Source of the DNA: Candidatus Eiseniibacteriota bacterium
GTDB taxonomy: Bacteria; Eisenbacteria; RBG-16-71-46
Direction of reading: 5' to 3'
DNA length: 64,000 nucleotides
Assembly: GCA_031366795.1 (NCBI GenBank)
Contig: JANLOX010000245.1
Location: 1,691-65,690 of the forward strand
Shown here: piece by piece, positions 1-64,000 of the stretch
Position numbering within the stretch: the first letter of the stretch is position 1
Layout of the letters: each line of letters begins with the position of its first letter
The notes under the pieces: generated by a model
The model's database searches: none
Seen by the model: the letters and a program-made list of their open reading frames with translations, nothing else
What the model was told of the DNA's origin: nothing
Translations under genes and position numbers: made by a program

Positions 1-231
1 TTCCGTGAGCATGCCCGTCGACGACCGGCAACCCGTGAGGAAGCCCCGATTGACTGCTGGAACGGCGTAAAACAGCTGCCGTTGACCATGGAACGCGCCT
101 CACCGAGTCGCAACCGGTGGGTTCCACCATGTCCGCTGGGCGGTTGCGCAGTTGCCGGGGCCCAAGCTCAAACCAGTCGCGGCCGCCACAGCGACCGTGA
201 CGACGGCCGCGGAGCCGCAAGGCACGAGTGT

Positions 232-529
232 CCACCCTGGCGCCGCATTACCGGCCCCTGCCAGGCGATGAAGCATCAAGTTTTCATGGACAGCAGTCAT
301 TGCCGCATGGTGCAGACCCACGTCGTCCCGGTCTCCATCGTGGAGCGCACGCGAAGCCGGCAGCAACCCCGAGGACGTTGAGCGCCCCATGCAGCAATGC
401 CAGGTCGACGCCTTCCCCACGCTGGTCGTGTTCTCGCCGCGCACGGGCCGCGCCCTGCGGACGCAAGGAGTTAATGGCCCCGAGGCCACACTGGCCTGGA
501 TCGAGGAGTCCGCGCGGCGTATGCAGTAG
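232..529 (+). pseudogene. thioredoxin-like remnant (frameshifted; active site reads TGPC instead of CGPC)
   Basis: Frame 1 reads PWRRITGPCQAMK (compare FWAEWCGPCKMI). Frame 2 downstream reads NPEDVERPMQQCQVDAFPTLVVF...LAWIEE (compare thioredoxin NPxTAxKYGIxSIPTLLLF). The frame changes around 345-360. No intact ORF >60 aa covers it. Confidence 0.3.
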
Positions 530-588
530 TAGACGAGCGCGGCTGCTGAAACCCCCGATTGCTGCGATGGCTCGCCGCGGCGAGCGCT

Positions 589-2295
589 CTAGTGGCGCAG
601 ACCCGCCGTGGCCGCCCCTTCGGGCGGTCCCTCGGCCAGTAATTCCTTCGCGCGCACGATCGCGGATTCCAGGGTGGGCTGCAGGTTGTGCTCCCCGAGC
701 GTGCGGTGGAATTCAGCCTGGCTCATAAGACGTTCAGGCTGGTCGCGCATGCCGCACAGCACGAGATGCCGTCCCGAGGCGCGCAGCCTGTCCGCCAGGT
801 GCATCAACGCATGCAAGCCCGTGGCGTCGATCGCCGTCATGTTGCGCAGCCGCAGCATCACCACCCGCGGCAACGCGTCCCACTCCTCGTCGATGAGCGA
901 CAGCTTGTCGGTCGCGCCGAACAGGAAGGGGCCGTGGATGCGATAGACGGCGACGCCATCCGGCAGCGCGTGGCATTGCAGGCTGTGCGCGACCCCCTGC
1001 TCGACGTAGTCAGGAGTGACGCGGGCGACCGTGGTGGTGCGCGTCACCTTGCGGATGTACATCAGGGCCGCGAGCATCATCCCCGCCTCAACCGCCACCG
1101 TGAGGTCGGCGAACACCGTTAGCGTGAAGGTGATCAACCACACGGCGATGTCGGCGCGGCTTAGTTTAAGGATCTCCGGGATCTGCCGCCATTCGCCCAT
1201 GTTCCAGGCGACGATGAACAGAATCGCCGATAGCACCGCCAGCGGTACATGGGCGGCCAATGAGGCGGCGAACACCAGGATCGCCAGCAGCGTCAGCGCG
1301 TGGATCATGCCCGCGACGGGTGTCTTCGCACCGGAGCGGATGTTGGTGGCGGTGCGCGCGATGGCGCCGGTGGCCGGCAGGCCGCCGAACAGCGGGGACA
1401 TCACATTCGCGATGCCCTGCGCCACGAGCTCCACATTGGGGTTGTGATGGTCCCCCGTGGCGCCGTCCGCGACGACGGCGGAGAGCAACGACTCGATGGC
1501 GCCCAGCATCGCCACGGTGAGGGCCGGGGACAGCAGCGGCAGGATCAAGTCGAGGCGGAATTTCGGGAAGTGAAGGCTCGGCAAACCGCTTGGCACGCCA
1601 CCGAAGCGCGTGCCGATGGTCTCCAACGGCAACTGCAAGGCCCACGCGAGTCCGGTGCCGAGGAACAGGGCGACGATGCTGCCCGGGACGCGCCTGGAGA
1701 ACCGCATCATGACGATCAGCAGCAGCATCGTTGCGGCCGAGACGAGCGTCGTCAACGGCGACAGGCTTTGCCAGTGTGCCCCGATGGCGCCCAGGCGGCC
1801 GATGAAGTCGCCGGGGACGTGAACGATGGTGAGCCCGAAGAAGTCCTTGATCTGCGTGCTGGCGATCAACACCGCGATGCCGTTGGTGAAGCCGATCACC
1901 ACGGGCCGCGGGAAGTACTTGACCGCCGTGCCGAGGCCGGTGACCCCCAGCAGGATGAGCATCACGCCCGCGATCAGCGTGCACATGAACAGCCCGTCGA
2001 TGCCGTGCGTCTGGATGATGCCGGCGATCACCACGACGAAGGCGCCGGTGGGTCCGCCGATCTGGGTGCGTGAACCCCCGAGTGCCGAGATGATGAAGCC
2101 GGCGATGATCGCGCAGTAGATGCCTGATTGGGGCGGCACTCCCGAGGCGATCGCGAACGCCATCGCGAGCGGCAGGGCGACGAGACCCACGGTGAGGCCC
2201 GCGGTCAGGTCGGCGCCGAATGTCTTGAGCGAGTACCCCCTCAGCGACTGTATCGATTTGGGAAGAATGCTCTCCCCGTCCGCCTTGAACTGCAT
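589..2295 (-). CDS. SulP family sulfate/anion permease with C-terminal STAS domain
   Basis: Multi-TM core plus C-terminal STAS-like segment (VAVYRIHGPFLFGATDKL...). Internal ATG at 2295 chosen; the upstream 32 codons look spurious. Confidence 0.8.
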   Translation of the reverse strand: MQFKADGESILPKSIQSLRGYSLKTFGADLTAGLTVGLVALPLAMAFAIASGVPPQSGIYCAIIAGFIISALGGSRTQIGGPTGAFVVVIAGIIQTHGIDGLFMCTLIAGVMLILLGVTGLGTAVKYFPRPVVIGFTNGIAVLIASTQIKDFFGLTIVHVPGDFIGRLGAIGAHWQSLSPLTTLVSAATMLLLIVMMRFSRRVPGSIVALFLGTGLAWALQLPLETIGTRFGGVPSGLPSLHFPKFRLDLILPLLSPALTVAMLGAIESLLSAVVADGATGDHHNPNVELVAQGIANVMSPLFGGLPATGAIARTATNIRSGAKTPVAGMIHALTLLAILVFAASLAAHVPLAVLSAILFIVAWNMGEWRQIPEILKLSRADIAVWLITFTLTVFADLTVAVEAGMMLAALMYIRKVTRTTTVARVTPDYVEQGVAHSLQCHALPDGVAVYRIHGPFLFGATDKLSLIDEEWDALPRVVMLRLRNMTAIDATGLHALMHLADRLRASGRHLVLCGMRDQPERLMSQAEFHRTLGEHNLQPTLESAIVRAKELLAEGPPEGAATAGLRH

Positions 2296-2362
2296 CGCGC
2301 GACAGCGCTCCCTTCCTGTGTCGCCGGTCGTGTCTGGCGCGTGGGTAACGCCGAACGTCGGC

Positions 2363-3337
2363 TCATGCTCCGAGCGATTTGTGCCCCACAAGATGGTCGC
2401 GGACGTATTGGCTCACGGCGTCCTCGAGCGGTGTAAAAGCTCGGTGCCAGCCTGCTGTGCGCAGCTTGGTGATGTCAGCCTGGGTGAAATACTGGTACTT
2501 GCCGCGAAGCTCCTCGGGCATGTCGATGTACTCAATCTGCGGCTCGCGACGGATCGCGGCGAAGATCGCGTTCATCAGGCGGTTCCAGGTGTTCGCCTCG
2601 CCGGTGCCGACGTTGTAAATGCCGTTGGCATGCGCGTGCGAATGGAACCACTCGGTGGTCGCCACGGCGTCTTTCACGTAGATGAAGTCGCGGCGCTGGC
2701 CGCCATCATCGACACCGGGCTGGTCGCTGCGAAACAGGCGCACGCGGCCGGTGTCGCGAATCTGCTCGAACCCCTTGCACACCATCGAACGCATCGCCCC
2801 CTTGTGCCACTCGTTGGGCCCGTAAACATTGAAGTATTTGAGCACGGCGATGCGGTCGAGCAGCCCGGCATCGCGAGCCCACAGGTCGAAGTGCTGCTTG
2901 GACCAGGCGTAGGGATTCAAGGGCTTCAAGTCATCGAGGTGGCGATGGTCGTCGCTGTAGCCCTCGCTCCCATCGCCATAGGTGGCGGCACTGCCGGCAT
3001 GCACAAATCTCCCGCCGGCATCGAGGGTGGCGAGGCAAAGCTCGCGCGCGTAGTCGAGATTGTTGCGGCGCAGGTACGCCTCGTCCATCTCGGTGGTGCT
3101 GCTGCACGCGCCCATGTGGAACACGCAGCGAAGCTCGCCCTGCCAGGCGCCCGACTTGAGCCGGGTGAGGAATGCGGTGTGACCGAGATATTCGCGAAAC
3201 GCGAGGGGTGCGAGATTGGGATAGTCCCGTGAGTCCGGGTGCGTATCGACGCACAGGATGTCGCGCTCGCCGAGTTGGTTGAGGTGCCACACCAGGACGC
3301 TGCCGATGAATCCGCCTGCTCCGGTGACCACGATCAT
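2363..3337 (-). CDS. hldD: ADP-L-glycero-D-manno-heptose-6-epimerase
   Basis: Near-colinear with E. coli HldD: MIVVTGAGGFIGS, HMGACSSTTE, YFNVYGPNEWHKG, KYQYFTQADITKLRTAGW. Confidence 0.85.
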   Translation of the reverse strand: MIVVTGAGGFIGSVLVWHLNQLGERDILCVDTHPDSRDYPNLAPLAFREYLGHTAFLTRLKSGAWQGELRCVFHMGACSSTTEMDEAYLRRNNLDYARELCLATLDAGGRFVHAGSAATYGDGSEGYSDDHRHLDDLKPLNPYAWSKQHFDLWARDAGLLDRIAVLKYFNVYGPNEWHKGAMRSMVCKGFEQIRDTGRVRLFRSDQPGVDDGGQRRDFIYVKDAVATTEWFHSHAHANGIYNVGTGEANTWNRLMNAIFAAIRREPQIEYIDMPEELRGKYQYFTQADITKLRTAGWHRAFTPLEDAVSQYVRDHLVGHKSLGA

Positions 3338-3413
3338 GGGGTTGCTCCGCGAAATGCCATGTCCGCCCCATGCTGCCCAGGCAGCAGGCTCGCCCTGCGG
3401 ATTCCCGGCGGCA

Positions 3414-4499
3414 TCAGAAGAAGTGCTTGGCGAGCCCGAGCGCGCCCTGTTTCCACGGCACCCGGTGCGAGACGCCGGAACTCTGGGCGAACTCGGACTT
3501 GTGCGCCATGTACCACTCGAAGTTGCGCACCAGTGCCTGCTTGTTCGAGAACTTTGGCGCGTAGCCGATCACCCGCTCCGCCTTCTCGATCGAGACGAAC
3601 GAATCTTTGCTGGCGGTTTCGTATACCCACTTGTAGAGCGGCGAGACACGCAACGCATCGAGCAGGCGCAGAGTCCAGATCACTGGCGCCGCCGGGAAGC
3701 CCAGAACGTGCTTGCCATGTCCCGCGTAGTCCAGCACCGACTGGTATTCCTCGCCCATCGTCGTGAATGCCTTCGCGCCGATGTTGAAGGTGTCGTTGAC
3801 GATTTGCGCATCGAGCGTCATGCAGAGATGAATCGCCTGGCACAGGTCCTCGACGTCCAGCAGTTGGTAGCGGTTCCTGCCATTGCCGATCATGGGGAAG
3901 CCGCGTCCATCCTGCGCCCAATCGTAAAGCAGCGCGAACACGCCCAGTCGCTCAGGGCCGATGAAACTCTTCGGCCGGATGACGGGCACGCACAGGCCAC
4001 GTTTGCGGAACTCCTCGCACACCCCTTCGGCCGCGACCTTCGCCTTGCCGTAGGGCCCCACCCCATCGAGTTTGTCGGTCTCCAGCAACGGGTGGTGATC
4101 GGGGATCCCGTAGACCGCTGTCGATGAGATGTGCACGAACCGCCGCACGTGGTGGCGTTCGGCACTTTCGAGCAGGCGGCGGGTCCCGTCGATGCCGGTG
4201 GTCAGGATGTCGTAGGCCGGGTACAGCGGCAGCGCCATGGCGCAGTGCACCACGAGGTCTACGCCGGCCATCGCGGATTCGACGGTGGCCGGGTTGCGAA
4301 TGTCGCCGATGATCGTCTCAATCCTGTCGCGGGAGTCGGCATAGTCAAACGGCAGCAGGTCGAGCGAGCGAATGTGGTAGCCGAGCGGCAGCAGGTAGCG
4401 GATCAGGTTGATCCCGTTGAACCCGGACCCTCCCGTGACCAGCACTAATGGCTGCGCGCCCGGCCCACCCGTTGTGTCCGCTTCAAGGAATGCCTTCAA
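3414..4499 (-). CDS. NAD-dependent epimerase/dehydratase family protein (extended SDR)
   Basis: GGSGFNG Rossmann motif, YGKAK catalytic YxxxK. TTG start per ORF track. Confidence 0.7.
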   Translation of the reverse strand: MKAFLEADTTGGPGAQPLVLVTGGSGFNGINLIRYLLPLGYHIRSLDLLPFDYADSRDRIETIIGDIRNPATVESAMAGVDLVVHCAMALPLYPAYDILTTGIDGTRRLLESAERHHVRRFVHISSTAVYGIPDHHPLLETDKLDGVGPYGKAKVAAEGVCEEFRKRGLCVPVIRPKSFIGPERLGVFALLYDWAQDGRGFPMIGNGRNRYQLLDVEDLCQAIHLCMTLDAQIVNDTFNIGAKAFTTMGEEYQSVLDYAGHGKHVLGFPAAPVIWTLRLLDALRVSPLYKWVYETASKDSFVSIEKAERVIGYAPKFSNKQALVRNFEWYMAHKSEFAQSSGVSHRVPWKQGALGLAKHFF

Positions 4500-4529
4500 G
4501 CGATGCGTCTCCTTGCGGGGGACATCCGC

Positions 4530-5528
4530 CTACCAGCCCATCACGATGGCGAACATCAAGGGGGCGACGATCGAGGCGTCGGACTCGACAATGAAGCGCG
4601 GCGTGTCGACAGCGAGTTTGCCCCAGGTGATCTTCTCGTTGGGCACGGCGCCCGAGTACGAGCCGTAGCTCGTGGTGGAGTCGCTGATCTGGGCGAAGTA
4701 GCTCCACACCGGGATGTCGGGCAGTTGCAGGTCCTGGTGCAGCATCGGCACGACGCAGATCGGGAAGTCGCCTGCGATGCCGCCGCCAATCTGGAACAGC
4801 CCGACGGGGTGCTGCGCGGCCGTTTCGGGATACCACTTGGCGAGCCGCAGCATGTAGCCGATGCCGCCCTGCACCGTGCGCGAATCCTGGATGTCGCCGC
4901 TGATGCAATGGCCGGCGTACATGTTGCCGAGCGTCGAGTCCTCCCACCCCGGCACGAACAGCGGCAGGTTCTTCTCGACGGCGGCGTGCAGCCAGCTATT
5001 GGCCGGGTCCACGCCGGGGCTCGGCTTGCAGACGCCCTTGCGGATCACCCGGTAGAGGAACTCGTGCGGTAGCGCGCTCTCACCGTTACGGTCCGCCGCC
5101 TGCCACTCCTCGAGCACATGGGTTTCGATCAGGCGCATCGCCTCGAACTCGGGGATACAGGTGTCAGTGACGCGGTTCATGTGGCGTTTGAGCAGTGCGG
5201 CTTCATCGCCTGGCGTCAGGTCGCGGTAGTTGGGCAGACGCTCGTAGTGATCGTGAGCGACGTAGTTGAACAGGTCCTCTTCGAGGTTGGCGCCGGTGCA
5301 CGAGATGGCGTGCACCTTGTCGGCGCGGATCATCGTCGCGAGCGAGACGCCCAGTTCCGCCGTGCTCATTGCGCCGGCTAAGGCGATCATCATCTTGCCG
5401 CCACCGTCCAAGTGCTTGCGATAACCCTCGGCGGCGTCGATCAGTGCCGCTGCATTGAAGTGCCGGTAGTGATGCCGCAGGAATGACGAGATCGGTGCGG
5501 TCTTCGAATCGGGCTGGGGCGCGGACAT
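4530..5528 (-). CDS. deoxyhypusine synthase-like protein
   Basis: ~332 aa with DHS-family signature regions (GGGKMMIALAGAMSTAE, CTGANLEED, GGIAGDF). ATG at 5528 chosen; upstream ORF extension is R/P-rich. Confidence 0.65.
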   Translation of the reverse strand: MSAPQPDSKTAPISSFLRHHYRHFNAAALIDAAEGYRKHLDGGGKMMIALAGAMSTAELGVSLATMIRADKVHAISCTGANLEEDLFNYVAHDHYERLPNYRDLTPGDEAALLKRHMNRVTDTCIPEFEAMRLIETHVLEEWQAADRNGESALPHEFLYRVIRKGVCKPSPGVDPANSWLHAAVEKNLPLFVPGWEDSTLGNMYAGHCISGDIQDSRTVQGGIGYMLRLAKWYPETAAQHPVGLFQIGGGIAGDFPICVVPMLHQDLQLPDIPVWSYFAQISDSTTSYGSYSGAVPNEKITWGKLAVDTPRFIVESDASIVAPLMFAIVMGW

Positions 5529-5725
5529 TGGGCTTCCCGGTGTGCGCGGGACCTTAAGGGCCTGGGGCTCGGGCGCACGCCGGGCCTGGGGCGCCCTACG
5601 GCCACGCAACCAAAGGATGCGCGGCCGCCATCGGGACAGCGGGTGGCTTGTGAGAAGTCGTGCGCAGATTATCGCGGGCTGCCGCTCAAGCCAAGCGGCC
5701 GCGGCTGGATGCCTCTGGATTGCGG

Positions 5726-6283
5726 TTAGATCTCGGGAGGTTCGAGTCCCATCAGCCGGAAATAGAGGTTGAGCTGGGCACGGTGATGCACTTCGTGCTC
5801 CTGCATCCGGTCGAGGATCCAATGCAGCGTGAACGTGCGCGCGGGGCCATCCAAAGGGTGCGTCGTGAAGATGCGATCCAGTCTGGCAATGGGCTGGTCG
5901 AGCCAGAACTGGGTTCGTACGTGCGCGCGTTCGAGCAACGCGACCAACGCGGCGTGATCGGGCGCGCCGATGGCGAGTTCCCAGCCTTGAGCGGGGGGAA
6001 GCGCGGGCACGGTCCAGTCCTCGAAGTTGCCGCCGTCGAGCACATTCGTGATCCAGCCGTGTTCGGCCTCGGCGATGTGCACGATGAGCTGTCGCGCGGT
6101 GTACATCTCGGGGCGCGGCTTGAAATCAAATTGCTCAACGGGGAGCGCCTGGACCGAGCGCAGCAGGAAGGGACGAATTCTCGTATCCCAGTATGGGAAG
6201 CAGGACGGAATGACCCCCGGGTAAGCGGGTGCCGACAACGCCCGCGCATGCGCGCGAATGTCGGCCCCTGTCGAGATACTCAT
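5726..6283 (-). CDS. DinB/YfiT-like (DinB_2) family protein
   Basis: Four-helix-bundle His motifs (HIAEAEHGW ... HWILDRMQEHEVHHRAQL). Confidence 0.55.
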   Translation of the reverse strand: MSISTGADIRAHARALSAPAYPGVIPSCFPYWDTRIRPFLLRSVQALPVEQFDFKPRPEMYTARQLIVHIAEAEHGWITNVLDGGNFEDWTVPALPPAQGWELAIGAPDHAALVALLERAHVRTQFWLDQPIARLDRIFTTHPLDGPARTFTLHWILDRMQEHEVHHRAQLNLYFRLMGLEPPEI

Positions 6284-6313
6284 GCGTGGTTGCCTTCCCA
6301 GACCGTCGCCTGG

Positions 6314-7812
6314 TTACTGCTGCAGCGCGTACGAGACCTTGGTGAAGGCCTGGTTCCCGCTGCGTTCGAGGCGGTTGGAGGTGTCGTCGAATGTGCGGCT
6401 GTCACCGTAGCCCGCGAACAGCACCGTCTGCCAGTTCAACTTGTAGGCAAACAACGCCGAGGCGCCGAAGTCCGCGCTCTTGTCGCCCACCGGGAACAGG
6501 TAGCGAGCCGGCTCGCGACGCGTTTCGACGTATTGGTTGATCACGCGAATAAACGATCGGGAATTGAACGACCAGGTCGCGCGCAGGCGTTCGACGGTGG
6601 CGATGAACAAGCGCCCTGACTCTCCCGTCGCATCGCGCACGTTCAGCCATCGCACATTCGCGTTGCCGCGCAGTTCGAGGTGTGCGTTGGGGCGGACCAA
6701 TGCACTGTTGAGGAGGGTGGCACCGCTGCCCTTGCGGCCATTGGCGAAATCGATCTCGTCGCCGACGTAGGCGTCGACGGTGATGCTGTTGAGCACCCTG
6801 CCCGGGCTCGCCTGCAACTGGATGCGCGGGCGGAAGCGTTGCAGCCACGCCTCGCCGACGCGGAAGTTTTCGCGGTTGAGCGCGATGCGGCAGAAGCTGT
6901 TCCATCGCCCGTCCATGCCGGCGCCAACGGTGATGCGCTGCGAGAGCGCGTCGCCGTTCAGGCCGGCGTCGTAGCTATTGATACTGAACATGCGCACACG
7001 CGAGAGAAACGTGTCTTGGGGGCGGACGGTGTAGCCCGCCTCGGCGTAGCCTTCACGGTAGCCGACTTGGGGAATGAATCCATCATCCGCGCGGAACTCG
7101 TCGCCGATATCCTGTCCCTGGAGGTACCAATCGGCGTGATTACCCGAGTGTGACCACCCCAGCTGCGCCGCGTGATCCGACAGCTCGCATCCATCCCACT
7201 CGATTGTAGGGTCCGGGCGGCGCGGCGTGTGGCTGCGGCTCCACAGCGCTTGTCCGGTGAAGGCATCCGTGGGCCGGGGGCGCCATTGAACGTCCGGGCC
7301 CACCACGACGTTGTCGCCGGCCGGATCCCAATTGAATTGCGGTATCGACCCGACGTTGCTCAGGCCCCTTTGGATCACGCGCCCGGTCACCAGCATGCTG
7401 ACAAACGAGGGCCCGAGATCACGGCGCGCGCGAAACACGCCGACGTCGGAGACGAAGTCCTGGTCTACCGTTCGCGATCCCCCAGGGGACCGCGTACGCC
7501 CGCGGGATTCGGGTCATCGAGCCGGAACGCGGCGTAGAGATATTGATCATCATAGGTCAGGTAGCCCACCGTCTTGACCGGCGACGGCGTATTGTCGGTG
7601 ACGTTGGTCTCGTACCACGTCGTGTCCGGCGCGATGCCCTGCCACCCATCGTCGTCGAGGTTGCCATCAACCACGATCGTACCCTTGGCGCGCTCGATGT
7701 GGATGACGGGCTTGGGCGGAGCATCATCGCCTTGAGCTACGCCGCGCATCATGACCCAGGCCGACATCACGAGCAGGAACATCCAGCGGCACACGAGGCG
7801 GCGAGCAGGCAT
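6314..7812 (-). pseudogene. secreted DUF5916-like protein (signal peptide + CBM9-like N-domain + beta-rich C-domain), split by a frameshift near 7440-7490
   Basis: ORF 7465..7812 has a signal peptide and GYLTYDDQYLYAAFRLDDPN. ORF 6314..7438 continues in another frame. A C5G4 homopolymer lies at ~7480-7488. Confidence 0.35.
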
Positions 7813-7951
7813 GGGGACTCGAAAGGTTTGAAGAGCGCGGCCTCTCCACGACGAAGGCGTGGAGGCGATCGTCAGGAGACTAGCGGGATCCCCGAGTTCA
7901 ACAACGGTTCCCTGCCGAACGTTGATAAGCGGTTCACCAAAGCGGCGCAAC

Positions 7952-8617
7952 TCACCGCGAACGCCCCGGGACTGCCGCTGTGCGTGGCTTCAGGTGATCG
8001 AGCGCGATCAGCAGCAGACCCAACGCGAGAAACCCGGCGGCGATCCAGCCGCAGTTGACGAGCACGCGCGCCAGTCCCCATCGCTGGACGTCGAGGAAGA
8101 AGTAGGGCGGGCCAGCGCTCGCCCATCTGCGCACCATCACGGTAAGGCAATAGCACGCCGGAAACACGAGCCACTGCCCCAGCGAGCGAAGTCGCGGATT
8201 GAACCGTGGCACCCCTATCGCCCAGTACAACGCATAGCTCCAGGGAGCGACGTACTGGAGGAACACATTGGCAATGTGTTGGAGTCCGGCGGAGGGCCAG
8301 AGCTTGCGCAGGAAGATGCTGTAGACGGCGCCGATCATGACCATGCTGAGTGTGACGCCGGTCGCAATATCGGGATGCGCGAAAAAGCGTCCCAGCCGGC
8401 TGCGCGGTTGGAGCACCGCAACAGTGAGCGACACCGCAACCAGCGCGTTGGTCAGCACCGCGAAGTAGCCCAGCATGTGCGCCACGGCAGCGGGCGCGCT
8501 GTCACCCAGTGCCATCCGCGCCGGCACGGTGACCGAGGCTTGGAGCGCCACCCCCGTCCACGCGATGACGGCGACGGCGATCATCACCGCCGTTTGAAAG
8601 GCGGATGCTCCGCGCAT
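7952..8617 (-). CDS. integral membrane protein (Pr6Pr/FAR-17a-like candidate)
   Basis: ~6 TM helices; YWAIGVPRF and PPYFFLDV motifs. Start set to internal ATG 8617 because the upstream 113 codons are His/Arg-rich junk. Confidence 0.4.
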   Translation of the reverse strand: MRGASAFQTAVMIAVAVIAWTGVALQASVTVPARMALGDSAPAAVAHMLGYFAVLTNALVAVSLTVAVLQPRSRLGRFFAHPDIATGVTLSMVMIGAVYSIFLRKLWPSAGLQHIANVFLQYVAPWSYALYWAIGVPRFNPRLRSLGQWLVFPACYCLTVMVRRWASAGPPYFFLDVQRWGLARVLVNCGWIAAGFLALGLLLIALDHLKPRTAAVPGRSR

Positions 8618-8628
8618 GGCGAGCGGTG

Positions 8629-9792
8629 TCAGGGCGCCACGGTGAATGGAGCCGAGGCGCGGGTCGTGTCCCAGTCGAAATGGAGGATTCCGCCCTGCGC
8701 CGACGTTTCCACGCTGAGCGTGAAGCGTTCGACCTCGGCCGGCAGCGTGCTGACCGTCATGTCGATGGTGGCGATGTCCTTGGTGGCGTCGTGCTCGGTG
8801 CCCCATTGGCCGGTTTGGCTGTTGACCAAGAGCTTCCAACCGGAGCGCGAAGGCAGCGTCCACAGGGTATAGAACCCGGCCGGGATCACCGTGCCGCCGA
8901 ACGACAGTGCCTTGTCGGTCTTGAACTGCGTCGCCGCGTTGGCCCCGGTCCGCCACACTTCACCGTAGGGCACCACATTGCCAAAGATCTCACGGCCACG
9001 CTTGCCGGGACGCCCGTAGTCGATCCACAGCGATGCCCCACCGGCGTTGGAGACGATGACCGAATCGCGCGGGGACAGCACGCCGAGACCGGCGCCGTTG
9101 TGTTCGCGTGCGGCGAACGAGGAGGCCAGCCCATCAAGATCCAGGCTCGCGACGCGCGCCACGGCGAACTTGCCAGTGCCCGAGATCGGAAGCGCTCGGA
9201 GCACGCGCCCTGTCCCGTCCACGTAAATGTGGAACACGTCGTTGTGCTCGTTCGTCAGGCCGATGGAGTCCCTGCCCAGCTTGCGCAGCGTGAAATGGGC
9301 CACGGCATCGGCGCCGAGGAAGTACTGGGTGCCCCGCAGCGAATCGGCCTTGCTGTTCACCAACCGCATGAGCTGCTGCTCGTAGACCGACCACGGGCTG
9401 GAGGACGGCTGCACCACCGCTCCCCTGGGGAACGCGATGCTCGAATTGCGCGGAGCCGTAGCACCGGTGCGTGTGGTGATCCGCAACGAATCGCCGTCCA
9501 CGCGCGCGGTCACCCGTTGCGTCGCCACCGTGTCGCCGGGTGGTGTGACCCGCATCAGGAAGGTCGCGAGGTTGGCGCCCGCGTACGTGTACTCGAAGTG
9601 CCGGCGCATCACCCGCGGCGCGCGTCCGACCTGGTCGACGACGACTCGTGCCCCCTCGCGCGTCACCCGTTCCACACTGGTCGTGTCGCGGCCCAGCGTG
9701 ACCACGAACGCATTCGTCTCCGGTGCGGCGGATACGGGCGCTGCAAGGGCGAGCATTGTCGCGAGGACCGTGGTTCGGATGGCAGCATGCAT
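8629..9792 (-). CDS. secreted DUF2911 domain protein
   Basis: Signal peptide MHAAIRTTVLATMLALAAPVSA. C-terminal PYGEVWRTGANAATQFKTDKALSFGGTVIPAGFYTLWTLP resembles DUF2911. Confidence 0.55.
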   Translation of the reverse strand: MHAAIRTTVLATMLALAAPVSAAPETNAFVVTLGRDTTSVERVTREGARVVVDQVGRAPRVMRRHFEYTYAGANLATFLMRVTPPGDTVATQRVTARVDGDSLRITTRTGATAPRNSSIAFPRGAVVQPSSSPWSVYEQQLMRLVNSKADSLRGTQYFLGADAVAHFTLRKLGRDSIGLTNEHNDVFHIYVDGTGRVLRALPISGTGKFAVARVASLDLDGLASSFAAREHNGAGLGVLSPRDSVIVSNAGGASLWIDYGRPGKRGREIFGNVVPYGEVWRTGANAATQFKTDKALSFGGTVIPAGFYTLWTLPSRSGWKLLVNSQTGQWGTEHDATKDIATIDMTVSTLPAEVERFTLSVETSAQGGILHFDWDTTRASAPFTVAP

Positions 9793-9871
9793 GCGGTGGC
9801 TCCGGGGATGGATGGGTTCAGCGAAGGGCTCGCGCCGCCGCGCGGTAGCCCCTTCAGGGCTTGGGCGCGTG

Positions 9872-10090
9872 CTAGTTGGCGTCCTCGTCCGCGTCGTCGT
9901 CGTCGCCGGAGTCCATGTCGGACGGCTCACCGGCGAGGTCGGTGATTCCCAACTCCTCGAGGCTGCCCATCTCGGGCCCGCCGCCGGTCCGCTTGCGTTC
10001 GAGCCGGGTTTGGCGCTTTTCGTTGGCTTTTGCGATACGAGCCTGTTCTTTTTGCCGCTTGAGGTAACTCGGGCGTCTGCTGGTTGCCAT
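9872..10090 (-). CDS. small hypothetical protein (basic N-terminus, poly-acidic C-terminus)
   Basis: 72 aa. GGAGGAGG Shine-Dalgarno 7-8 nt upstream of the ATG. Lies 80 nt upstream of the DUF2911 gene on the same strand. Confidence 0.4.
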   Translation of the reverse strand: MATSRRPSYLKRQKEQARIAKANEKRQTRLERKRTGGGPEMGSLEELGITDLAGEPSDMDSGDDDDADEDAN

Positions 10091-10214
10091 GTGGGCCTCC
10101 TCCCTGGGGTGCCGGCCAAATCCTGTTGTCGAGCGTTATTCATTACATGTCTGAGGCGGCACCGCAACCGGCGCCGCCTCAGTCGCCCGTCTCGATCGTG
10201 TAATCGCGACCGTT

Positions 10215-13200
10215 TTAGTGCATCAGGAGCAGCTTCTTCTGCTGCACCACCCCGCCGGTCTTGAGCCGGTAGAAGTAGACCCCGCTCGACAGTCCGCCCG
10301 CGCTGAGCTCGACCCGGTAGCGTCCCGGAGCCTGCGTGGTATTGACGAGCGACTTGAGCTCACGGCCCTGAATGTCGAACAGGCTGAGTTCGACCTTCTG
10401 CGTCGAGGGAATCGAGTAGACGATGCCCGTCTTGCCGTGGAACGGATTGGGGAAATTCTGGGCCAGCGCGACCGCGCGGCCGCCGCTGCCGATCTGCTCG
10501 ACCGCGACCCGCACGGAGTCGGTGCCGCCGAACTGGTAGTAGCGCGCCGCCATCTCCTGCAGGTACTGGTTGGCGATGTCGAAGTCGCGCACGATCACGG
10601 TGTTCTCGTTGTTCGAGTTCTCCGCCGAGCTGGACCAGTTGTGCGAGCCCGTCAGCACCGCGGCGTTGTAGAGCGGGTTCTCGGCATCGACCACGCAGTA
10701 CTTGTGGTGCAGCAATCCGGCGCCACCATTCTTGACGTGGACATCGACGCCGGCGGTGATGAGCGCCGGGTACTCCGTTCCCGAGTCCGAGTTGTTGTCG
10801 AGATCGCCGCGGACTGCCACTCCGGCGTTGTGGCGCGAGATCAGCGCGGCGGAAATGTCCGAGCGCGTCAGCGTCAGCAGCTCGAAGCCCACCGAGTGCT
10901 GCGCCCCGTTGATCAGCGAGATGATCTTGCCGGTCACGTAGTCCGAGGGACTGAAGTAGCACTCGACCGGCTTGCCGCCAATCACGAAGAAGTGCGGCGT
11001 GTTGTCCTGCTTGCGGGCGCCGAAGCGCGAGACGCCTGAGTTCGGGGTGTCGGTGCTGCTCCCCCACATCTCGTTGAATTCGAGCGTGTAGGTGTTGGCG
11101 AGCGCCTGGTCCTGGATCTCGATCGAGTTCTGGTAGTCGTCGTTCGTGCCCGGGTCCGTGGGGTTCCACGAACCGGTCCACACCCAGGTGCTCTCGGGCG
11201 CTCCGCCGCGCGAGTCGACCGAGACGAACTTGTTATGCATCAGCCCTAGCCCGCCGTTGAGCGGGTCGAAGCGGTCGTTGATCAGTGGCACGCCGCCGGA
11301 CGTCAGCGCCGTGAAGCCGGAGGCCGTGCTGTTGTCGTACTCGCAGATCACCCGGACCTTGACGCCGCGGTTCTTGGCTGCCACCAGTGCGGCCGCGATG
11401 GCGTTGCCGGGGGTGCCGCTCAGGTTGTAGAACGACGCGTCGATTGAACGCTTGGCGTTGTCGAGACGCGGCAACAGTTGGGCGAGCAGGTCGGCATTAC
11501 CGTTCGCTGCATGCCACGCGGCGGCATTCGTCGTCACGCTCTTGTTGAAGTACGCGTTGATCGCCCCGCTCGACTGCGGCGGCGAGGCCGTGCTGAACAC
11601 GGCGACCGGCGAGAAGTTCGCGCCGAGCCCGTCGGCGGAACCCGCGCTGTAGTAGTACACGGTCGCCGGGGTCAGCCCCGTGACCGGCAGCGCGTGCGCG
11701 GTGGTGTTGGTGTTGTCCACTGCGCTGTCGCCCAGGGCTGGCGTCAGGCCATAGCGGACGACGCTCGTGGAGGACACGTCGGTGGTCCAATTGATCCGCA
11801 CGGACGTCGGGGTGATGTTGTCCTCGCGCGGCGTCGTCAGGATGACGGGACCCGCGTGCGGAATAATGTCATCAGGCGTGCGCGGCGAGATTTCGTAGTC
11901 GGCGGTGTACGGCGGCCCCGGGGCCGGGGTGCCGGGCTTGAACTGCTTGAGGATGCCGATGATGTCGAACTGCGACGGCGTGGGCGGGAACGTGGCCGGG
12001 ATGAACACGTTCGTCGTGCCGGAAGCGTCGGTAAGGGTCGAGGCCGCCGAGTTGTAAGTGACGCCATTGATGCGAATCAGCCGACCCTCGTTCGGCTCGG
12101 TAAAGTCGGGCTTGAACGTGGCGTTGACGCCGGCGCAGGTCACCAGCATTGGATCGGGCAACGGGCGCCCGGCGGCGTGTCGCACCAACTGGCTGAAATC
12201 GATGGTGAGTTCGAGCAGGCCGCGGAACTGGGTGACCGAGCCGGTCGCCGTGATGCTGTCCCCGGGCGCGAGCGTGATCGGCGCCAGCGCGGCATTGAAC
12301 AAGTCCACGCCGCCCGAGGCGTCCTGCACATAGACGTCGGTGCGCGTGTCATTCAGGTTCGCGGTGACGATGCCGGTGACGCTGGCTTCCGCTCCGACTG
12401 CGTAGGGCGCGGCGCACACGCCCGAGGCGTTGTTGACGTGGAGCGACACGATCGGCACGAGATCGAGCACGCGGATGCTCGGCTGCTTGAGGATCGAAAC
12501 GAGCGTGCCGGCAGCGACGGCGGTGCGCGTGGTGAAGGTCGTGCCCCCCTTGGTGGCGGGCGTGGTCAGGTTTGCGATGGTCACGGTGCCGCTGTCGACG
12601 GCCGTGACTGCCGCGTTGTTCACGAAGATCGAGTCGCCGAGCAGGGAGACCGAGGCGCTGGCGAACGCCGTTCCCGCCAGGCTCACGTCACCGACGGTGT
12701 GCGACCAGGTCCACGATGATGGAACGAGGATGGCGACCTTGGTCAGCGTGTAAGCGGAGTCCTGCCCCACCGAGAGGGTGATCGCGCTGAGCGAACGGTT
12801 GGTGTACACGACCGTCGGCGAGATTCGTGCGAGGCCCGTGCCATTACCCCCCGCGGCGAGCGGCGGTTCGATTGGGCTCGAGGCGTTCTGCGGGTTGCGG
12901 CTGTGCGTCTGCAGCACGAAGTCGCTGCCATTGACGTCGGTGTCCTGGCCATTGCCCGCGAGGGCGTGCAGTCCGCCGGTAAACATCGAGTCCGCGGTCG
13001 AGGTCGCGAAGGCTTTGCGCTCGACGCTGTTGCTGGTGGTGCTGGTGCCGACCGACGGGGCGTCGCTACCCCCTTCGGGGCTGACGGCCGTGCCGTAGCC
13101 GACCTTGTCCACCTGCGCAGAGCTGGCGTCGAGAATGCGCAGATGGGCGTTGTCGGATAGACCGACGGTCCAGCTCGCCGCGTTGTAGTCAGGCGCCGCA

Positions 13201-13526
13201 GCACCGGTGTACACGGTTTGGTTCGCGATCAAGAAATAGCCGTGCGGCGCGATGACGGTGTTCGAGGGCAGCGTGGCGCGGTCGCTCCACGTGGTGCCAC
13301 TGCTGCCCGAGGAGTACTGCAGCTTCCAACCCGAGATATCCACCTGCACATTCGTCGGGTTGTACCACTCGCAGAATTCATCGAACGCGCCCGCCGGTCC
13401 GCGCGAGGCGAATTCCGAGATCACGACGTGATTGGCGGCCGCGTGCGCCGTGGGCACCGCCGTCGCGGCGAGCCCAAGGCCAATCAGGGCCATGGAGAGA
13501 ATGAGCAATCGGGGCAAACAACGCAT
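10215..13526 (-). CDS. secreted phospholipase D/HKD-family enzyme with N-terminal lamin-tail domain, FN3-like domain and T9SS-type C-terminal sorting domain
   Basis: Signal peptide; LTD-like block (NHVVISEF...GWKLQY...GYFLIAN). Two HxKxxxxD motifs (MHNKFVSVD...TGSWNPT and LHHKYCVVD...TGSHNWS). Tail NFPNPFHGKTGIVYSI...GVYFYRLKTGG. GGAG Shine-Dalgarno. Confidence 0.8.
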   Translation of the reverse strand: MRCLPRLLILSMALIGLGLAATAVPTAHAAANHVVISEFASRGPAGAFDEFCEWYNPTNVQVDISGWKLQYSSGSSGTTWSDRATLPSNTVIAPHGYFLIANQTVYTGAAAPDYNAASWTVGLSDNAHLRILDASSAQVDKVGYGTAVSPEGGSDAPSVGTSTTSNSVERKAFATSTADSMFTGGLHALAGNGQDTDVNGSDFVLQTHSRNPQNASSPIEPPLAAGGNGTGLARISPTVVYTNRSLSAITLSVGQDSAYTLTKVAILVPSSWTWSHTVGDVSLAGTAFASASVSLLGDSIFVNNAAVTAVDSGTVTIANLTTPATKGGTTFTTRTAVAAGTLVSILKQPSIRVLDLVPIVSLHVNNASGVCAAPYAVGAEASVTGIVTANLNDTRTDVYVQDASGGVDLFNAALAPITLAPGDSITATGSVTQFRGLLELTIDFSQLVRHAAGRPLPDPMLVTCAGVNATFKPDFTEPNEGRLIRINGVTYNSAASTLTDASGTTNVFIPATFPPTPSQFDIIGILKQFKPGTPAPGPPYTADYEISPRTPDDIIPHAGPVILTTPREDNITPTSVRINWTTDVSSTSVVRYGLTPALGDSAVDNTNTTAHALPVTGLTPATVYYYSAGSADGLGANFSPVAVFSTASPPQSSGAINAYFNKSVTTNAAAWHAANGNADLLAQLLPRLDNAKRSIDASFYNLSGTPGNAIAAALVAAKNRGVKVRVICEYDNSTASGFTALTSGGVPLINDRFDPLNGGLGLMHNKFVSVDSRGGAPESTWVWTGSWNPTDPGTNDDYQNSIEIQDQALANTYTLEFNEMWGSSTDTPNSGVSRFGARKQDNTPHFFVIGGKPVECYFSPSDYVTGKIISLINGAQHSVGFELLTLTRSDISAALISRHNAGVAVRGDLDNNSDSGTEYPALITAGVDVHVKNGGAGLLHHKYCVVDAENPLYNAAVLTGSHNWSSSAENSNNENTVIVRDFDIANQYLQEMAARYYQFGGTDSVRVAVEQIGSGGRAVALAQNFPNPFHGKTGIVYSIPSTQKVELSLFDIQGRELKSLVNTTQAPGRYRVELSAGGLSSGVYFYRLKTGGVVQQKKLLLMH

Positions 13527-13663
13527 GGGAACTCCAGGTCGGTAGGGTAGTGATTTGCCCGGTTTGGGGTCGCCGGCTCGCCCTACAAGGGTATCACGCC
13601 CAGCTTGCGGCCCGGTAGACTTGGCTGCGCCCCGGCGGCTGCGCTGAGGGGGCTGGTGTTTGG

Positions 13664-15496
13664 CTATTTACCCAGCAGATGGAGCACGCCGACCGACATC
13701 TGCGGGAAGTACGTGATCAGCAGCACGCCTATCCCTAAGATGATCACGAACGGCACCACATGTTTGTACAGTTCAGGCAGCGGCCGATTGAAGCGGGATG
13801 AGGCTAGGAATAGGTTGAGCCCGGCCGGCGGGAACAGGAATCCCAGCTCGAGATTCGCGAGGAAGATGACGCCCAGGTGAACGGGATCGATGCCGAAGGC
13901 GGCGCCGATCGGAGCGACCAGCGGCGCCAAAATGATGATCGCCGAGTAGATCTCGAGCACGCTGCCCAGCACGAGCAGCACGACGTTCAGCACCAACAGG
14001 AAGATGTAGGGCGAATGGATGTGCGTCTTCACGGCCGTCAGCAGCGCGTCCGGGATCTGCGCGTCGACGAGCCAGCTGGTGAGCCCGAGCGCGCAGGCGA
14101 GCAGCAGCAGTACCGCCCCACACAGCACGCTCGCCTTGATCAGCACGTTCGGCAGGTCGCGCACCGGGTGGATGTCGCGCGTGATGAAGCACTCGACGAT
14201 GATGGCGTAGCCGAACGCAACCGCCGCGGCTTCCACCATGGTGGCGAGCCCGGTGATAAACAGCGCCACGACGAGGATAGGCACCGACAGTTCCCACTTG
14301 GCGGCCCACCCCGCGGCCAGCGCCTCGCGGAGCGAGAACGCCTGGCGGCGTGACTTCACCTTGCGCCCGATGTGAATGCCGTACAGCGCCACGAGCACGA
14401 CGAGCAACAACCCCGGCACGAGCCCCGCGAGGTAGAGCGAATCCGCCGGCACCTTGGCCACGATGGAATAAAGAATGACCGGAAGGCTGGGCGGGAACAG
14501 TAGCCCGAGGCTACCGGCGGCGGTCACCAGTCCGAGCGAGAAGCCATCGGGATAGCCGTCATCCGCGAGGATCGAATACAGCAGCGCTCCCAGCGCCATG
14601 ATCGTGACGCCCGAGCCACCCGTGAAGGTGGTGAACAGCGCGCACACCGCGGCCACCAGCACGGCGACGCCGCCGGGCATCCAACCGAACAGCGAGCGGA
14701 AGAACCGCACCAGGCGGCGTGATGCCTGCGACTCGGCCATGACGTAGCCGCACGCCGTGAGCAGCGGCACGGCCGGCAGCGTCGGCGACACCATCAGGCG
14801 GTAGATGTCCGCTGTGACCGCCGAGACCGGAACGCCATCGCGGAAGAACAGCACGAGCGCCACGCCGCCCATCGCGACGAACACGGGTGCGCCGACGAGC
14901 GCGGCCAAGAGGATCACGGCGAGCAGAGGCCAGGCGAGCGAGTGCCCGAGTGCGGGCACCAGCCCGAGGGCGAAGGCCACGCCGATGGCGCCGAAGGAGA
15001 TGGCGCGGCCCCTCCAGTGGTCTGCCGCCCCCCACGCCAGCCGCACGGCGATCAGGGCAAGCGCCAGCGGCATGACGCTCTCGCTGACCCACGCGGGGAG
15101 TCCGATGGTGAGGACGTCGCCTTGCGTGCGATCCGCAGCGACCACGCCATACGCCGAATAGGCCAGCACGGCGCAGACCGCTGCGGCGACCGATGACGAG
15201 AACAACCGCGCCGCGTTGCGCACGCTGACCTTGCCGATGGCTTCGGCGGTCGACAGCGTCAGGTGCTTGCCCTCGCCCGCCGCCAGCAGGCCGCCGAGGA
15301 ATGAAAGCCACAGCGTCAACTGGGCACGGTAGGCCGCGGAGCCGGGGACGCTGAAGCCGCCGAGTGGGCGGCCGAAGGCGTCGATCAGCGGCAGCACCAT
15401 GGAGACGAGAAACGCGAACACCAGCACCCCTCCCTCGACACTACGAAGGGCGGTGCCGATGCGTCCGCGTTGGGGCTGTATGGTGTCGTCGTGCAT
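13664..15496 (-). CDS. TRAP transporter fused (DctQ-DctM type) permease
   Basis: ~16 TM helices. DctM hallmark GIDPVHLGVIF...LGFLFPPAGLNLF. ATG 15496 chosen. Confidence 0.65.
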   Translation of the reverse strand: MHDDTIQPQRGRIGTALRSVEGGVLVFAFLVSMVLPLIDAFGRPLGGFSVPGSAAYRAQLTLWLSFLGGLLAAGEGKHLTLSTAEAIGKVSVRNAARLFSSSVAAAVCAVLAYSAYGVVAADRTQGDVLTIGLPAWVSESVMPLALALIAVRLAWGAADHWRGRAISFGAIGVAFALGLVPALGHSLAWPLLAVILLAALVGAPVFVAMGGVALVLFFRDGVPVSAVTADIYRLMVSPTLPAVPLLTACGYVMAESQASRRLVRFFRSLFGWMPGGVAVLVAAVCALFTTFTGGSGVTIMALGALLYSILADDGYPDGFSLGLVTAAGSLGLLFPPSLPVILYSIVAKVPADSLYLAGLVPGLLLVVLVALYGIHIGRKVKSRRQAFSLREALAAGWAAKWELSVPILVVALFITGLATMVEAAAVAFGYAIIVECFITRDIHPVRDLPNVLIKASVLCGAVLLLLACALGLTSWLVDAQIPDALLTAVKTHIHSPYIFLLVLNVVLLVLGSVLEIYSAIIILAPLVAPIGAAFGIDPVHLGVIFLANLELGFLFPPAGLNLFLASSRFNRPLPELYKHVVPFVIILGIGVLLITYFPQMSVGVLHLLGK

Positions 15497-15638
15497 GAGC
15501 GGCGGCAGGTTAGCATTAAGTTCGCGGCGATGCAGGCGTTGCGGCCGGTACGCGAAGGTCACACGCTTAGCGCGTGACGCCCTCGGGTAGGATGTTGACG
15601 TCGCGCCGCGTGAGTGAACCTTCAGCAGCGGAGGTCCT

Positions 15639-16237
15639 GTGTCGATCCGCCCCGTCAGACGAATGATCGAAGCCCAGCCCACCGTCGAAGGGGCTGGCGT
15701 GAAGCTGCGCCGCGCGTTTGGTTTTGGCGAAACGGATGACACCGATCCGTTCCTGCTGTTCGACGACTTTCGCAACGATGATCCGAACGACTATCGCGCC
15801 GGGTTCCCGTGGCATCCGCACCGCGGCATCCTCCACCAGGAAATGTCGCAGGGCGACGCGCAGGGTCACATGCACGGCTTCCCGCTGTGGGCGAACCTTC
15901 CCTCCTCCTTGAAGCCGACCATGCCGCGCAACCAGGATGTGGGCGCGCGCGCGACATCCCCGACATCCCCGACGACCCACGCGGCGTGCCCGTCGAGCAG
16001 CTCGGTCCTGTCGAAATCGTGAAGCGCGAACAGGCGATCGACCGCTCCCTGGTGCTGTTCGATGCCGGCGACGAGGTCGTCGTCCAGGCGGGCGAACAGG
16101 GCATCCGCTTCCTGCTGGTGTCGGGGCGCCCCATCGAGGAGCCGGTGGCGTGGTATGGCCCGATCGTGATGAATACGCAGAGCGAATTGCGCCAGGCGAT
16201 TTCAGAATTGCGCTCCGGGACGTTCATCAAGGAATGA
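15639..16237 (+). pseudogene. pirin-family cupin remnant (internal in-frame deletion, frameshift at a (GC)5 run, 9-bp tandem duplication)
   Basis: Frame 0: RPV..VEGAGV.LRRAFG...DPFLLFDDF...GFPWHPHRGI, then a jump to GFPLWANLP (about 35 residues missing). Frame 2: PIEEPVAWYGPIVMNTQSELRQAISELRSGTF is the pirin C-terminus. Confidence 0.5.
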
Positions 16238-16800
16238 GCCTCGCGTTTCCATCCGTGTTTCCGGTGCTCGTGACGCCGCGGCTCGTGCTGCGCCGGATCG
16301 AGGAGCGCGACCGCGAAGCGATCTTCAGGATGTTCGGCAACCCTGAGGCGATGCGATTCTGGAGCGCGCCTGCGTGGACGCGGCCGGAGCTGGCCGCGGC
16401 GTGGATCGAGCGAGTCCACGCCGCGTTCGAGGCGCGTGAGGCGATCCGTTGGGCAATCGTACGCCGCGAGAGCGATAACTTCGTGGGCACCTGCACGTTC
16501 TTCAACATCGACCCCCAGAACCGGCGCGCGGAGGTCGGCTACATCCTTGATCGGGCCGCGTGGGGCCAGGGTGTCATGCGCGAGGCCCTGACCGCGATGC
16601 TGGAGTATGGCTTTAGGGCAGTCGGCTTGCACCGTATCGAAGCCGACATCGATCCGCGCAATGCCGCCTCAGTGCGTACGCTGGAACATTTCGGCTTCGC
16701 CCGGGAAGGCCTGTTCCGCGAACGCTGGCGGGTCGGCGACGAGATTACCGATTCGTTGATGATGGGATTGTTGGCGCGCGAGTGGCTGTCGCACGCGTGA
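16234..16800 (+). CDS. GNAT family N-acetyltransferase (RimJ/RimL-like)
   Basis: 188 aa, intact Acetyltransf_3-like fold motifs. ATG overlaps the stop of the pirin remnant (ATGA). Confidence 0.8.
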   Translation: MSLAFPSVFPVLVTPRLVLRRIEERDREAIFRMFGNPEAMRFWSAPAWTRPELAAAWIERVHAAFEAREAIRWAIVRRESDNFVGTCTFFNIDPQNRRAEVGYILDRAAWGQGVMREALTAMLEYGFRAVGLHRIEADIDPRNAASVRTLEHFGFAREGLFRERWRVGDEITDSLMMGLLAREWLSHA

Positions 16801-16867
16801 AGCGCATGCGCGCGCGTCGCAGGCTGCCGGATCGCGTTCCCAGGCCGCGCTGCGTGACCAGCTCGAA

Positions 16868-18187
16868 TTAACTTCCCGAGACGGTCAACCCCTCGAAGCG
16901 CACCGCCGCGGGGCCGAGGTAATCGCCACGGAATACTACTTCTTTGGAGTAGTGCGCCGTGCCCAGCGCGCTGAACACATTGCCGCTCACGGTGCCGCCC
17001 TTGATCGGGGTGATAACGCCCCTGTTGTAGAGCGTGCCCACGCGGATCTCGCTGGCGAACGCGCCGCGCGCATTATCCGGGGTCAGCCACGAAAACGATT
17101 GCACGTACAGCACCGGGCCATCGTGCGACAGTAGCTCGGCGAGCGGTGTCTTACCGGCGGGAAGTTCCCAGTTGGCGAAGCCGCCCGTGGGCTCGACCTT
17201 GAGATAGTCGGCGTACTGCTTCGTCGTCACTGGGCGGTTGAACACGCCGTCCTTGATGACCTCGATGCGCTGCCCGGGGACACCGTTGCCGTCGAACGCG
17301 TAGCTGGCCAGCCCAAATGGCATCAGGGCATTGGACACGACATTGAAGGGTTCGCCCCCTGTGGTGTCGATCGGCAGCGGCTTGCCCTGCTCAAACCGCG
17401 AGGACTTCTGGTAGAGCGATTCCGCCAAAGCATTGTTCTGCACCGGCGAGAGCAAGCCGGTCAACTCCGACGCATCGATCACCACCGCGAACTTGCCGGA
17501 CGGCGGCGCCTGGGCGCGCGTCAGCGCATGAGCCTCATCGGCGGCGCGTCCCACCAGGTTGGCGACGTCGAGATCCGCGATGCGCCGGCGTTCATCCCAT
17601 GAGTAGCGTTCCGATGCTTTGGTGCCATCGGCCAGCAGCAGCGTCAGCAGGGACACCCGCGTGGAACGCGAGTGCGCGAGCAGCCCCGCGGAATTCTCGA
17701 GTGTCTGTTCAGCCTCGCCGCAGAATAATTCCATCGATGAGGGCCGCACTTCGCCGCCGTGCTGCTTGACTGCGTTGCGCCAGGCATCTGCGAGCTGCGC
17801 CGACGTTTCCGCCACGGCATTACTCCCGAGCGCCGGATCGTAGGTGTCCAGCAGCGGAAAGGTGGCGGCACCCGGGAGGCTCCAGGGGTTGACGCCGCCG
17901 AGTCCGGCCATGAAGACGGCGTCGTCGACGCGGCGGTCGAGCTGCAGCACATCGTCCTCGCGGAAGGTCAGGCTCGAGCTGCCGAGCTTGTCACGGTGCT
18001 GGACGAACACGGTCGCGACCACCGTCTCGCCGCTCACCTGCCGCTGCGATTCCAGCTGGGTCTTGACGAGGTAGGTCTGCAGGCCTGCCTGCGAGGTGCG
18101 CGCGAGCTGCCATGCGGCGATGCCCTTGTGCTTCGCGAGTGCAACGCGCGCCGCATCGGCCAACCGGGAACGTGAGGAGATGGTCAT
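16868..18187 (-). CDS. TldD/PmbA-family metalloprotease partner (PmbA/TldE-like)
   Basis: PmbA_TldD-family conservation across the length. Start ATG overlaps the tldD stop (ATGA). Confidence 0.7.
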   Translation of the reverse strand: MTISSRSRLADAARVALAKHKGIAAWQLARTSQAGLQTYLVKTQLESQRQVSGETVVATVFVQHRDKLGSSSLTFREDDVLQLDRRVDDAVFMAGLGGVNPWSLPGAATFPLLDTYDPALGSNAVAETSAQLADAWRNAVKQHGGEVRPSSMELFCGEAEQTLENSAGLLAHSRSTRVSLLTLLLADGTKASERYSWDERRRIADLDVANLVGRAADEAHALTRAQAPPSGKFAVVIDASELTGLLSPVQNNALAESLYQKSSRFEQGKPLPIDTTGGEPFNVVSNALMPFGLASYAFDGNGVPGQRIEVIKDGVFNRPVTTKQYADYLKVEPTGGFANWELPAGKTPLAELLSHDGPVLYVQSFSWLTPDNARGAFASEIRVGTLYNRGVITPIKGGTVSGNVFSALGTAHYSKEVVFRGDYLGPAAVRFEGLTVSGS

Positions 18188-19725
18188 GACACCTTCGCCT
18201 TGGTGCGCAGGTGGGGTCCGCCGCTGGTGACCGCGACGAATTCCTTGAAGCCCTTGCCGCACGAGCCGGGTTCGAGCGCGAAGTCATTGCCGACCATGGT
18301 GATGTTGCCGAGGATCTCGGGAACGTAGCCGGTGATCGTCGGTGGTGCGAAGATGCGGCCGGTGAACTTGCCGTTCTTGACCTCGCGCGCCGTGCCCGCG
18401 GTGAACTGGATGCCCCACCCCTGCGGGTCCTCGATGCCGTTGCGAAAGCCCTCGAGATAGAGACCGTCCTTCAGGCTGTCGAGCATTTCCTGCGGATCGC
18501 TGGTGCCGCGCGCGAAGAATGTGTTCGACATGCGCGCATAGACCTTGCGGTCCCAGCTCTGGGTGCGGCCATTCGGGGTGCGCGAGGTGCGAAGGAACGT
18601 CGCGGACATCAGGTCCGTCAGTGGTTGCACGAAGATGCCATCCTTGATGATGGTCGTGGGCTGGGCCGTGGCGCCTTCATCGTCAAACGCGTACGAACCG
18701 CGCGCGCCCGCGAACGAGGGGTCGTCGAGCAGCGTCACCAGTTTGGAGGCCACCGGCTTGTTGAGGAACTCGCGCGACTTGGCGCGGTCCTTCACGAACT
18801 GGTCCATCTCGACGCCGTGGCCGAAGCTCTCGTGCGCCAGCAATCCCGAGACCTCGGGAGCGAACACCACTTCGTACTCGCCTGCCGGCACGGGCTCGGC
18901 GGTGAGCGACTCGACGAAGTCCTTGCGCAGCTTCTCGATGTCCGTGTCGTTCAAGTGAGCGAGTTCGAGTCCCGCCTGTCCGACGTGGCGGCGAAAGCCG
19001 AAGCCGGGCTTGCCTTTGTCGAAGCCAAACATGAACCCGGTGTGCGCCACCATGGTGCTGACGCTAGCCAGCCGGCGCGTGCGGTCCACGAATACCCGTT
19101 GCGTCTCGGTGACGTCGGTCGAGACGCGCACACCGCGGACGCGGGGATCATCCCAGTTGCAGCGGTCGAATTCCTGGTCGAGCAGGGCCGCGCGGTCCTT
19201 CAGCGGGAGCGCTGCAGGGTCGCGTTCCATCGCGGTATGCCACGTCTGCTGCAATTGCGGGAGCCGCTCGATCCGGTAGCGGTCGGCGGCACGCGGAACC
19301 GAGCGCTTGAGCGCCGCGGCGGCGGCGTGCAAGGCCTGCGGCGAGGTGCTGCCCACGGCGGTCTCGTGAAACGCCCCACCATCGAAGATGCGAATCGAGG
19401 CACCCAACGTAGGTGTACCGGCCTCGCTGACGCGCTTGCCCTTGCGGTCGCGGCTGATCGAAACGCCGCCCGTCGCGATGAACAGCGCCGAGGCGTATGG
19501 GAACTTCGTCTCGAGGTCAGCGACGATGGCGGACAACTCGTCGAGCAGGCCCCCGGGGAATCCAGGGCCCGTTGCGGGGTGGTGCGGAATAGCAGTCGTG
19601 CGATGTGGCATCGAACCCGCGCGGGTGGCGGCGCGCAGCGAGTCGGCGAATGACGACGCGACCACGGCGCCTGCCAACGAGGCGCCGCCTCGGATCAGGA
19701 ACTGCCTGCGGTTCATGGCGGCCAT
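18184..19725 (-). CDS. tldD: TldD-family zinc metalloprotease with twin-arginine (Tat) signal peptide
   Basis: MNRRQFLIRGGASLAGAVVA Tat motif; HESFGHGVE metal-binding motif. Confidence 0.75.
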   Translation of the reverse strand: MAAMNRRQFLIRGGASLAGAVVASSFADSLRAATRAGSMPHRTTAIPHHPATGPGFPGGLLDELSAIVADLETKFPYASALFIATGGVSISRDRKGKRVSEAGTPTLGASIRIFDGGAFHETAVGSTSPQALHAAAAALKRSVPRAADRYRIERLPQLQQTWHTAMERDPAALPLKDRAALLDQEFDRCNWDDPRVRGVRVSTDVTETQRVFVDRTRRLASVSTMVAHTGFMFGFDKGKPGFGFRRHVGQAGLELAHLNDTDIEKLRKDFVESLTAEPVPAGEYEVVFAPEVSGLLAHESFGHGVEMDQFVKDRAKSREFLNKPVASKLVTLLDDPSFAGARGSYAFDDEGATAQPTTIIKDGIFVQPLTDLMSATFLRTSRTPNGRTQSWDRKVYARMSNTFFARGTSDPQEMLDSLKDGLYLEGFRNGIEDPQGWGIQFTAGTAREVKNGKFTGRIFAPPTITGYVPEILGNITMVGNDFALEPGSCGKGFKEFVAVTSGGPHLRTKAKVS

Positions 19726-19895
19726 GAGAGGCACACTAGGACCATCCGCGCTAGGAATCCACGCGAATGTGTGCGCGATGCGCGCCCTCGTGACGAACGC
19801 CGAATTCACGGGGACGACCGCGAGTGTGCGCGGGGGTTTGGGGCACCAAGCGCCGCGACGCGCCGGCCTGCGGTTCGAGTGGTGCGCGCAACCCC

Positions 19896-21110
19896 CTATC
19901 GCGTCGCGGCCGCTCCCGCGGCGCGAATGCCGCACAGGTCGAGGATGCGTTCGTAGCATGCGTCGCCATCAAATTCCGTCCGCACGCGGTGGATTGCATT
20001 CGCGCGCAGCGTGGCAATCCGGGCCCCATCGGTCGACAAGCACTCATGCATCGCCAGCGCCAGCGCGGCGGGATCCTCGGGGGGCACGAGCCAGCCTATC
20101 TCCCCGGAATCCACGGCCTCCCCCATCCCGCCGATCCGCGTGACGATGGGAACGCAGCCGGCCGCCATGCCCTCGAGGAGCGCAAGTGGCAGACCTTCGA
20201 ACCGGCTTGAGAACAGAATCACGTCGAACGCCGACAGCGCATCGAGCGGACGTGCGACGGGGCCCACGAACAGGGCGCGGCGTCCTAACCCAAGTTCACT
20301 CGCCAGCGCAGCGAGGGAGTCGTGATCGGGCCCCTCGCCCGCGATCACCAAAGTGAATGCGCGTGAACCCCCGAGGTCCGCCGTCCGGCGCGCGGCCTCA
20401 AGAGCCAGATCGATACCCTTGACTCCGGTGAGCCGGGTCATCATCCCGAAGACGAATGTCTTGGAGTCGACGCCGTGGGCCGCGCGAAATTGCGACCCGG
20501 CGTCGTCGTCGCGCTGGAAATCATGCCAGCGCACGCCATTGCGCACCACGACGATGTCGTCTGGGGACGCATCCCAATCGCGCACGAGACGGTCGCGTAC
20601 CTTCGAGCTGACGGCGATCACCAGATCGGCGCAACGCGCGGCGTCCTGCTGGCGGTGCTTGCGGCGGCGCCACGCCAGGCCGAGGCTCGGGAGGAAGCCG
20701 AACAATGGCCGCTCGCGCGCAGCGGGCTTAGGGGGAGCCTCGAGATGTTCGATGAACACGACGCTCTTGAACTTCTTGCGGAACGCACGCAGCAGCGGCA
20801 ACTGCCCGTGATAGAAGTGTCCCTTGGGGAAGATCAAGAGTTCGCTGCGCAGCGATTCGAGCACGCGTTTCCACTCGCCCATGTCCACCGGCTGCTCGGG
20901 AGTGATCCCCGGCAGTTCCGTCGGAATCACGCGCACGCTTGGCCCCAGTCCACGTGCCGCCACCCACTCCGTATAGGGATCGAATCGGTTGGCGACGACC
21001 TCAATCGTGGCGCCGCGGCGCACCAGCGCTTCGATCAGGCCGAACGTATGCACCACCGAGCCACCGAACGCCTCCGCTTCCGTGATGATCGCGACATTGC
21101 GGCGTGGCAT
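19896..21110 (-). CDS. glycosyltransferase family 4 (GT-B, retaining)
   Basis: EX7E region FEGLPLALLEGMAAG. Start 3 nt downstream of the GT2 stop. Confidence 0.8.
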   Translation of the reverse strand: MPRRNVAIITEAEAFGGSVVHTFGLIEALVRRGATIEVVANRFDPYTEWVAARGLGPSVRVIPTELPGITPEQPVDMGEWKRVLESLRSELLIFPKGHFYHGQLPLLRAFRKKFKSVVFIEHLEAPPKPAARERPLFGFLPSLGLAWRRRKHRQQDAARCADLVIAVSSKVRDRLVRDWDASPDDIVVVRNGVRWHDFQRDDDAGSQFRAAHGVDSKTFVFGMMTRLTGVKGIDLALEAARRTADLGGSRAFTLVIAGEGPDHDSLAALASELGLGRRALFVGPVARPLDALSAFDVILFSSRFEGLPLALLEGMAAGCVPIVTRIGGMGEAVDSGEIGWLVPPEDPAALALAMHECLSTDGARIATLRANAIHRVRTEFDGDACYERILDLCGIRAAGAAATR

Positions 21111-21113
21111 GTC

Positions 21114-22205
21114 TCAGCGCGCTCCTGGAGCCGCGAAAGCGCGGGCTTCCGCGCGCGGCCACATCGCGAAGGGGGCAGCCACCAAGCCGAGCAGGACGCC
21201 GCGTGACTGTGCGCGACGGCGGAGAGCAGCTTCGCAGTCTTCGCCCGCGTGCTGCCTCCAACGCGCGGGCTGCGACAACACCAGTCGCACGAGCCGGCGC
21301 AACGCCACGCCATCGCCGCACAACACGTGCTTCACGAGATGACCTGAGAGTCCCTTGCCGTAGCTGAATTCCATGTGGCACACCTGCTCGATCTGTGTCC
21401 GGTCGTGATCGTGATGCACCAGGATGTTCGGGGCATAGCGCTGCGTGTACCCAGCCCTTAGCGCGCGATAGAACAGGTCTACTTCCTCGGCCCCGGCGAA
21501 CCAGGCGCCGGCCCCGAGGCGTGTGTCGAATCCGCCCACGCGTCCGAACACTTCGCGCCGGAACGCCATGTTGGCGCCGATCACGAAACTGCCGCTCGCG
21601 GGAAAGGCGAACTCCTGACGCTCCATCGAGGGCTGGTAGGACACCTTCTGCAATCCTCCGTGCGCGAGCAGGACGCGTCCCCCGAGCATGCCGAGCTGGG
21701 GGCTGCTAGCGAACTCTGCCGCGATCTGGTCGAGCCAGCCGGGATCTGGGCGCACATCGTCATCGGTGAACACGATGATTTCACCCCGCGCCGCAGCGAG
21801 CGCGGCATTGCGCGCGTGCGACAGGCCGGATTGGGCCTCGTGCACGTAGCGCACTTGCGGGTGTGCCACGGCACAGGTCTCGATCACCTCGCGCGTCGCG
21901 TCGTTCGAGCCGTTGTCGACGACGATCAGCTCGTGGGCGTAGTCGCCGGAGAAGCGCTGCTCGAAGTACTGCCGGAGGGTGATGGCGAGCGATGCCGCGC
22001 GGTTGCGCGTGCAGAGAGCCACGCTGATCAGCACGAGTTCCCTCCCGTGGGCGCCATCCTGACTTCGAGCCGGCCTGCAATCCGCAGCATGTGCAAGCTC
22101 CAAGCCCGCAGGGTCTGCTGGGTCGATTGGCGCAGCCGCTAGGGTGAAACGCAGCGGCGGGTCGCCAATATCCCGCCGTGAGGCGGGTGGAGCATGCATG
22201 CACAT
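21114..22205 (-). CDS. glycosyltransferase family 2
   Basis: ISVALCTRNRA...VVDNGSNDAT...FTDDDV GT-A motifs. Start uncertain (ATG 22205/22199, or further upstream to 22376). Confidence 0.65.
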   Translation of the reverse strand: MCMHAPPASRRDIGDPPLRFTLAAAPIDPADPAGLELAHAADCRPARSQDGAHGRELVLISVALCTRNRAASLAITLRQYFEQRFSGDYAHELIVVDNGSNDATREVIETCAVAHPQVRYVHEAQSGLSHARNAALAAARGEIIVFTDDDVRPDPGWLDQIAAEFASSPQLGMLGGRVLLAHGGLQKVSYQPSMERQEFAFPASGSFVIGANMAFRREVFGRVGGFDTRLGAGAWFAGAEEVDLFYRALRAGYTQRYAPNILVHHDHDRTQIEQVCHMEFSYGKGLSGHLVKHVLCGDGVALRRLVRLVLSQPARWRQHAGEDCEAALRRRAQSRGVLLGLVAAPFAMWPRAEARAFAAPGAR

Positions 22206-22469
22206 GGTGAGCGTGACGCGCCATCCTAATGCGATGGCGTTGCTTGGGCCAAGCCCCGCGTTCCGGTGGCGCATGGCACCGACTATGCAGTGTAGGGGTA
22301 CGAGACCTCGAAGGGTGCCATGCGTCCGCAGGGTCGACAGGCGTCCTGCCCTCGCGGCAAGGCGCACCTGTTGCATCCTGCGAACGGCAACTCCTCCTTG
22401 CCCCGGTTCGCAGGTCGGATCGTCCGATGCCTGATCAACCTGCCCGCAGTTCCAGAGGGGAATGCTTTC

Positions 22470-25400
22470 GTGCAGCGACGCTTGAGTAACGGGTGCCTTG
22501 CGGTTGTGGTGAGTCTCATGGTGCCTGCCTTAGCCGCGGCGGCCACCGTGCCGCCCCAGTTCGTCGATGAGAACATCGCTCCAGGATCGACGTTCACCGA
22601 CCCCACCGCGATCGCCTACCTGCCCGGGGGCCGGCTGCTCGTCGCGGAGAAGCGCGGCCGCGTCTACTCGATCACGCAGGGCGTCAAGAGCGCGAACCCC
22701 CTGTGGTCGCGCGAGAACGAAGTGATGAATGACGGCGACCGCGGCCTGCTGGGTCTCGCGGTCGATCCCAACTACGCCACCAACCACTACATCTACCTGC
22801 TGTACTCGGTCGACCCTGATTCGGACGGCGTCGACACCGCCCCCACGGACGACTTCGGCCGGCTCACGCGTTATCGCATCAGCTTCACCGACTCCACGAC
22901 CGTCGATGCCGCCTCACGCACAATCCTGATGGGCGTCAGCTGGCGCTATGGCCCCGTTCACTGCTTCAACTCGCATGCGGTGGGATCGCTGCGCTTTGGC
23001 GCAGACGGCAGCCTGCTGGTCTCGGCAGGCGATGGCGCCTCGTGGGCCACGACCGACGCGGGTGGGCTCGATGCGGGTGATTTCGGCGCGAGCGTCAACC
23101 AGACGGATCCCTACCAGGACATCGGTTCGTTCCGGGCGCAGTCGCTGAGCAGCCTCAACGGCAAGGTGCTGCGCATCAATCCCGCCAACGGCGCGGGTTA
23201 CCGCAGCAATCCCTACTTCGACGGCAATCCCTACTCGGTCCGCTCGCGCATCTGGGCGTATGGAATGCGCAACCCGTTCCGCTTCTGCGTCCGCCCTTCC
23301 ACCGGCGTTGCCGACACCTCGGCCGGAAATCCGGGCACGCTGTTCATCGGCGATGTGGGATGGGAGACATGGGAAGAAGTCAATGTGGTCACCGCACCCG
23401 GACCGAATTTCGGCTGGCCCTGCTATGAAGGCAACGGCACCCAGCCCGCGTACCAGGCCGCCAATCCTGCCCACAACGGTTGTGGCAGCAACGGCACCGC
23501 CGACAACCCGGCGATGCAGTCCTCCCCGCTGATGACGTGGCATCACTTGGATGCCGCGCTGGGTTCGCCGGCCGGCTTCGCGGGCAACTGCGTGATCGGT
23601 GGCATGTTTTACACCGCCACGAAATATCCCGCGGTCTATCGCGGCGGTTACTTCTTCGCGGATTTCGGCACCAACTGGATTCGCTGTGCCACGCTCAACG
23701 CCAGCAACCAGGTCGTCTCGGTGAGCGACTTCGCCACCGGCCTCACCGGCCCGGTCGACTTCGCGCCCGATCCCGTGACCGGTGATCTTGTCTACGTTGC
23801 CATCATGACCGGCGAAGTGCGGCGCATCCGCTTCACCGGCATCAATGGCAACGCGCCGCCGGTGGCCATGGGCGTAGCCAGTGTGAGCTACGGCACCTCG
23901 CCTCTGACCGTGAGCTTCTCGAGTGCGGGCACCTATGATCCGGAGGCGCAGCCGGTCACGGTGTCGTGGGCGTTCGGCGATGGTCCCTCGAGCAACATCC
24001 CAAACCCGAGTCACACCTACTTGTCGCCGGGGACTTACGCGGCGGTGCTCACCGCCGACGATGGGCAGGGGGGTGTCGGCCGCGACACCCTCATGATCGT
24101 GGTTGCCGGCTCGACCGCATTCCCTGCCTCCCCAGTGCTCGACTTGTTCAATCGCGCCGATGCCGCCTTGGCAACGCCCTGGACCGGCAACCTTACGGGA
24201 CTCACCGTAACGGCCAATGCCCTCGTCTCGAGCGGCGAATACTCCTCCGCCCTGTGGGGAACCGCCGCCTACGGCGTGAACCAGGAAGCCTACGTGACAC
24301 TCTCCACCGCATCGCCGCTGGCCACCGAGCAGGATCTGTTGCTCAAGGTGCAGGGTGCCGGGCCGGACGACGCCGCGATCGAAGTCTGGTACTCCGCTTC
24401 GTCCACCAGCGTCAACGTACTCACCTTCGCGCTCCAGCAGGGTTGGGTGCAACGCGGCGTGCTGTCTCCCATCAACTTCGGCCCGGGCGACCGTTTCGGC
24501 GCGCGCGCGTTGGCGAATGGCGATCTGCAAGTGTTCAGCGGGCGCGACCTGCTCGGCACGGTGAGCCTCGGCGATTGGCCATTCGCGCGGCGCGGCGGAC
24601 GCATTGGGTGTTCGTTCACCGATGCCGGTGGTTCACGCTTCGACGATTTTGGCGGTGGCGACTCCAACCTCGGCGTCAGCGCCGCGCCCGTCGTACACGT
24701 GCTCATGCCCAATGGCGGCGAAGCATGGACGGGCGGCACGGCCCACGCCATCACATGGAATGCGACGGACGACTTTGGCGTTACCTCGGTCGATGTCGCC
24801 TATCGGGAAGCCGCGAGCCCCGCGTGGCTTCCGCTGTCACTCGGCCAGGCCAACAACGGCAGCTACACGTGGTTCGTCCAGAACACCCCGAGTTCGACCG
24901 TGAAGGTCCGGGTCACCGCGCGCGACGCTTCGGGCAACGCGGGGGTTGATTCGAGCGATGCCGTCATGTCGATTCTCGCGACCCCCGGTGGTCACGTCCC
25001 GACGACCCTGCGCGATTTCCACCAGCCGGGCACGCAACCGCTCGAGGCGGGAACCTTCAGCAGCCACGACGCGTGCTACAGCTGCCATGGCGGCTACAAC
25101 GCCGCGGTGGAACCCGGGCAGGGATTCCGCGGCACCATGATGGCCCAGGCGGCACGCGACCCGCTGTTCTACGCCTGCCTCGCGGTCGCCGAACAGGACG
25201 CGCCGTCGTCGGGCGACCTGTGCATCCGTTGTCACGCTCCGCTCGATTGGCTCGGCGGCCGCAGCCAGCCGACCAGTGGCGCCAACATCTCGACGCTGGG
25301 ACGCGACGGCGTCACCTGCGACTTCTGCCACCGCATGGTGGATCCCATTTACAAGCCCGGCGTCAGCCCGGCGGAGGACCAGACCGTGCTCGCCGGCATG

Positions 25401-26894
25401 CTTCCCGCACATGTGCCCACCAGCCGCTCGAATGGCCAGTATGTGGTCGACGCCAACACACGCCGCCGCGGCCCCTTCACCGACCCCGCGACACCGCACG
25501 CCTTCGTGGCGTCGCCGTTCCATTCATCGAGCGACTTGTGCGCGACCTGCCATGAAGTGTCGAACCCAGTGTTCGCCCGCGCGCACGGATCCAAGTACGT
25601 GGCGGGTCCATTCAATACCCCCGCCGACTCGATCAGCTCGGCGACGCTGATGCCGCTCGAGCGCACCTATAGCGAATGGAAAAACAGCGCATTCCCCACC
25701 GGCGTGTTCGCGCCGCAGTTCGCGGGCAACATTCCCGATGGCACGGTGCGCTCCTGCCAGGATTGCCACATGCGCGACGTGACCGGGCAGGGCTGTGACT
25801 ACGGCACGCCGCCGGTGCGCTCCAACCTGCCGATGCACGACATGATGGGCGGCAATGCCTGGGCGGGCGGCGTCATTGCCTCGATGTTCCCGAATGAAGT
25901 CGATGCCGCTGCGCTGGCCGCGGGTGCGGCGCGTGCGGTGTCGATGCTGCAGAAGGCCGCGACCGTGGATGTCCGCGTGCTGCCGCAGGGGGATAGCCTG
26001 CGCGCCACCGTGGTGGTCACGAACCACACCGGTCACAAGCTGCCGACGGGCTACCCGGAAGGCCGCAGGATGTGGATCCATCTCGTGGCGAAGGATGGCG
26101 CAGGCAACGTCGTCTACCAGTCGGGCGTTTACAACGCGTCGACGGGTGTGTTGGCGCGCGATGCCAAGGCGCGGATTTACGAAGCCGAACTCGGGCTCTC
26201 CCCCGCATTCGCGACGCAGCTGGGCCTGCCGGCGGGACCGAGCTTCCACTTCGCCTTGAACGACACGCTGTATAAGGACAACCGCATTCCGCCGGCGGGT
26301 TTCACCAACGCGGCGTACGATGTGTTCGGTGGCGCGCCGGTGGATCTCGAGGGGCCGACGCCGCGCTACGCCGACAACCAGAACTGGGACATCGCGACCT
26401 ACACGCTGCCCGCCGCCGCGGCCTCGGTGGTGGCGACGCTCTACTACCAGACGACCTCGAAGGAATACGTCGAATTCCTCAAATCGGAGAATACCACCAA
26501 CGCCGCAGGGCAGACCCTGCAGACGGCGTGGACCAGCAACGGCCGCGCGGCGCCGGTGGTGATGGCGAGTGACTCGACACGCACCCAGGTGCTCAGCGTC
26601 ACGGACTCAGCCTTGCCGCGCACCGTGGCGTTGCGCGCGCTGGCGAACCCGTTCCGCGGCCCCCTCAACCTGATGCTGTCGCTGCCGCGCTCCGCCAGCG
26701 TGCGCTTCGAAATCATCGATGTCGCAGGCCGCGTGGTGCGGCGAATGACGCCGCAGCGCGTCGCCGCGGGCGAGCAGCGCCTGAGTTGGGATGGCCGCGA
26801 TGCCGATGGTCACGCCGCCCATCCGGGCGCCTACTGGGCGAGCGTATGGGTGGATGACCAGCGCCTGGTGAAGAACGTCGTTTCATTGCGCTAG
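22470..26894 (+). CDS. secreted fusion protein: soluble quinoprotein-type glucose/sorbosone dehydrogenase beta-propeller + PKD domain + Ig-like domain + pentaheme c-type cytochrome domain + T9SS-type C-terminal sorting domain
   Basis: GTG start with GAGGGG Shine-Dalgarno and a signal peptide. GDVGWETWEEVN...NFGWPCYEG (GSDH). WAFGDGPSSNIPNPSHTY (PKD). CxxCH motifs CYSCH, CIRCH, CDFCH, CATCH, CQDCH at ~25072-25768. Tail ANPFRGPLNLMLSLP...GAYWASVWVDD. Confidence 0.8.
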   Translation: MQRRLSNGCLAVVVSLMVPALAAAATVPPQFVDENIAPGSTFTDPTAIAYLPGGRLLVAEKRGRVYSITQGVKSANPLWSRENEVMNDGDRGLLGLAVDPNYATNHYIYLLYSVDPDSDGVDTAPTDDFGRLTRYRISFTDSTTVDAASRTILMGVSWRYGPVHCFNSHAVGSLRFGADGSLLVSAGDGASWATTDAGGLDAGDFGASVNQTDPYQDIGSFRAQSLSSLNGKVLRINPANGAGYRSNPYFDGNPYSVRSRIWAYGMRNPFRFCVRPSTGVADTSAGNPGTLFIGDVGWETWEEVNVVTAPGPNFGWPCYEGNGTQPAYQAANPAHNGCGSNGTADNPAMQSSPLMTWHHLDAALGSPAGFAGNCVIGGMFYTATKYPAVYRGGYFFADFGTNWIRCATLNASNQVVSVSDFATGLTGPVDFAPDPVTGDLVYVAIMTGEVRRIRFTGINGNAPPVAMGVASVSYGTSPLTVSFSSAGTYDPEAQPVTVSWAFGDGPSSNIPNPSHTYLSPGTYAAVLTADDGQGGVGRDTLMIVVAGSTAFPASPVLDLFNRADAALATPWTGNLTGLTVTANALVSSGEYSSALWGTAAYGVNQEAYVTLSTASPLATEQDLLLKVQGAGPDDAAIEVWYSASSTSVNVLTFALQQGWVQRGVLSPINFGPGDRFGARALANGDLQVFSGRDLLGTVSLGDWPFARRGGRIGCSFTDAGGSRFDDFGGGDSNLGVSAAPVVHVLMPNGGEAWTGGTAHAITWNATDDFGVTSVDVAYREAASPAWLPLSLGQANNGSYTWFVQNTPSSTVKVRVTARDASGNAGVDSSDAVMSILATPGGHVPTTLRDFHQPGTQPLEAGTFSSHDACYSCHGGYNAAVEPGQGFRGTMMAQAARDPLFYACLAVAEQDAPSSGDLCIRCHAPLDWLGGRSQPTSGANISTLGRDGVTCDFCHRMVDPIYKPGVSPAEDQTVLAGMLPAHVPTSRSNGQYVVDANTRRRGPFTDPATPHAFVASPFHSSSDLCATCHEVSNPVFARAHGSKYVAGPFNTPADSISSATLMPLERTYSEWKNSAFPTGVFAPQFAGNIPDGTVRSCQDCHMRDVTGQGCDYGTPPVRSNLPMHDMMGGNAWAGGVIASMFPNEVDAAALAAGAARAVSMLQKAATVDVRVLPQGDSLRATVVVTNHTGHKLPTGYPEGRRMWIHLVAKDGAGNVVYQSGVYNASTGVLARDAKARIYEAELGLSPAFATQLGLPAGPSFHFALNDTLYKDNRIPPAGFTNAAYDVFGGAPVDLEGPTPRYADNQNWDIATYTLPAAAASVVATLYYQTTSKEYVEFLKSENTTNAAGQTLQTAWTSNGRAAPVVMASDSTRTQVLSVTDSALPRTVALRALANPFRGPLNLMLSLPRSASVRFEIIDVAGRVVRRMTPQRVAAGEQRLSWDGRDADGHAAHPGAYWASVWVDDQRLVKNVVSLR

Positions 26895-27214
26895 CCGGCC
26901 GCTCCAAACCCCCGATTGTTGCGTGGGCTTGTTGCGTTGATTTCGTAGCCCCCTGGGTGTGAGCGGCTGTGCTCGTCCGTGAAAGAGTGCGGTTCCATGC
27001 GCGGCGGCAACCCGCGTGTGAACTGGCCGCGCAGCCTGAGCATGGCGCGCAGCGCAGGCCGGGTCAGCGGCAGCGGCTGTAGGAAGCCGAACGAGCGCAA
27101 CCTATCGTCGTCCAGCATGGCACAGATGCCCTAGCGCCAGTCGGGAGTATGAGCCGCGGGGGCATCCCCACCCTTCGCAGGGATGCACCCGCACCCTTCG
27201 CAAAAACAAAGCTT

Positions 27215-27261
27215 TGACGGATCCCGGGTACTGGTGCTAGATTTTCAGCACATGCTGAAAA
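27215..27261 (+). promoter_or_regulatory. sigma-70-like promoter (TTGACG-17-TAGATT) overlapped by an 18-bp inverted repeat operator, TTTTCAGCA(ca)TGCTGAAAA, upstream of blaI
   Basis: -35 at 27215-27220 and -10 at 27238-27243. Perfect palindrome arms at 27242-27261, ~25 nt upstream of the blaI ATG. Confidence 0.45.
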
Positions 27262-27286
27262 AACAACAGTCGATCCGGAGGGGCGC

Positions 27287-27676
27287 ATGAAGGAACTCCA
27301 AACATTGAGCCGCCGTGAGCGTGAGATCATGGACATCGTGTTCGGCACCGGCGCCGCGTGTGCCACCGCCACCGAAGTGCGTGAACGCATGCCCGATGCG
27401 CCGAGCTATTCCGCGGTGCGCGCGACGATGCGCGTGCTTGAGCAGAAGGGCCTGCTCAAGCATGAACACGACGGCAAGCGCTATGTTTACCGGCCGACGC
27501 TGCATCCGCTGAAGGCGCGCAAGAACGCCATCACCCACCTCGTGAACACCTTCTTTGATGGCTCGGCCGCCGGAGCCTTGCTGACGCTGCTCGAACAGCC
27601 CGGCAATGACATCACGCCTGCCGAGTTGGACCGCATGGCGCAATGGATCGATCGCGCGCGAAAGGAAGGCCGCTAA
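27287..27676 (+). CDS. BlaI/MecI/CopY family transcriptional repressor
   Basis: Penicillinase_R-type winged helix (LSRREREIMDIVF...TATEV...YSAVRATMRVLEQKGLL). Stop overlaps the downstream start (TAATG). Confidence 0.85.
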   Translation: MKELQTLSRREREIMDIVFGTGAACATATEVRERMPDAPSYSAVRATMRVLEQKGLLKHEHDGKRYVYRPTLHPLKARKNAITHLVNTFFDGSAAGALLTLLEQPGNDITPAELDRMAQWIDRARKEGR

Positions 27677-30126
27677 TGGGTTCCTGGAGCTCCGCCGTGG
27701 GGTCAGCCGCGGATGCGGTGACTGCAGGTTCCGTGCTGCTGTTCCTCCTGCGCGTGACGATTGTCGCCGCGACCGGGCGCCTGCTGCTGGCCCTGTTGCC
27801 GAAGGCCTCAGCCGCGTCGCGCCACTTGGTCGCCACCGTGACGCTGGCGGCACTCGTGGCTTTGCCCATCGTGATGGCGGTGGTTCCCGCCTGGAAGTTG
27901 CCGATGCTTCCCCAGCGGGAGTCGTTCCGCGTTGCGGCTCCCGCCTTGTCGGTGACGACCGCGGAGACATTCGTTCGTCGCACCTACGATGAGGTGGATG
28001 GCGATGTTCCGTTCGCTGCCGCAACACCGCGTTCCACCCCTGCCGCGCCTCGTGCGGCGCTTCCCAGCGCAACGCCCCGCTCGCCCGCGATTCCCATGAC
28101 GTGGCCACTGGCGTTGACCCTCGTGGTGATTGGCGCCTCCGAGCTGATGCTGTTGCGCTGCGCGTTGTCGCTGGCGGCGGCTGCATGGTTCGCGCGCTGC
28201 GCGGACGACGTGACGGAGCCCGGGTTGATCGAGGCATTCGATGCGGCTCGCGGCCAGCTCAATGTAGGGCGCAACGTCAACCTGCGTATCACCTCGCGCG
28301 TTTCGGTTCCCGTCGTCGCGGGAGTATTCCATCCGACGCTGCTGCTGCCCCCCGAAGCGCGCGCCTGGAGTCGTGAGCGCCTGGACGTCGTGTTCCTCCA
28401 CGAGTTGGCTCACGTCCAGCGGCTCGACACCTTATCGCTGGTGGTGGCGCGCCTGGCCGGTGGACTCTATTGGTTCCATCCCATCGTTCGCGGGCTGGCG
28501 CTCGAGGCGCGACGCGATTGCGAACAGGCGTGTGACGATCGCGTGCTGGCGAGCGGGATCCGCGCTTCAGTCTATGCAGAGCATTTGCTGACCATCGCCC
28601 GCACAGCCGCGGTCCGCGATCCGTTGGGCACTGCGGTGCTGGCGATCGCGCGGCCGTCCAACCTCGAACAACGCCTGTCATCGATCCTGAGCTTGGGCGT
28701 TGAACGCGCCCCTGCCTCACGCGGCGCCGTCGCGCTCGCCGCGCTACTCGGTGCGCTGCTGCTGCTGCCGCTGGCCTCGGTACATGTCACCGCGGCGCCC
28801 GCTCACGCTGCGAGCAAGACTGACACGCTCGTTTGGCGCTCGAACCGCGTGGCGCCCGTCGCGCCGGTGGCATCACGCCGGCCTGCCCCGGCTTTGCGCG
28901 CGCTCGCACCACCGGCAGCTCCCGCAGCCCCTTCGGCGCCTGGCATCCCGGCTCCCGTGGGTAATTCATGGAGCAGCTCGTCAAACTCCGGGGGGGACAA
29001 CTACCCGGACCGTTCCGGACGCGATTGGTATTCACGCGCGCGCCGTAACTACGAGCGCGACCATTACGCCGAGTCGGGCGACCAGTACGAACGCGCGGCT
29101 CGCGCCGGCTACAACATCGAAACGGCGTTCTACGATGCCGCCTGCTCCTACTCCCTGGCGCACCAGACCGAACGCGCCTTCTCGGCGCTGCGTGACGCGG
29201 CCAATGCGGGTTGGGACGATGCGGACCAGATGAACTCGGACGATGACTTCGACTTCATCCGCCATGACCACCGCTTCAAGGAGATCGTCGAGGAGGTGCG
29301 TCACGCCGATCCCGATGAGGCGGATCGCAAGTCTGCGAGCGCAGAATTAAAGGCGCTGCGCTCGCAGCGCTCGAGCGACGCCAATGACTGGGGCAGCAGC
29401 GGCGTGTCCCTGATGCACTCGGGCGACCCGGCGAAGGCCGTGACTGCATTCGAGACCCAGATCAAGATCAGGCCAACGGCGAACGCGCTGTACAACCTGG
29501 CGTGCGCCCATGCGCTCAATGGCGACCACCGTGCGGCGTATGAGGCGCTGGAGCGTTCAATCGCCGCCGGATTCAGCAGCCCGGAGCACATGCGCAAGGA
29601 TGATGACCTCGAAGCCCTGCAGGGTGAGAAGCGCTTCGATGAACTCGTACGCATGACGGAGATGCTCGAGTTGAACGACGAGCACCTGAGCGACAACGAG
29701 CCGGCCGGCTGGAGCAAGACGCTGCCCCGCTACCAGCGGGTGTCGCAGCAATATCCCAACGTGGGCAGGGCGTGGTTCAACCTCGGCTATGCGCAACTTC
29801 GCGCGCGCCGGTTCGAGGACAGCCGCGCGTCGTTCGAACGGGGGCTGGAACTCGGCTACCGCCGCGGCACCTCGATGTACGACTTGGCCTGCGTCTCGGC
29901 GCAACTGCGCGAGCCGAGCGAAGCGGTGAAATGGCTGCAGCGCGCGAAGGCCGAAGGCATGGAGCTCGCCCTCTATCTCGCGACCGATCGCGACCTCGAC
30001 CCCATTCGCTCGGATTCCGGTTTCCGTGAATTCAAGCGCAGCGTTGGGGACGAAACCTTCGAGCGGGGACGCCGGACACTGAAGCAGAAGCTCGACAAGC
30101 TGGGACGCGCGCTCGACGATATGTAG
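27676..30126 (+). CDS. BlaR1-like M56 family membrane peptidase/sensor with C-terminal TPR domain (no penicillin-binding domain)
   Basis: TM helices; VVFLHELAHVQRLD (HExxH). Ala/Pro-rich linker, then >=4 TPR-like repeats. Confidence 0.8.
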   Translation: MGSWSSAVGSAADAVTAGSVLLFLLRVTIVAATGRLLLALLPKASAASRHLVATVTLAALVALPIVMAVVPAWKLPMLPQRESFRVAAPALSVTTAETFVRRTYDEVDGDVPFAAATPRSTPAAPRAALPSATPRSPAIPMTWPLALTLVVIGASELMLLRCALSLAAAAWFARCADDVTEPGLIEAFDAARGQLNVGRNVNLRITSRVSVPVVAGVFHPTLLLPPEARAWSRERLDVVFLHELAHVQRLDTLSLVVARLAGGLYWFHPIVRGLALEARRDCEQACDDRVLASGIRASVYAEHLLTIARTAAVRDPLGTAVLAIARPSNLEQRLSSILSLGVERAPASRGAVALAALLGALLLLPLASVHVTAAPAHAASKTDTLVWRSNRVAPVAPVASRRPAPALRALAPPAAPAAPSAPGIPAPVGNSWSSSSNSGGDNYPDRSGRDWYSRARRNYERDHYAESGDQYERAARAGYNIETAFYDAACSYSLAHQTERAFSALRDAANAGWDDADQMNSDDDFDFIRHDHRFKEIVEEVRHADPDEADRKSASAELKALRSQRSSDANDWGSSGVSLMHSGDPAKAVTAFETQIKIRPTANALYNLACAHALNGDHRAAYEALERSIAAGFSSPEHMRKDDDLEALQGEKRFDELVRMTEMLELNDEHLSDNEPAGWSKTLPRYQRVSQQYPNVGRAWFNLGYAQLRARRFEDSRASFERGLELGYRRGTSMYDLACVSAQLREPSEAVKWLQRAKAEGMELALYLATDRDLDPIRSDSGFREFKRSVGDETFERGRRTLKQKLDKLGRALDDM

Positions 30127-30365
30127 CCGGTGGAGCACGGCGGCGATCCCGCTGCCACGCCCGCCCTCCAAGTGCCCGGAACCGTAGCTGGACGCGAGAC
30201 GGGTCGTCGCGCGCCGGAGCGGCACGCAATCGCAGGGCCGCGAGGCGCCGGGATTGCATCCGGGCACTTTGAGTTGCTGTCTTGCGCGGGCAGACGTCCC
30301 TCCTGCCCTGTGATAGTGGCCCTCAAGTGCCAGGGAGTCGTCGCTTCGGGTATCATTGGGGCCAC

Positions 30366-30764
30366 ATGAAGACCCTCAGCACGGAAGAGGCGGCCCGGCT
30401 GCTGCAGCTCAACGTAAAAGCGGTCCAACGCAGGGCCAGGGCGGGAACGCTCCCGGCGGTGCGGGTCGGCCGCAAGTGGCTGTTTCACGAGGACCAACTG
30501 CAGCGCCTGCTCGGCCGCGCCACAAATGACGCCTCGGCTCCGGTGCTCGAACTGAGCGCCCGCAACCGGCTCAAGGGAACCATCACGCGACTCCACGTCG
30601 ATGGCCTGATGGCGGAGGTCCTGTTGCGCATCGGCGACCAGGAACTGGTGGCGATCATCACGCGCTCTTCATGCGAGCGGATGGGTCTCGAGGTGGGCGC
30701 CGAAGTGTTCGCCGTCATCAAGTCCACCGAAGTGATGATCGGGCGGCTGGGGCGCGACGCGTGA
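30366..30764 (+). CDS. HTH (excisionase/MerR-like) + TOBE (molybdate-binding Mop) domain regulator
   Basis: HTH: LLQLNVKAVQRRARAGTLPAVRVGRKWLF. TOBE: NRLKGTITRLHVDGLMAEVLLRIGDQELVAIIT...VFAVIKSTEVMIG. Confidence 0.7.
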   Translation: MKTLSTEEAARLLQLNVKAVQRRARAGTLPAVRVGRKWLFHEDQLQRLLGRATNDASAPVLELSARNRLKGTITRLHVDGLMAEVLLRIGDQELVAIITRSSCERMGLEVGAEVFAVIKSTEVMIGRLGRDA

Positions 30765-30810
30765 CGCCTCGGGCGTTGAGCGCATCGCGATGAGATTGCG
30801 GGCGACCGCT

Positions 30811-30848
30811 GGCGCGGGACGCGCGGGACGCGCGGGATGCGCGGGACG
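30811..30848 (+). repeat. tandem 9-bp repeat (cgcgggacg x4, one variant) between the TOBE gene and modB
   Basis: gcgcgggacg cgcgggacgc gcgggatgcg cgggacgcga read directly from the sequence. Confidence 0.5.
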
Positions 30849-30864
30849 CGACGCCTCGAGCTGG

Positions 30865-31662
30865 ATGGTGCTGTCGGTGTGCGCCAGCGGACTGTTGCTC
30901 GTGTTCCTGGGGCTGCCCTTTGTCAGCCTGCTGTTGCGCGCCTCACCCTCACAACTGCTTGAGCATCTCACCCACCCCACGGTCTTGTCGGCCCTGCGTT
31001 TGAGTCTTGTGACCGCAGCGAGTTCGACGCTGTTGACCGTGGTGTTCGGCACCCCGCTCGCCTGGCTGCTGGCCACACGCGAGTTCCGGGGCAAACGTGT
31101 CATCGAAACGCTGGTCGACCTGCCGATGGTCCTGCCACCCACCGTGGCGGGCTTCGCCTTGCTCCTGGCTTTTGGCCGCATGGGGCTGGCGGGACGCGCG
31201 CTCGATGCAGTGGGCATCCACCTGCCCTTCACGACACTGGGAGTGGTGGCGGCCCAGTTGTTCATGTCCGTGCCCTTCTACGTGTCCCCCGCGCGCGCGG
31301 GGTTCGCCGCGGTGGACCGCCGCTACCTCGATGCGGCGGCAACGCTCGGCGCTTCGGAAACCTTCCGCTTCACCCGCGTGGTGCTGCCGCTCGCGCGTCC
31401 CGCGCTGATTGCCGGCATCGCCATGGCGACGGCGCGCGCCTTGGGCGAGTTCGGCGCCACCATCATGTTCGCCGGCAACCTCCCCGGCACGACGCAGACC
31501 ATGCCGCTCGCGGTCTATGTCGCGATGAATTCCGATCTCGATACCGCCATCGTGCTTGCCATCCTGCTGTTGGTGATGTCGTTCACCCTGTTGCTGGGTC
31601 TACGCGCCTCGCCTTCGACCTTCCTGTGGAACCGCGGCCGTGCTGCAAGTCCAGCTTCGTAA
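30865..31662 (+). CDS. modB: molybdate ABC transporter permease
   Basis: Aligns with E. coli ModB from the first TM onward (LPPTVAGFALLLAFGRMG...ARALGEFGATIMFAGNLPG). Alternative start at 30790 would read through the tandem repeat. Confidence 0.8.
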   Translation: MVLSVCASGLLLVFLGLPFVSLLLRASPSQLLEHLTHPTVLSALRLSLVTAASSTLLTVVFGTPLAWLLATREFRGKRVIETLVDLPMVLPPTVAGFALLLAFGRMGLAGRALDAVGIHLPFTTLGVVAAQLFMSVPFYVSPARAGFAAVDRRYLDAAATLGASETFRFTRVVLPLARPALIAGIAMATARALGEFGATIMFAGNLPGTTQTMPLAVYVAMNSDLDTAIVLAILLLVMSFTLLLGLRASPSTFLWNRGRAASPAS

Positions 31663-32713
31663 GCGGCTGGGCGCGTTCGAGCTCGAGGCGAGCTTCGAGG
31701 CCGCCCTGCCCGGCACGCTCGTGCTGGTCGGTGAGAGCGGCTCGGGCAAGTCCACACTGCTGAAGTTGCTGGCGGGATTGCAGGAACCCGACGCCGGTTT
31801 CATTCGGCTGGACGGGACCGCCGCGGTCGATGTGGCGAGCGGAGCGTGGCAACCGGCGCGCCTGCGACGGATCGGCTACGTCGCCCAGGACTACGCGCTG
31901 TTTCCCCACCTGCGTGTGCGCGACAATGTCGCATTCGGCCTGCGCGCCACGGGCGTGCTGCGCTACGAGGTGGCGGCGCGCGTGGAGCGCACGCTCGGCC
32001 GCCTGGGGCTCGCGGCGCTGGCCTCGCGGTGGCCGCACGAATTGTCCGGGGGCCAGCAGCAACGCGTGGCGTTGGCGCGGGCACTGGTGATCGAGCCGCG
32101 GTTATTGCTGCTCGATGAACCCCTCGCGGCGCTCGACCAGCGGACCCGCCGCGAAGTGCGGCGCGAGTTGCGCGTGCTGATGAGCGAACTGCCGTGTCTC
32201 ACGATCCTCGTCACGCACAGCCCGGCGGATGCCGTGGCGCTCGGGGAGCAGATCGTCGTGCTCGAGGGCGGGCGCATCACGCAGGCCGGCTCGCGCCAGG
32301 ACATGCTGCAGCGGCCACGCACGCCTTACGTGGCGGAGTTCCTCGGCACCAATTTGTTCGCGGCACGGGTCGTCCCGGGAGCCGTCGGGGCGCCGGTGCG
32401 GCTGGACGTCGATGGCGCCGAACTCGCGGTCGCCGATGGCGCGGAAGTGGGCGACGTCATGGCGGTCGTGGATCCGCGCGACATCACCCTGTCGCGCGAG
32501 CGGCCCTCGGGCAGCGCCCAGAATGTGCTGCCCGGCGCTGTCATCGAGTTGACGCCCGAGCCGCCGAGCGGCGATCGCGTGCGCGTTGCGCTGGCGACGC
32601 GACCACCGCTGGTGGCCGAGATCACCCATGCCGCCGCCGAGCGGCTGGGACTGGCGCCGGGCGTGCCGGTGTTCGCTTCGTTCAAGGCGACCGGCGTGCG
32701 CGTGTTCCGCTAG
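31640..32713 (+). CDS. modC: molybdate ABC transporter ATP-binding protein with C-terminal TOBE domain
   Basis: Walker A GESGSGKST, LSGGQQQRVALARAL, Walker B LLLDEP. C-terminal Mop/TOBE segment. Confidence 0.85.
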   Translation: MLQVQLRKRLGAFELEASFEAALPGTLVLVGESGSGKSTLLKLLAGLQEPDAGFIRLDGTAAVDVASGAWQPARLRRIGYVAQDYALFPHLRVRDNVAFGLRATGVLRYEVAARVERTLGRLGLAALASRWPHELSGGQQQRVALARALVIEPRLLLLDEPLAALDQRTRREVRRELRVLMSELPCLTILVTHSPADAVALGEQIVVLEGGRITQAGSRQDMLQRPRTPYVAEFLGTNLFAARVVPGAVGAPVRLDVDGAELAVADGAEVGDVMAVVDPRDITLSRERPSGSAQNVLPGAVIELTPEPPSGDRVRVALATRPPLVAEITHAAAERLGLAPGVPVFASFKATGVRVFR

Positions 32714-32730
32714 CCAGTCGCCCCTCCGCC

Positions 32731-33303
32731 TCAGCGGTGTGTCGAGTCCGCGGCAGCTGGCGCTGCCGCGGGTGCCGCGGCTTCGGTCTGGACTTTGAGC
32801 TGGGCCAATCCCTTCTCGAAGTCCTTGCCCACTGCCTGGTCCATGCTCATGAACAGGCTGATGGCCTTGGTCGTGAAGCTCTGGTCACCGTCCATCGACC
32901 AGGTGACCTGGGTGCCGTTCGGCGCGGGCAGGAATGCGAAGGTGGCGACACTCGTGCTGGCGAACGGCTTGATGAAGTCGAGCTTGATCGCGATGTTCTG
33001 GTTGGGCACAGATTCCAGGATGGTCATCTGGCCTTCGCCGACATCCTTGTTGCCCACCCAATGATAGATCGCGCCCTTGCCGGAGTCCGTTCCGCTGTAG
33101 GCCACGGTCATGCGTGGATCGATCTTTCCCCACGGTGACCAAGCTTGCCAGTGATGGAAGTCGTTCACCAACGCGAACGCCGGGGCCGCCGGGCCGGCGA
33201 GAGTCGTGGAGCGCTCGACGTGGTAGGTGTTGGGGCGCGTGAAGATGAACACCAGCAATGCCGCAATGATGACGAAGAACACGGGTAGCAATCGCTTCAG
33301 CAT
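32731..33303 (-). CDS. SRPBCC (polyketide cyclase/dehydrase-like) family protein with N-terminal membrane anchor
   Basis: N-terminal TM helix; SRPBCC-like beta-rich body; Ala/Pro-rich tail. Confidence 0.55.
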   Translation of the reverse strand: MLKRLLPVFFVIIAALLVFIFTRPNTYHVERSTTLAGPAAPAFALVNDFHHWQAWSPWGKIDPRMTVAYSGTDSGKGAIYHWVGNKDVGEGQMTILESVPNQNIAIKLDFIKPFASTSVATFAFLPAPNGTQVTWSMDGDQSFTTKAISLFMSMDQAVGKDFEKGLAQLKVQTEAAAPAAAPAAADSTHR

Positions 33304-33477
33304 GGAACCCTCCTAGAGCGTTGCGCGGCAGGCGCAACGGCGGCGGACTCTAGCGGATTGCGGGGTGGGGTTCCTATTCGAATCTCAAGGCTTCGATCGG
33401 GTTCAGCGAAGCCGCGCGCCGCGCGAACCACACGCGGCAGCATCCTGCAAGCTGCCCGGCCGATGCATCCCGAAGGG

Positions 33478-33630
33478 TTTACGGGGTTTGCCTCTCGCAC
33501 CACGCTGTTGTTCCTGCCCATCGCCGGTCTCGCCTCGCTGTTCGCGGGTCTCGTCGTGGTGCGCTTGCTGGTGCGGCGCCTGCGTGGCATCACCCACGAG
33601 TTGGCGACGCCGTTGAGCTCGATTCGGGCG
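33478..33630 (+). pseudogene. histidine kinase fragment (TM helix + HisKA H-box, then truncated)
   Basis: LLFLPIAGLASLFAGLVVVRLLVRRLRGITHELATPLSSIR inside ORF 33358..33753. No dimerisation-helix continuation and no ATPase domain follow. Confidence 0.3.
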
Positions 33631-33648
33631 GGTGGTGCTCGGTGGCTG

Positions 33649-33999
33649 CTAGAGCACCCACTCCATCTCGTCGTTGCGCGGCTGGAAACCGTGAGCGCGG
33701 TACACATTCATGCTGTAGCCCTCGCGGGTGCGCGGGTTCCGTGGGCTCGGTAGCCGCGGGTAGTCGAGCAGGATGGCGGAGGCACACGCAGCGCCATCGG
33801 GGGAGAATGCAAGCCACGCGCTGGCCCCGGCAGAACTCATCATCGACCCGAGCTGTATGCTGCAAGCCGTTGCAAACGTATTCGTTGCGAAACCTTCTGG
33901 AAGCTCTCCCAGCTCTGTGAACAGCGCGATCCGCGCGGCGGTCAGCGCCTCGAGATCCGTGAGCGTCGCACGCCGGATCACCAGCTCGGGTTCCGCCAT
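33649..33999 (-). CDS. GNAT-like acetyltransferase, short/possibly truncated (acetyl-CoA-binding motif A missing)
   Basis: LVIRRATLTDLEAL...AWLAFSPDGAACASAILL...EGYSMNVY, then directly ...AHGFQP. About 116 aa from ATG 33999. Confidence 0.35.
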   Translation of the reverse strand: MAEPELVIRRATLTDLEALTAARIALFTELGELPEGFATNTFATACSIQLGSMMSSAGASAWLAFSPDGAACASAILLDYPRLPSPRNPRTREGYSMNVYRAHGFQPRNDEMEWVL

Positions 34000-34024
34000 G
34001 AGCGCGTGCCGACCCCAGCGCCCT

Positions 34025-36709
34025 CTAGCGTTCGACGACCCAGCGGCGCACGCGGCGGCCCGCAGGGGTGTCAAGTCGCACGAGGTAAACGCCGGGTTGC
34101 GTAACTCCCCCCCGCGCCATCGTCCAGTTGGCGGAGTGGCGCCCTGCGGCCATCATCCCCTCGGCGAGGCGCGCCACTTCGCGTCCCTGCAAGTCGACGA
34201 CGGTGAGCCGCACGTTCGCCTCGCGCGGCAAAGTGAAGAACACGCGAGCCGCGCGCGACACCGGGTTGGGGGCCAGCGGCTCGATGGCGAAATCCCTTCC
34301 CCTCCCATTCGGCGCCGAGAGGACGCCGTGGATGGTGAAGGCCGACGTGCTGTGATCCGTTCCGGTGAAACCATCCGCGTCGTGAACCGTGGCGCGAACC
34401 ACCGCGGAGTCCGTCCCGGCGCCCGCGACCGTCCAAGCGTATAGACCGGTGTTCGGGACTCCCATGGCGATCGCTTCGTAGGGCCCACCGAGCCCAGTGC
34501 GCGACAACTCGATATCGACGGTCGCCGTAGGGACGCTGTCGGAGACGGCCCACGTGATGTTCGCGCTCGTCCCCACCGTCATGGTCTCGCCGCCATTGGG
34601 AGCGGTAAGGTCGATCACCGGGATGAAATCCGCCTCGAGGTAAATGGGGCCATCGACGGTCACGGTCAAGGGATTCGCCGTGGACGACTGGTCACCCGCC
34701 CACGCGCTAAATGCGTAGCCGGGTCTTGGATTCGCCGTCAGCGTCACGTTCGAGAAGTAATCATACAGCGGCAGGTCGGGCTGGCGCGCGATGGTGCCAT
34801 GTACCACCGGCACGGCAGCCACCGCAAACTGGTCGGAGGCGAAGTGAGCCACCACCGCGGCGCTCGCATTGAGGACGAGCGAAGCGGGGTTCGTGATGCC
34901 GGTGAGGGCACCGCTCCAGCCGGTGAAGTGCGCGGCGCCATTCGCCGTGGCCGTCAGTGTCACGCTCGTACCCGGTGCGTATTCCACCTGGTTGGGCGTC
35001 CACGCGACCGCACCCGGGCCGTCGATCGTCACCGAGAGCGTGTAGAGGCTGACGACGAATGTCGCGGAGATGGTGTGCGCCGCCAACACATTCGAGAACG
35101 TGTAGCTGGAGAGCGCTCCCACCGCGACGCCGTCCACCGTGAGGCCGGCGATGCGAAAGCCCGCATCGGCGGTGATCGCGAACGACTGGCTTACGGCATA
35201 GGGGACCATTACTGCTCCCGCAGGCGATATCTGCCCGTGCGTCCCGGCGCTCGCGGTGATCGTGTACATCCGCACCCCGAAACTTGCGTCGAGCGTGTGA
35301 TTCGTTAGCACATTGACGAACGTGTAGCTGGCGACGGCCCCGACGGAGAGCCCATCGACCAGCACATTCGCGACCTGGAAACCGGTGAAGGCGCTGAGCG
35401 TGTAGAGCTGGGCGGCGCCCTGGCTCACCGCCGTGATCCCGCTCGGCGCAACGGAACCGCCGGAGCCAGCAGTAGAAGTGATATGCCACTTGCTCACGGT
35501 AAAATTGGCATTGCCGGCATCTGCCGCCGAATTATTCGCCCCATCGCGCGCGGTGGCGCGAATACGGAACGCGGTGCCTTCGGCGGTGTTGACGGTCCAA
35601 GCGTAGGAGCCGGTGTTGGCGAGATTGCCCGCGAGGGCCGTCGGGTACGTGGCGCCGCCATCCAACGACAGGCTCAAGTCGATGAGCACGCCGCCGGCAT
35701 TGTCACTGGCGGTCCAGGTGATGGAGTGCGTCGAACCGGCCTTCCAGTCCTCCCCGCCATTCGGTGAGGTCAGCGTGATCACCGGGGGAATCGTGTCCAG
35801 CACGGTGACTTTCCGCGTGGCCCACAACGTGCCATTCAAGATCAGCGTGCTGTCGGTGGCTTCCTCCCAGCCGTTGAAGATACTGGAGTTGCCGGGCTGC
35901 GCGGTGCCGTCATCCACCGGGGAGCTATCGCCGATGAACAGTACACGGCCGGAGCCATAGACCGACGATGCCACCATGGCATTGGTCGTGCTGCCCTTCG
36001 CTGTACCCGTCATCCACACCTCCCCGCGAACGCTGGGGTTGGCCGCCGGGTAGAGTGTCATCGTCGTGCCGTTGTGGAAAGCGAAGCTGCCCACGGTGCC
36101 GTAGGCGCCGGCGATGATCGAATCACCGAAGGTGATGTTCAGGTTCGAGGACGTCTCGACGATGTTGTTGTTCGCATCGGTCGAGATGCCGAAGTGAACG
36201 CCCAATAGATGCGTCGGGTCCAGCGCGTTCCAGGCGATCGGGGAATCCACGCCATCGCTGTTGCGATCCGATCCCGAGTGGTCGCTGATCGCCACGAGCC
36301 CGCCGCCGTCGCGCACGAAATTGAGGATCGCCGTGGCCTCGGCGGCGCTGAAGGATGAATTCGGCTCGTCGACGATCAGCACGTCGTAGTTCGAAAGGTC
36401 GTAAGGGTTCGAGGTGTTCTGGTAAGTGAGCGCGCTGGTGTTCGTCGCGACGGTGTAGCCGAGTTTGACGAGGTTGATCCCGTACGTCGATATCGCGCCG
36501 AGCCAGTAATTGTCGGGAGTGCTCGCGGTGATCGCCGACTGCGTAGGCACGGGAATCGGCTGCTCGGTGTCGATGATCCAGTCGGCGTTGCCGGCGGTCT
36601 GGGCGTGAAAATTGTCGAACAACGCGCGCTTGGCGGCGGCGGCCGGAAGGGCGAACAGGATGAACGACAGCACAAGCACTGGCAGGCTGTGGAAGAACTT
36701 CCGGGGCAT
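34025..36709 (-). CDS. secreted multidomain protein: N-terminal unknown domain + PNGGE-type Ig-like domains + InlB B-repeat-like domains + T9SS-type C-terminal sorting domain
   Basis: Signal peptide. LTSPNGGEDWKAGSTHSITW and LTAPNGGETMTVGTSANITW. Repeated ~70-aa YTL(S/T)...GxGxV units. Tail APNPVSRAARVFFTLP...GVYLVRLDTPAG. Confidence 0.7.
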   Translation of the reverse strand: MPRKFFHSLPVLVLSFILFALPAAAAKRALFDNFHAQTAGNADWIIDTEQPIPVPTQSAITASTPDNYWLGAISTYGINLVKLGYTVATNTSALTYQNTSNPYDLSNYDVLIVDEPNSSFSAAEATAILNFVRDGGGLVAISDHSGSDRNSDGVDSPIAWNALDPTHLLGVHFGISTDANNNIVETSSNLNITFGDSIIAGAYGTVGSFAFHNGTTMTLYPAANPSVRGEVWMTGTAKGSTTNAMVASSVYGSGRVLFIGDSSPVDDGTAQPGNSSIFNGWEEATDSTLILNGTLWATRKVTVLDTIPPVITLTSPNGGEDWKAGSTHSITWTASDNAGGVLIDLSLSLDGGATYPTALAGNLANTGSYAWTVNTAEGTAFRIRATARDGANNSAADAGNANFTVSKWHITSTAGSGGSVAPSGITAVSQGAAQLYTLSAFTGFQVANVLVDGLSVGAVASYTFVNVLTNHTLDASFGVRMYTITASAGTHGQISPAGAVMVPYAVSQSFAITADAGFRIAGLTVDGVAVGALSSYTFSNVLAAHTISATFVVSLYTLSVTIDGPGAVAWTPNQVEYAPGTSVTLTATANGAAHFTGWSGALTGITNPASLVLNASAAVVAHFASDQFAVAAVPVVHGTIARQPDLPLYDYFSNVTLTANPRPGYAFSAWAGDQSSTANPLTVTVDGPIYLEADFIPVIDLTAPNGGETMTVGTSANITWAVSDSVPTATVDIELSRTGLGGPYEAIAMGVPNTGLYAWTVAGAGTDSAVVRATVHDADGFTGTDHSTSAFTIHGVLSAPNGRGRDFAIEPLAPNPVSRAARVFFTLPREANVRLTVVDLQGREVARLAEGMMAAGRHSANWTMARGGVTQPGVYLVRLDTPAGRRVRRWVVER

Positions 36710-36859
36710 CTAGGGGGTCGCCTTTCCCGGGGGTGTGGGCGGCACATGGAGTAAAAGGGCGCACGGCTCATTTACCCAGACGACTGGCTCCGGAGGGAGG
36801 GTCGCGAGCGCACCAATTCTACTGCTCCGCGCGGTACTACGGCAACGAGTCTAATGCCC

Positions 36860-37714
36860 CTACCTTGTCGTTCCCATGACGCGCTGCAGCACGCTGCCGG
36901 CATCGAGCGTCAGGCCCACCTGCGCGGTGATCGCGTCGGGTCCGACACCGCCGTCAGTGTCGGCGCCCAGCTCGACGAAGATGCGCAACGGCGAGCCCAT
37001 GGGAGGGCCGGGAATCGTCCCGGGCTTGCCCGCCACCGGCCGGGCCGCGGGCAACGGGCTTCCCGCCGGGCCCAGCAGGGTCTGGATGCGAAAGCGCGCG
37101 GCCCACCGGTTGGAGGCGTCGTCGAGGCCCCACGATTCGTTGTGTCCGTACGCCATCTCTGCGAGCGAACCCTGGAACAACCCTTGGGTCCGGTCGAAAC
37201 CGAATACCACCTGCTTGAGCCGCAGGAAGTCCTGCGCCTTGCCGCCCGCGACCACCATCCCACCCTGGTACCCCGCGTAGAATTCCGCCCCTGCATTCGG
37301 GTCGATGATGGCCATCGGCACATGCAGGGCGAAGCCCGCATTCATTTCCACCACCGGCGTCACCTTGAGTGTGAACGGAGTGCCGGCGCCACCGGGCGAG
37401 GCGAGGATCGCCACCGCGCGGCGAGTGGTGAGCGCGCCACCCACGATGTGAATGGAGGGCTGGGCGGGTGCCATCAGCGGCAACTCGGCCACGCGGAAAT
37501 CGAAGCCGAGCACGGCGCGATTCGCATGGGTCAGGCTCAGCCGGAGGCTGTCGGCCAGCGGGGAGTTCAGGCGGTCGGCCTGGTACGCCGCGGACATCGT
37601 CAGGTGGAACGGTTCGGAATCCGCCGCATAGGCGGCGGGCACGGCGCCCAGCGCGAACGCGCATGCGAGTACGAGTACCAGGCACCGGCGGACGCGCAAT
37701 GAATGGACGGACAT
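36860..37714 (-). CDS. hypothetical secreted protein
   Basis: Signal peptide MSVHSLRVRRCLVLVLACAFALGAVPAAYA. ATG 37714 chosen over the long R/S-rich upstream extension. Confidence 0.4.
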   Translation of the reverse strand: MSVHSLRVRRCLVLVLACAFALGAVPAAYAADSEPFHLTMSAAYQADRLNSPLADSLRLSLTHANRAVLGFDFRVAELPLMAPAQPSIHIVGGALTTRRAVAILASPGGAGTPFTLKVTPVVEMNAGFALHVPMAIIDPNAGAEFYAGYQGGMVVAGGKAQDFLRLKQVVFGFDRTQGLFQGSLAEMAYGHNESWGLDDASNRWAARFRIQTLLGPAGSPLPAARPVAGKPGTIPGPPMGSPLRIFVELGADTDGGVGPDAITAQVGLTLDAGSVLQRVMGTTR

Positions 37715-37862
37715 CGGAGGAGGCCCTCGCGGAAGACAACCGGACGAACGGTGAAGGTAGTCACGGATGTTTTCGGCAGCAGGCCGCCCGCGCGTGAGCG
37801 CTGCTTTGCCCTGACTCCAGCACCCCAGGGGCGTGGCTTCGGGGCACTTGAACGATGATTGC

Positions 37863-39074
37863 CTAGGGGCCGGCGGCGAAGCGGCGGACGTAGTCCTGGA
37901 ACGCCGCCTCGAGACCGACGTCTCCCTGCGCGCGCTCCGAGAGAAACCATTTGTGCTCGAGCACCTGGCAGAACAACTCGACGGGTTCGCCACCGGCCTC
38001 AATGGGCTGCTGGAGTGCGGCGAGCGTCGGTTCCCAGCGGGTGTTCTGCCAGCGAAACGCGGCCTCCCCCAGCGAGACGCTGCGGCTCGTCTCGCGCACG
38101 AGTCGCGCCTGCGTCTCGCGAATGTCATTGAGCAGCAACTGTGCCTGCCGCTCTTCGGCCACCAGACCCGTCAGGTCGTGCACACGATGGCGGTGGTAGT
38201 CGCGGTCCGTGACGAGCGTGCGCATCTTGAGCTTCGTGCCATCGGCCGCGGGCACGAGTTCGATCTCTCCCACCGAGAAGCCCAGCGCGTTGAGGCTGCG
38301 GACCCGTTCCTGGATGCGCCACGTCTCACCGGGTGCTACGTCCTCGACGCGGGCAATCTCCGCCCACAATGCGTCGTAACGCTGGCGGATCCGCGCCGCG
38401 GCGTCGTCGTCGCGCAGCGAGTCGGGCAATCCATTCGCGATGGCGACGTCGGCGAACTCGCCCGCGACGTTTTCGTCCATGATCTCGAGGTCATGGACGC
38501 GCCGCCGTTCGGACAGCGACTCGTGCGATTCGGCGGTCTCGGCATCCACGAGGTATGCGCCCAACTCCCCCGCATCGCGGCGGAACAGCGTGTTCGAAAG
38601 TGAACAGTCGCCCCAGTAGACGCCGGCCAGGTGCAAGCGCACCAGCAGTCCCGCCAGCGCATCGAGCAATCGCTCGCCATAGCGCAACAAACCGGGATTG
38701 GCGAACAGCACGCGGTACGGCAGCGCCCCGTCGAGGAAGCGTGTCACGAGGATGCCGGCGCGGTCCTCACCCTCGCGCCGCACGAGCGCCCAGCCCACCG
38801 CCGTGACCACCGGCAGGCGCCGGGCTTCGAGTTCGAGGAGTTGCTCGTACTCACGCTTCGCGTCCTGCGCGCCGAGTTCCTTGAACGCGTAGACGCGCGA
38901 GTCCCATGCCGCGAAGCGCACCTCGTGACGCGAGATACCGCGCGGCAACTCGACGAGCCGCGGGCAAATGCCATCCCACGCGCCCACCGGGACACCCCAG
39001 GGCATGTCGAGGAATTCGGGCGTGCCTTCACGCAGGTGAAGCTCGAGCAGCCCTGCCGGGGGGCCGGGGGTCAC
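37863..39074 (-). CDS. DUF4032 domain-containing protein (Kdo/lipopolysaccharide-kinase-like N-terminal region)
   Basis: C-terminal LEHKWFLSERAQGDVGLEAAFQDY resembles the DUF4032 signature. Start (GTG) overlaps the stop of the upstream serine hydrolase gene. Confidence 0.5.
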   Translation of the reverse strand: MTPGPPAGLLELHLREGTPEFLDMPWGVPVGAWDGICPRLVELPRGISRHEVRFAAWDSRVYAFKELGAQDAKREYEQLLELEARRLPVVTAVGWALVRREGEDRAGILVTRFLDGALPYRVLFANPGLLRYGERLLDALAGLLVRLHLAGVYWGDCSLSNTLFRRDAGELGAYLVDAETAESHESLSERRRVHDLEIMDENVAGEFADVAIANGLPDSLRDDDAAARIRQRYDALWAEIARVEDVAPGETWRIQERVRSLNALGFSVGEIELVPAADGTKLKMRTLVTDRDYHRHRVHDLTGLVAEERQAQLLLNDIRETQARLVRETSRSVSLGEAAFRWQNTRWEPTLAALQQPIEAGGEPVELFCQVLEHKWFLSERAQGDVGLEAAFQDYVRRFAAGP

Positions 39075-40024
39075 GGCTTGCCGAGTGCCGTGAGCACGCT
39101 GCGCGCGATCGCTGGCACTATACCCCGCTCATCGCCGTGACCTTCCGTGAAGGTCACGAGCACGAAGCGGCGGCCGTCCTTCAACTGGATGCACGCCGCA
39201 TCGTGACGCACGCGGCGGGTCCAGCCGGCCTTGGACCAGAGCTTCATATCAGAAGTGAGCGCGCCGCCCGAGAAGCCACGCCCCTGGTCGTCGGGATCGT
39301 CCGCAGGGCGTTGCGGGTCGCGCGCCAACATTTCCATCATCTGCTTGCAGCGCTCCGGCGTGCTGGCGTGTCCCGTCGCAATTTCGCTGAGCAATCGCCC
39401 CGTCGCGTCGGTGGTGAGCAGGTTTCGTCCCGGCGCAAACGCTTGGCTGGCCTGGGTCTCGCGCCCATAGGGGCCATCTCCCCATGGCTTCTTGTTGCAG
39501 TTGATTCCTGCGTAGCCTCGCGCGGCGAACACGCGGTTCACGGCGTTGCGCTGGTCGGCCCAGGCGGCGAGCCCGAGCGAGTCGAGCTCCGGCCCGCTGG
39601 TCGTGCCGGTCAGCACGTCGAGCACATACGATGTCGCGTCGTTCGAGGAATCCACGATCATGTCGTGCAGCGCGCGCTGGAGTTCTTCGGAATCGTTCAG
39701 GCGATGGGATTCAAGCGCATCGTGCGCGGCGACCAGATAGAACAGCTTGACGACGCTCGCGGGATAAATAGGCGATTGGCCGCGCGTGCTGGCCCACTCG
39801 GCCGTGGGCTTGGAAATGTCGACCAGCGTGACTGCCACCTGGCTCGTATCCAACGCGGTGGGGCCAAACTCGGTGGTCGCGGCGCGCACGGCATCGTCGA
39901 CAAAGGCCTGCAGCTTCTGCGAGTGCTTCGATCCCGGCAGGCCCGCGAGGGTACCCGGCGCGGGGTTCGCGGCTCCTGCGAGCGCACCCAGTACCAGCGT
40001 CATCAACACGGTTGAAAGTGTCAT
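39071..40024 (-). CDS. class A beta-lactamase-related serine hydrolase (secreted)
   Basis: Signal peptide. SVVK (SxxK), SSN (SDN-like), KAGW (KTG-like). GGGAGGAG Shine-Dalgarno 6 nt upstream of ATG 40024. Confidence 0.7.
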   Translation of the reverse strand: MTLSTVLMTLVLGALAGAANPAPGTLAGLPGSKHSQKLQAFVDDAVRAATTEFGPTALDTSQVAVTLVDISKPTAEWASTRGQSPIYPASVVKLFYLVAAHDALESHRLNDSEELQRALHDMIVDSSNDATSYVLDVLTGTTSGPELDSLGLAAWADQRNAVNRVFAARGYAGINCNKKPWGDGPYGRETQASQAFAPGRNLLTTDATGRLLSEIATGHASTPERCKQMMEMLARDPQRPADDPDDQGRGFSGGALTSDMKLWSKAGWTRRVRHDAACIQLKDGRRFVLVTFTEGHGDERGIVPAIARSVLTALGKP

Positions 40025-40222
40025 GCGGTCTCCTCCCTTCAAAGGATCGGCGCAGTATACCCTTGGGGCCGCGCAACCCGCAGGCTGCTCACTCGCCTGG
40101 GACGACGCTTTCGCAGCATTGGAGCCCGCGACCGATTCTGCTTAGACTGCGCCGCGCGAACCCGCTGGCCTCCGCGCGCCTGCTCATCGCCGAATTGCGC
40201 ATCCGATCACGACTGGGAGCCC

Positions 40223-42076
40223 ATGCCAACGTCTCTTCTGCACCGCATTCCCGCGGCGGTTGCTTCAGTAGTGTTGGCAGCGGTGCTGGTTGCACGCAGC
40301 GGCAGCGCAATGCCACCCGAATCCACAACGACCGCGGTGACGCCCACGACGCCTCCTCGCGGCATCGATGCGCTCCTGAAGGGTGGATCGCACCCGTGGT
40401 TGGCGCACAGGAATCTCGCGGATGTGCGCGACAGCCTGCGGGTGTTCTACGCGCGCCGCGACAACCGCACGGCGTGGATCGAGGGAGGCAGGCCCACCGA
40501 ACGCGCGCGCTCCTGGGTGGAGGCGTTGGAGCACCTCGATGAGTATGGCGTGCCGCCCGCGGATGTCGATGCGCCTCAACTCGCCGACCGGCTGGCGGAG
40601 CTCGAGGCGGGTGGTTCGCGCAGCGAGCTCGAACTGGGGGATGCCGATGTCGCGATGAGCGCCGTGGTCGCGCGCGCGCTGCGTGCCCTGCACAGCGGCC
40701 GCGTGCTTCCGGCGACCGTCGACAGCACCCTGATTCTGCTGCACCGCCCGCTCGCGCTGGGATCGACGCTGGATTCCCTGCTCGCGGGCGGCGAGCCGCG
40801 CGTGTGGTTGGAGCGCGTACAGCCTTCCTTCCGCCAGTACTGGATGCTGCTGCAGACGCTGGCGCGCTACCGCGACTTCGCAGGCGACATGGACAGGGCC
40901 ATCAGCGCCACCCCGCCACGTCTCGCGGTGGCTCGGCCCTCAGGCGACATCGCGCGGCTTAAACTTCTGCTCGAGCGCGTGGGTGACGTGAAGTGGGGCA
41001 CCGTGCGGGGCAGTGCCGCGGATTCCGTGTCTGATGCGAAGCTGCTCGCCGCAATCGGCCGCTTCCAGCGCCGCCATCACCTCCAGCCCTCGGGCCGTCT
41101 CGATGCCGCGACGTGGGACGCCATGCACGGCGCGCTAGATGAGCGGATCTCCGAGATGGGTCGCACGCTCGAGCAATTTCGCTGGTTGCCTCACGAGCTG
41201 AGCGCCCCCCTGTTGATGGTCAACATCCCCGCCTTCAAGCTCGAGGCGATGTCGACGCTCGACGAACCCGACTCCACTGTGCTGCACATCGACGTCGTGG
41301 TGGGCACCGCATACAAGACGCAAACGCCGGTGCTCACGGCCGCGCTGACCTCGATCGACTTCATGCCGACGTGGGACGTGCCGCCTTCGATCCAGAAGGC
41401 CGAAGTTCAGCCTGAAGCACTCAAGGATTCAACCTACCTGTCGAAAAACCACATGGACCTGATCCGCGACTCGCGCATTGTCCCCCCCTTGCGCAAGAAC
41501 ATCGAGCACATCGGCAGCGGCGTTCGAGTGCGGCAGCAGTGTGGTCCCGACAATCCACTCGGCCGCGTCAAATTCGTGATGCCGAACTTCTACGACGTCT
41601 ACCTACACGACACCCCATCGAAGCATCTGTTCGGCGCGCGGATGCGCGACTTCAGCCATGGTTGCATCCGCCTCGGCAATCCCCTGGCGTTGGCGCGATT
41701 CGCCCTGCGCGACCGCCCCGACTGGACGGACGCGCGCATCGACTCCGCCATGAATGGCAGCGAGACGGTAAAGGTGCGCCTGCCGATGCCGATGCTGGTG
41801 GCGATCATCTACGCCACCGTGGAAGCCCGCTCGGACGGGGAGGTGTTGTTCCACCCGGATGTCTACGGTCACGATCGCACGCTCGAGCTGCTGCTCGCCG
41901 GCGCCCCACGCGACAGCGTCCGGTCGAATCGCTGGCGCGCCATGGCCGCACGGCACCGGCTGCCGAAGCCAATCACGCCGCCACAGCCCGAAGCACCGCA
42001 CGCGCCTGGACTGCCCGCGCCAACGCAGCAGCAGGCACCCGCGCCTCCGCGAGGACCGAAGCCGCGGACGCCTTAG
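40223..42076 (+). CDS. L,D-transpeptidase (YcbB/LdtD-like) with peptidoglycan-binding domain
   Basis: PG_binding_1-like LLAAIGRFQRRHHLQPSGRLDAATW. YkuD catalytic region HDTP...FSHGCIRL. Confidence 0.8.
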   Translation: MPTSLLHRIPAAVASVVLAAVLVARSGSAMPPESTTTAVTPTTPPRGIDALLKGGSHPWLAHRNLADVRDSLRVFYARRDNRTAWIEGGRPTERARSWVEALEHLDEYGVPPADVDAPQLADRLAELEAGGSRSELELGDADVAMSAVVARALRALHSGRVLPATVDSTLILLHRPLALGSTLDSLLAGGEPRVWLERVQPSFRQYWMLLQTLARYRDFAGDMDRAISATPPRLAVARPSGDIARLKLLLERVGDVKWGTVRGSAADSVSDAKLLAAIGRFQRRHHLQPSGRLDAATWDAMHGALDERISEMGRTLEQFRWLPHELSAPLLMVNIPAFKLEAMSTLDEPDSTVLHIDVVVGTAYKTQTPVLTAALTSIDFMPTWDVPPSIQKAEVQPEALKDSTYLSKNHMDLIRDSRIVPPLRKNIEHIGSGVRVRQQCGPDNPLGRVKFVMPNFYDVYLHDTPSKHLFGARMRDFSHGCIRLGNPLALARFALRDRPDWTDARIDSAMNGSETVKVRLPMPMLVAIIYATVEARSDGEVLFHPDVYGHDRTLELLLAGAPRDSVRSNRWRAMAARHRLPKPITPPQPEAPHAPGLPAPTQQQAPAPPRGPKPRTP

Positions 42077-42588
42077 ACATACTGGATCAGCGCCTGGACG
42101 TTGTACCCGGCAAGTCGATTGCGACCCCCCAGGCTGCCCAACTCCGCCAGAAACAACAGCGACTCGACTTTCGCGCCGAGCTGTTCCACGAGCTTCGCCG
42201 TCGCGGCGGCCGTGCCGCCAGTGGCGAGCAGGTCGTCGACGACCACCACGCGCGTATTACGCTCCAATGAATCAGCCTGGAGCTCGAGCACGTCTTCGCC
42301 ATATTCGAGCGAATACTGTTGGCGGACGGTGGCGCCGGGCAGTTTGCCGAATTTGCGCGCGGCCACAAACTTGACGCCCCAGTGGAGCGCGAGTGGGGCA
42401 CCAAAGATGAAGCCGCGCGACTCGATCCCCACGACGGCATCCGGCCGCGTGACGAGCGCCGCCATCCCATCGATGGACTGGCGAAACGTGACGGGCTCCC
42501 ACAGCAACGGGGCGATGTCCTTGAAGATGATTCCCTGCTTGGGGAAATCCGCGCAATCACGAATCCGTTGCCGCAAGTTCTGGGACAT
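42073..42588 (-). CDS. apt: adenine phosphoribosyltransferase
   Basis: VVVVDDLLATGGTAAA PRPP-binding motif; full-length match to Apt. Confidence 0.9.
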   Translation of the reverse strand: MSQNLRQRIRDCADFPKQGIIFKDIAPLLWEPVTFRQSIDGMAALVTRPDAVVGIESRGFIFGAPLALHWGVKFVAARKFGKLPGATVRQQYSLEYGEDVLELQADSLERNTRVVVVDDLLATGGTAAATAKLVEQLGAKVESLLFLAELGSLGGRNRLAGYNVQALIQYV

Positions 42589-42597
42589 GACCCTCCC

Positions 42598-43683
42598 TTA
42601 GTGAAGTCGCGACCGCGTTTCGTCGCTCTGGTCATCCAGTTCGAGGGCGCGGCGCAACTTTTCGATCGCGCGTGCCTCGATTTGCCGTACGCGTTCGCGA
42701 GTGATCCCGAAGTGCTCTCCCGTTTGCGCCAGTGTACGCGATTCGCCGTCATAAAAGCCGTAGCGAATGCGGATGATCCGCTCTTCGCGCTCCGACAGGG
42801 AGCGCAGCAACTGGTCCAGCCGTTCGTGTTCGAGTTGTAATTCGATCAGGCGTTCGATCGACACCGGCGCCACGGCTGCCGCATCGGCGCTCAGCGCTTC
42901 GAAAGCGTCGAGGCTCGAGGACTCATCGAGCGAACGCATGCCACCGACCAGCGCAGACAGCCGTTCCGCGCGTACCGCGGAGATACCCAGCTCGGCGCCG
43001 ATCTCCGCGGCCGAGGGCTCACGGCCGAGCCGCGCGACCATTGCCCTGCCGGTGCGCATGAAGCGGTTCGCCTGCTGGAACATCTGGACCGGGATGCGGA
43101 TCGAGCGGGATTGTTCCGCGATGCCGCGCAACATGGATTGGCGGATCCAGATCGAGGCGTAGGTGCTGAAGCGCAGGCCCCGCTCGGGCTCGAAGCGGTC
43201 CACCGCGTGGATCAGCCCGAGATTGCCTTCCTCGATCAGGTCGAGCATCGGCAGGCCGCGCGTGCGGTAGGCGCGCGCCAGGTGCACGACGAGGCGGAGG
43301 TTGGCGAGAATGATGCGCCGCCGCGCGAGCTCATCGCCCGTTCGCGCGCGCGACGCAAGCGCGAGCAACTCCTCGTGCTGGAGCAGGTTGATGCGCCCGA
43401 TGTCGTCGAGATAGACATCCAGCAGGTCGCGGCCCGAGTTGGAACCGTCGGGCAGGTCGCGCAGATCGCGCACGATCGTGGCCGTGGGCTCCGGGTCGTC
43501 ATCGGGAAGAGCGATGCCTTCCTGCCGCGCGGTCTCACGGAAGCGCTCGAAGGCGATATCGTCGAAGTCCGGGTCGAGCAGCAGCGACTCGATGACCTGT
43601 GGCTCTAGGGTTCGCGTGGCGCGGGCGTGATCCAGCGTCTCCGTGAGACAATCGCTGAAGCTGCGCAGCCGTGGCAAAGTCAC
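42598..43683 (-). CDS. RNA polymerase sigma-70 family factor (RpoD/RpoS group)
   Basis: Region 2 (DLIEEGNLGLIHAVDRFEPERGLRFSTYASIWIRQ). Region 4 HTH (TLAQTGEHFGITRERVRQIEARA). Confidence 0.85.
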   Translation of the reverse strand: MTLPRLRSFSDCLTETLDHARATRTLEPQVIESLLLDPDFDDIAFERFRETARQEGIALPDDDPEPTATIVRDLRDLPDGSNSGRDLLDVYLDDIGRINLLQHEELLALASRARTGDELARRRIILANLRLVVHLARAYRTRGLPMLDLIEEGNLGLIHAVDRFEPERGLRFSTYASIWIRQSMLRGIAEQSRSIRIPVQMFQQANRFMRTGRAMVARLGREPSAAEIGAELGISAVRAERLSALVGGMRSLDESSSLDAFEALSADAAAVAPVSIERLIELQLEHERLDQLLRSLSEREERIIRIRYGFYDGESRTLAQTGEHFGITRERVRQIEARAIEKLRRALELDDQSDETRSRLH

Positions 43684-43781
43684 CGGCAGGGCTCCCGGAA
43701 GAGTGCGAGTTCGTCAGCGCCCGGGACTTAAGGGGCCTAGCGGCAGCTCAAGCGGGTCAACGAGCGCGACGCCCAAGAAAG

Positions 43782-43858
<77 letters not shown>

Positions 43859-44004
43859 GACATTGTGTTCCCGGGATCCCCCGAACCGTAAGGTATGGCG
43901 ACCGATGCGGAGGAATGAAGCCCTGTGGATGAAGCGGCGAGCACCCTAGCATAGCCCGCAATGGCCTGCCAATTGAGCGGTGTTGCGAAGCGGCCCCTCC
44001 CAGC

Positions 44005-44751
44005 TCAGATCGTCAGGTCCCAATGGTTAAGCCCATCGACCGCGCCTTCGTCCGTCAGGTCGAGGCGCATCGGAGTCACCGACACGTACCCGGCATCCAC
44101 CGCGTTGAAGTCGCTGCCCTCCCGGTTCTCCCACACGGCGTCCTGGCCACCGATCCAGTAGTAGTCGCGTCCGCGGGGGTCGACCTTATGGATCAGGGTG
44201 TCCTGGTAGACACGGCTGCCGAGCCGCGTGATCTTGACGCCGTTGACCTGGTCCCACGGCCGATGCGGCAAGTTCACGTTGAGCAGGCGGCGTTTCCCCA
44301 GACCCCGCTCGAGCACGGTGCGCGCGAGTCGTCCGATGAAACGCGCCGGCTCCGCGAAGTCGGTGAGTTCGCGTGTCACCAGCGACGCCGCGATGGCGGG
44401 TGCCCCCTGCAGCGTTCCTTCAATGGCGGCGGCGACGGTCCCGGAATAGAACACGTCCTCCCCCATGTTGGGCCCGTGGTTTATCCCTGAGACGACGAGA
44501 CCGGGTTGTTCGACCAGCAGCCCATGGCAGGCGGCGACCACGCAGTCCGTCGGCGTACCATCGACGCTGTACATGTCGTCGGCGTGTTTGTGGATGCGGA
44601 ACGGCCGGTTGAGCGTAAGCGAGTGCGAGGTCGCGCTCTGGTCGCGGTCGGGCGCCACGATGATCACGCGGCCGAGTGGTTGGAGCTCGTCGCGCAGCCG
44701 CAACAGTGCCGGTGAAGCGATGCCATCGTCATTGGTGACCAGGATGATCAA
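44005..44751 (-). CDS. surE: 5'/3'-nucleotidase SurE
   Basis: N-terminus (M)IILVTNDDGIASPAL from a TTG start with AAGGAG 8 nt upstream; GINHGPNMG. The long upstream ORF extension is R/S-rich junk. Confidence 0.8.
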   Translation of the reverse strand: MIILVTNDDGIASPALLRLRDELQPLGRVIIVAPDRDQSATSHSLTLNRPFRIHKHADDMYSVDGTPTDCVVAACHGLLVEQPGLVVSGINHGPNMGEDVFYSGTVAAAIEGTLQGAPAIAASLVTRELTDFAEPARFIGRLARTVLERGLGKRRLLNVNLPHRPWDQVNGVKITRLGSRVYQDTLIHKVDPRGRDYYWIGGQDAVWENREGSDFNAVDAGYVSVTPMRLDLTDEGAVDGLNHWDLTI

Positions 44752-44794
44752 GCGCAGCACTCCTTCATGGAACGGTGTGGGCGATTCGGAACCG

Positions 44795-45508
44795 TCAGCG
44801 GGGCTCCGCTGCGGCGCGGGCGGCGCGCATCGAGCCCGGCTGCAGGACACCCTCGAGTGTGAGCCGCAACAGGGTACCGCCGATGCGCGGTACGTCGCGG
44901 AACGCGCTGATCTGGCTCTTCTCGGCCCCGTAGATGGTGGGAATCTCAACTTCCCTGAGCTTGAAGCCGAGTCGCGCGGCGCGCACCGCCACCTCGGTTT
45001 CCACTTCGTAGCGTCCCGGCGTGATCGGCGTGCGTTCGAGCAGACGCCGGCCGTACAGGCGAAAGCCGCTCTGGCTGTCCGAGATCCGCTGCCCCGCCAT
45101 CGCGGTTGCCCAACCCGAGGACATGGCATTGGCGAACCGCCGCGCCGCCGGCATGTCGGGCGTGCGCGCGCGCGCGCCGAGCACGAGATCCGTGGACTCG
45201 TCGAACGCCGCGATGAACGACGGGATGCACTCGGGCGGATGCTGTCCATCCGCATCGAGCGTGACGACGCCGTCGTATTCGCGCAGCAGGTCGAATCCCG
45301 CCAGCAGCGCGTAGCCCTTGCCGCGATTGGCCGCGAACGAGTGGACACGGCCGCCGAACATGCGCCCGACCTCAGCCGTGGCATCGCGCGAGCCGTCGTC
45401 CACCACCAGCACCGGCAGGTCAGGCAGGATGCGCGTGATGCGCGTCAGGACATCGCCAAGATGCGCCGCGGCCTGGTACGCGGGTACCAGCGCTGCAATG
45501 CGCCTCAT
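44795..45508 (-). CDS. glycosyltransferase family 2 (polyprenol-phosphate mannose/glucose synthase-like)
   Basis: VVDDGSRDAT, TLDADGQHPP, SGFRLY Dpm1-like motifs. Confidence 0.75.
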   Translation of the reverse strand: MRRIAALVPAYQAAAHLGDVLTRITRILPDLPVLVVDDGSRDATAEVGRMFGGRVHSFAANRGKGYALLAGFDLLREYDGVVTLDADGQHPPECIPSFIAAFDESTDLVLGARARTPDMPAARRFANAMSSGWATAMAGQRISDSQSGFRLYGRRLLERTPITPGRYEVETEVAVRAARLGFKLREVEIPTIYGAEKSQISAFRDVPRIGGTLLRLTLEGVLQPGSMRAARAAAEPR

Positions 45509-45551
45509 CGCGCGGTCCCCGGGCAAAGTTGGTTCATGCGTGGGACGCGGC

Positions 45552-46391
45552 TCACGCGAGCCCCTCGGGCAGCGGCTCGAACGCGTACCACTGGCCGGAC
45601 GAGCGGTCGAGATGCTTGAGCAGCGCCTTGCGAATGCCACCCTCACGGGCCGAAGCGTCGGACACCGGCGCGTCACACCACAGCACATGCCGCCCATCGG
45701 GTTTGCGTGTCATCGCGACGGGCAGCAGCGTTGCCCCCGAACGCCGCGCCAGGGCTCCCGCCCACAGGCACAGCGAACCGCGCAGTTCGGGCACCGCGCG
45801 ATCGCCCATCACAGCCACCCATTCGCCGCGACGCAATGCGCGCGAAGTGGCGAGCCATAGGGGTGCACCGCGCAGGGCCTTCACCCCCCAGGCCTCCCGC
45901 CGGTGATTGAAGAAGCGTTCCACGCGCGGGCTCGGGTGCGGGCGCGCCAACAGGCGCATGGGCACTCCCTGCAGGGCAAGGCGCGCGGCACCCCACTCCC
46001 AGTTGCCCGTGTGGACCGACATCAGCACGCACCCGCGGCCGCTGGCGCGCGCCGCCTCGAGGTGCTCCCCACCCCGGATCTCGACGCGTTGCGCCAGTTC
46101 CGCGGGCGTCAACGCATCCAGGCGCAGGAAGTCGGCGACCGCCATGGCGAATTGTTCAAAGGTTTCCCGCGAGCGCTCCTCGAGTTGGCGCGGCTCGAAC
46201 GGCGAAAGCCGCAGGAGGTTCGCTTCGAGAGTGCCGCGGGCCGGTAGTCCCGCCCTGTGCGCCAGGCGCGCGCACAGGCGGGCGGCACGGTGGCTCCACG
46301 CTTCGGGCAATGAACGCGCGAGGGCTCCGGCGAGGGAATAGGCGAGCGCGGGGAGCATAGGGGGGTACGCGCGGCCTCCCTGGCGCCGCAT
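45552..46391 (-). CDS. lysophospholipid/lipid A acyltransferase family protein (LpxL/HtrB-like)
   Basis: HTGNWE (Hx4D/E) acyltransferase motif; ~280 aa. Start ATG 46391 or 46358. Confidence 0.65.
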   Translation of the reverse strand: MRRQGGRAYPPMLPALAYSLAGALARSLPEAWSHRAARLCARLAHRAGLPARGTLEANLLRLSPFEPRQLEERSRETFEQFAMAVADFLRLDALTPAELAQRVEIRGGEHLEAARASGRGCVLMSVHTGNWEWGAARLALQGVPMRLLARPHPSPRVERFFNHRREAWGVKALRGAPLWLATSRALRRGEWVAVMGDRAVPELRGSLCLWAGALARRSGATLLPVAMTRKPDGRHVLWCDAPVSDASAREGGIRKALLKHLDRSSGQWYAFEPLPEGLA

Positions 46392-46476
46392 CGTTCCGGA
46401 CGGCCACGTGGGGCGGTCGAACGGGACAGGCCCGGAACGCTGCCGGGCTGCATGCGACGCGGCGGATCAAGAGAAA

Positions 46477-46553
46477 TGGTCGGGGCGACTGGATTTGAAC
46501 CAGCGACCACCTGCCCCCCATGCAGGTGCGCTACCGGGCTGCGCTACGCCCCG
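46477..46553 (-). tRNA. tRNA-Pro (anticodon GGG)
   Basis: 77 nt. Identical to the CGG isoacceptor in acceptor, D and T arms; anticodon loop ATGGGGG; encoded CCA. Confidence 0.85.
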
Positions 46554-46677
46554 ACCTCAAGAAGGGGACCATTGAATCCGTGAAACTAGGGGGTATTGAG
46601 GAAACTCGCAAGTGAGCCGCCTGATCGACAGCCGCAGGCGCGTACTCCCGGCGCTCGCGCACCACGAAAGCTCCGCG

Positions 46678-47064
46678 TTAAACTTGCGTCGTGGGCCCGC
46701 GGCGCAACTGGCTGGCGAGACGGCGCAACTCGCTCTTGATCTCATGCAGCAGCAGCTTGTTCACCGCTTCCCCGAACCCCACTTCAGGCGCCGGCTCCTC
46801 CTGCCGCGTCTCGACGAGCTTCTTCTTCGCGCCTTCGATCGTGAAGCGGCGCGCATAGAGGAGATCCTTGATCTGCATGAGCGTGGTGATCTCTTCGGGC
46901 CGGTACATGCGATTGCCTGCCCGGTTCTTGCGGGGCCGCAAGGTGCTGAACTGCGTTTCCCAATAGCGCAGCACATGCGGGCGCACACCGATCAATTCGG
47001 CCACTTCGCTGATCGACCGGTAGGGGCGGCTTTCGAGATCGAGGTCTTTTTTCAGCACGCTCAT
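46678..47064 (-). CDS. MerR family transcriptional regulator
   Basis: YSISEVAELIGVRPHVLRYWETQF HTH plus a coiled-coil tail. Confidence 0.75.
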   Translation of the reverse strand: MSVLKKDLDLESRPYRSISEVAELIGVRPHVLRYWETQFSTLRPRKNRAGNRMYRPEEITTLMQIKDLLYARRFTIEGAKKKLVETRQEEPAPEVGFGEAVNKLLLHEIKSELRRLASQLRRGPTTQV

Positions 47065-47085
47065 CCGCGACTCCTCAATGTGTCC

Positions 47086-48078
47086 TCATGCTTCGCTGCG
47101 CAGGTCGCGGGTCATTAGCGCCTGCAGTGCCTCGCGCGGGCTGCGCTGCTCGAACAGCATCGCGCAGACTTGCTCCGTGATCGGCATGTCCACGCCGAAC
47201 AGCATCCCCAACTCCCGCGTCGCGCGCGCGGCGGGAACCCCTTCCGCGACCATCGTCATGGAACCCAGAACTTCATCGAGCGTCTCGCCGCGGCCCAGCC
47301 GCTCGCCGACGAATCGATTCCTGCTGTGCCTGCTCATGGCAGTCGCGACCAAGTCGCCCATCCCCGCCAAACCAAAGAACGTCTCGCGCCGCCCGCCCAT
47401 TGCGCTGCCCAGCCGGGCGATCTCCGCCAATCCGCGCGTCAGCAACGCGCCCTTCGTGTTGTCCCCGAACCCCACTCCGTCGCACACGCCGGCCGCAATG
47501 GCGATCACGTTCTTGACTCCCGCCCCCACCTCACAGCCTGTGACATCGGTGTTCGTGTAAACCCTGAACGACGGTGACGAGAGCAACTGTTGCACCACCA
47601 CGGCCGAGGGTTCGTGTTCAGAGGCGGCCACCACCGATGTGGGAATCCCGCGGCTGACTTCTTCCGCGTGACTCGGTCCCGTGACCACCACCACGCGTGA
47701 GTCCGGCAGCGTGCCTGCAATCACCTGGCTCAGGCGCTGGCGTGTTTCGAGTTCAAAGCCTTTTGAAGCACTGATCGCGATCGCCACCGGCACCGAAGTG
47801 TTCGCGACGCGCTGGGCGACTTCACGCATCACTTGAGACGGCACCGCGAACACCACGCCGTCAGTATCCTTCAATGCCGCTGACAGTTCCGTCCGGACCT
47901 TAACGCCGTCGGGTAGCGGGATGGAAGGCAAAAACTTGGCGTTCTCGCGCAGCCTTTCCATCCGCTCGAGCTCGGCGGCATCATTGCCCCACAGCCGTGC
48001 CTCATGACCGGACAGGGCGAGATGAATCGCCAGGGTTGTTCCCCACGATCCTGCCCCGAGAATGGCGACGCGGCTCAT
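47086..48078 (-). CDS. gpsA: NAD(P)H-dependent glycerol-3-phosphate dehydrogenase
   Basis: MSRVAILGAGSWGT...GVKNVIAIAAG; ATG 48078 overlaps the plsY stop (ATGA). Confidence 0.9.
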   Translation of the reverse strand: MSRVAILGAGSWGTTLAIHLALSGHEARLWGNDAAELERMERLRENAKFLPSIPLPDGVKVRTELSAALKDTDGVVFAVPSQVMREVAQRVANTSVPVAIAISASKGFELETRQRLSQVIAGTLPDSRVVVVTGPSHAEEVSRGIPTSVVAASEHEPSAVVVQQLLSSPSFRVYTNTDVTGCEVGAGVKNVIAIAAGVCDGVGFGDNTKGALLTRGLAEIARLGSAMGGRRETFFGLAGMGDLVATAMSRHSRNRFVGERLGRGETLDEVLGSMTMVAEGVPAARATRELGMLFGVDMPITEQVCAMLFEQRSPREALQALMTRDLRSEA

Positions 48079-48719
48079 GTCTGGCGCCCCCGGTGCCAAT
48101 CGAACTGGCGCTCGGTGCCCTCGCGCAGCCGGCGGATATTGTCGCGGTGCCGGACGATCACGAGCACCGCGATCACCACTGCAAACATGAATGTCGGGCT
48201 GGTCAGTCCTCCCTTGCCGAGCAGGGCCAACGCCACGGTGAATGCAACGGCCCCGAGGATCGAGCCCAATGAAATAAAGCGCGTCGTGCCCACCGTCAGG
48301 AAGAACACCACGACGAAGGCGAGGAAGGCGAGCGGCGCCAGCGCCAGCAGCACACCGACGGTCGTCGCGACGCCCTTGCCCCCTTTGAAGCCGGCTAGGA
48401 ACGTCCAGACGTGTCCGGCGATCGCCGCGAATCCCACGGCCAGGGCGCACATCTCACGCCCACCGGGGAACGCGGCGGCGAGCGGCAGTTGAGGCACGAA
48501 CCAAACGGGCAGCGCGCCCTTGAGGATGTCGAGCAGCAGCGTGGCGATCCCGAGGCCGCGCCCGAGCGAGCGGAATACATTGGTCGCTCCGAGGTTTCGC
48601 GATCCGAGGGTACGCACGTCGGCGCCGCGAAACCACCTGCCCAGCCACAGCCCGAAGGGCAGCGATCCTGAAATGTAGCCGAGCGCCATGCAGGCGAGCA
48701 CGGAAAGTGCGGGCGTCAT
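48075..48719 (-). CDS. plsY: glycerol-3-phosphate acyltransferase PlsY
   Basis: GSRNLGATNVFR and HVWTFLAGFKGGKGVAT motifs. Confidence 0.9.
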   Translation of the reverse strand: MTPALSVLACMALGYISGSLPFGLWLGRWFRGADVRTLGSRNLGATNVFRSLGRGLGIATLLLDILKGALPVWFVPQLPLAAAFPGGREMCALAVGFAAIAGHVWTFLAGFKGGKGVATTVGVLLALAPLAFLAFVVVFFLTVGTTRFISLGSILGAVAFTVALALLGKGGLTSPTFMFAVVIAVLVIVRHRDNIRRLREGTERQFDWHRGRQT

Positions 48720-48749
48720 GTTGCCTCGCTCATCCCCGACGCTGGCGGC

Positions 48750-50060
48750 CTATTCACTCTTGCGGAATTTGAGTTGCACTGGCGTGCCATAGAACCCAAA
48801 CGTATCGCAGAGATCGAGCAGCAGGAAGCGCCGGTAGCTGTCGCTCAGGCGCGCGGGAGAATTGCAGAACAAGGTGACCTCGGGCGGCCGGAACCCGGTT
48901 TGGGTGCCGTAATACACCTTGGCGGTGCGGCCGGCGCTGTTGCTCGGCACCGCTCGGCGCTGCTGCACCGTTTCGAGCCAGCGATTGAGCTCGGACGTGG
49001 TGAGCTTGCGGCTGTGTTCTTCCATCCGCTGCACCAGTGCCGCCGGCAGCCGCTGGAGGTGCGTATGCTCGAGCGCGGACAGCGGCATTGCCGGCAGGTC
49101 GGCCAGGGTCGGGTAGCGCCGCGCGCGGTCGGCCACGGCCTTCTTCCAGGCCTGCTCACGATCCTCGATCAGGTCCCACTTGTTGTAGAGCAACTGCACC
49201 GTGCAGCCACTCTCGAGCGCCTCGGCGGCGAGGCGTGCTTCCTGTCGCAGGAACCCTTGAGTCGCGTCGACCACGAGGCAGGCGAGATTGGCGCGTTGCA
49301 TCGCCTGCAGTGCGCGCATCGAAGCGTAGAACTCGGACTCATCCTTGAAGTGCGCCTGGCGGCGGATGCCTGCGGTATCGACCAGCGTGAACACGCCGGT
49401 GGGGGTGGTCCACGCGGAGTCGACGGCATCCACCGTCGTGCCGGCGCGAGCCTCGACGACCATGCGGTCCTCGCCGAGCAGCGAGTTGACCAGCGAGGAC
49501 TTGCCGACGTTGGGCCGGCCGATGATGGCGATGCGGCCCTGCGTCTCGGCCTCGTCCGGCTCCTCGGGCGGCATCTCGGAGAGAATGCGATCGAGCAGGT
49601 CGCCGATGCCGAAGCCGTTTTCGGAGGAAATCGGGATGGGTTCGCCGAGGCCCAGCGCATGGAACTCGTGCACCACGGGATCGTGCGGTTTGTCGACCTT
49701 GTTGACCACAAGCAGGCAGGTGCGGCCCGTTTTCAGCAGGCTGCGAGCGATGGCGCGATCGAGGTCCGTGGCGCCGGTCAGCGCGTCGACCATCAGGATC
49801 ACCACATTCGCCAGGCCGATCGCGGTTTCCGCCTGGCGGCGCACCAGCACGTCGCGGCCCTCGGCGGAGGCCGGTAGGAAGCCGCCGGTGTCCACGAGCA
49901 TGAACGGACGTCCCGCCCACTCGGCGCGCACCGCATTGCGGTCACGGGTAATGCCGGGGCGATCGTGGACCACCGCTCTTCGCTCGCCGAGCACGCGGTT
50001 GAAGAACGTGGATTTGCCCACGTTGGGACGGCCGATGATCGCGACGACGGAAGTGGCCAT
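48750..50060 (-). CDS. der: ribosome-associated GTPase Der (EngA), tandem GTPase domains + KH-like domain
   Basis: Two G-domains (GRPNVGKST twice, DTGG/DTAG). Confidence 0.9.
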   Translation of the reverse strand: MATSVVAIIGRPNVGKSTFFNRVLGERRAVVHDRPGITRDRNAVRAEWAGRPFMLVDTGGFLPASAEGRDVLVRRQAETAIGLANVVILMVDALTGATDLDRAIARSLLKTGRTCLLVVNKVDKPHDPVVHEFHALGLGEPIPISSENGFGIGDLLDRILSEMPPEEPDEAETQGRIAIIGRPNVGKSSLVNSLLGEDRMVVEARAGTTVDAVDSAWTTPTGVFTLVDTAGIRRQAHFKDESEFYASMRALQAMQRANLACLVVDATQGFLRQEARLAAEALESGCTVQLLYNKWDLIEDREQAWKKAVADRARRYPTLADLPAMPLSALEHTHLQRLPAALVQRMEEHSRKLTTSELNRWLETVQQRRAVPSNSAGRTAKVYYGTQTGFRPPEVTLFCNSPARLSDSYRRFLLLDLCDTFGFYGTPVQLKFRKSE

Positions 50061-50121
50061 GGTCCTTAAACGAATCGGCGCGCCGGGACCCGCCCGGAGC
50101 GCCGATCTCGATGTGCTGGAA

Positions 50122-50197
50122 TGGAGCGGGCAACGGGGGTCGAACCCGCGACCTCAAGCTTGGGAAGCTCGCGCTCTACCAACTGAGCTATGCCCGC
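50122..50197 (-). tRNA. tRNA-Gly (anticodon CCC)
   Basis: 76-nt cloverleaf: acceptor GCGGGCA, anticodon loop TTCCCAA, T-loop TTCGACC, encoded CCA. Confidence 0.85.
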
Positions 50198-50280
50198 GAA
50201 TGAACAGAAGTTGCGACACCGTTGAAACGTAGTTTCGGAAGCCCAAACTGTCAACTCACGCGGGAACGGCAAGTCCCCGG

Positions 50281-51213
50281 TCAGCGCCGGAATGCCTCGA
50301 GAATGTCCCCCCCGATCGCGGCAATGTGGCGTCCTGACACAGGGATGAGCACCGCCTCGAGTTGGTTGCGAAACCATGTGCGCTGGCGTTTTGCGAGTTG
50401 CCGGGTGCGCAACGAGGTGTTTGCTTCGGCTTGTTCGCGCGTCAGCCGGCCGTGAAGCAGTTCAAGCGTCTCGTCATAGCCGACGGCTCGCAGGCGGGCA
50501 AGTTCAGCTTCGCGGCCCGCAGTGACCAGCGCCTGCGTCTCTTCGATGAGGCCCGAATTGAACATCGCGCCAGTCCGCGCCTCAATGAGCGGGTAGTGCT
50601 CCTCGCCTGTGAGGGTGATCTCGATGGCGGTCCAATCGGCATCGAACCCCGGGCTCGAGGGTTGCTCGCGCCACCAGGCGGTGGTGTGGCCGCTCGATTC
50701 GACGATCTCGAGCGCCCGCAGGATGCGCTGGGTGTCGGTCGGCGCGAGCTTCGCGGCGCGCGCCGGATCGAGCACGCTGAGACGCCGGTGCAACGGGCGC
50801 GGTCCCCATTCAGCGGCCTCCCCCATCAGCCTGAGCCGCAGTTCCGCATCGCGTGGAGGCTGCGCCGACAATCCGCTCATCAAGGCGCGCAGGTAGAGGC
50901 CCGAGCCGCCGACGAACAACGCGACACCATCCGCCGCTTCGATCGCGCGCAGCGCACCGGCGGCGGCCTCCGCGTACCAACCGGCGCTTGGGCGTTGATC
51001 GAGCGACAACGCGTCGAACAGCATGTGCGGAAGTGCGGCGAGTTCCGCCGGAGCCGGCTTGCCGGTGCCGATGTTCAGCTCGCGAAACACCTGTCGCGAA
51101 TCGGCGCACACGATCGTGGCGCCGAGCCGTTCCGCGAGCCACTCCGCGACGGCCGTCTTGCCCGTGGCGGTGGCGCCGGCGATGACCAGGCTGCGGATCC
51201 TGCGAGGCGGCAT
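50281..51213 (-). CDS. miaA: tRNA dimethylallyltransferase
   Basis: P-loop GATATGKT; full-length MiaA similarity. Confidence 0.9.
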   Translation of the reverse strand: MPPRRIRSLVIAGATATGKTAVAEWLAERLGATIVCADSRQVFRELNIGTGKPAPAELAALPHMLFDALSLDQRPSAGWYAEAAAGALRAIEAADGVALFVGGSGLYLRALMSGLSAQPPRDAELRLRLMGEAAEWGPRPLHRRLSVLDPARAAKLAPTDTQRILRALEIVESSGHTTAWWREQPSSPGFDADWTAIEITLTGEEHYPLIEARTGAMFNSGLIEETQALVTAGREAELARLRAVGYDETLELLHGRLTREQAEANTSLRTRQLAKRQRTWFRNQLEAVLIPVSGRHIAAIGGDILEAFRR

Positions 51214-51235
51214 GCCGGTGCGCGTCCTGTGAGAA

Positions 51236-53047
51236 TCAGCTGCGTCCGAAGCGGCGATGCAATTCTTCGAGGTCGAGCCGCACGAAGGTCACGCGGCCGT
51301 GCGGATCGCCATGCGGCTGTGACGTCGCGAACAGGCGGTCGACGAGCGCGCGCATTTCCGGTGGGCTGAGCACATCACCGGCCTTCACCGCGGCGTGGCA
51401 GGCATAGGTGCGCGCGAGGTGTTCCGCGACATCCTGGTCGCTGGTCTTCCCCGTTGCTTCACTCACTCCATCGAGGACGTCCTGGAGGAAGCGGCCGGGA
51501 TGATCCGCGCTGATCTCGGGAGGCACACCGCGCACGACCACGGAGGGAGCGCCCAGCGGTGAGAGGTCCCACCCCAACTGCTGCAGCCACGGACCCAACT
51601 CCAGCACAAGGTCGAACTGGCTCTGCGACAAGTCGACGAGCGTCGGGAATAACAGCTGCTGCGAAGTGCCCGCAGCACCTTCGAGCCGCGCACGCGCCTG
51701 CTCGAACAGGATCCGCTCATGGGCGGCGTGCTGGTCGACGATCACGAGACCGCCGCGCACCGGGGCGAGGATATAGGTGCGGTGCAACTGCCAAAGGTCG
51801 GGAGTGTCCCCGGCCGGCGTCGTGGCTCCCTGCGCGAACGCCGCGGCATCCTGGGCCGCGCGCTGCGGGATGGCCGGTGCGAGCACCGCGTGGCCTGCTG
51901 CGGTGGCGACCGGAGCCGGCGCGCTCAACGCGAGCGCGCCCTGCGTCGAGGGACGCTCGAACACGCGATCACCCCACTGCGGGGTGTCGCTGCCGCCGCG
52001 CACGACCGCGAAGGGCGGCGTCAGGTTGGCGAGCGGGCGCGCGCAGGCGCCCGCCACCAGCGACAGCACGGCACCGTCATCGGCGAAGCGCACCTCGCGC
52101 TTGGTGGGATGCACGTTCACATCGAGGCGATCAGGCGGCACCGTGAGCCACAGCGTACAGGCGGGAAAGCGGCCGGATGGCAGCAGGTTGCCATACGCCT
52201 GGCGCAGCGCGTGCGACAGCAAGGGGCTGTGGATCCAGCGCCGGTTGACGAGGAACACCTGGCCCTCGCGCGTAGCACGTGCGTGCTCCGGCAATCCCAG
52301 CAGCGCGGTCACCGCATAGCCATCGCGTTCCGCGTGGGTTTCCATCAACTGCTCGGCGTGGCGCGCGCCCCACAACGCCAGCGCGCGTTCACGACGCTGC
52401 GCCAACAGTGCTGGGGGATCCGTCGCCCCGTTGCCGCGCACCGCGGGCCAGTCGAGCCGGGTGCGCTGGTCCACGATCAAGCGCAACGCTACCTCGGGGA
52501 AGCCTAAGCCGTAGCATTCGAGCAGCCGGATGGCCGCGCGCAATTCCCCGGTGGGTGTGTTCATGAACTTACGCCGCGCCGGTGTGTTGAAGAACAGGTT
52601 CGACACCTCGACGGTGGTGCCCGTCGCGCGGGGCGAATCGCCGCGCTCGATCACCGTGCCGCCTTCCATGACCACGAATGCGGCGGCATCGTCCTGACGG
52701 CGGCGGCTCGACAAGCGCAGGCGGCTCACCGCGGCGATGCTGGGGAGCGCTTCGCCCCGGAAGCCGAGGCTCGAAAGCGCATCGAGGTCGTCGAACGCTT
52801 CGAGCTTGCTGGTGGCGTGGGGCGGGCGCGCCAGGTCGAGTTCCGCGGCGGCGATGCCGTGGCCGTCATCGGCGACGCTGAAGAACTGGTCGAGCGAGCG
52901 CTCCACGCGGATTTCGATCGCGTGGGCACCCGCATCCAAGGCGTTCTCGAGTATTTCCTTGATGGCGGACAGCGGCCGCTCGATGACCTCGCCCGCGGCG
53001 ATGCGCGAGGCAGTTTCGGGAGCCAGCCGCCGGATCGAATGTGACAT
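51236..53047 (-). CDS. mutL: DNA mismatch repair protein MutL
   Basis: GHKL ATPase N-terminus (IKEILENALDAGA, DDGHGI); C-terminal dimerisation region. Confidence 0.9.
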   Translation of the reverse strand: MSHSIRRLAPETASRIAAGEVIERPLSAIKEILENALDAGAHAIEIRVERSLDQFFSVADDGHGIAAAELDLARPPHATSKLEAFDDLDALSSLGFRGEALPSIAAVSRLRLSSRRRQDDAAAFVVMEGGTVIERGDSPRATGTTVEVSNLFFNTPARRKFMNTPTGELRAAIRLLECYGLGFPEVALRLIVDQRTRLDWPAVRGNGATDPPALLAQRRERALALWGARHAEQLMETHAERDGYAVTALLGLPEHARATREGQVFLVNRRWIHSPLLSHALRQAYGNLLPSGRFPACTLWLTVPPDRLDVNVHPTKREVRFADDGAVLSLVAGACARPLANLTPPFAVVRGGSDTPQWGDRVFERPSTQGALALSAPAPVATAAGHAVLAPAIPQRAAQDAAAFAQGATTPAGDTPDLWQLHRTYILAPVRGGLVIVDQHAAHERILFEQARARLEGAAGTSQQLLFPTLVDLSQSQFDLVLELGPWLQQLGWDLSPLGAPSVVVRGVPPEISADHPGRFLQDVLDGVSEATGKTSDQDVAEHLARTYACHAAVKAGDVLSPPEMRALVDRLFATSQPHGDPHGRVTFVRLDLEELHRRFGRS

Positions 53048-53133
53048 GGGGCCTCCCGACGAAGAAGGCCAAGGATTACACGACGCTCGGAGCGAGGGTC
53101 AAGGACGCGAGTTGTCGCAGCCTTAAGCGAGCC

Positions 53134-54411
53134 CTATCCGCGGGAGTCGCCGCCGCCCACCCAGTCCTGCGCCGAGGAAAGAAAATCGTGCGTCTCCGCA
53201 GCACCTGGCAACCCGGACAATTCGATTCGCTCGTCGTGAATGAGCGAAACACCAGCGGCATCGCCCAACGAGCCGCACGCTTGCCGCCACAGGAACTCGA
53301 TGCGGCGGCGCACCTGCTGGTAGGCGCGCGTGGATCCGGCGCACAGCAGCAGCAATTCATCCGGAGCGGGACGGCAAACGCAATCCGTACCGCGCAAGCG
53401 TTCAGGCAATTCCGCGAGCAATGCGGTCAGCGCCTCCTCGGGGCCTGTGAAGCTCAGGCGGTAGAGCGCGAAGCGGAAGCCCTCGGCGTGATGACGGTCC
53501 ACCGCCATCTGCAGCCGGTGCGTGAACGCAGCGGGTTCGAACAAGGTCAGTCGCGGCGTCTCGGCCACTTCGCCATGCTCTGCGACACTCCAGGCGACAC
53601 ACAGCGATTGCACCGCCGATTCCCATACGGCGCGCGCCATCGCGCCATCCGCTCCGGCCACCGCCACGACGGCGCGGCGGTGCTCGGTGTGGAAGGGCCA
53701 CGCCGCCCACAGCCGGCCACGCTGGGCACCGTCCTCGCGCCGCATGACGTGCGGCGTGTCCAGCCGGAACGCCAGCGCCACCAGCGACTCGAGCAGAGGA
53801 TCTTCGGGGCCGAAGCGGCACAGCCGCGTCAGTCCCTCCCCCGCGGCATGGTGGATGGAGGCCGACGACGCGGAGGTCTCGGCAACCCAGTTGGCGAGAC
53901 ATCGCTCGAGCCCGAGCGGGTCCTCCGGAGGCGGCAGCACGACGATCCGCTCGCCCATGGCTTCGGTGCCGGCGGCCGAGGGCGCGAGCCCTTCCGGCAA
54001 CCAGCCGCTGGTGGCGAACGTTTCGACATCGGGCGCCGCGTCCGTGGCCGGGTCGTTGCACCTTTCACGGCGCTCTTCGTGATGCCCGTTGCGCAGGAAT
54101 TGCTGCGGTGACTCGATGGGCGTACCCAACGCGCGAAGCAGGCGGTCGAGTTGTTCGAGCCGCGGGCTGCGCTCGCTCACCAATGCCACGTCGAAGATCT
54201 CGCGCGTCAGGTCCGCGAGTTCGACGCTCCGCGGCAGGCCGCACAGCGAAGCGACGCGAACTCCGGCGTCTTCAGTGGAGGTCCCTGCAACCAGCCGGAT
54301 GGCGACACCCGGCATGCGCAGCAGGCTGGGCAGGTGGTCGGCATCCTGCCAGTCGAAATCAATCAACACGATTCGGCGGGGCGAACCCCCCGGGCGATCC
54401 AATGGTGTCAT
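53134..54411 (-). CDS. hypothetical protein with degenerate GGDEF-like C-terminal region
   Basis: RFALYRLSFTGPEE...TDCVCRPAPDELLLLC resembles the GGDEF fold with the catalytic GG(D/E)EF replaced. Start ATG 54411 has GAAGGA upstream. Confidence 0.35.
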   Translation of the reverse strand: MTPLDRPGGSPRRIVLIDFDWQDADHLPSLLRMPGVAIRLVAGTSTEDAGVRVASLCGLPRSVELADLTREIFDVALVSERSPRLEQLDRLLRALGTPIESPQQFLRNGHHEERRERCNDPATDAAPDVETFATSGWLPEGLAPSAAGTEAMGERIVVLPPPEDPLGLERCLANWVAETSASSASIHHAAGEGLTRLCRFGPEDPLLESLVALAFRLDTPHVMRREDGAQRGRLWAAWPFHTEHRRAVVAVAGADGAMARAVWESAVQSLCVAWSVAEHGEVAETPRLTLFEPAAFTHRLQMAVDRHHAEGFRFALYRLSFTGPEEALTALLAELPERLRGTDCVCRPAPDELLLLCAGSTRAYQQVRRRIEFLWRQACGSLGDAAGVSLIHDERIELSGLPGAAETHDFLSSAQDWVGGGDSRG

Positions 54412-54590
54412 GGCGTTCCTTCGCAGGGCGATGTTGGATTCGTCGGAGGTGAAACGCAGGGACCATACCACCGCGTACATCACGGGCCGGCGCGTGTTTC
54501 AGTGTATGGCGCGCGGCCCCGTCTCCCACCCTCGTGCCAATTGCAATGGCCGGGGCCGTTTTGCGCACGGCCTGCCCGGGCCAACAGGCG

Positions 54591-57509
54591 CTAGAGTTCG
54601 GGACGAGGTGGCAATGGCGGAAGGGAAACTTCACGCAGCACCGGGTCGACGATGCGCACCGGGAACTGGCGTTTGAGCTCCTTGAGCTCGTCGCGCAGCC
54701 CGTACTCGATCTCGAGACCGCGAATGGGTCCCATCTGCTGCTCGACTTCCGCAGCGGATGGCGTGCCATGACGGTTGACGCGCAAGCGTGCGCTGAAGTC
54801 GGACAGCGGTACCCAGCCGCTCAAGCTACCCGCGGCGAGCCCCGGGGTGCCGGGCAAACCGAAAACCACCGAGTCCACCAGATCCGAAGCGCCCAGCTTA
54901 CCGAGCGCCTTGCGACGAACGTAATGGTTGTCGCCCGCGAGGCCTCCCCACAATTCGCCGAGACTTTCGAACGTCCAACCCGCGCGCATCAGCGAATCCA
55001 TCTCGGCCTGCTTCGCTGCGAGGGCATGCGCACTCAAGCGCCGGCGGTATTCGATCAATACCGGCGTCTGCGCGAAGGCCCAATCCTGAATTCGCGGCGA
55101 GGCGATGCTGTCGACCCACATGGCCGCCGCACCCTGCCCCAGGAAGTATTCGCTTCCCGGATAGATCTCCCCAGGCTTCATGCGATCGAGACGCTCGGCC
55201 ATGGGGATCAGGTTCTCGGGATAACCGCGATCACCCGGGCGATGGCGGTACTGTTCGACCTGCAGCCCGAGCTTGTCCGCAACTGCCCGGCCCTGCGCGG
55301 GATTGCGAATGACCTGTGCGAGGCTGTCGGCGAACTGACGCGCCAGCGTCTGGGACTTTTTGATGGCGGCGTCCGCGCCCACGGCGGTGTAGACCCAGGC
55401 GAGTGGCTCGGTAACTTCCGCGACGTGCTCCTCGAGCTTCAGCAAATGGTAGCCGTCCGTGGCCAGCACGGGGTCGCTGACCTGTCCCAGCTTGAGGGCG
55501 AACCCTACCTTCTGGATCTCGGGCACCAACTCCCCGGCGGAGCGGTAACCCAGGTCGCCGCCATCGTCACGTGTCTTGTCGTCGTCCGACAGACGACGCG
55601 CAAGCTCCTGGAAGTTCTCGCCCGCGCGAATCCGTTTGAGGGCGTCAGCGGCCCGCGCGCGCGCCTGTTGTTGGGAGGCAGCTTCGCCGCCGCTGAGCTT
55701 GAACAGAATGTGGCGAAGACGGAAGCGCTCCGGTGAGCCGTAGTCGGCGAGGTGCTGCCGGTAGTACGACTCGACTTCCTGCCGGGACAGCGGCACGTCG
55801 ATCAGCTCCGGCTGGGGACACCACAGCCGTGAGTAATAGACCAGCTTGCCGGTCAGGTACTGGTACGGGTTGCGCTCATAGATCTTGCGCGCTTCCTCGA
55901 CTTCGGCCGTCTCCTGTGCCGCGCGCATCCGGTCCAGCAGCTGCGCGCGGACCTGGTCGAGCGAGGGCACGAGGCGCTCGACCAGTTCGTAGGCGTGCAC
56001 GACCGCGTAGCCTGCGGCAAACGGCACCACTTCGAGTGTGCGGCCGTAGATCCGGTTGTTGAGGGTGTCGCTGACGACCTTGCTGGCCCCGCCCAGGTCG
56101 AGCGTGCCGCCATAGGGCACAGCACCCAGTTCATACAGGGTCGCTTGCGCTTCGAGCGTGCGGTCGCGGCGGTCCTGGCTCCAGGCATCCTCGATGCGAT
56201 TGGCCAGGTCGCGCGCGAACAGGTCGCGCCGGCTGGACCGCCAGCGGTCGTTAAGTTCGCCGCGCACCTCGGCAAAGGGCCGCGCCGTCAACGACTGGGA
56301 GACGGGGTCGAACCGTGAATAGTCCGCGAGCCGCGACTGGTAAAAGCTCTTGAGGTCGTCTTGCGAAGGCTCGGGAACCTTCAGCTTGGCAGCGTCGACG
56401 ACAGCGCAGCGCAACCGGTATCCCGGCCGGCCGAGACTATCGCGTACCGAGGCGTAGAAACGCTTCAATTCGACCTGCTCTGTCCCAGCGCTCAGCTCGG
56501 TGCGCAACTGCGCGCGAACGATCGGGGATGCCTCGGCGAGCGTGCCCGGCCGGCGCGCGGCGGAGGTGTCGACCTCGACGACGTAGAAGCCCTGGGCGCC
56601 CGGAACGGGCTCGGGGATCAAGGTGCCCGGAGGCGCGCTGAAGATGCGCGCGTTCTGCGCGGGTGTGGCTCGCCACGACCCGGGCAGATTGTCGTCGCGC
56701 AGGGTGATCCGGCGCTGCCGTCCGCCCAACTGGTCCCCCACATCGGAAAGCGCCGTGCCGCCCTGGTTCCCGGTGATCGCGCTCAGCGCTTTCTGCTTCA
56801 TCGTGGCGAGCGCGGCGTTATCCGGCGCATCGGTTTCGAATAACAGTGCGTGAACGGTCGCTTCCGCCGGCCGGTCGAAGTCGTGCATGTGCGCGCGGTA
56901 CTCTTCGAGCACTTCCTTCTCTGACGGCTCGCGTGCGCGGCCCGTGAATGACGCCATGGGCAGGGCGAGATAGTTCAAGTTCGCGCTCTCGAGCGTCCGC
57001 GTCGCGGCGCGGCGAAGCGCGTCATCGGAAGGCGTGTATTTCTTGCGGAGGTTCTCGGACAGGCGCTGGGCGCCCAACTCGCGCCGGGCTTCGTCGGCCG
57101 CCCGCTTGAATGAGGCCGGGTCATTGCGGTGGGCGTTATCCCAGGCGCGCTGGCTGAATTGCCCATTCGGATTGAAGATGGGCATGTGCTTGAGATAAGC
57201 CTCGACCTCGGCATCGCTGACTTGAGCGCGGCCTGCGCCGAGTACGTAGAGACGCTGGCGCACAAGCGTCTCGAGCGCCTGCCTGCGGATCGAGGCGCGC
57301 TGCTGCGCATTAAGGTCGGCCCCCATCCGTCCGCGGTAGGCGACCTCCATCTCCGCGGCCCGCGCGTCGAGTTCGTCCTGCCGGATGCCGCTACTGCCCA
57401 CCGTCGCGACGATGGTGCCGGGCGCGCCCAGTACCCGCGCGGGCGCTCCGCCCAGCGTGAAGCCCAACACCAACAGCGCGACCCAGATCCTGCTCAGGCT
57501 CGACCTCAC
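54591..57509 (-). CDS. large periplasmic chaperone with parvulin-type peptidyl-prolyl isomerase domain (PpiD/SurA-like), ~972 aa
   Basis: GTG 57509 with AAGGAG 7 nt upstream; signal/anchor RIWVALLVLGFTLGG. Parvulin block FRLRHILFKL...GGDLGY...DGYHLLKLEE. Confidence 0.7.
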   Translation of the reverse strand: MRSSLSRIWVALLVLGFTLGGAPARVLGAPGTIVATVGSSGIRQDELDARAAEMEVAYRGRMGADLNAQQRASIRRQALETLVRQRLYVLGAGRAQVSDAEVEAYLKHMPIFNPNGQFSQRAWDNAHRNDPASFKRAADEARRELGAQRLSENLRKKYTPSDDALRRAATRTLESANLNYLALPMASFTGRAREPSEKEVLEEYRAHMHDFDRPAEATVHALLFETDAPDNAALATMKQKALSAITGNQGGTALSDVGDQLGGRQRRITLRDDNLPGSWRATPAQNARIFSAPPGTLIPEPVPGAQGFYVVEVDTSAARRPGTLAEASPIVRAQLRTELSAGTEQVELKRFYASVRDSLGRPGYRLRCAVVDAAKLKVPEPSQDDLKSFYQSRLADYSRFDPVSQSLTARPFAEVRGELNDRWRSSRRDLFARDLANRIEDAWSQDRRDRTLEAQATLYELGAVPYGGTLDLGGASKVVSDTLNNRIYGRTLEVVPFAAGYAVVHAYELVERLVPSLDQVRAQLLDRMRAAQETAEVEEARKIYERNPYQYLTGKLVYYSRLWCPQPELIDVPLSRQEVESYYRQHLADYGSPERFRLRHILFKLSGGEAASQQQARARAADALKRIRAGENFQELARRLSDDDKTRDDGGDLGYRSAGELVPEIQKVGFALKLGQVSDPVLATDGYHLLKLEEHVAEVTEPLAWVYTAVGADAAIKKSQTLARQFADSLAQVIRNPAQGRAVADKLGLQVEQYRHRPGDRGYPENLIPMAERLDRMKPGEIYPGSEYFLGQGAAAMWVDSIASPRIQDWAFAQTPVLIEYRRRLSAHALAAKQAEMDSLMRAGWTFESLGELWGGLAGDNHYVRRKALGKLGASDLVDSVVFGLPGTPGLAAGSLSGWVPLSDFSARLRVNRHGTPSAAEVEQQMGPIRGLEIEYGLRDELKELKRQFPVRIVDPVLREVSLPPLPPRPEL

Positions 57510-57578
57510 TCCTGGACTCCTTGTGTGGATGTGCTCGCGGCCTTGACCCTCGAACGTGGTGCTGAATAGCCTGCCCAC

Positions 57579-58331
57579 ATGTCCTGGATCCTCGAAACGT
57601 CCCAACATGTAATGATGTGGCGCCCCACCTTCACCCCCGCGGGTTGCGTCGTCGCCATGACGACACGCCGCGGGGGCGTCAGCCTGGCACCCTATGACGA
57701 TCTGAATCTCGGGCGATCCACCGCCGATGCACCCGGCTCGGTGACCGAGAACCGGCGGCGCGTTTTGGCCGCCCTTGGGGTAGACCCCGAGCGGCTCGCG
57801 ACCGCGGGGCAGATCCATGGCACGCGCGTAAGCGAAGCCACGGCGGCTGGGCTCCACACCGAAACCGACGCGCTGTTGACCCGGGAAACGGGACTCGCGA
57901 TTGCCGTCAGTGGTGCCGATTGTCTCCCCCTTGCCCTGTGCAGCGGCAGCGTCGTCGCTGTCGCCCACTCCGGATGGCGCGGCACGGTGGAAGGAATGCC
58001 CGGCGCCGTCCTGCGCGCGGCACTCGAATCCTCCGCTGCGTCCGCCGCGGATGCCTATGTCTACCTCGGGCCCTGCATCGGGCCTTGCTGCTATGTCGTG
58101 GGTGAAGACGTTGCCCGGTACTTCCCGGAAGCGGCAATCGTTCGCCGCGGGGCCGACGTGTACGCCGATATCGCTCTCGCTGCGCGCCTGCAACTTGAAG
58201 CCGCCGGCGTTCCCGCCGGCCAGATTCTCGACCCACCCGCCTGTACGTCCTGTGCCGCTGACTTCTGTTTCTCGCACCGGCGCGATCACGGACTCACCGG
58301 ACGGCTCTGGGGAATCGCCGCCCGCTGCTAG
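57579..58331 (+). CDS. pgeF: peptidoglycan editing factor PgeF (YfiH/DUF152 laccase-domain protein)
   Basis: Colinear with E. coli YfiH (GGVSLAPYDDLNLG, ADCLPLAL, HSGWRG, FSHRRD). Confidence 0.85.
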   Translation: MSWILETSQHVMMWRPTFTPAGCVVAMTTRRGGVSLAPYDDLNLGRSTADAPGSVTENRRRVLAALGVDPERLATAGQIHGTRVSEATAAGLHTETDALLTRETGLAIAVSGADCLPLALCSGSVVAVAHSGWRGTVEGMPGAVLRAALESSAASAADAYVYLGPCIGPCCYVVGEDVARYFPEAAIVRRGADVYADIALAARLQLEAAGVPAGQILDPPACTSCAADFCFSHRRDHGLTGRLWGIAARC

Positions 58332-58529
58332 CACCGTGCCTGCCGTTGCGGGCGGAAAGTATAGCAAGCGAGCCATATCCGCCGCACGCCGCATCCCGGC
58401 CCGAAGTGATTGACGCTGGCTTGTCATGTGTGCTCGGTCCGGAATCTTGACCGTGGTGAAAGCTCACTCCTAGACTACATTGCAGGAATACGCTCCGCTC
58501 CCCGCTTTCAAATTTCGACAGGAGGATTC

Positions 58530-59216
58530 ATGCGTCGCAGTGTCTCAGGGGCTGTAGTACTTGGCGTGATGTTGCTCACGACCGCATCGGCGTATGCCGC
58601 ACCGGCCGCCACCGCCGCCAGACCTAAGGCTTCGCTCAAGACGGCCCATGTCGCGGAAGTCGCGGTGCTCGAGACGACGCAGGGCAAGATCGTGATCAAG
58701 TTCCACAATGCGGACGCGCCGAAGACGGTGGCGAATTTCAAGAAGCTGGTGCGCGCGAAGTTTTACGACGGGACGTATTTCCACCGTGTCATCCCCCAGT
58801 TCATGATCCAGGGTGGCGATCCGAACACCAAGAATGCCGATCCCAACGACGACGGTATGGGCGGCCCGGGTTACACGGTGCCGGCCGAGATCAAGGGGCT
58901 GCACCTGCGTGGCTCGGTGGCGACCGCCCGGACGGGTGACGGCCAGAACCCAAAGAAGGATTCAAGCGGCTCGCAGTTCTTCATCGACGTGGCGCCCCAG
59001 CCTTCGCTCGATGCCGGCGGCTACACGGTGTTCGGCGAGGTCATCTCAGGAATGGACGCCGTGGATAAGATTGTGGCACTCGGGGCGGATCCCTCAACGC
59101 CGCGTGGCGGCGCCGGTCCGAACCCGGGCCAGAAGGCGCTGATCAAGCAGGCGACGATCGAGCCGTTGTCCAAGTATGAGAAGCCGGCCGCGGCGGAAGC
59201 CCCGGCAGTGAAGTAA
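58530..59216 (+). CDS. secreted cyclophilin-type peptidyl-prolyl cis-trans isomerase
   Basis: AGGAGGA Shine-Dalgarno + ATG; signal peptide; FHRVIPQFMIQGGDP and FFI motifs. Confidence 0.9.
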   Translation: MRRSVSGAVVLGVMLLTTASAYAAPAATAARPKASLKTAHVAEVAVLETTQGKIVIKFHNADAPKTVANFKKLVRAKFYDGTYFHRVIPQFMIQGGDPNTKNADPNDDGMGGPGYTVPAEIKGLHLRGSVATARTGDGQNPKKDSSGSQFFIDVAPQPSLDAGGYTVFGEVISGMDAVDKIVALGADPSTPRGGAGPNPGQKALIKQATIEPLSKYEKPAAAEAPAVK

Positions 59217-59241
59217 GACGGCACACCGCCGGAGGCTAGAC

Positions 59242-59270
59242 GACGGGCGGCCTCATCGGGGCCGCCCGTC
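59242..59270. terminator. GC-rich hairpin (11-bp perfect stem, 7-nt loop) between convergent genes
   Basis: gacgggcggcc-tcatcgg-ggccgcccgtc. Lies between the cyclophilin stop (59216, +) and the M28-like stop (59335, -). No T-tract. Confidence 0.4.
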
Positions 59271-59334
59271 GCGCTCGATGGTGCGGTGTGACGGCGTGAA
59301 CGTTCAACTGGGCAGCGGGCCGCTGGCGCATCGC

Positions 59335-61215
59335 CTAATCGCTGCGCCAGCGGCTCAGGCCCATCCGTGTCGTAAGATCGTAGAACTCGCTGATAGCCCC
59401 CCCTGCGTCCCGCCCCGTTTCGAGCGCCACATGCCACGCGATCTGGGCGACGCTGCGCTTCCCGTCCGCCGCGAACCACGCCAGTTCGAGTTCCGGGTCC
59501 GGGCAACGCTGCCTGAGCGCACGCCATGCCGCCTGTCCGGCGGCGTCCAGGCGCTCCCAGCCCGGGTTCAGGTAGTCGATGAAGTCGAGCGGCCCTTGCT
59601 TGAGTCTTTCCGGGACCCGCGCATCGGGTGAGGCGGAAGCGGGCATCACGGCGATGGGCAACTCCGCGGCGGCGAACGCCTCAAAACGCTTCACGGGTGC
59701 ATCGATTGCCGTTCCCGCAATTCCGAGCCGCGCCAGGCTGCGAATCGCCGACGCACCGCGCAAGTGCTCGCGCGTCAACGCGCGCGCGGCGTCCGGCTGG
59801 TCGCCCGCGGCCAGCAGCCGGCGGCGCGCGCCACGCTCGACGAGCTCCATCAGCCAGCGGACTTCGGGCTCCCCCGCGTTCGCGAGAAACAGCGCATAGG
59901 TTGCGGCGATGCGCGTGGTCAACGCGAGCGCCTCGGGGTCCACGCGATCGGCCGTGTCATAAGAGGAGTGATAATAGCGGTCGGGCCACTGGATCAGCAT
60001 CGGGCAGGGCACGCCGATCGAGGGATCCACGAACACCGCGTGGTCACTCCCGCCGGAGTAGGGCACTTCGGCGATGCGCGTCATGGAGACATGCCCGGGC
60101 CCCGAATAGGACAGCACCCAGTCGAGTGACTCGGCGCGGATGCGGCTCACCAATTCCTCGGCGAACGAAGCCGCGAAATGCGGCGGGTGCTCGATCAGGA
60201 AAGTGCTGCCACATTGCACTTGGTCGGCCCCGACCATGTCGAGGTTCAGCGCAGCAGCGAGGCGCCCGATCCGCTGCGGGTCGTTGGCGAGCCAGGCGAA
60301 GGTTCCCGTGAGTTCCGGCATCCACAGGAACCGGATGCCCCGCCGGAGCGGGCCAAACTGCTTGCCAAGTGCCGCCACCACACGCGCGGTCTCCAGTGCC
60401 GCCGCGACTCCCGAGCCATTGTCATGCGCTCCGGGAAGCGGATGGCACAGATGCGCCAGCACGAGCACTTCCTCGGTGGATTGGCCCGGCAGGTGCGCGG
60501 TGACCAACGGGATGGGCGCGGCATACCGCTGGGTGCGCACATCGAGTTCGATCTCGAGACGCTCGCCGTTCGCCAGCCGCTGCCGAAGTGCCGCGCCGGT
60601 GCGGGGTGTCACCACAAGCCCGACCGCGCGCGGCTCATCACCGCCCCACCAGAACGATGTGTAAGCGAGCGAGTCGATATCGTCCTCGGCGGTACGCACC
60701 GGGTGCACGAGCCTGCGCACATCGCACAGCAAGCCCGCGGCGCCGCGCTGTCGCACCAATTGCTCAACGCCACGACGGGCCGGCGCACCGCTCAAGACGA
60801 TCGCACCCCGCACGTCGATCGCCTCGAGTGCTCCGGGATCGAGCGAGTCGGGCACCGCGACGAGCCGGAAGCGTCCTGTGGCGGAACCGGTACGCTGCAC
60901 GATGGACAACGGTCCGCGGGCATAGTCACACAGGGGCTCGCGTTGACCGCCGGTGACGAGCCAGGCCTGGGCGTGATCCACCCGCCACCCTTCCTGTTGC
61001 AGTTCACCGAGGCAGCGGTGCAACCCGTCGCCCGGCACCGTCTCGCGCTGAACATCGAGGCCCAGCGCAGACAGCGATTGCTCGAGCCACGCCGCAGCGT
61101 CGTCATATCCCGGGCTCGACTGGATGCGGTGGAAGCGGCTGACCGAGCGCACGTCTTCCCAGGCGCGCGCGCCGCTCGCCTCGGTCCTTACGCGCTTGAG
61201 CCACTCCCTGAACAT
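59335..61215 (-). CDS. M28-family peptidase-like / DUF4910-type protein
   Basis: HLCHPLPGAHDNGSGVAA and LNLDMVGA zinc-aminopeptidase-like motifs; ATG 61215 chosen. Confidence 0.55.
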   Translation of the reverse strand: MFREWLKRVRTEASGARAWEDVRSVSRFHRIQSSPGYDDAAAWLEQSLSALGLDVQRETVPGDGLHRCLGELQQEGWRVDHAQAWLVTGGQREPLCDYARGPLSIVQRTGSATGRFRLVAVPDSLDPGALEAIDVRGAIVLSGAPARRGVEQLVRQRGAAGLLCDVRRLVHPVRTAEDDIDSLAYTSFWWGGDEPRAVGLVVTPRTGAALRQRLANGERLEIELDVRTQRYAAPIPLVTAHLPGQSTEEVLVLAHLCHPLPGAHDNGSGVAAALETARVVAALGKQFGPLRRGIRFLWMPELTGTFAWLANDPQRIGRLAAALNLDMVGADQVQCGSTFLIEHPPHFAASFAEELVSRIRAESLDWVLSYSGPGHVSMTRIAEVPYSGGSDHAVFVDPSIGVPCPMLIQWPDRYYHSSYDTADRVDPEALALTTRIAATYALFLANAGEPEVRWLMELVERGARRRLLAAGDQPDAARALTREHLRGASAIRSLARLGIAGTAIDAPVKRFEAFAAAELPIAVMPASASPDARVPERLKQGPLDFIDYLNPGWERLDAAGQAAWRALRQRCPDPELELAWFAADGKRSVAQIAWHVALETGRDAGGAISEFYDLTTRMGLSRWRSD

Positions 61216-61234
61216 GCCCGTGCCCGCGGCGCGA

Positions 61235-63388
61235 TCAGCGCGCCGGCAGCATGATGCGCTGGGCTCGCGTGACCGAGTTACCGGCGTCGTCCACGGCGCG
61301 CACCCCGACACTGTGCGCGCCGGGCTTGAGGTTGACGAGCAGTGTGGAGAACTCCACGTGGTGGGAATCCGTGAAGCCACCCTCGGGCGTCACCGCACGC
61401 CAGTCCTCGCCGTCGTATGCCGCTTCGATGCGCGATAGCGCACTGAGGGCATCCTCCGCCGCGCCATGGACGCGGATGCCATCCTTCAATGCCGTCAGCT
61501 CGAGTTGGGTCACCGCGGGCGGCGTATTGTCGATGGTGAACGGCGCGCTCGCTCCGCTCCCCTCGCGTTCCTCTCCCTGCGCGTTGCTGGTGCGATCACT
61601 CGCGCTCACCTTGAGCCGGTAGCGGCCATCGGGCAGCGTGTGCGTATCGAAGGTCCAGGTCGGCGTTTCCAGGTCCTCGGCCAGCAGGATGCCGTTCGAT
61701 TGCCCCTCTTCGCGCACCTCAAGCCGGTAGGTGAGCTTGTCGCCGTTCGGGTCGATGCCGCGCCACTGGGCGCTGCGCAATCCACGCGCCCATACCGGCA
61801 GCTCGCGCAGTTGGCGCGGCGCGGGCTGCTGGGTCAGCGAATACTCGACCTTTTGGCCGCCAGGCAGCGTCTGGGTGATCGGCTCCGAGCGCGGCACCAG
61901 TTCGCCCTCACGCACATTCTGCCCCTGCGCCGAGACCACGACATCCTCGATGCGCGGCGGCAGGTTCTGCTCCCGCCACGAAGCTTCGACGGAACTGAGC
62001 CGCGGGTGCCCTCCCGTCAGGACGATCTTCCATTGGAAGTAACGAGCCGGCGGTGACGCCGTGGCGCGGCCCTCAGGCGCCGCCACGCCGCCCTGCCACG
62101 GAGTCCAGGTCGAATCGGCGGGGTCGCTGTTGCCGCTGCGCGTGAACAGTTCGACCTTCGCTCCCTGTGCCTCCCCCCGCCACACCATGCGGCCGAAGCG
62201 GGCGATGCGCCGCGCATCGAGCGTGGGTGATAACAGTTCGCCGCGTTCCGCCAGTTCGGGCCCGAGCCGCCACAGCGCCACGGGATTCGAAGTCGCGGCG
62301 AACACGCGCGTGCCATTCGCGGCGAGTGCTGTCACCTGGCCCTGGGGTGCCGCGAGCACAAGCGAGGCGCCATCGCCGCGCTCGAGCCGGTAGACCGCCG
62401 CGCGGTCACCCGTCGCCGCCAGCATGCCGTCCGGTCGCGGCAGCAATGCATGCACGAACGGCTGGGCAGAGGTCCACACCAGTGTGACGATGCTGTCGGG
62501 AACGATGCGGTAGACCATCGAGCGCGCATCACTGATCGCGCCGCGGGCCGGAACCGGCGTGGGATCCTCGTCCGTGGCGGCGGGGCCCGCCGAGACGACC
62601 GCGGCGGAGAGTGCTGCGGCGTACAGCGCACCGTCATTGCCGATCGCCAGTGCGCGGATCTCGTCCTCGGTGGCGTCGTACACCGTGTGCGGCACGCCGG
62701 TGGCCGTGACATGGATCACGCGGCCCTTGCTGTCCCCACCCACGTACACCCCGGTGCCCCCGTCGGACACCATCGAGACGAGGTTGCTCTCATCGGAATC
62801 GAACACGAGTTCCGCCTTGCCCGGGCGGACGCGCATCAGCCGGCCGCGCGTCCCGGTGGCGGCGAACCACGCCGAAGGACCGGCAGGCGCCAGTGCCCAC
62901 ACGTAGCGCTCGCCGGTCGAGCAGATGCGCGAGGTATCGCCGTGCGCGCCGATGGAATAAATGAGGCCTTCGGGTCCCGTCCCGGCAACGACGCCATCGC
63001 CATTCGCGGCGAGCGAGAACACCTGGCCCACCGGCAACTTGACCCACGGCTTGATTCCGCCCTGCTCCGTCCAGCGGTCGATGCGGCCGTGATCGCCGGC
63101 GAGTGCCACCGAGCCGTCCTTGAGCACCGCGATGCTCCAGACGGTGGTCATCGAATCGACGCGTGACACCTCGGCGCGGGGCCCGAGTTCGATCGAGCCG
63201 TCTCCGCGCACCACGATGCCGTGCGCTTCGGCCTTGGCGTGATCGGCGGGCGTATCCGATATCCACCACTGGGTGTCGGAGGCCATTGCCGCGGCTCCCC
63301 ACGCCACCAGCGGAAGGCACAACGCCAGCGCGCGCACCGCATGGTGGCAGCGCTTCAACTCGGACACACGCAGCACGCAAACCAACAC
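61235..63388 (-). CDS. secreted beta-propeller repeat protein with C-terminal Ig/FN3-like domains
   Basis: Signal peptide; repeated G..G.(I/V)Y...DG blades; C-terminal beta-sandwich-like segments. Confidence 0.45.
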   Translation of the reverse strand: MLVCVLRVSELKRCHHAVRALALCLPLVAWGAAAMASDTQWWISDTPADHAKAEAHGIVVRGDGSIELGPRAEVSRVDSMTTVWSIAVLKDGSVALAGDHGRIDRWTEQGGIKPWVKLPVGQVFSLAANGDGVVAGTGPEGLIYSIGAHGDTSRICSTGERYVWALAPAGPSAWFAATGTRGRLMRVRPGKAELVFDSDESNLVSMVSDGGTGVYVGGDSKGRVIHVTATGVPHTVYDATEDEIRALAIGNDGALYAAALSAAVVSAGPAATDEDPTPVPARGAISDARSMVYRIVPDSIVTLVWTSAQPFVHALLPRPDGMLAATGDRAAVYRLERGDGASLVLAAPQGQVTALAANGTRVFAATSNPVALWRLGPELAERGELLSPTLDARRIARFGRMVWRGEAQGAKVELFTRSGNSDPADSTWTPWQGGVAAPEGRATASPPARYFQWKIVLTGGHPRLSSVEASWREQNLPPRIEDVVVSAQGQNVREGELVPRSEPITQTLPGGQKVEYSLTQQPAPRQLRELPVWARGLRSAQWRGIDPNGDKLTYRLEVREEGQSNGILLAEDLETPTWTFDTHTLPDGRYRLKVSASDRTSNAQGEEREGSGASAPFTIDNTPPAVTQLELTALKDGIRVHGAAEDALSALSRIEAAYDGEDWRAVTPEGGFTDSHHVEFSTLLVNLKPGAHSVGVRAVDDAGNSVTRAQRIMLPAR

Positions 63389-63399
63389 ACGACCTCCAC

Positions 63400-64000
63400 T
63401 CAGGGCTGGGCCAGGGAACCGTGAGATTCCACGACGACATTCAATTGCAGCTCACCGCGCAAGGCGCCGGGCACCGGTACGCGCCGTAGCGCGAGCCACG
63501 CGAGATCACCGCGACGGATCCGCTCGCCGGCGGAGGCGTCATCGGCCATCAGGGACACCGCGAACAACGGCAGCTCCGGATAATCGCGGCCCTCGGTGGT
63601 GACTTCCGGAGCGCGCGCCGTGAGCGCCAGGTACAAGGCGTCGGATGAGCGCGTGGCAGCCAGTCGCCGCCAGCCATCGTCGAGCGATTCGATGTGGTAG
63701 CGCCCCGGCAGCCGCGCGGCCTCGAAGCGCGACAACTCGGTCCCGCCGCCGATCCACAACGCATAACGCCCATCCGGCAGCTCCTCCGCGACGGGCAACT
63801 CGAGGGTGCGATGTTGTATGCCCCCGCGCCACGCTTCGAGCTCGCAGTCGACATGCAGCATGGAGCCCGGCTTCACCGAGGATTCGAGCAGCCGCGCCGA
63901 ACGCAGCGTCCATGCCTCGCGGCGCGGCGTGGTCTTGAGGGTGATCTCGAGACTATCGAGGCGCAGCCGCTCGTACGGATTGCCCATCAGGAACCGCAGC
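63400..64000 (-). CDS. hypothetical protein, 3' portion only (gene continues beyond the window end)
   Basis: Open frame runs to the window edge; 12 nt upstream of the beta-propeller gene on the same strand. Confidence 0.35.
   Translation of the reverse strand, partial: LRFLMGNPYERLRLDSLEITLKTTPRREAWTLRSARLLESSVKPGSMLHVDCELEAWRGGIQHRTLELPVAEELPDGRYALWIGGGTELSRFEAARLPGRYHIESLDDGWRRLAATRSSDALYLALTARAPEVTTEGRDYPELPLFAVSLMADDASAGERIRRGDLAWLALRRVPVPGALRGELQLNVVVESHGSLAQP

What the first reader, a model, noticed from the sequence alone, without database searches (positions are those of the whole stretch)
27215..30126. blaI / blaR1-like(TPR) signal-transduction pair with a promoter-overlapping perfect palindrome
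A BlaI-family repressor gene overlaps (TAATG) a BlaR1-type M56 membrane metalloprotease gene (HELAH). The M56 protein's extracytoplasmic sensor is a long Ala/Pro linker plus a TPR domain rather than a penicillin-binding domain.

Just upstream, a TTGACG-17-TAGATT promoter is overlapped at its -10 by an 18-bp inverted repeat, TTTTCAGCA-ca-TGCTGAAAA. Its half-sites (GCAnnTGC inside TTT/AAA flanks) differ from the classical TACA/TGTA BlaI/MecI operator. The signal sensed by the TPR module is unknown.
Basis: partly seen in the sequence, partly recalled or inferred. Interest (0 to 1): 0.55.

Follow-up and report, generated by a model that had tools for sequence, protein, structure and literature searches.

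The report
BlaI/BlaR1-like pair with TPR sensor
This is a repressor plus membrane-protease signalling pair of the antibiotic-sensing BlaI/BlaR1 type whose sensor is a repeat (TPR) domain of unknown ligand, and the "palindrome" in its promoter is the middle of a larger, widely conserved two-part repressor binding site.

Summary
A 129-aa BlaI/MecI/CopY-family gene (27287-27676) overlaps by one base an 816-aa M56 (BlaR1-type) metalloprotease gene (27676-30126). The protease has HELAH, a disordered Ala/Pro linker and a C-terminal TPR domain instead of a penicillin-binding domain.

The promoter is TTGACG-18-TAGATT (18 nt, not 17), with a TG extended -10. The perfect 9-2-9 palindrome (27242-27261) is unique in the window.

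Comparison with about 130 homologous blaI promoters changes the reading. The conserved unit is a 16-bp dyad, TGCT-N8-AGCA. Here it occurs twice, 2 bp apart (27235-27250 and 27253-27268).
- Dyads occur alone in 31 promoters; the junction motif never occurs without a dyad.
- Dyad 1 contains the -10 box.

The M56-TPR architecture recurs in more than 50 loci, with named MAGs mainly Acidobacteriota (Thermoanaerobaculia closest). It always forms a stand-alone bicistron with no linked target gene.

The likely mechanism is BlaR1-like: a periplasmic signal acts on the TPR domain, the protease cleaves the repressor, and the operon plus unlinked targets are derepressed. The signal and regulon remain unknown.

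Verdict: a new variant of a known kind, of moderate interest.

The parts
27214..27219 (+). -35 hexamer TTGACG
   Evidence: Promoter scan. A TTGAC/TTGCC hexamer sits at the same distance in orthologous promoters.
27235..27243 (+). Extended -10: TG-c-TAGATT (TG 27235-27236, hexamer 27238-27243)
   Evidence: One search reports an 18-nt spacer and TG before the second hexamer. The TA..T positions are highly conserved in 46 M56-TPR promoters.
27235..27250 (.). Operator dyad 1: TGCTAGATTTTCAGCA (TGCT-N8-AGCA); contains the -10 box
   Evidence: Exact match to the dyad. It is conserved in L001-L003 and across the M56-TPR clade.
27253..27268 (.). Operator dyad 2: TGCTGAAAAAACAACA (fourth half-site AACA instead of AGCA)
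   Evidence: One mismatch to the dyad. The 18-bp register relative to dyad 1 is found in 26 of 33 paired dyads. The CAACA variant is conserved in L001, L002 and L003.
27242..27261 (.).
   Evidence: Searches confirm it. One search shows it is never found without a flanking full dyad.
27277..27283 (+). Shine-Dalgarno-like GGAGGGG upstream of the blaI ATG
   Evidence: Read from the sequence. GGAGG is also present in L001-L003.
27287..27676 (+). BlaI/MecI/CopY-family repressor gene (129 aa)
   Evidence: PF03965 E=2.3e-21. A profile of 20 orthologues hits MecI 1OKR/1SAX at E=5.8e-11 and BlaI 1SD4/1XSD.
27676..28785 (+). M56 membrane metalloprotease module (residues 1-370): four hydrophobic segments, with the protease between TM3 and TM4
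   Evidence: PF05569 E=1.3e-29. The profile hits S. aureus BlaR1 8EXS at E=2.1e-10. Hydropathy and the AF2 model show the four segments.
28399..28413 (+). HELAH zinc-binding and catalytic motif (H242, E243, H246)
   Evidence: Invariant in 14 homologues. It aligns to BlaR1 H201/E202/H205.
28522..28536 (+). E283-x3-D287 (EQACD), the third zinc ligand motif
   Evidence: Invariant in 14 homologues. It aligns to BlaR1 E242..D246.
28786..29016 (+). Ala/Pro-rich linker (residues 371-447) after TM4, predicted disordered
   Evidence: The A+P fraction is 0.36 over residues 376-455. pLDDT is below 50 for residues 367-445. Length and sequence vary among homologues.
29017..30126 (+). TPR sensor domain (residues 448-816): three modules of TPR pairs capped by a 'TPR end-of-group' motif, then a long C-terminal helix
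   Evidence: Pfam TPR_1/2/8/16 and PF22316. NF047558 gives three stretches at E=1.4e-40. The model is all-helical with pLDDT mostly above 90. Foldseek returns only generic TPR proteins.

Best explanation
The locus is an autoregulated, bicistronic BlaI/BlaR1-type proteolytic signalling module.

**Shown**
- The repressor has the BlaI/MecI winged-helix plus dimerisation fold family.
- The membrane partner has four hydrophobic segments and an intact gluzincin site (HELAH and E-x3-D) between TM3 and TM4.
- After TM4 come about 77 disordered residues and a 370-residue TPR solenoid.
- The promoter carries two tandem 16-bp dyads (TGCT-N8-AGCA) 2 bp apart.
- Dyad 1 embeds the extended -10 box. Dyad 2 covers roughly +1 to +18.
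- This arrangement is conserved in orthologues while the surrounding DNA is not.

**Inferred**
- BlaI-like dimers occupy the dyads, most likely one dimer per 16-bp dyad and two dimers side by side. They block RNA polymerase.
- By analogy with BlaR1 (N-out/C-out topology), the TPR domain lies in the periplasm and binds an unknown ligand, probably a protein or peptide.
- Ligand binding activates the cytoplasm-facing protease. The protease cuts the repressor in its dimerisation helix, at the position aligned to BlaI N101|F102 (here T100|L101).
- Cleavage derepresses the operon, giving positive feedback, and also derepresses unlinked genes that carry the same dyad.
For: **Family assignment**
- assign both proteins and map the catalytic residues.
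- Searches show H242, E243, H246, E283 and D287 invariant.
- Searches give the four TM-like segments, the disordered linker and a confident TPR domain.

**Gene arrangement**
- The blaI stop overlaps the M56 start in the window and in L001-L003, L204 and L206. In L205 the two genes are adjacent.

**Operator**
- The -35, -10 and dyads are conserved in orthologues at 55-79% protein identity, while the spacer and flanks diverge.
- AT-rich dyads occur upstream of 61 of 74 blaI homologues, with 96 hits in 12 kb against 27 in the other 457 kb.
- The dyad spacing is strictly 8 bp, and dyad-only sites exist.
- A genome-wide scan for the double dyad returned 120 stretches. Sixty lie directly upstream of blaI-like genes in Acidobacteriota, Gemmatimonadota, Planctomycetota and Myxococcota.
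- Operator type covaries with the recognition helix. TGCT-type promoters go with SYSAVRATLRVLEQKG. GACA..TGTC-type promoters go with TYTAVRGMLRLLESKG.
- Single dyads sit just before the ribosome-binding site of HEAT-repeat genes in sister systems. Double dyads precede S41, TonB_C and CarboxypepD_reg genes in other MAGs.

**Literature**
- BlaR1 cleaves BlaI directly at N101/F102 and has an N-out/C-out topology with a cytoplasm-facing protease (PMC9834060).
Against: - No binding, cleavage or transcription-start data exist for this or any M56-TPR system.
- The canonical family operator is TACANNTGTA, with half-sites 6 bp apart (PMC1935004, PMC7253601). That geometry matches the junction AGCA-NN-TGCT rather than TGCT-N8-AGCA, so the assignment of one dimer per dyad is not secure.
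- Symmetry at the variable positions does not discriminate between the two readings.
- The BlaI scissile pair N-F is not conserved; the aligned residues are T-L.
- No second operator copy exists in the 64-kb window or in 143 kb around 17 M56-TPR loci. A regulon beyond autoregulation is therefore unproven.
- Part of the promoter set (60 loci) was selected using the double-dyad pattern itself.
Confidence: 0.7

Rival explanations
1. The 20-bp palindrome TTTTCAGCA-ca-TGCTGAAAA is itself the operator. One repressor dimer binds it in the canonical BlaI/CopY geometry (xxCA-NN-TGxx), and the outer TGCT/AACA half-sites are accessory or incidental.
For: - The characterised family members bind a central TACANNTGTA (PMC1935004), and CopY binds a 16-bp RNYKACANNTGTMRNY (PMC7253601). 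AGCA-NN-TGCT has the same frame and differs from ACA-NN-TGT by one base per half-site.
- In the window's own clade the junction is the most symmetric element. It is 9/9 in the window and in L002, with a paired T>C / A>G change.
- The 2-bp gap is by far the commonest (88 of about 109 occurrences).
Against: - The junction motif never occurs without a full flanking dyad, while 31 promoters have a dyad and no junction.
- Gap lengths of 1, 3, 4 and 5 bp, and dyad separations of 44-45 bp, also occur.
- The outer half-sites are as conserved as the inner ones.
- Single dyads lie in front of putative target genes.
Confidence: 0.2
2. The palindrome acts at the RNA level, as a 5'-UTR hairpin or attenuator, or is a terminator remnant, rather than as a DNA operator.
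For: The sequence can form an 8-bp hairpin with a 4-nt loop in the minimum-free-energy fold.
Against: - Folding energy is not unusual (z = -0.69; 45 of 200 shuffles fold as well).
- There is no Rfam match.
- The predicted transcription start lies inside the palindrome.
- Conserved half-sites extend outside the hairpin, and single dyads elsewhere have a different stem geometry.
- No U-run follows the hairpin.
Confidence: 0.03
3. The dyads are bound by a different transcription factor, or are simply AT-rich promoter elements shared by descent, and the BlaI-like protein regulates other DNA.
For: - TGCTA followed by AT-rich sequence resembles an extended -10 box (TGnTAnnnT), so part of the conservation could reflect the promoter itself.
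- No binding data exist.
Against: - The dyad is symmetric well beyond promoter needs.
- It is found at varied positions relative to -35/-10.
- It tracks blaI across phyla.
- It switches to a different palindrome exactly where the recognition helix changes.
Confidence: 0.05

Closest known systems
BlaI-BlaR1 / MecI-MecR1 of Staphylococcus aureus and Bacillus licheniformis
   Same: - A winged-helix repressor is paired with a four-TM M56 zinc protease carrying HExxH and E-x3-D.
- The sensor domain follows the last TM segment.
- The repressor's own promoter carries paired palindromic operators overlapping core promoter elements (PMC1935004, PMC9834060).
   Different: - The sensor is a TPR solenoid on a long disordered linker, not an acylatable penicillin-binding domain.
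- There is no divergent resistance gene.
- The operator half-sites are TGCT/AGCA with 8-bp and 2-bp spacers, not TACANNTGTA.
- The aligned cleavage position is T-L, not N-F.
- The score against NCBIfam blaR1_generic is 67 bits, against a cut-off of 400.
Atypical BlaIR systems without a beta-lactam sensor: C. difficile CenIR, P. aeruginosa PvmSR, mycobacterial BlaI/BlaR
   Same: These are BlaI-family repressor plus M56 protease pairs that lack the penicillin-binding domain and sense an unknown signal. Their roles are unrelated to beta-lactamase induction (PMC13492132; bioRxiv 10.64898/2026.08.03.742534).
   Different: Those proteases end in short or unstructured tails, or have no sensor at all. 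Here the sensor is a large, confidently folded three-module TPR domain, and the host lineage is an uncultured Acidobacteriota-like soil bacterium.
CopY/CopR copper repressors and their cop box
   Same: CopY belongs to the same repressor family (TIGR02698 hit, 37 bits). Its minimal operator is 16 bp and is often present twice at the promoter (PMC7253601). That is the same length as the dyad found here.
   Different: The window protein has no C-terminal CxC metal site; it ends ...RARKEGR. The score is far below the cut-off of 122. The conserved bases lie at the outer edge of the 16-mer (TGCTA) rather than at its centre (KACA).
M56 proteins with HEAT, TonB_C/CarboxypepD_reg, S41-PDZ or ankyrin C-termini in Acidobacteriota and Gemmatimonadota
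   Same: - They share the same M56 N-terminal module at 30-49% identity.
- They have the same upstream blaI gene.
- They use the same TGCT-N8-AGCA operator family.
   Different: The C-terminal domain differs. Some of these systems have an operator-preceded target gene next door, such as a stand-alone HEAT protein. The TPR branch does not.

Membership tests
BlaI/MecI/CopY repressors (PF03965) | About 125-aa protein with an N-terminal winged helix and C-terminal dimerisation helices | tested here: met
   PF03965 E=2.3e-21, covering 7-122 of 129 residues. The orthologue profile matches MecI 1OKR over residues 4-121 at E=5.8e-11.
BlaI/MecI/CopY repressors (PF03965) | Gene adjacent to, and co-transcribed with, an M56 protease gene | tested here: met
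   TAATG overlap in the window. The same arrangement occurs in L001-L003 and L204-L206. Nearly all 80 M56 loci have a blaI gene upstream.
BlaI/MecI/CopY repressors (PF03965) | Canonical operator core TACANNTGTA | tested here: not met
   There is no TACA/TGTA in 27200-27290. The conserved motif is TGCT-N8-AGCA, present twice. A sister clade does carry GACAT-N-ATGTC.
BlaI/MecI/CopY repressors (PF03965) | Binds its own promoter as a dimer | not testable with these tools
   Support is comparative only: conserved dyads overlap the -10 box, and operator type covaries with the recognition helix.
BlaI/MecI/CopY repressors (PF03965) | N101|F102 scissile bond in the dimerisation helix | tested here: not met
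   The aligned residues are T100-L101. L101 is invariant among 20 orthologues.
CopY/TcrY copper repressors (TIGR02698) | C-terminal CxC metal-binding motifs; score above the equivalog cut-off | tested here: not met
   The score is 37 bits against a cut-off of 121.95. There are no C-terminal cysteines.
Peptidase M56 (BlaR1/MecR1) | HExxH plus a downstream E-x3-D gluzincin site | tested here: met
   H242, E243, H246, E283 and D287 are invariant. They align to BlaR1 H201, E202, H205, E242 and D246.
Peptidase M56 (BlaR1/MecR1) | Four TM segments with the protease loop between TM3 and TM4 | tested here: met
   Hydrophobic segments lie at about residues 14-40, 47-70, 143-175 and 349-368. Membrane orientation itself was not tested.
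Peptidase M56 (BlaR1/MecR1) | C-terminal penicillin-binding (class D beta-lactamase-like) sensor domain | tested here: not met
   The C-terminus matches only TPR families. blaR1_generic scores 67 against 400, and the match covers residues 173-371 only. The model is a TPR solenoid.
TPR proteins | Tandem 34-residue helix-turn-helix repeats forming a solenoid | tested here: met
   TPR_1 E=7.7e-12, TPR_2, TPR_8 and TPR_16 hit. NF047558 gives three stretches. The region has 22 helices with pLDDT above 90. The top Foldseek hits are consensus TPR and OGT TPR structures.

The most novel reading that the evidence does not exclude
The M56-TPR/BlaI pair may be one branch of a large, uncharacterised radiation of envelope-signal proteolytic switches in Acidobacteriota, Gemmatimonadota and neighbouring phyla.
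- These systems share a non-canonical operator code: TGCT-N8-AGCA, usually as an 18-bp-register pair.
- Their sensor domains may be paralogous to the products they regulate. Examples are M56-HEAT with a dyad-preceded stand-alone HEAT gene, and dyads before S41, TonB_C and TPR-S41 genes. This parallels BlaR1, where a penicillin-binding sensor regulates penicillin-binding products.
- On this reading, the TPR branch senses a periplasmic protein or peptide ligand and controls unlinked TPR or envelope genes.
Probability: 0.3. Interest if true: 0.6.

Novelty: new variant of a known kind. Interest (0 to 1): 0.4.

Why it matters
BlaI/BlaR1 is the textbook one-step proteolytic signalling pathway. Recent work (CenIR, PvmSR, mycobacterial BlaIR) shows that most family members do not sense beta-lactams and that their signals are unknown.

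This locus and its more than 50 relatives offer three things:
- a well-folded, recombinantly tractable candidate sensor, the three-module TPR domain;
- a sharply defined candidate operator, usable to compute regulons in any complete genome of these poorly studied soil phyla;
- a clear, testable question about how a BlaI-type dimer reads half-sites 12 bp apart rather than 6 bp apart.

No resistance gene is linked to the pair, so 'beta-lactamase regulator' annotations of such genes are probably misleading.

Tried and rejected
- **Other operator copies in the window.** I searched for the palindrome with up to 3 mismatches and for the dyad with up to 2 mismatches. Only the promoter copies turned up. 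A weak 1-mismatch site at 13662 lies at the end of a long minus-strand ORF and was set aside.
- **Extra dyads near M56-TPR genes.** None were found in ±3 kb of the metagenome loci or in 143 kb of 17 MAG or contig loci.
- **A conserved neighbouring target gene.** The flanks differ in every lineage. The mod genes downstream are shared only with close relatives.
- **Symmetry and covariation at variable operator positions.** This was meant to decide between the dyad and junction models and was inconclusive. Symmetry was about 40-55% in both frames.
- **Single-sequence phmmer against PDB.** Neither protein gave a hit. Profiles were needed.
- **Foldseek of the full model against PDB.** It returned only generic TPR proteins with poor rmsd and gave no ligand clue.
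- **RNA-structure and Rfam explanations.** Both were rejected.
- **Literature searches.** Nothing was found on M56-TPR or on this operator.
- **Genome-collection scan.** Half were chance matches in coding DNA of AT-rich genomes, for example a conserved GVGKSAIAEGLA-coding stretch. It cannot be used to count sites per genome.
Full report
**1. Checking the observation**

- A 129-codon ORF (27287-27676) matches the penicillinase-repressor family (PF03965, E=2.3e-21).
- Its TAA shares one base with the ATG of an 816-codon ORF (27676-30126). That ORF matches Peptidase_M56 (E=1.3e-29) and carries HELAH at residues 242-246.
- The nearly identical public protein P0001 is also 816 aa. Homologues begin MGSW..., which fixes the start at 27676 rather than at the in-frame ATG at 27643.
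- The C-terminal 370 residues hit several TPR families and the NCBIfam 'TPR end-of-group' domain three times (E=1.4e-40).
- The promoter scan returns TTGACG (27214-27219), an 18-nt spacer and TAGATT (27238-27243), with TG in the extended -10 position. The spacer is 18, not 17.
- The inverted repeat TTTTCAGCA/TGCTGAAAA (27242-27250 and 27253-27261) is perfect.
- It is the only match in the 64-kb window even at three mismatches, with none expected by chance. The window is 66.6% G+C.

**2. What the proteins are**

*Repressor.* A profile of 20 orthologous repressors finds MecI (1OKR/1SAX, E=5.8e-11), B. licheniformis and S. aureus BlaI, and M. tuberculosis BlaI (2G9W) over nearly their full length.
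- The residue pair aligned to the BlaI/MecI scissile bond N101|F102 (PMC9834060) is T100-L101. L101 is invariant among the orthologues.
- The protein lacks the CxC motifs of CopY and scores far below the CopY equivalog cut-off.

*Protease.* A profile of the M56 N-terminal region finds S. aureus BlaR1 (8EXS, E=2.1e-10).
- H242/E243/H246 align to H201/E202/H205.
- E283..D287 align to E242..D246.
- All five residues are invariant in 14 homologues.
- Hydropathy and an AlphaFold2 model (mean pLDDT 75.9) give four membrane-like helices, at about residues 14-40, 47-70, 143-175 and 349-368, with the protease between the third and fourth.
- Two segments are disordered: residues 73-139 and 367-445. The second is the Ala/Pro-rich linker.
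- An all-helical TPR region spans residues 448-815 with pLDDT mostly above 90.

Structure search returns only generic TPR proteins. By homology with BlaR1, which is N-out/C-out with a cytoplasm-facing protease (PMC9834060), the TPR domain should be periplasmic. This is an inference.

**3. How common the architecture is**

- The protein search returned 15 proteins with the same M56-plus-TPR layout at 31-99% identity. Some are annotated 'M56 family metallopeptidase [Thermoanaerobaculia bacterium]' or '.../tetratricopeptide (TPR)'.
- It also returned many M56 proteins with HEAT, TonB_C/CarboxypepD_reg, S41-PDZ or ankyrin C-termini.
- A metagenome scan confirmed 464 related stretches and kept 80 loci.
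- 53 loci in hand encode a homologue of the TPR domain.
- Nearly every locus has a blaI homologue immediately upstream.
- The closest named genomes, with repressors 57-59% identical, are Thermoanaerobaculia MAGs and Candidatus Gilichinskyi gelida, which is also Thermoanaerobaculia (Acidobacteriota).
- The pair is a stand-alone bicistron. Its neighbours differ in every lineage examined.

**4. The operator**

In three orthologous contigs (M56 identity 79, 59 and 55%) the -35, the -10 and the palindrome region are conserved. The promoter spacer and the flanks are not. L002 has TTTCCAGCA-ca-TGCTGGAAA, a symmetric double change relative to the window.

Extending to all loci showed that the recurrent element is a 16-bp dyad, TGCT-N8-AGCA, with an AT-rich centre.
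- It lies upstream of 61 of 74 blaI homologues, and 35 of these have two copies.
- There are 96 hits in 12 kb of blaI-upstream DNA, against 27 in the remaining 457 kb.
- Successive dyads start 18 bp apart in 26 cases. Separations of 17, 19, 20 and 44-45 bp also occur.

In the window the two dyads are TGCTAGATTTTCAGCA (27235-27250) and TGCTGAAAAAACAACA (27253-27268).

A spacing census over 132 distinct promoters is the clearest test.
- TGCT-Nk-AGCA occurs 180 times at k=8 and almost never at any other k from 0 to 15.
- AGCA-Nk-TGCT peaks at k=2 (88) but also occurs at k=1, 3, 4 and 5.
- 86 promoters have both a dyad and the junction motif. 31 have a dyad only. None has the junction only.

In the 46 distinct M56-TPR promoters, all four half-sites are conserved. 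Positions 4-9 of dyad 1 double as the -10 hexamer. In one sub-clade the -10 is instead formed by the right half of dyad 1 (TAGCAT), so the overlap with the core promoter is maintained by different means.

**5. Evidence that the dyads are the repressor's sites**

Sixty lie directly upstream of a blaI-like gene, in Acidobacteriota, Gemmatimonadota, Planctomycetota, Myxococcota and a few Proteobacteria. Most of the rest are chance matches in coding DNA of AT-rich genomes.
- A separate repressor clade, about 45% identical, has two copies of TTGACAT-N-ATGTCAA instead. Its recognition helix reads TYTAVRGMLRLLESKG, where the TGCT-type reads SYSAVRATLRVLEQKG.
- In M56-HEAT sister loci a single dyad sits about 10 nt before the ribosome-binding site of a stand-alone HEAT-repeat gene downstream of the protease gene.
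- In other MAGs, double dyads precede genes for S41 peptidases, a TonB_C protein, a TPR-S41 protein and a 1271-aa CarboxypepD_reg protein. One of these is nearly identical to the blaI-linked operator of the same MAG.

**6. What remains open**

*Which half-sites does one dimer read?* The characterised members bind a central TACANNTGTA (PMC1935004), and CopY needs 16 bp, RNYKACANNTGTMRNY (PMC7253601).
- The junction AGCA-NN-TGCT has that geometry.
- The 16-bp dyad has that length and frame, but its conserved bases lie at the outer edge.
- Symmetry at the variable positions is similar in both frames.
- The comparative data favour the dyad as the unit: dyad-only sites, variable gaps and conserved outer half-sites. 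I put this at about two to one.

*What is regulated?* No further operator copy exists in the window or in 143 kb around 17 M56-TPR loci. The regulon and the signal are therefore unknown.

An RNA-level role is unlikely (z=-0.69; no Rfam match).

**7. Comparison with known systems and novelty**

The system works like BlaI/BlaR1 and belongs to both protein families. It fails three features of the canonical beta-lactam system: the penicillin-binding sensor, the TACANNTGTA operator and the N-F scissile pair.

It sits with the 'atypical BlaIR' systems now being described, CenIR (PMC13492132) and PvmSR (bioRxiv 10.64898/2026.08.03.742534). It differs from them in having a large folded TPR sensor. I found no paper on M56-TPR proteins or on this operator.

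It is a new variant of a known kind. I score interest at 0.4. The architecture is already present and annotated in public data, and its function is unproven. The operator definition and the breadth of the family make the open question of what non-beta-lactam BlaIR systems sense more tractable.

Noticed in passing
L043:5438-5453, L058:5344-5359, L069:4389-4404, L071:3901-3916, L079:5183-5198, L082:5304-5319: In sister loci whose M56 protein ends in HEAT repeats, a single TGCT-N8-AGCA dyad lies about 10 nt before the ribosome-binding site of a stand-alone 252-255-aa HEAT-repeat gene, just downstream of the protease gene. The sensor domain and the putative target are paralogous.
   Followed up: partly
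L144:3758-3792 (and L141:794-828, same MAG); L149:3329-3363; L151:5229-5263; L184:1824-1858; L158:938-972: Genuine-looking double dyads that are not next to blaI. They precede genes for a 1271-aa CarboxypepD_reg protein, S41 peptidases, a TonB_C protein and a TPR-S41 protein in Gemmatimonadota and Bryobacterales MAGs. These are possible regulon members of related systems.
   Followed up: partly
L047, L049, L050, L054, L055, L056, L060, L062, L066, L073 (about 60-130 nt upstream of blaI): A distinct blaI clade, about 45% identical, carries two tandem copies of TTGACAT-N-ATGTCAA instead of the TGCT dyads. Its recognition helix differs in step (VRGM/ES instead of VRAT/EQ).
   Followed up: partly
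window 22320-26894 (+): A 1524-aa ORF directly upstream has GSDH, PKD and Ig-like domains and five CxxCH haem-binding motifs. It ends in a FlgD_ig domain. It looks like a large secreted multihaem protein.
   Followed up: no
window 30366-32713 (+): Downstream lie an HTH_17-TOBE (ModE-like, molybdate-binding) regulator gene and then ABC permease and ATPase (TOBE) genes. This is a molybdate/tungstate uptake cluster. It is shared with close relatives only (L001, L003) and has no dyad upstream.
   Followed up: partly
window 27156-27202: A direct repeat GCATCCCCACCCTTCGCA / GCACCCGCACCCTTCGCA (23-bp register) overlaps a 13-nt inverted repeat just upstream of the -35. It is not conserved in L001.
   Followed up: no
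L204:6592-6625: In this Thermoanaerobaculia-like contig the second dyad overlaps the annotated blaI start codon (6609). Either the called start is too far upstream or the leader is very short.
   Followed up: no
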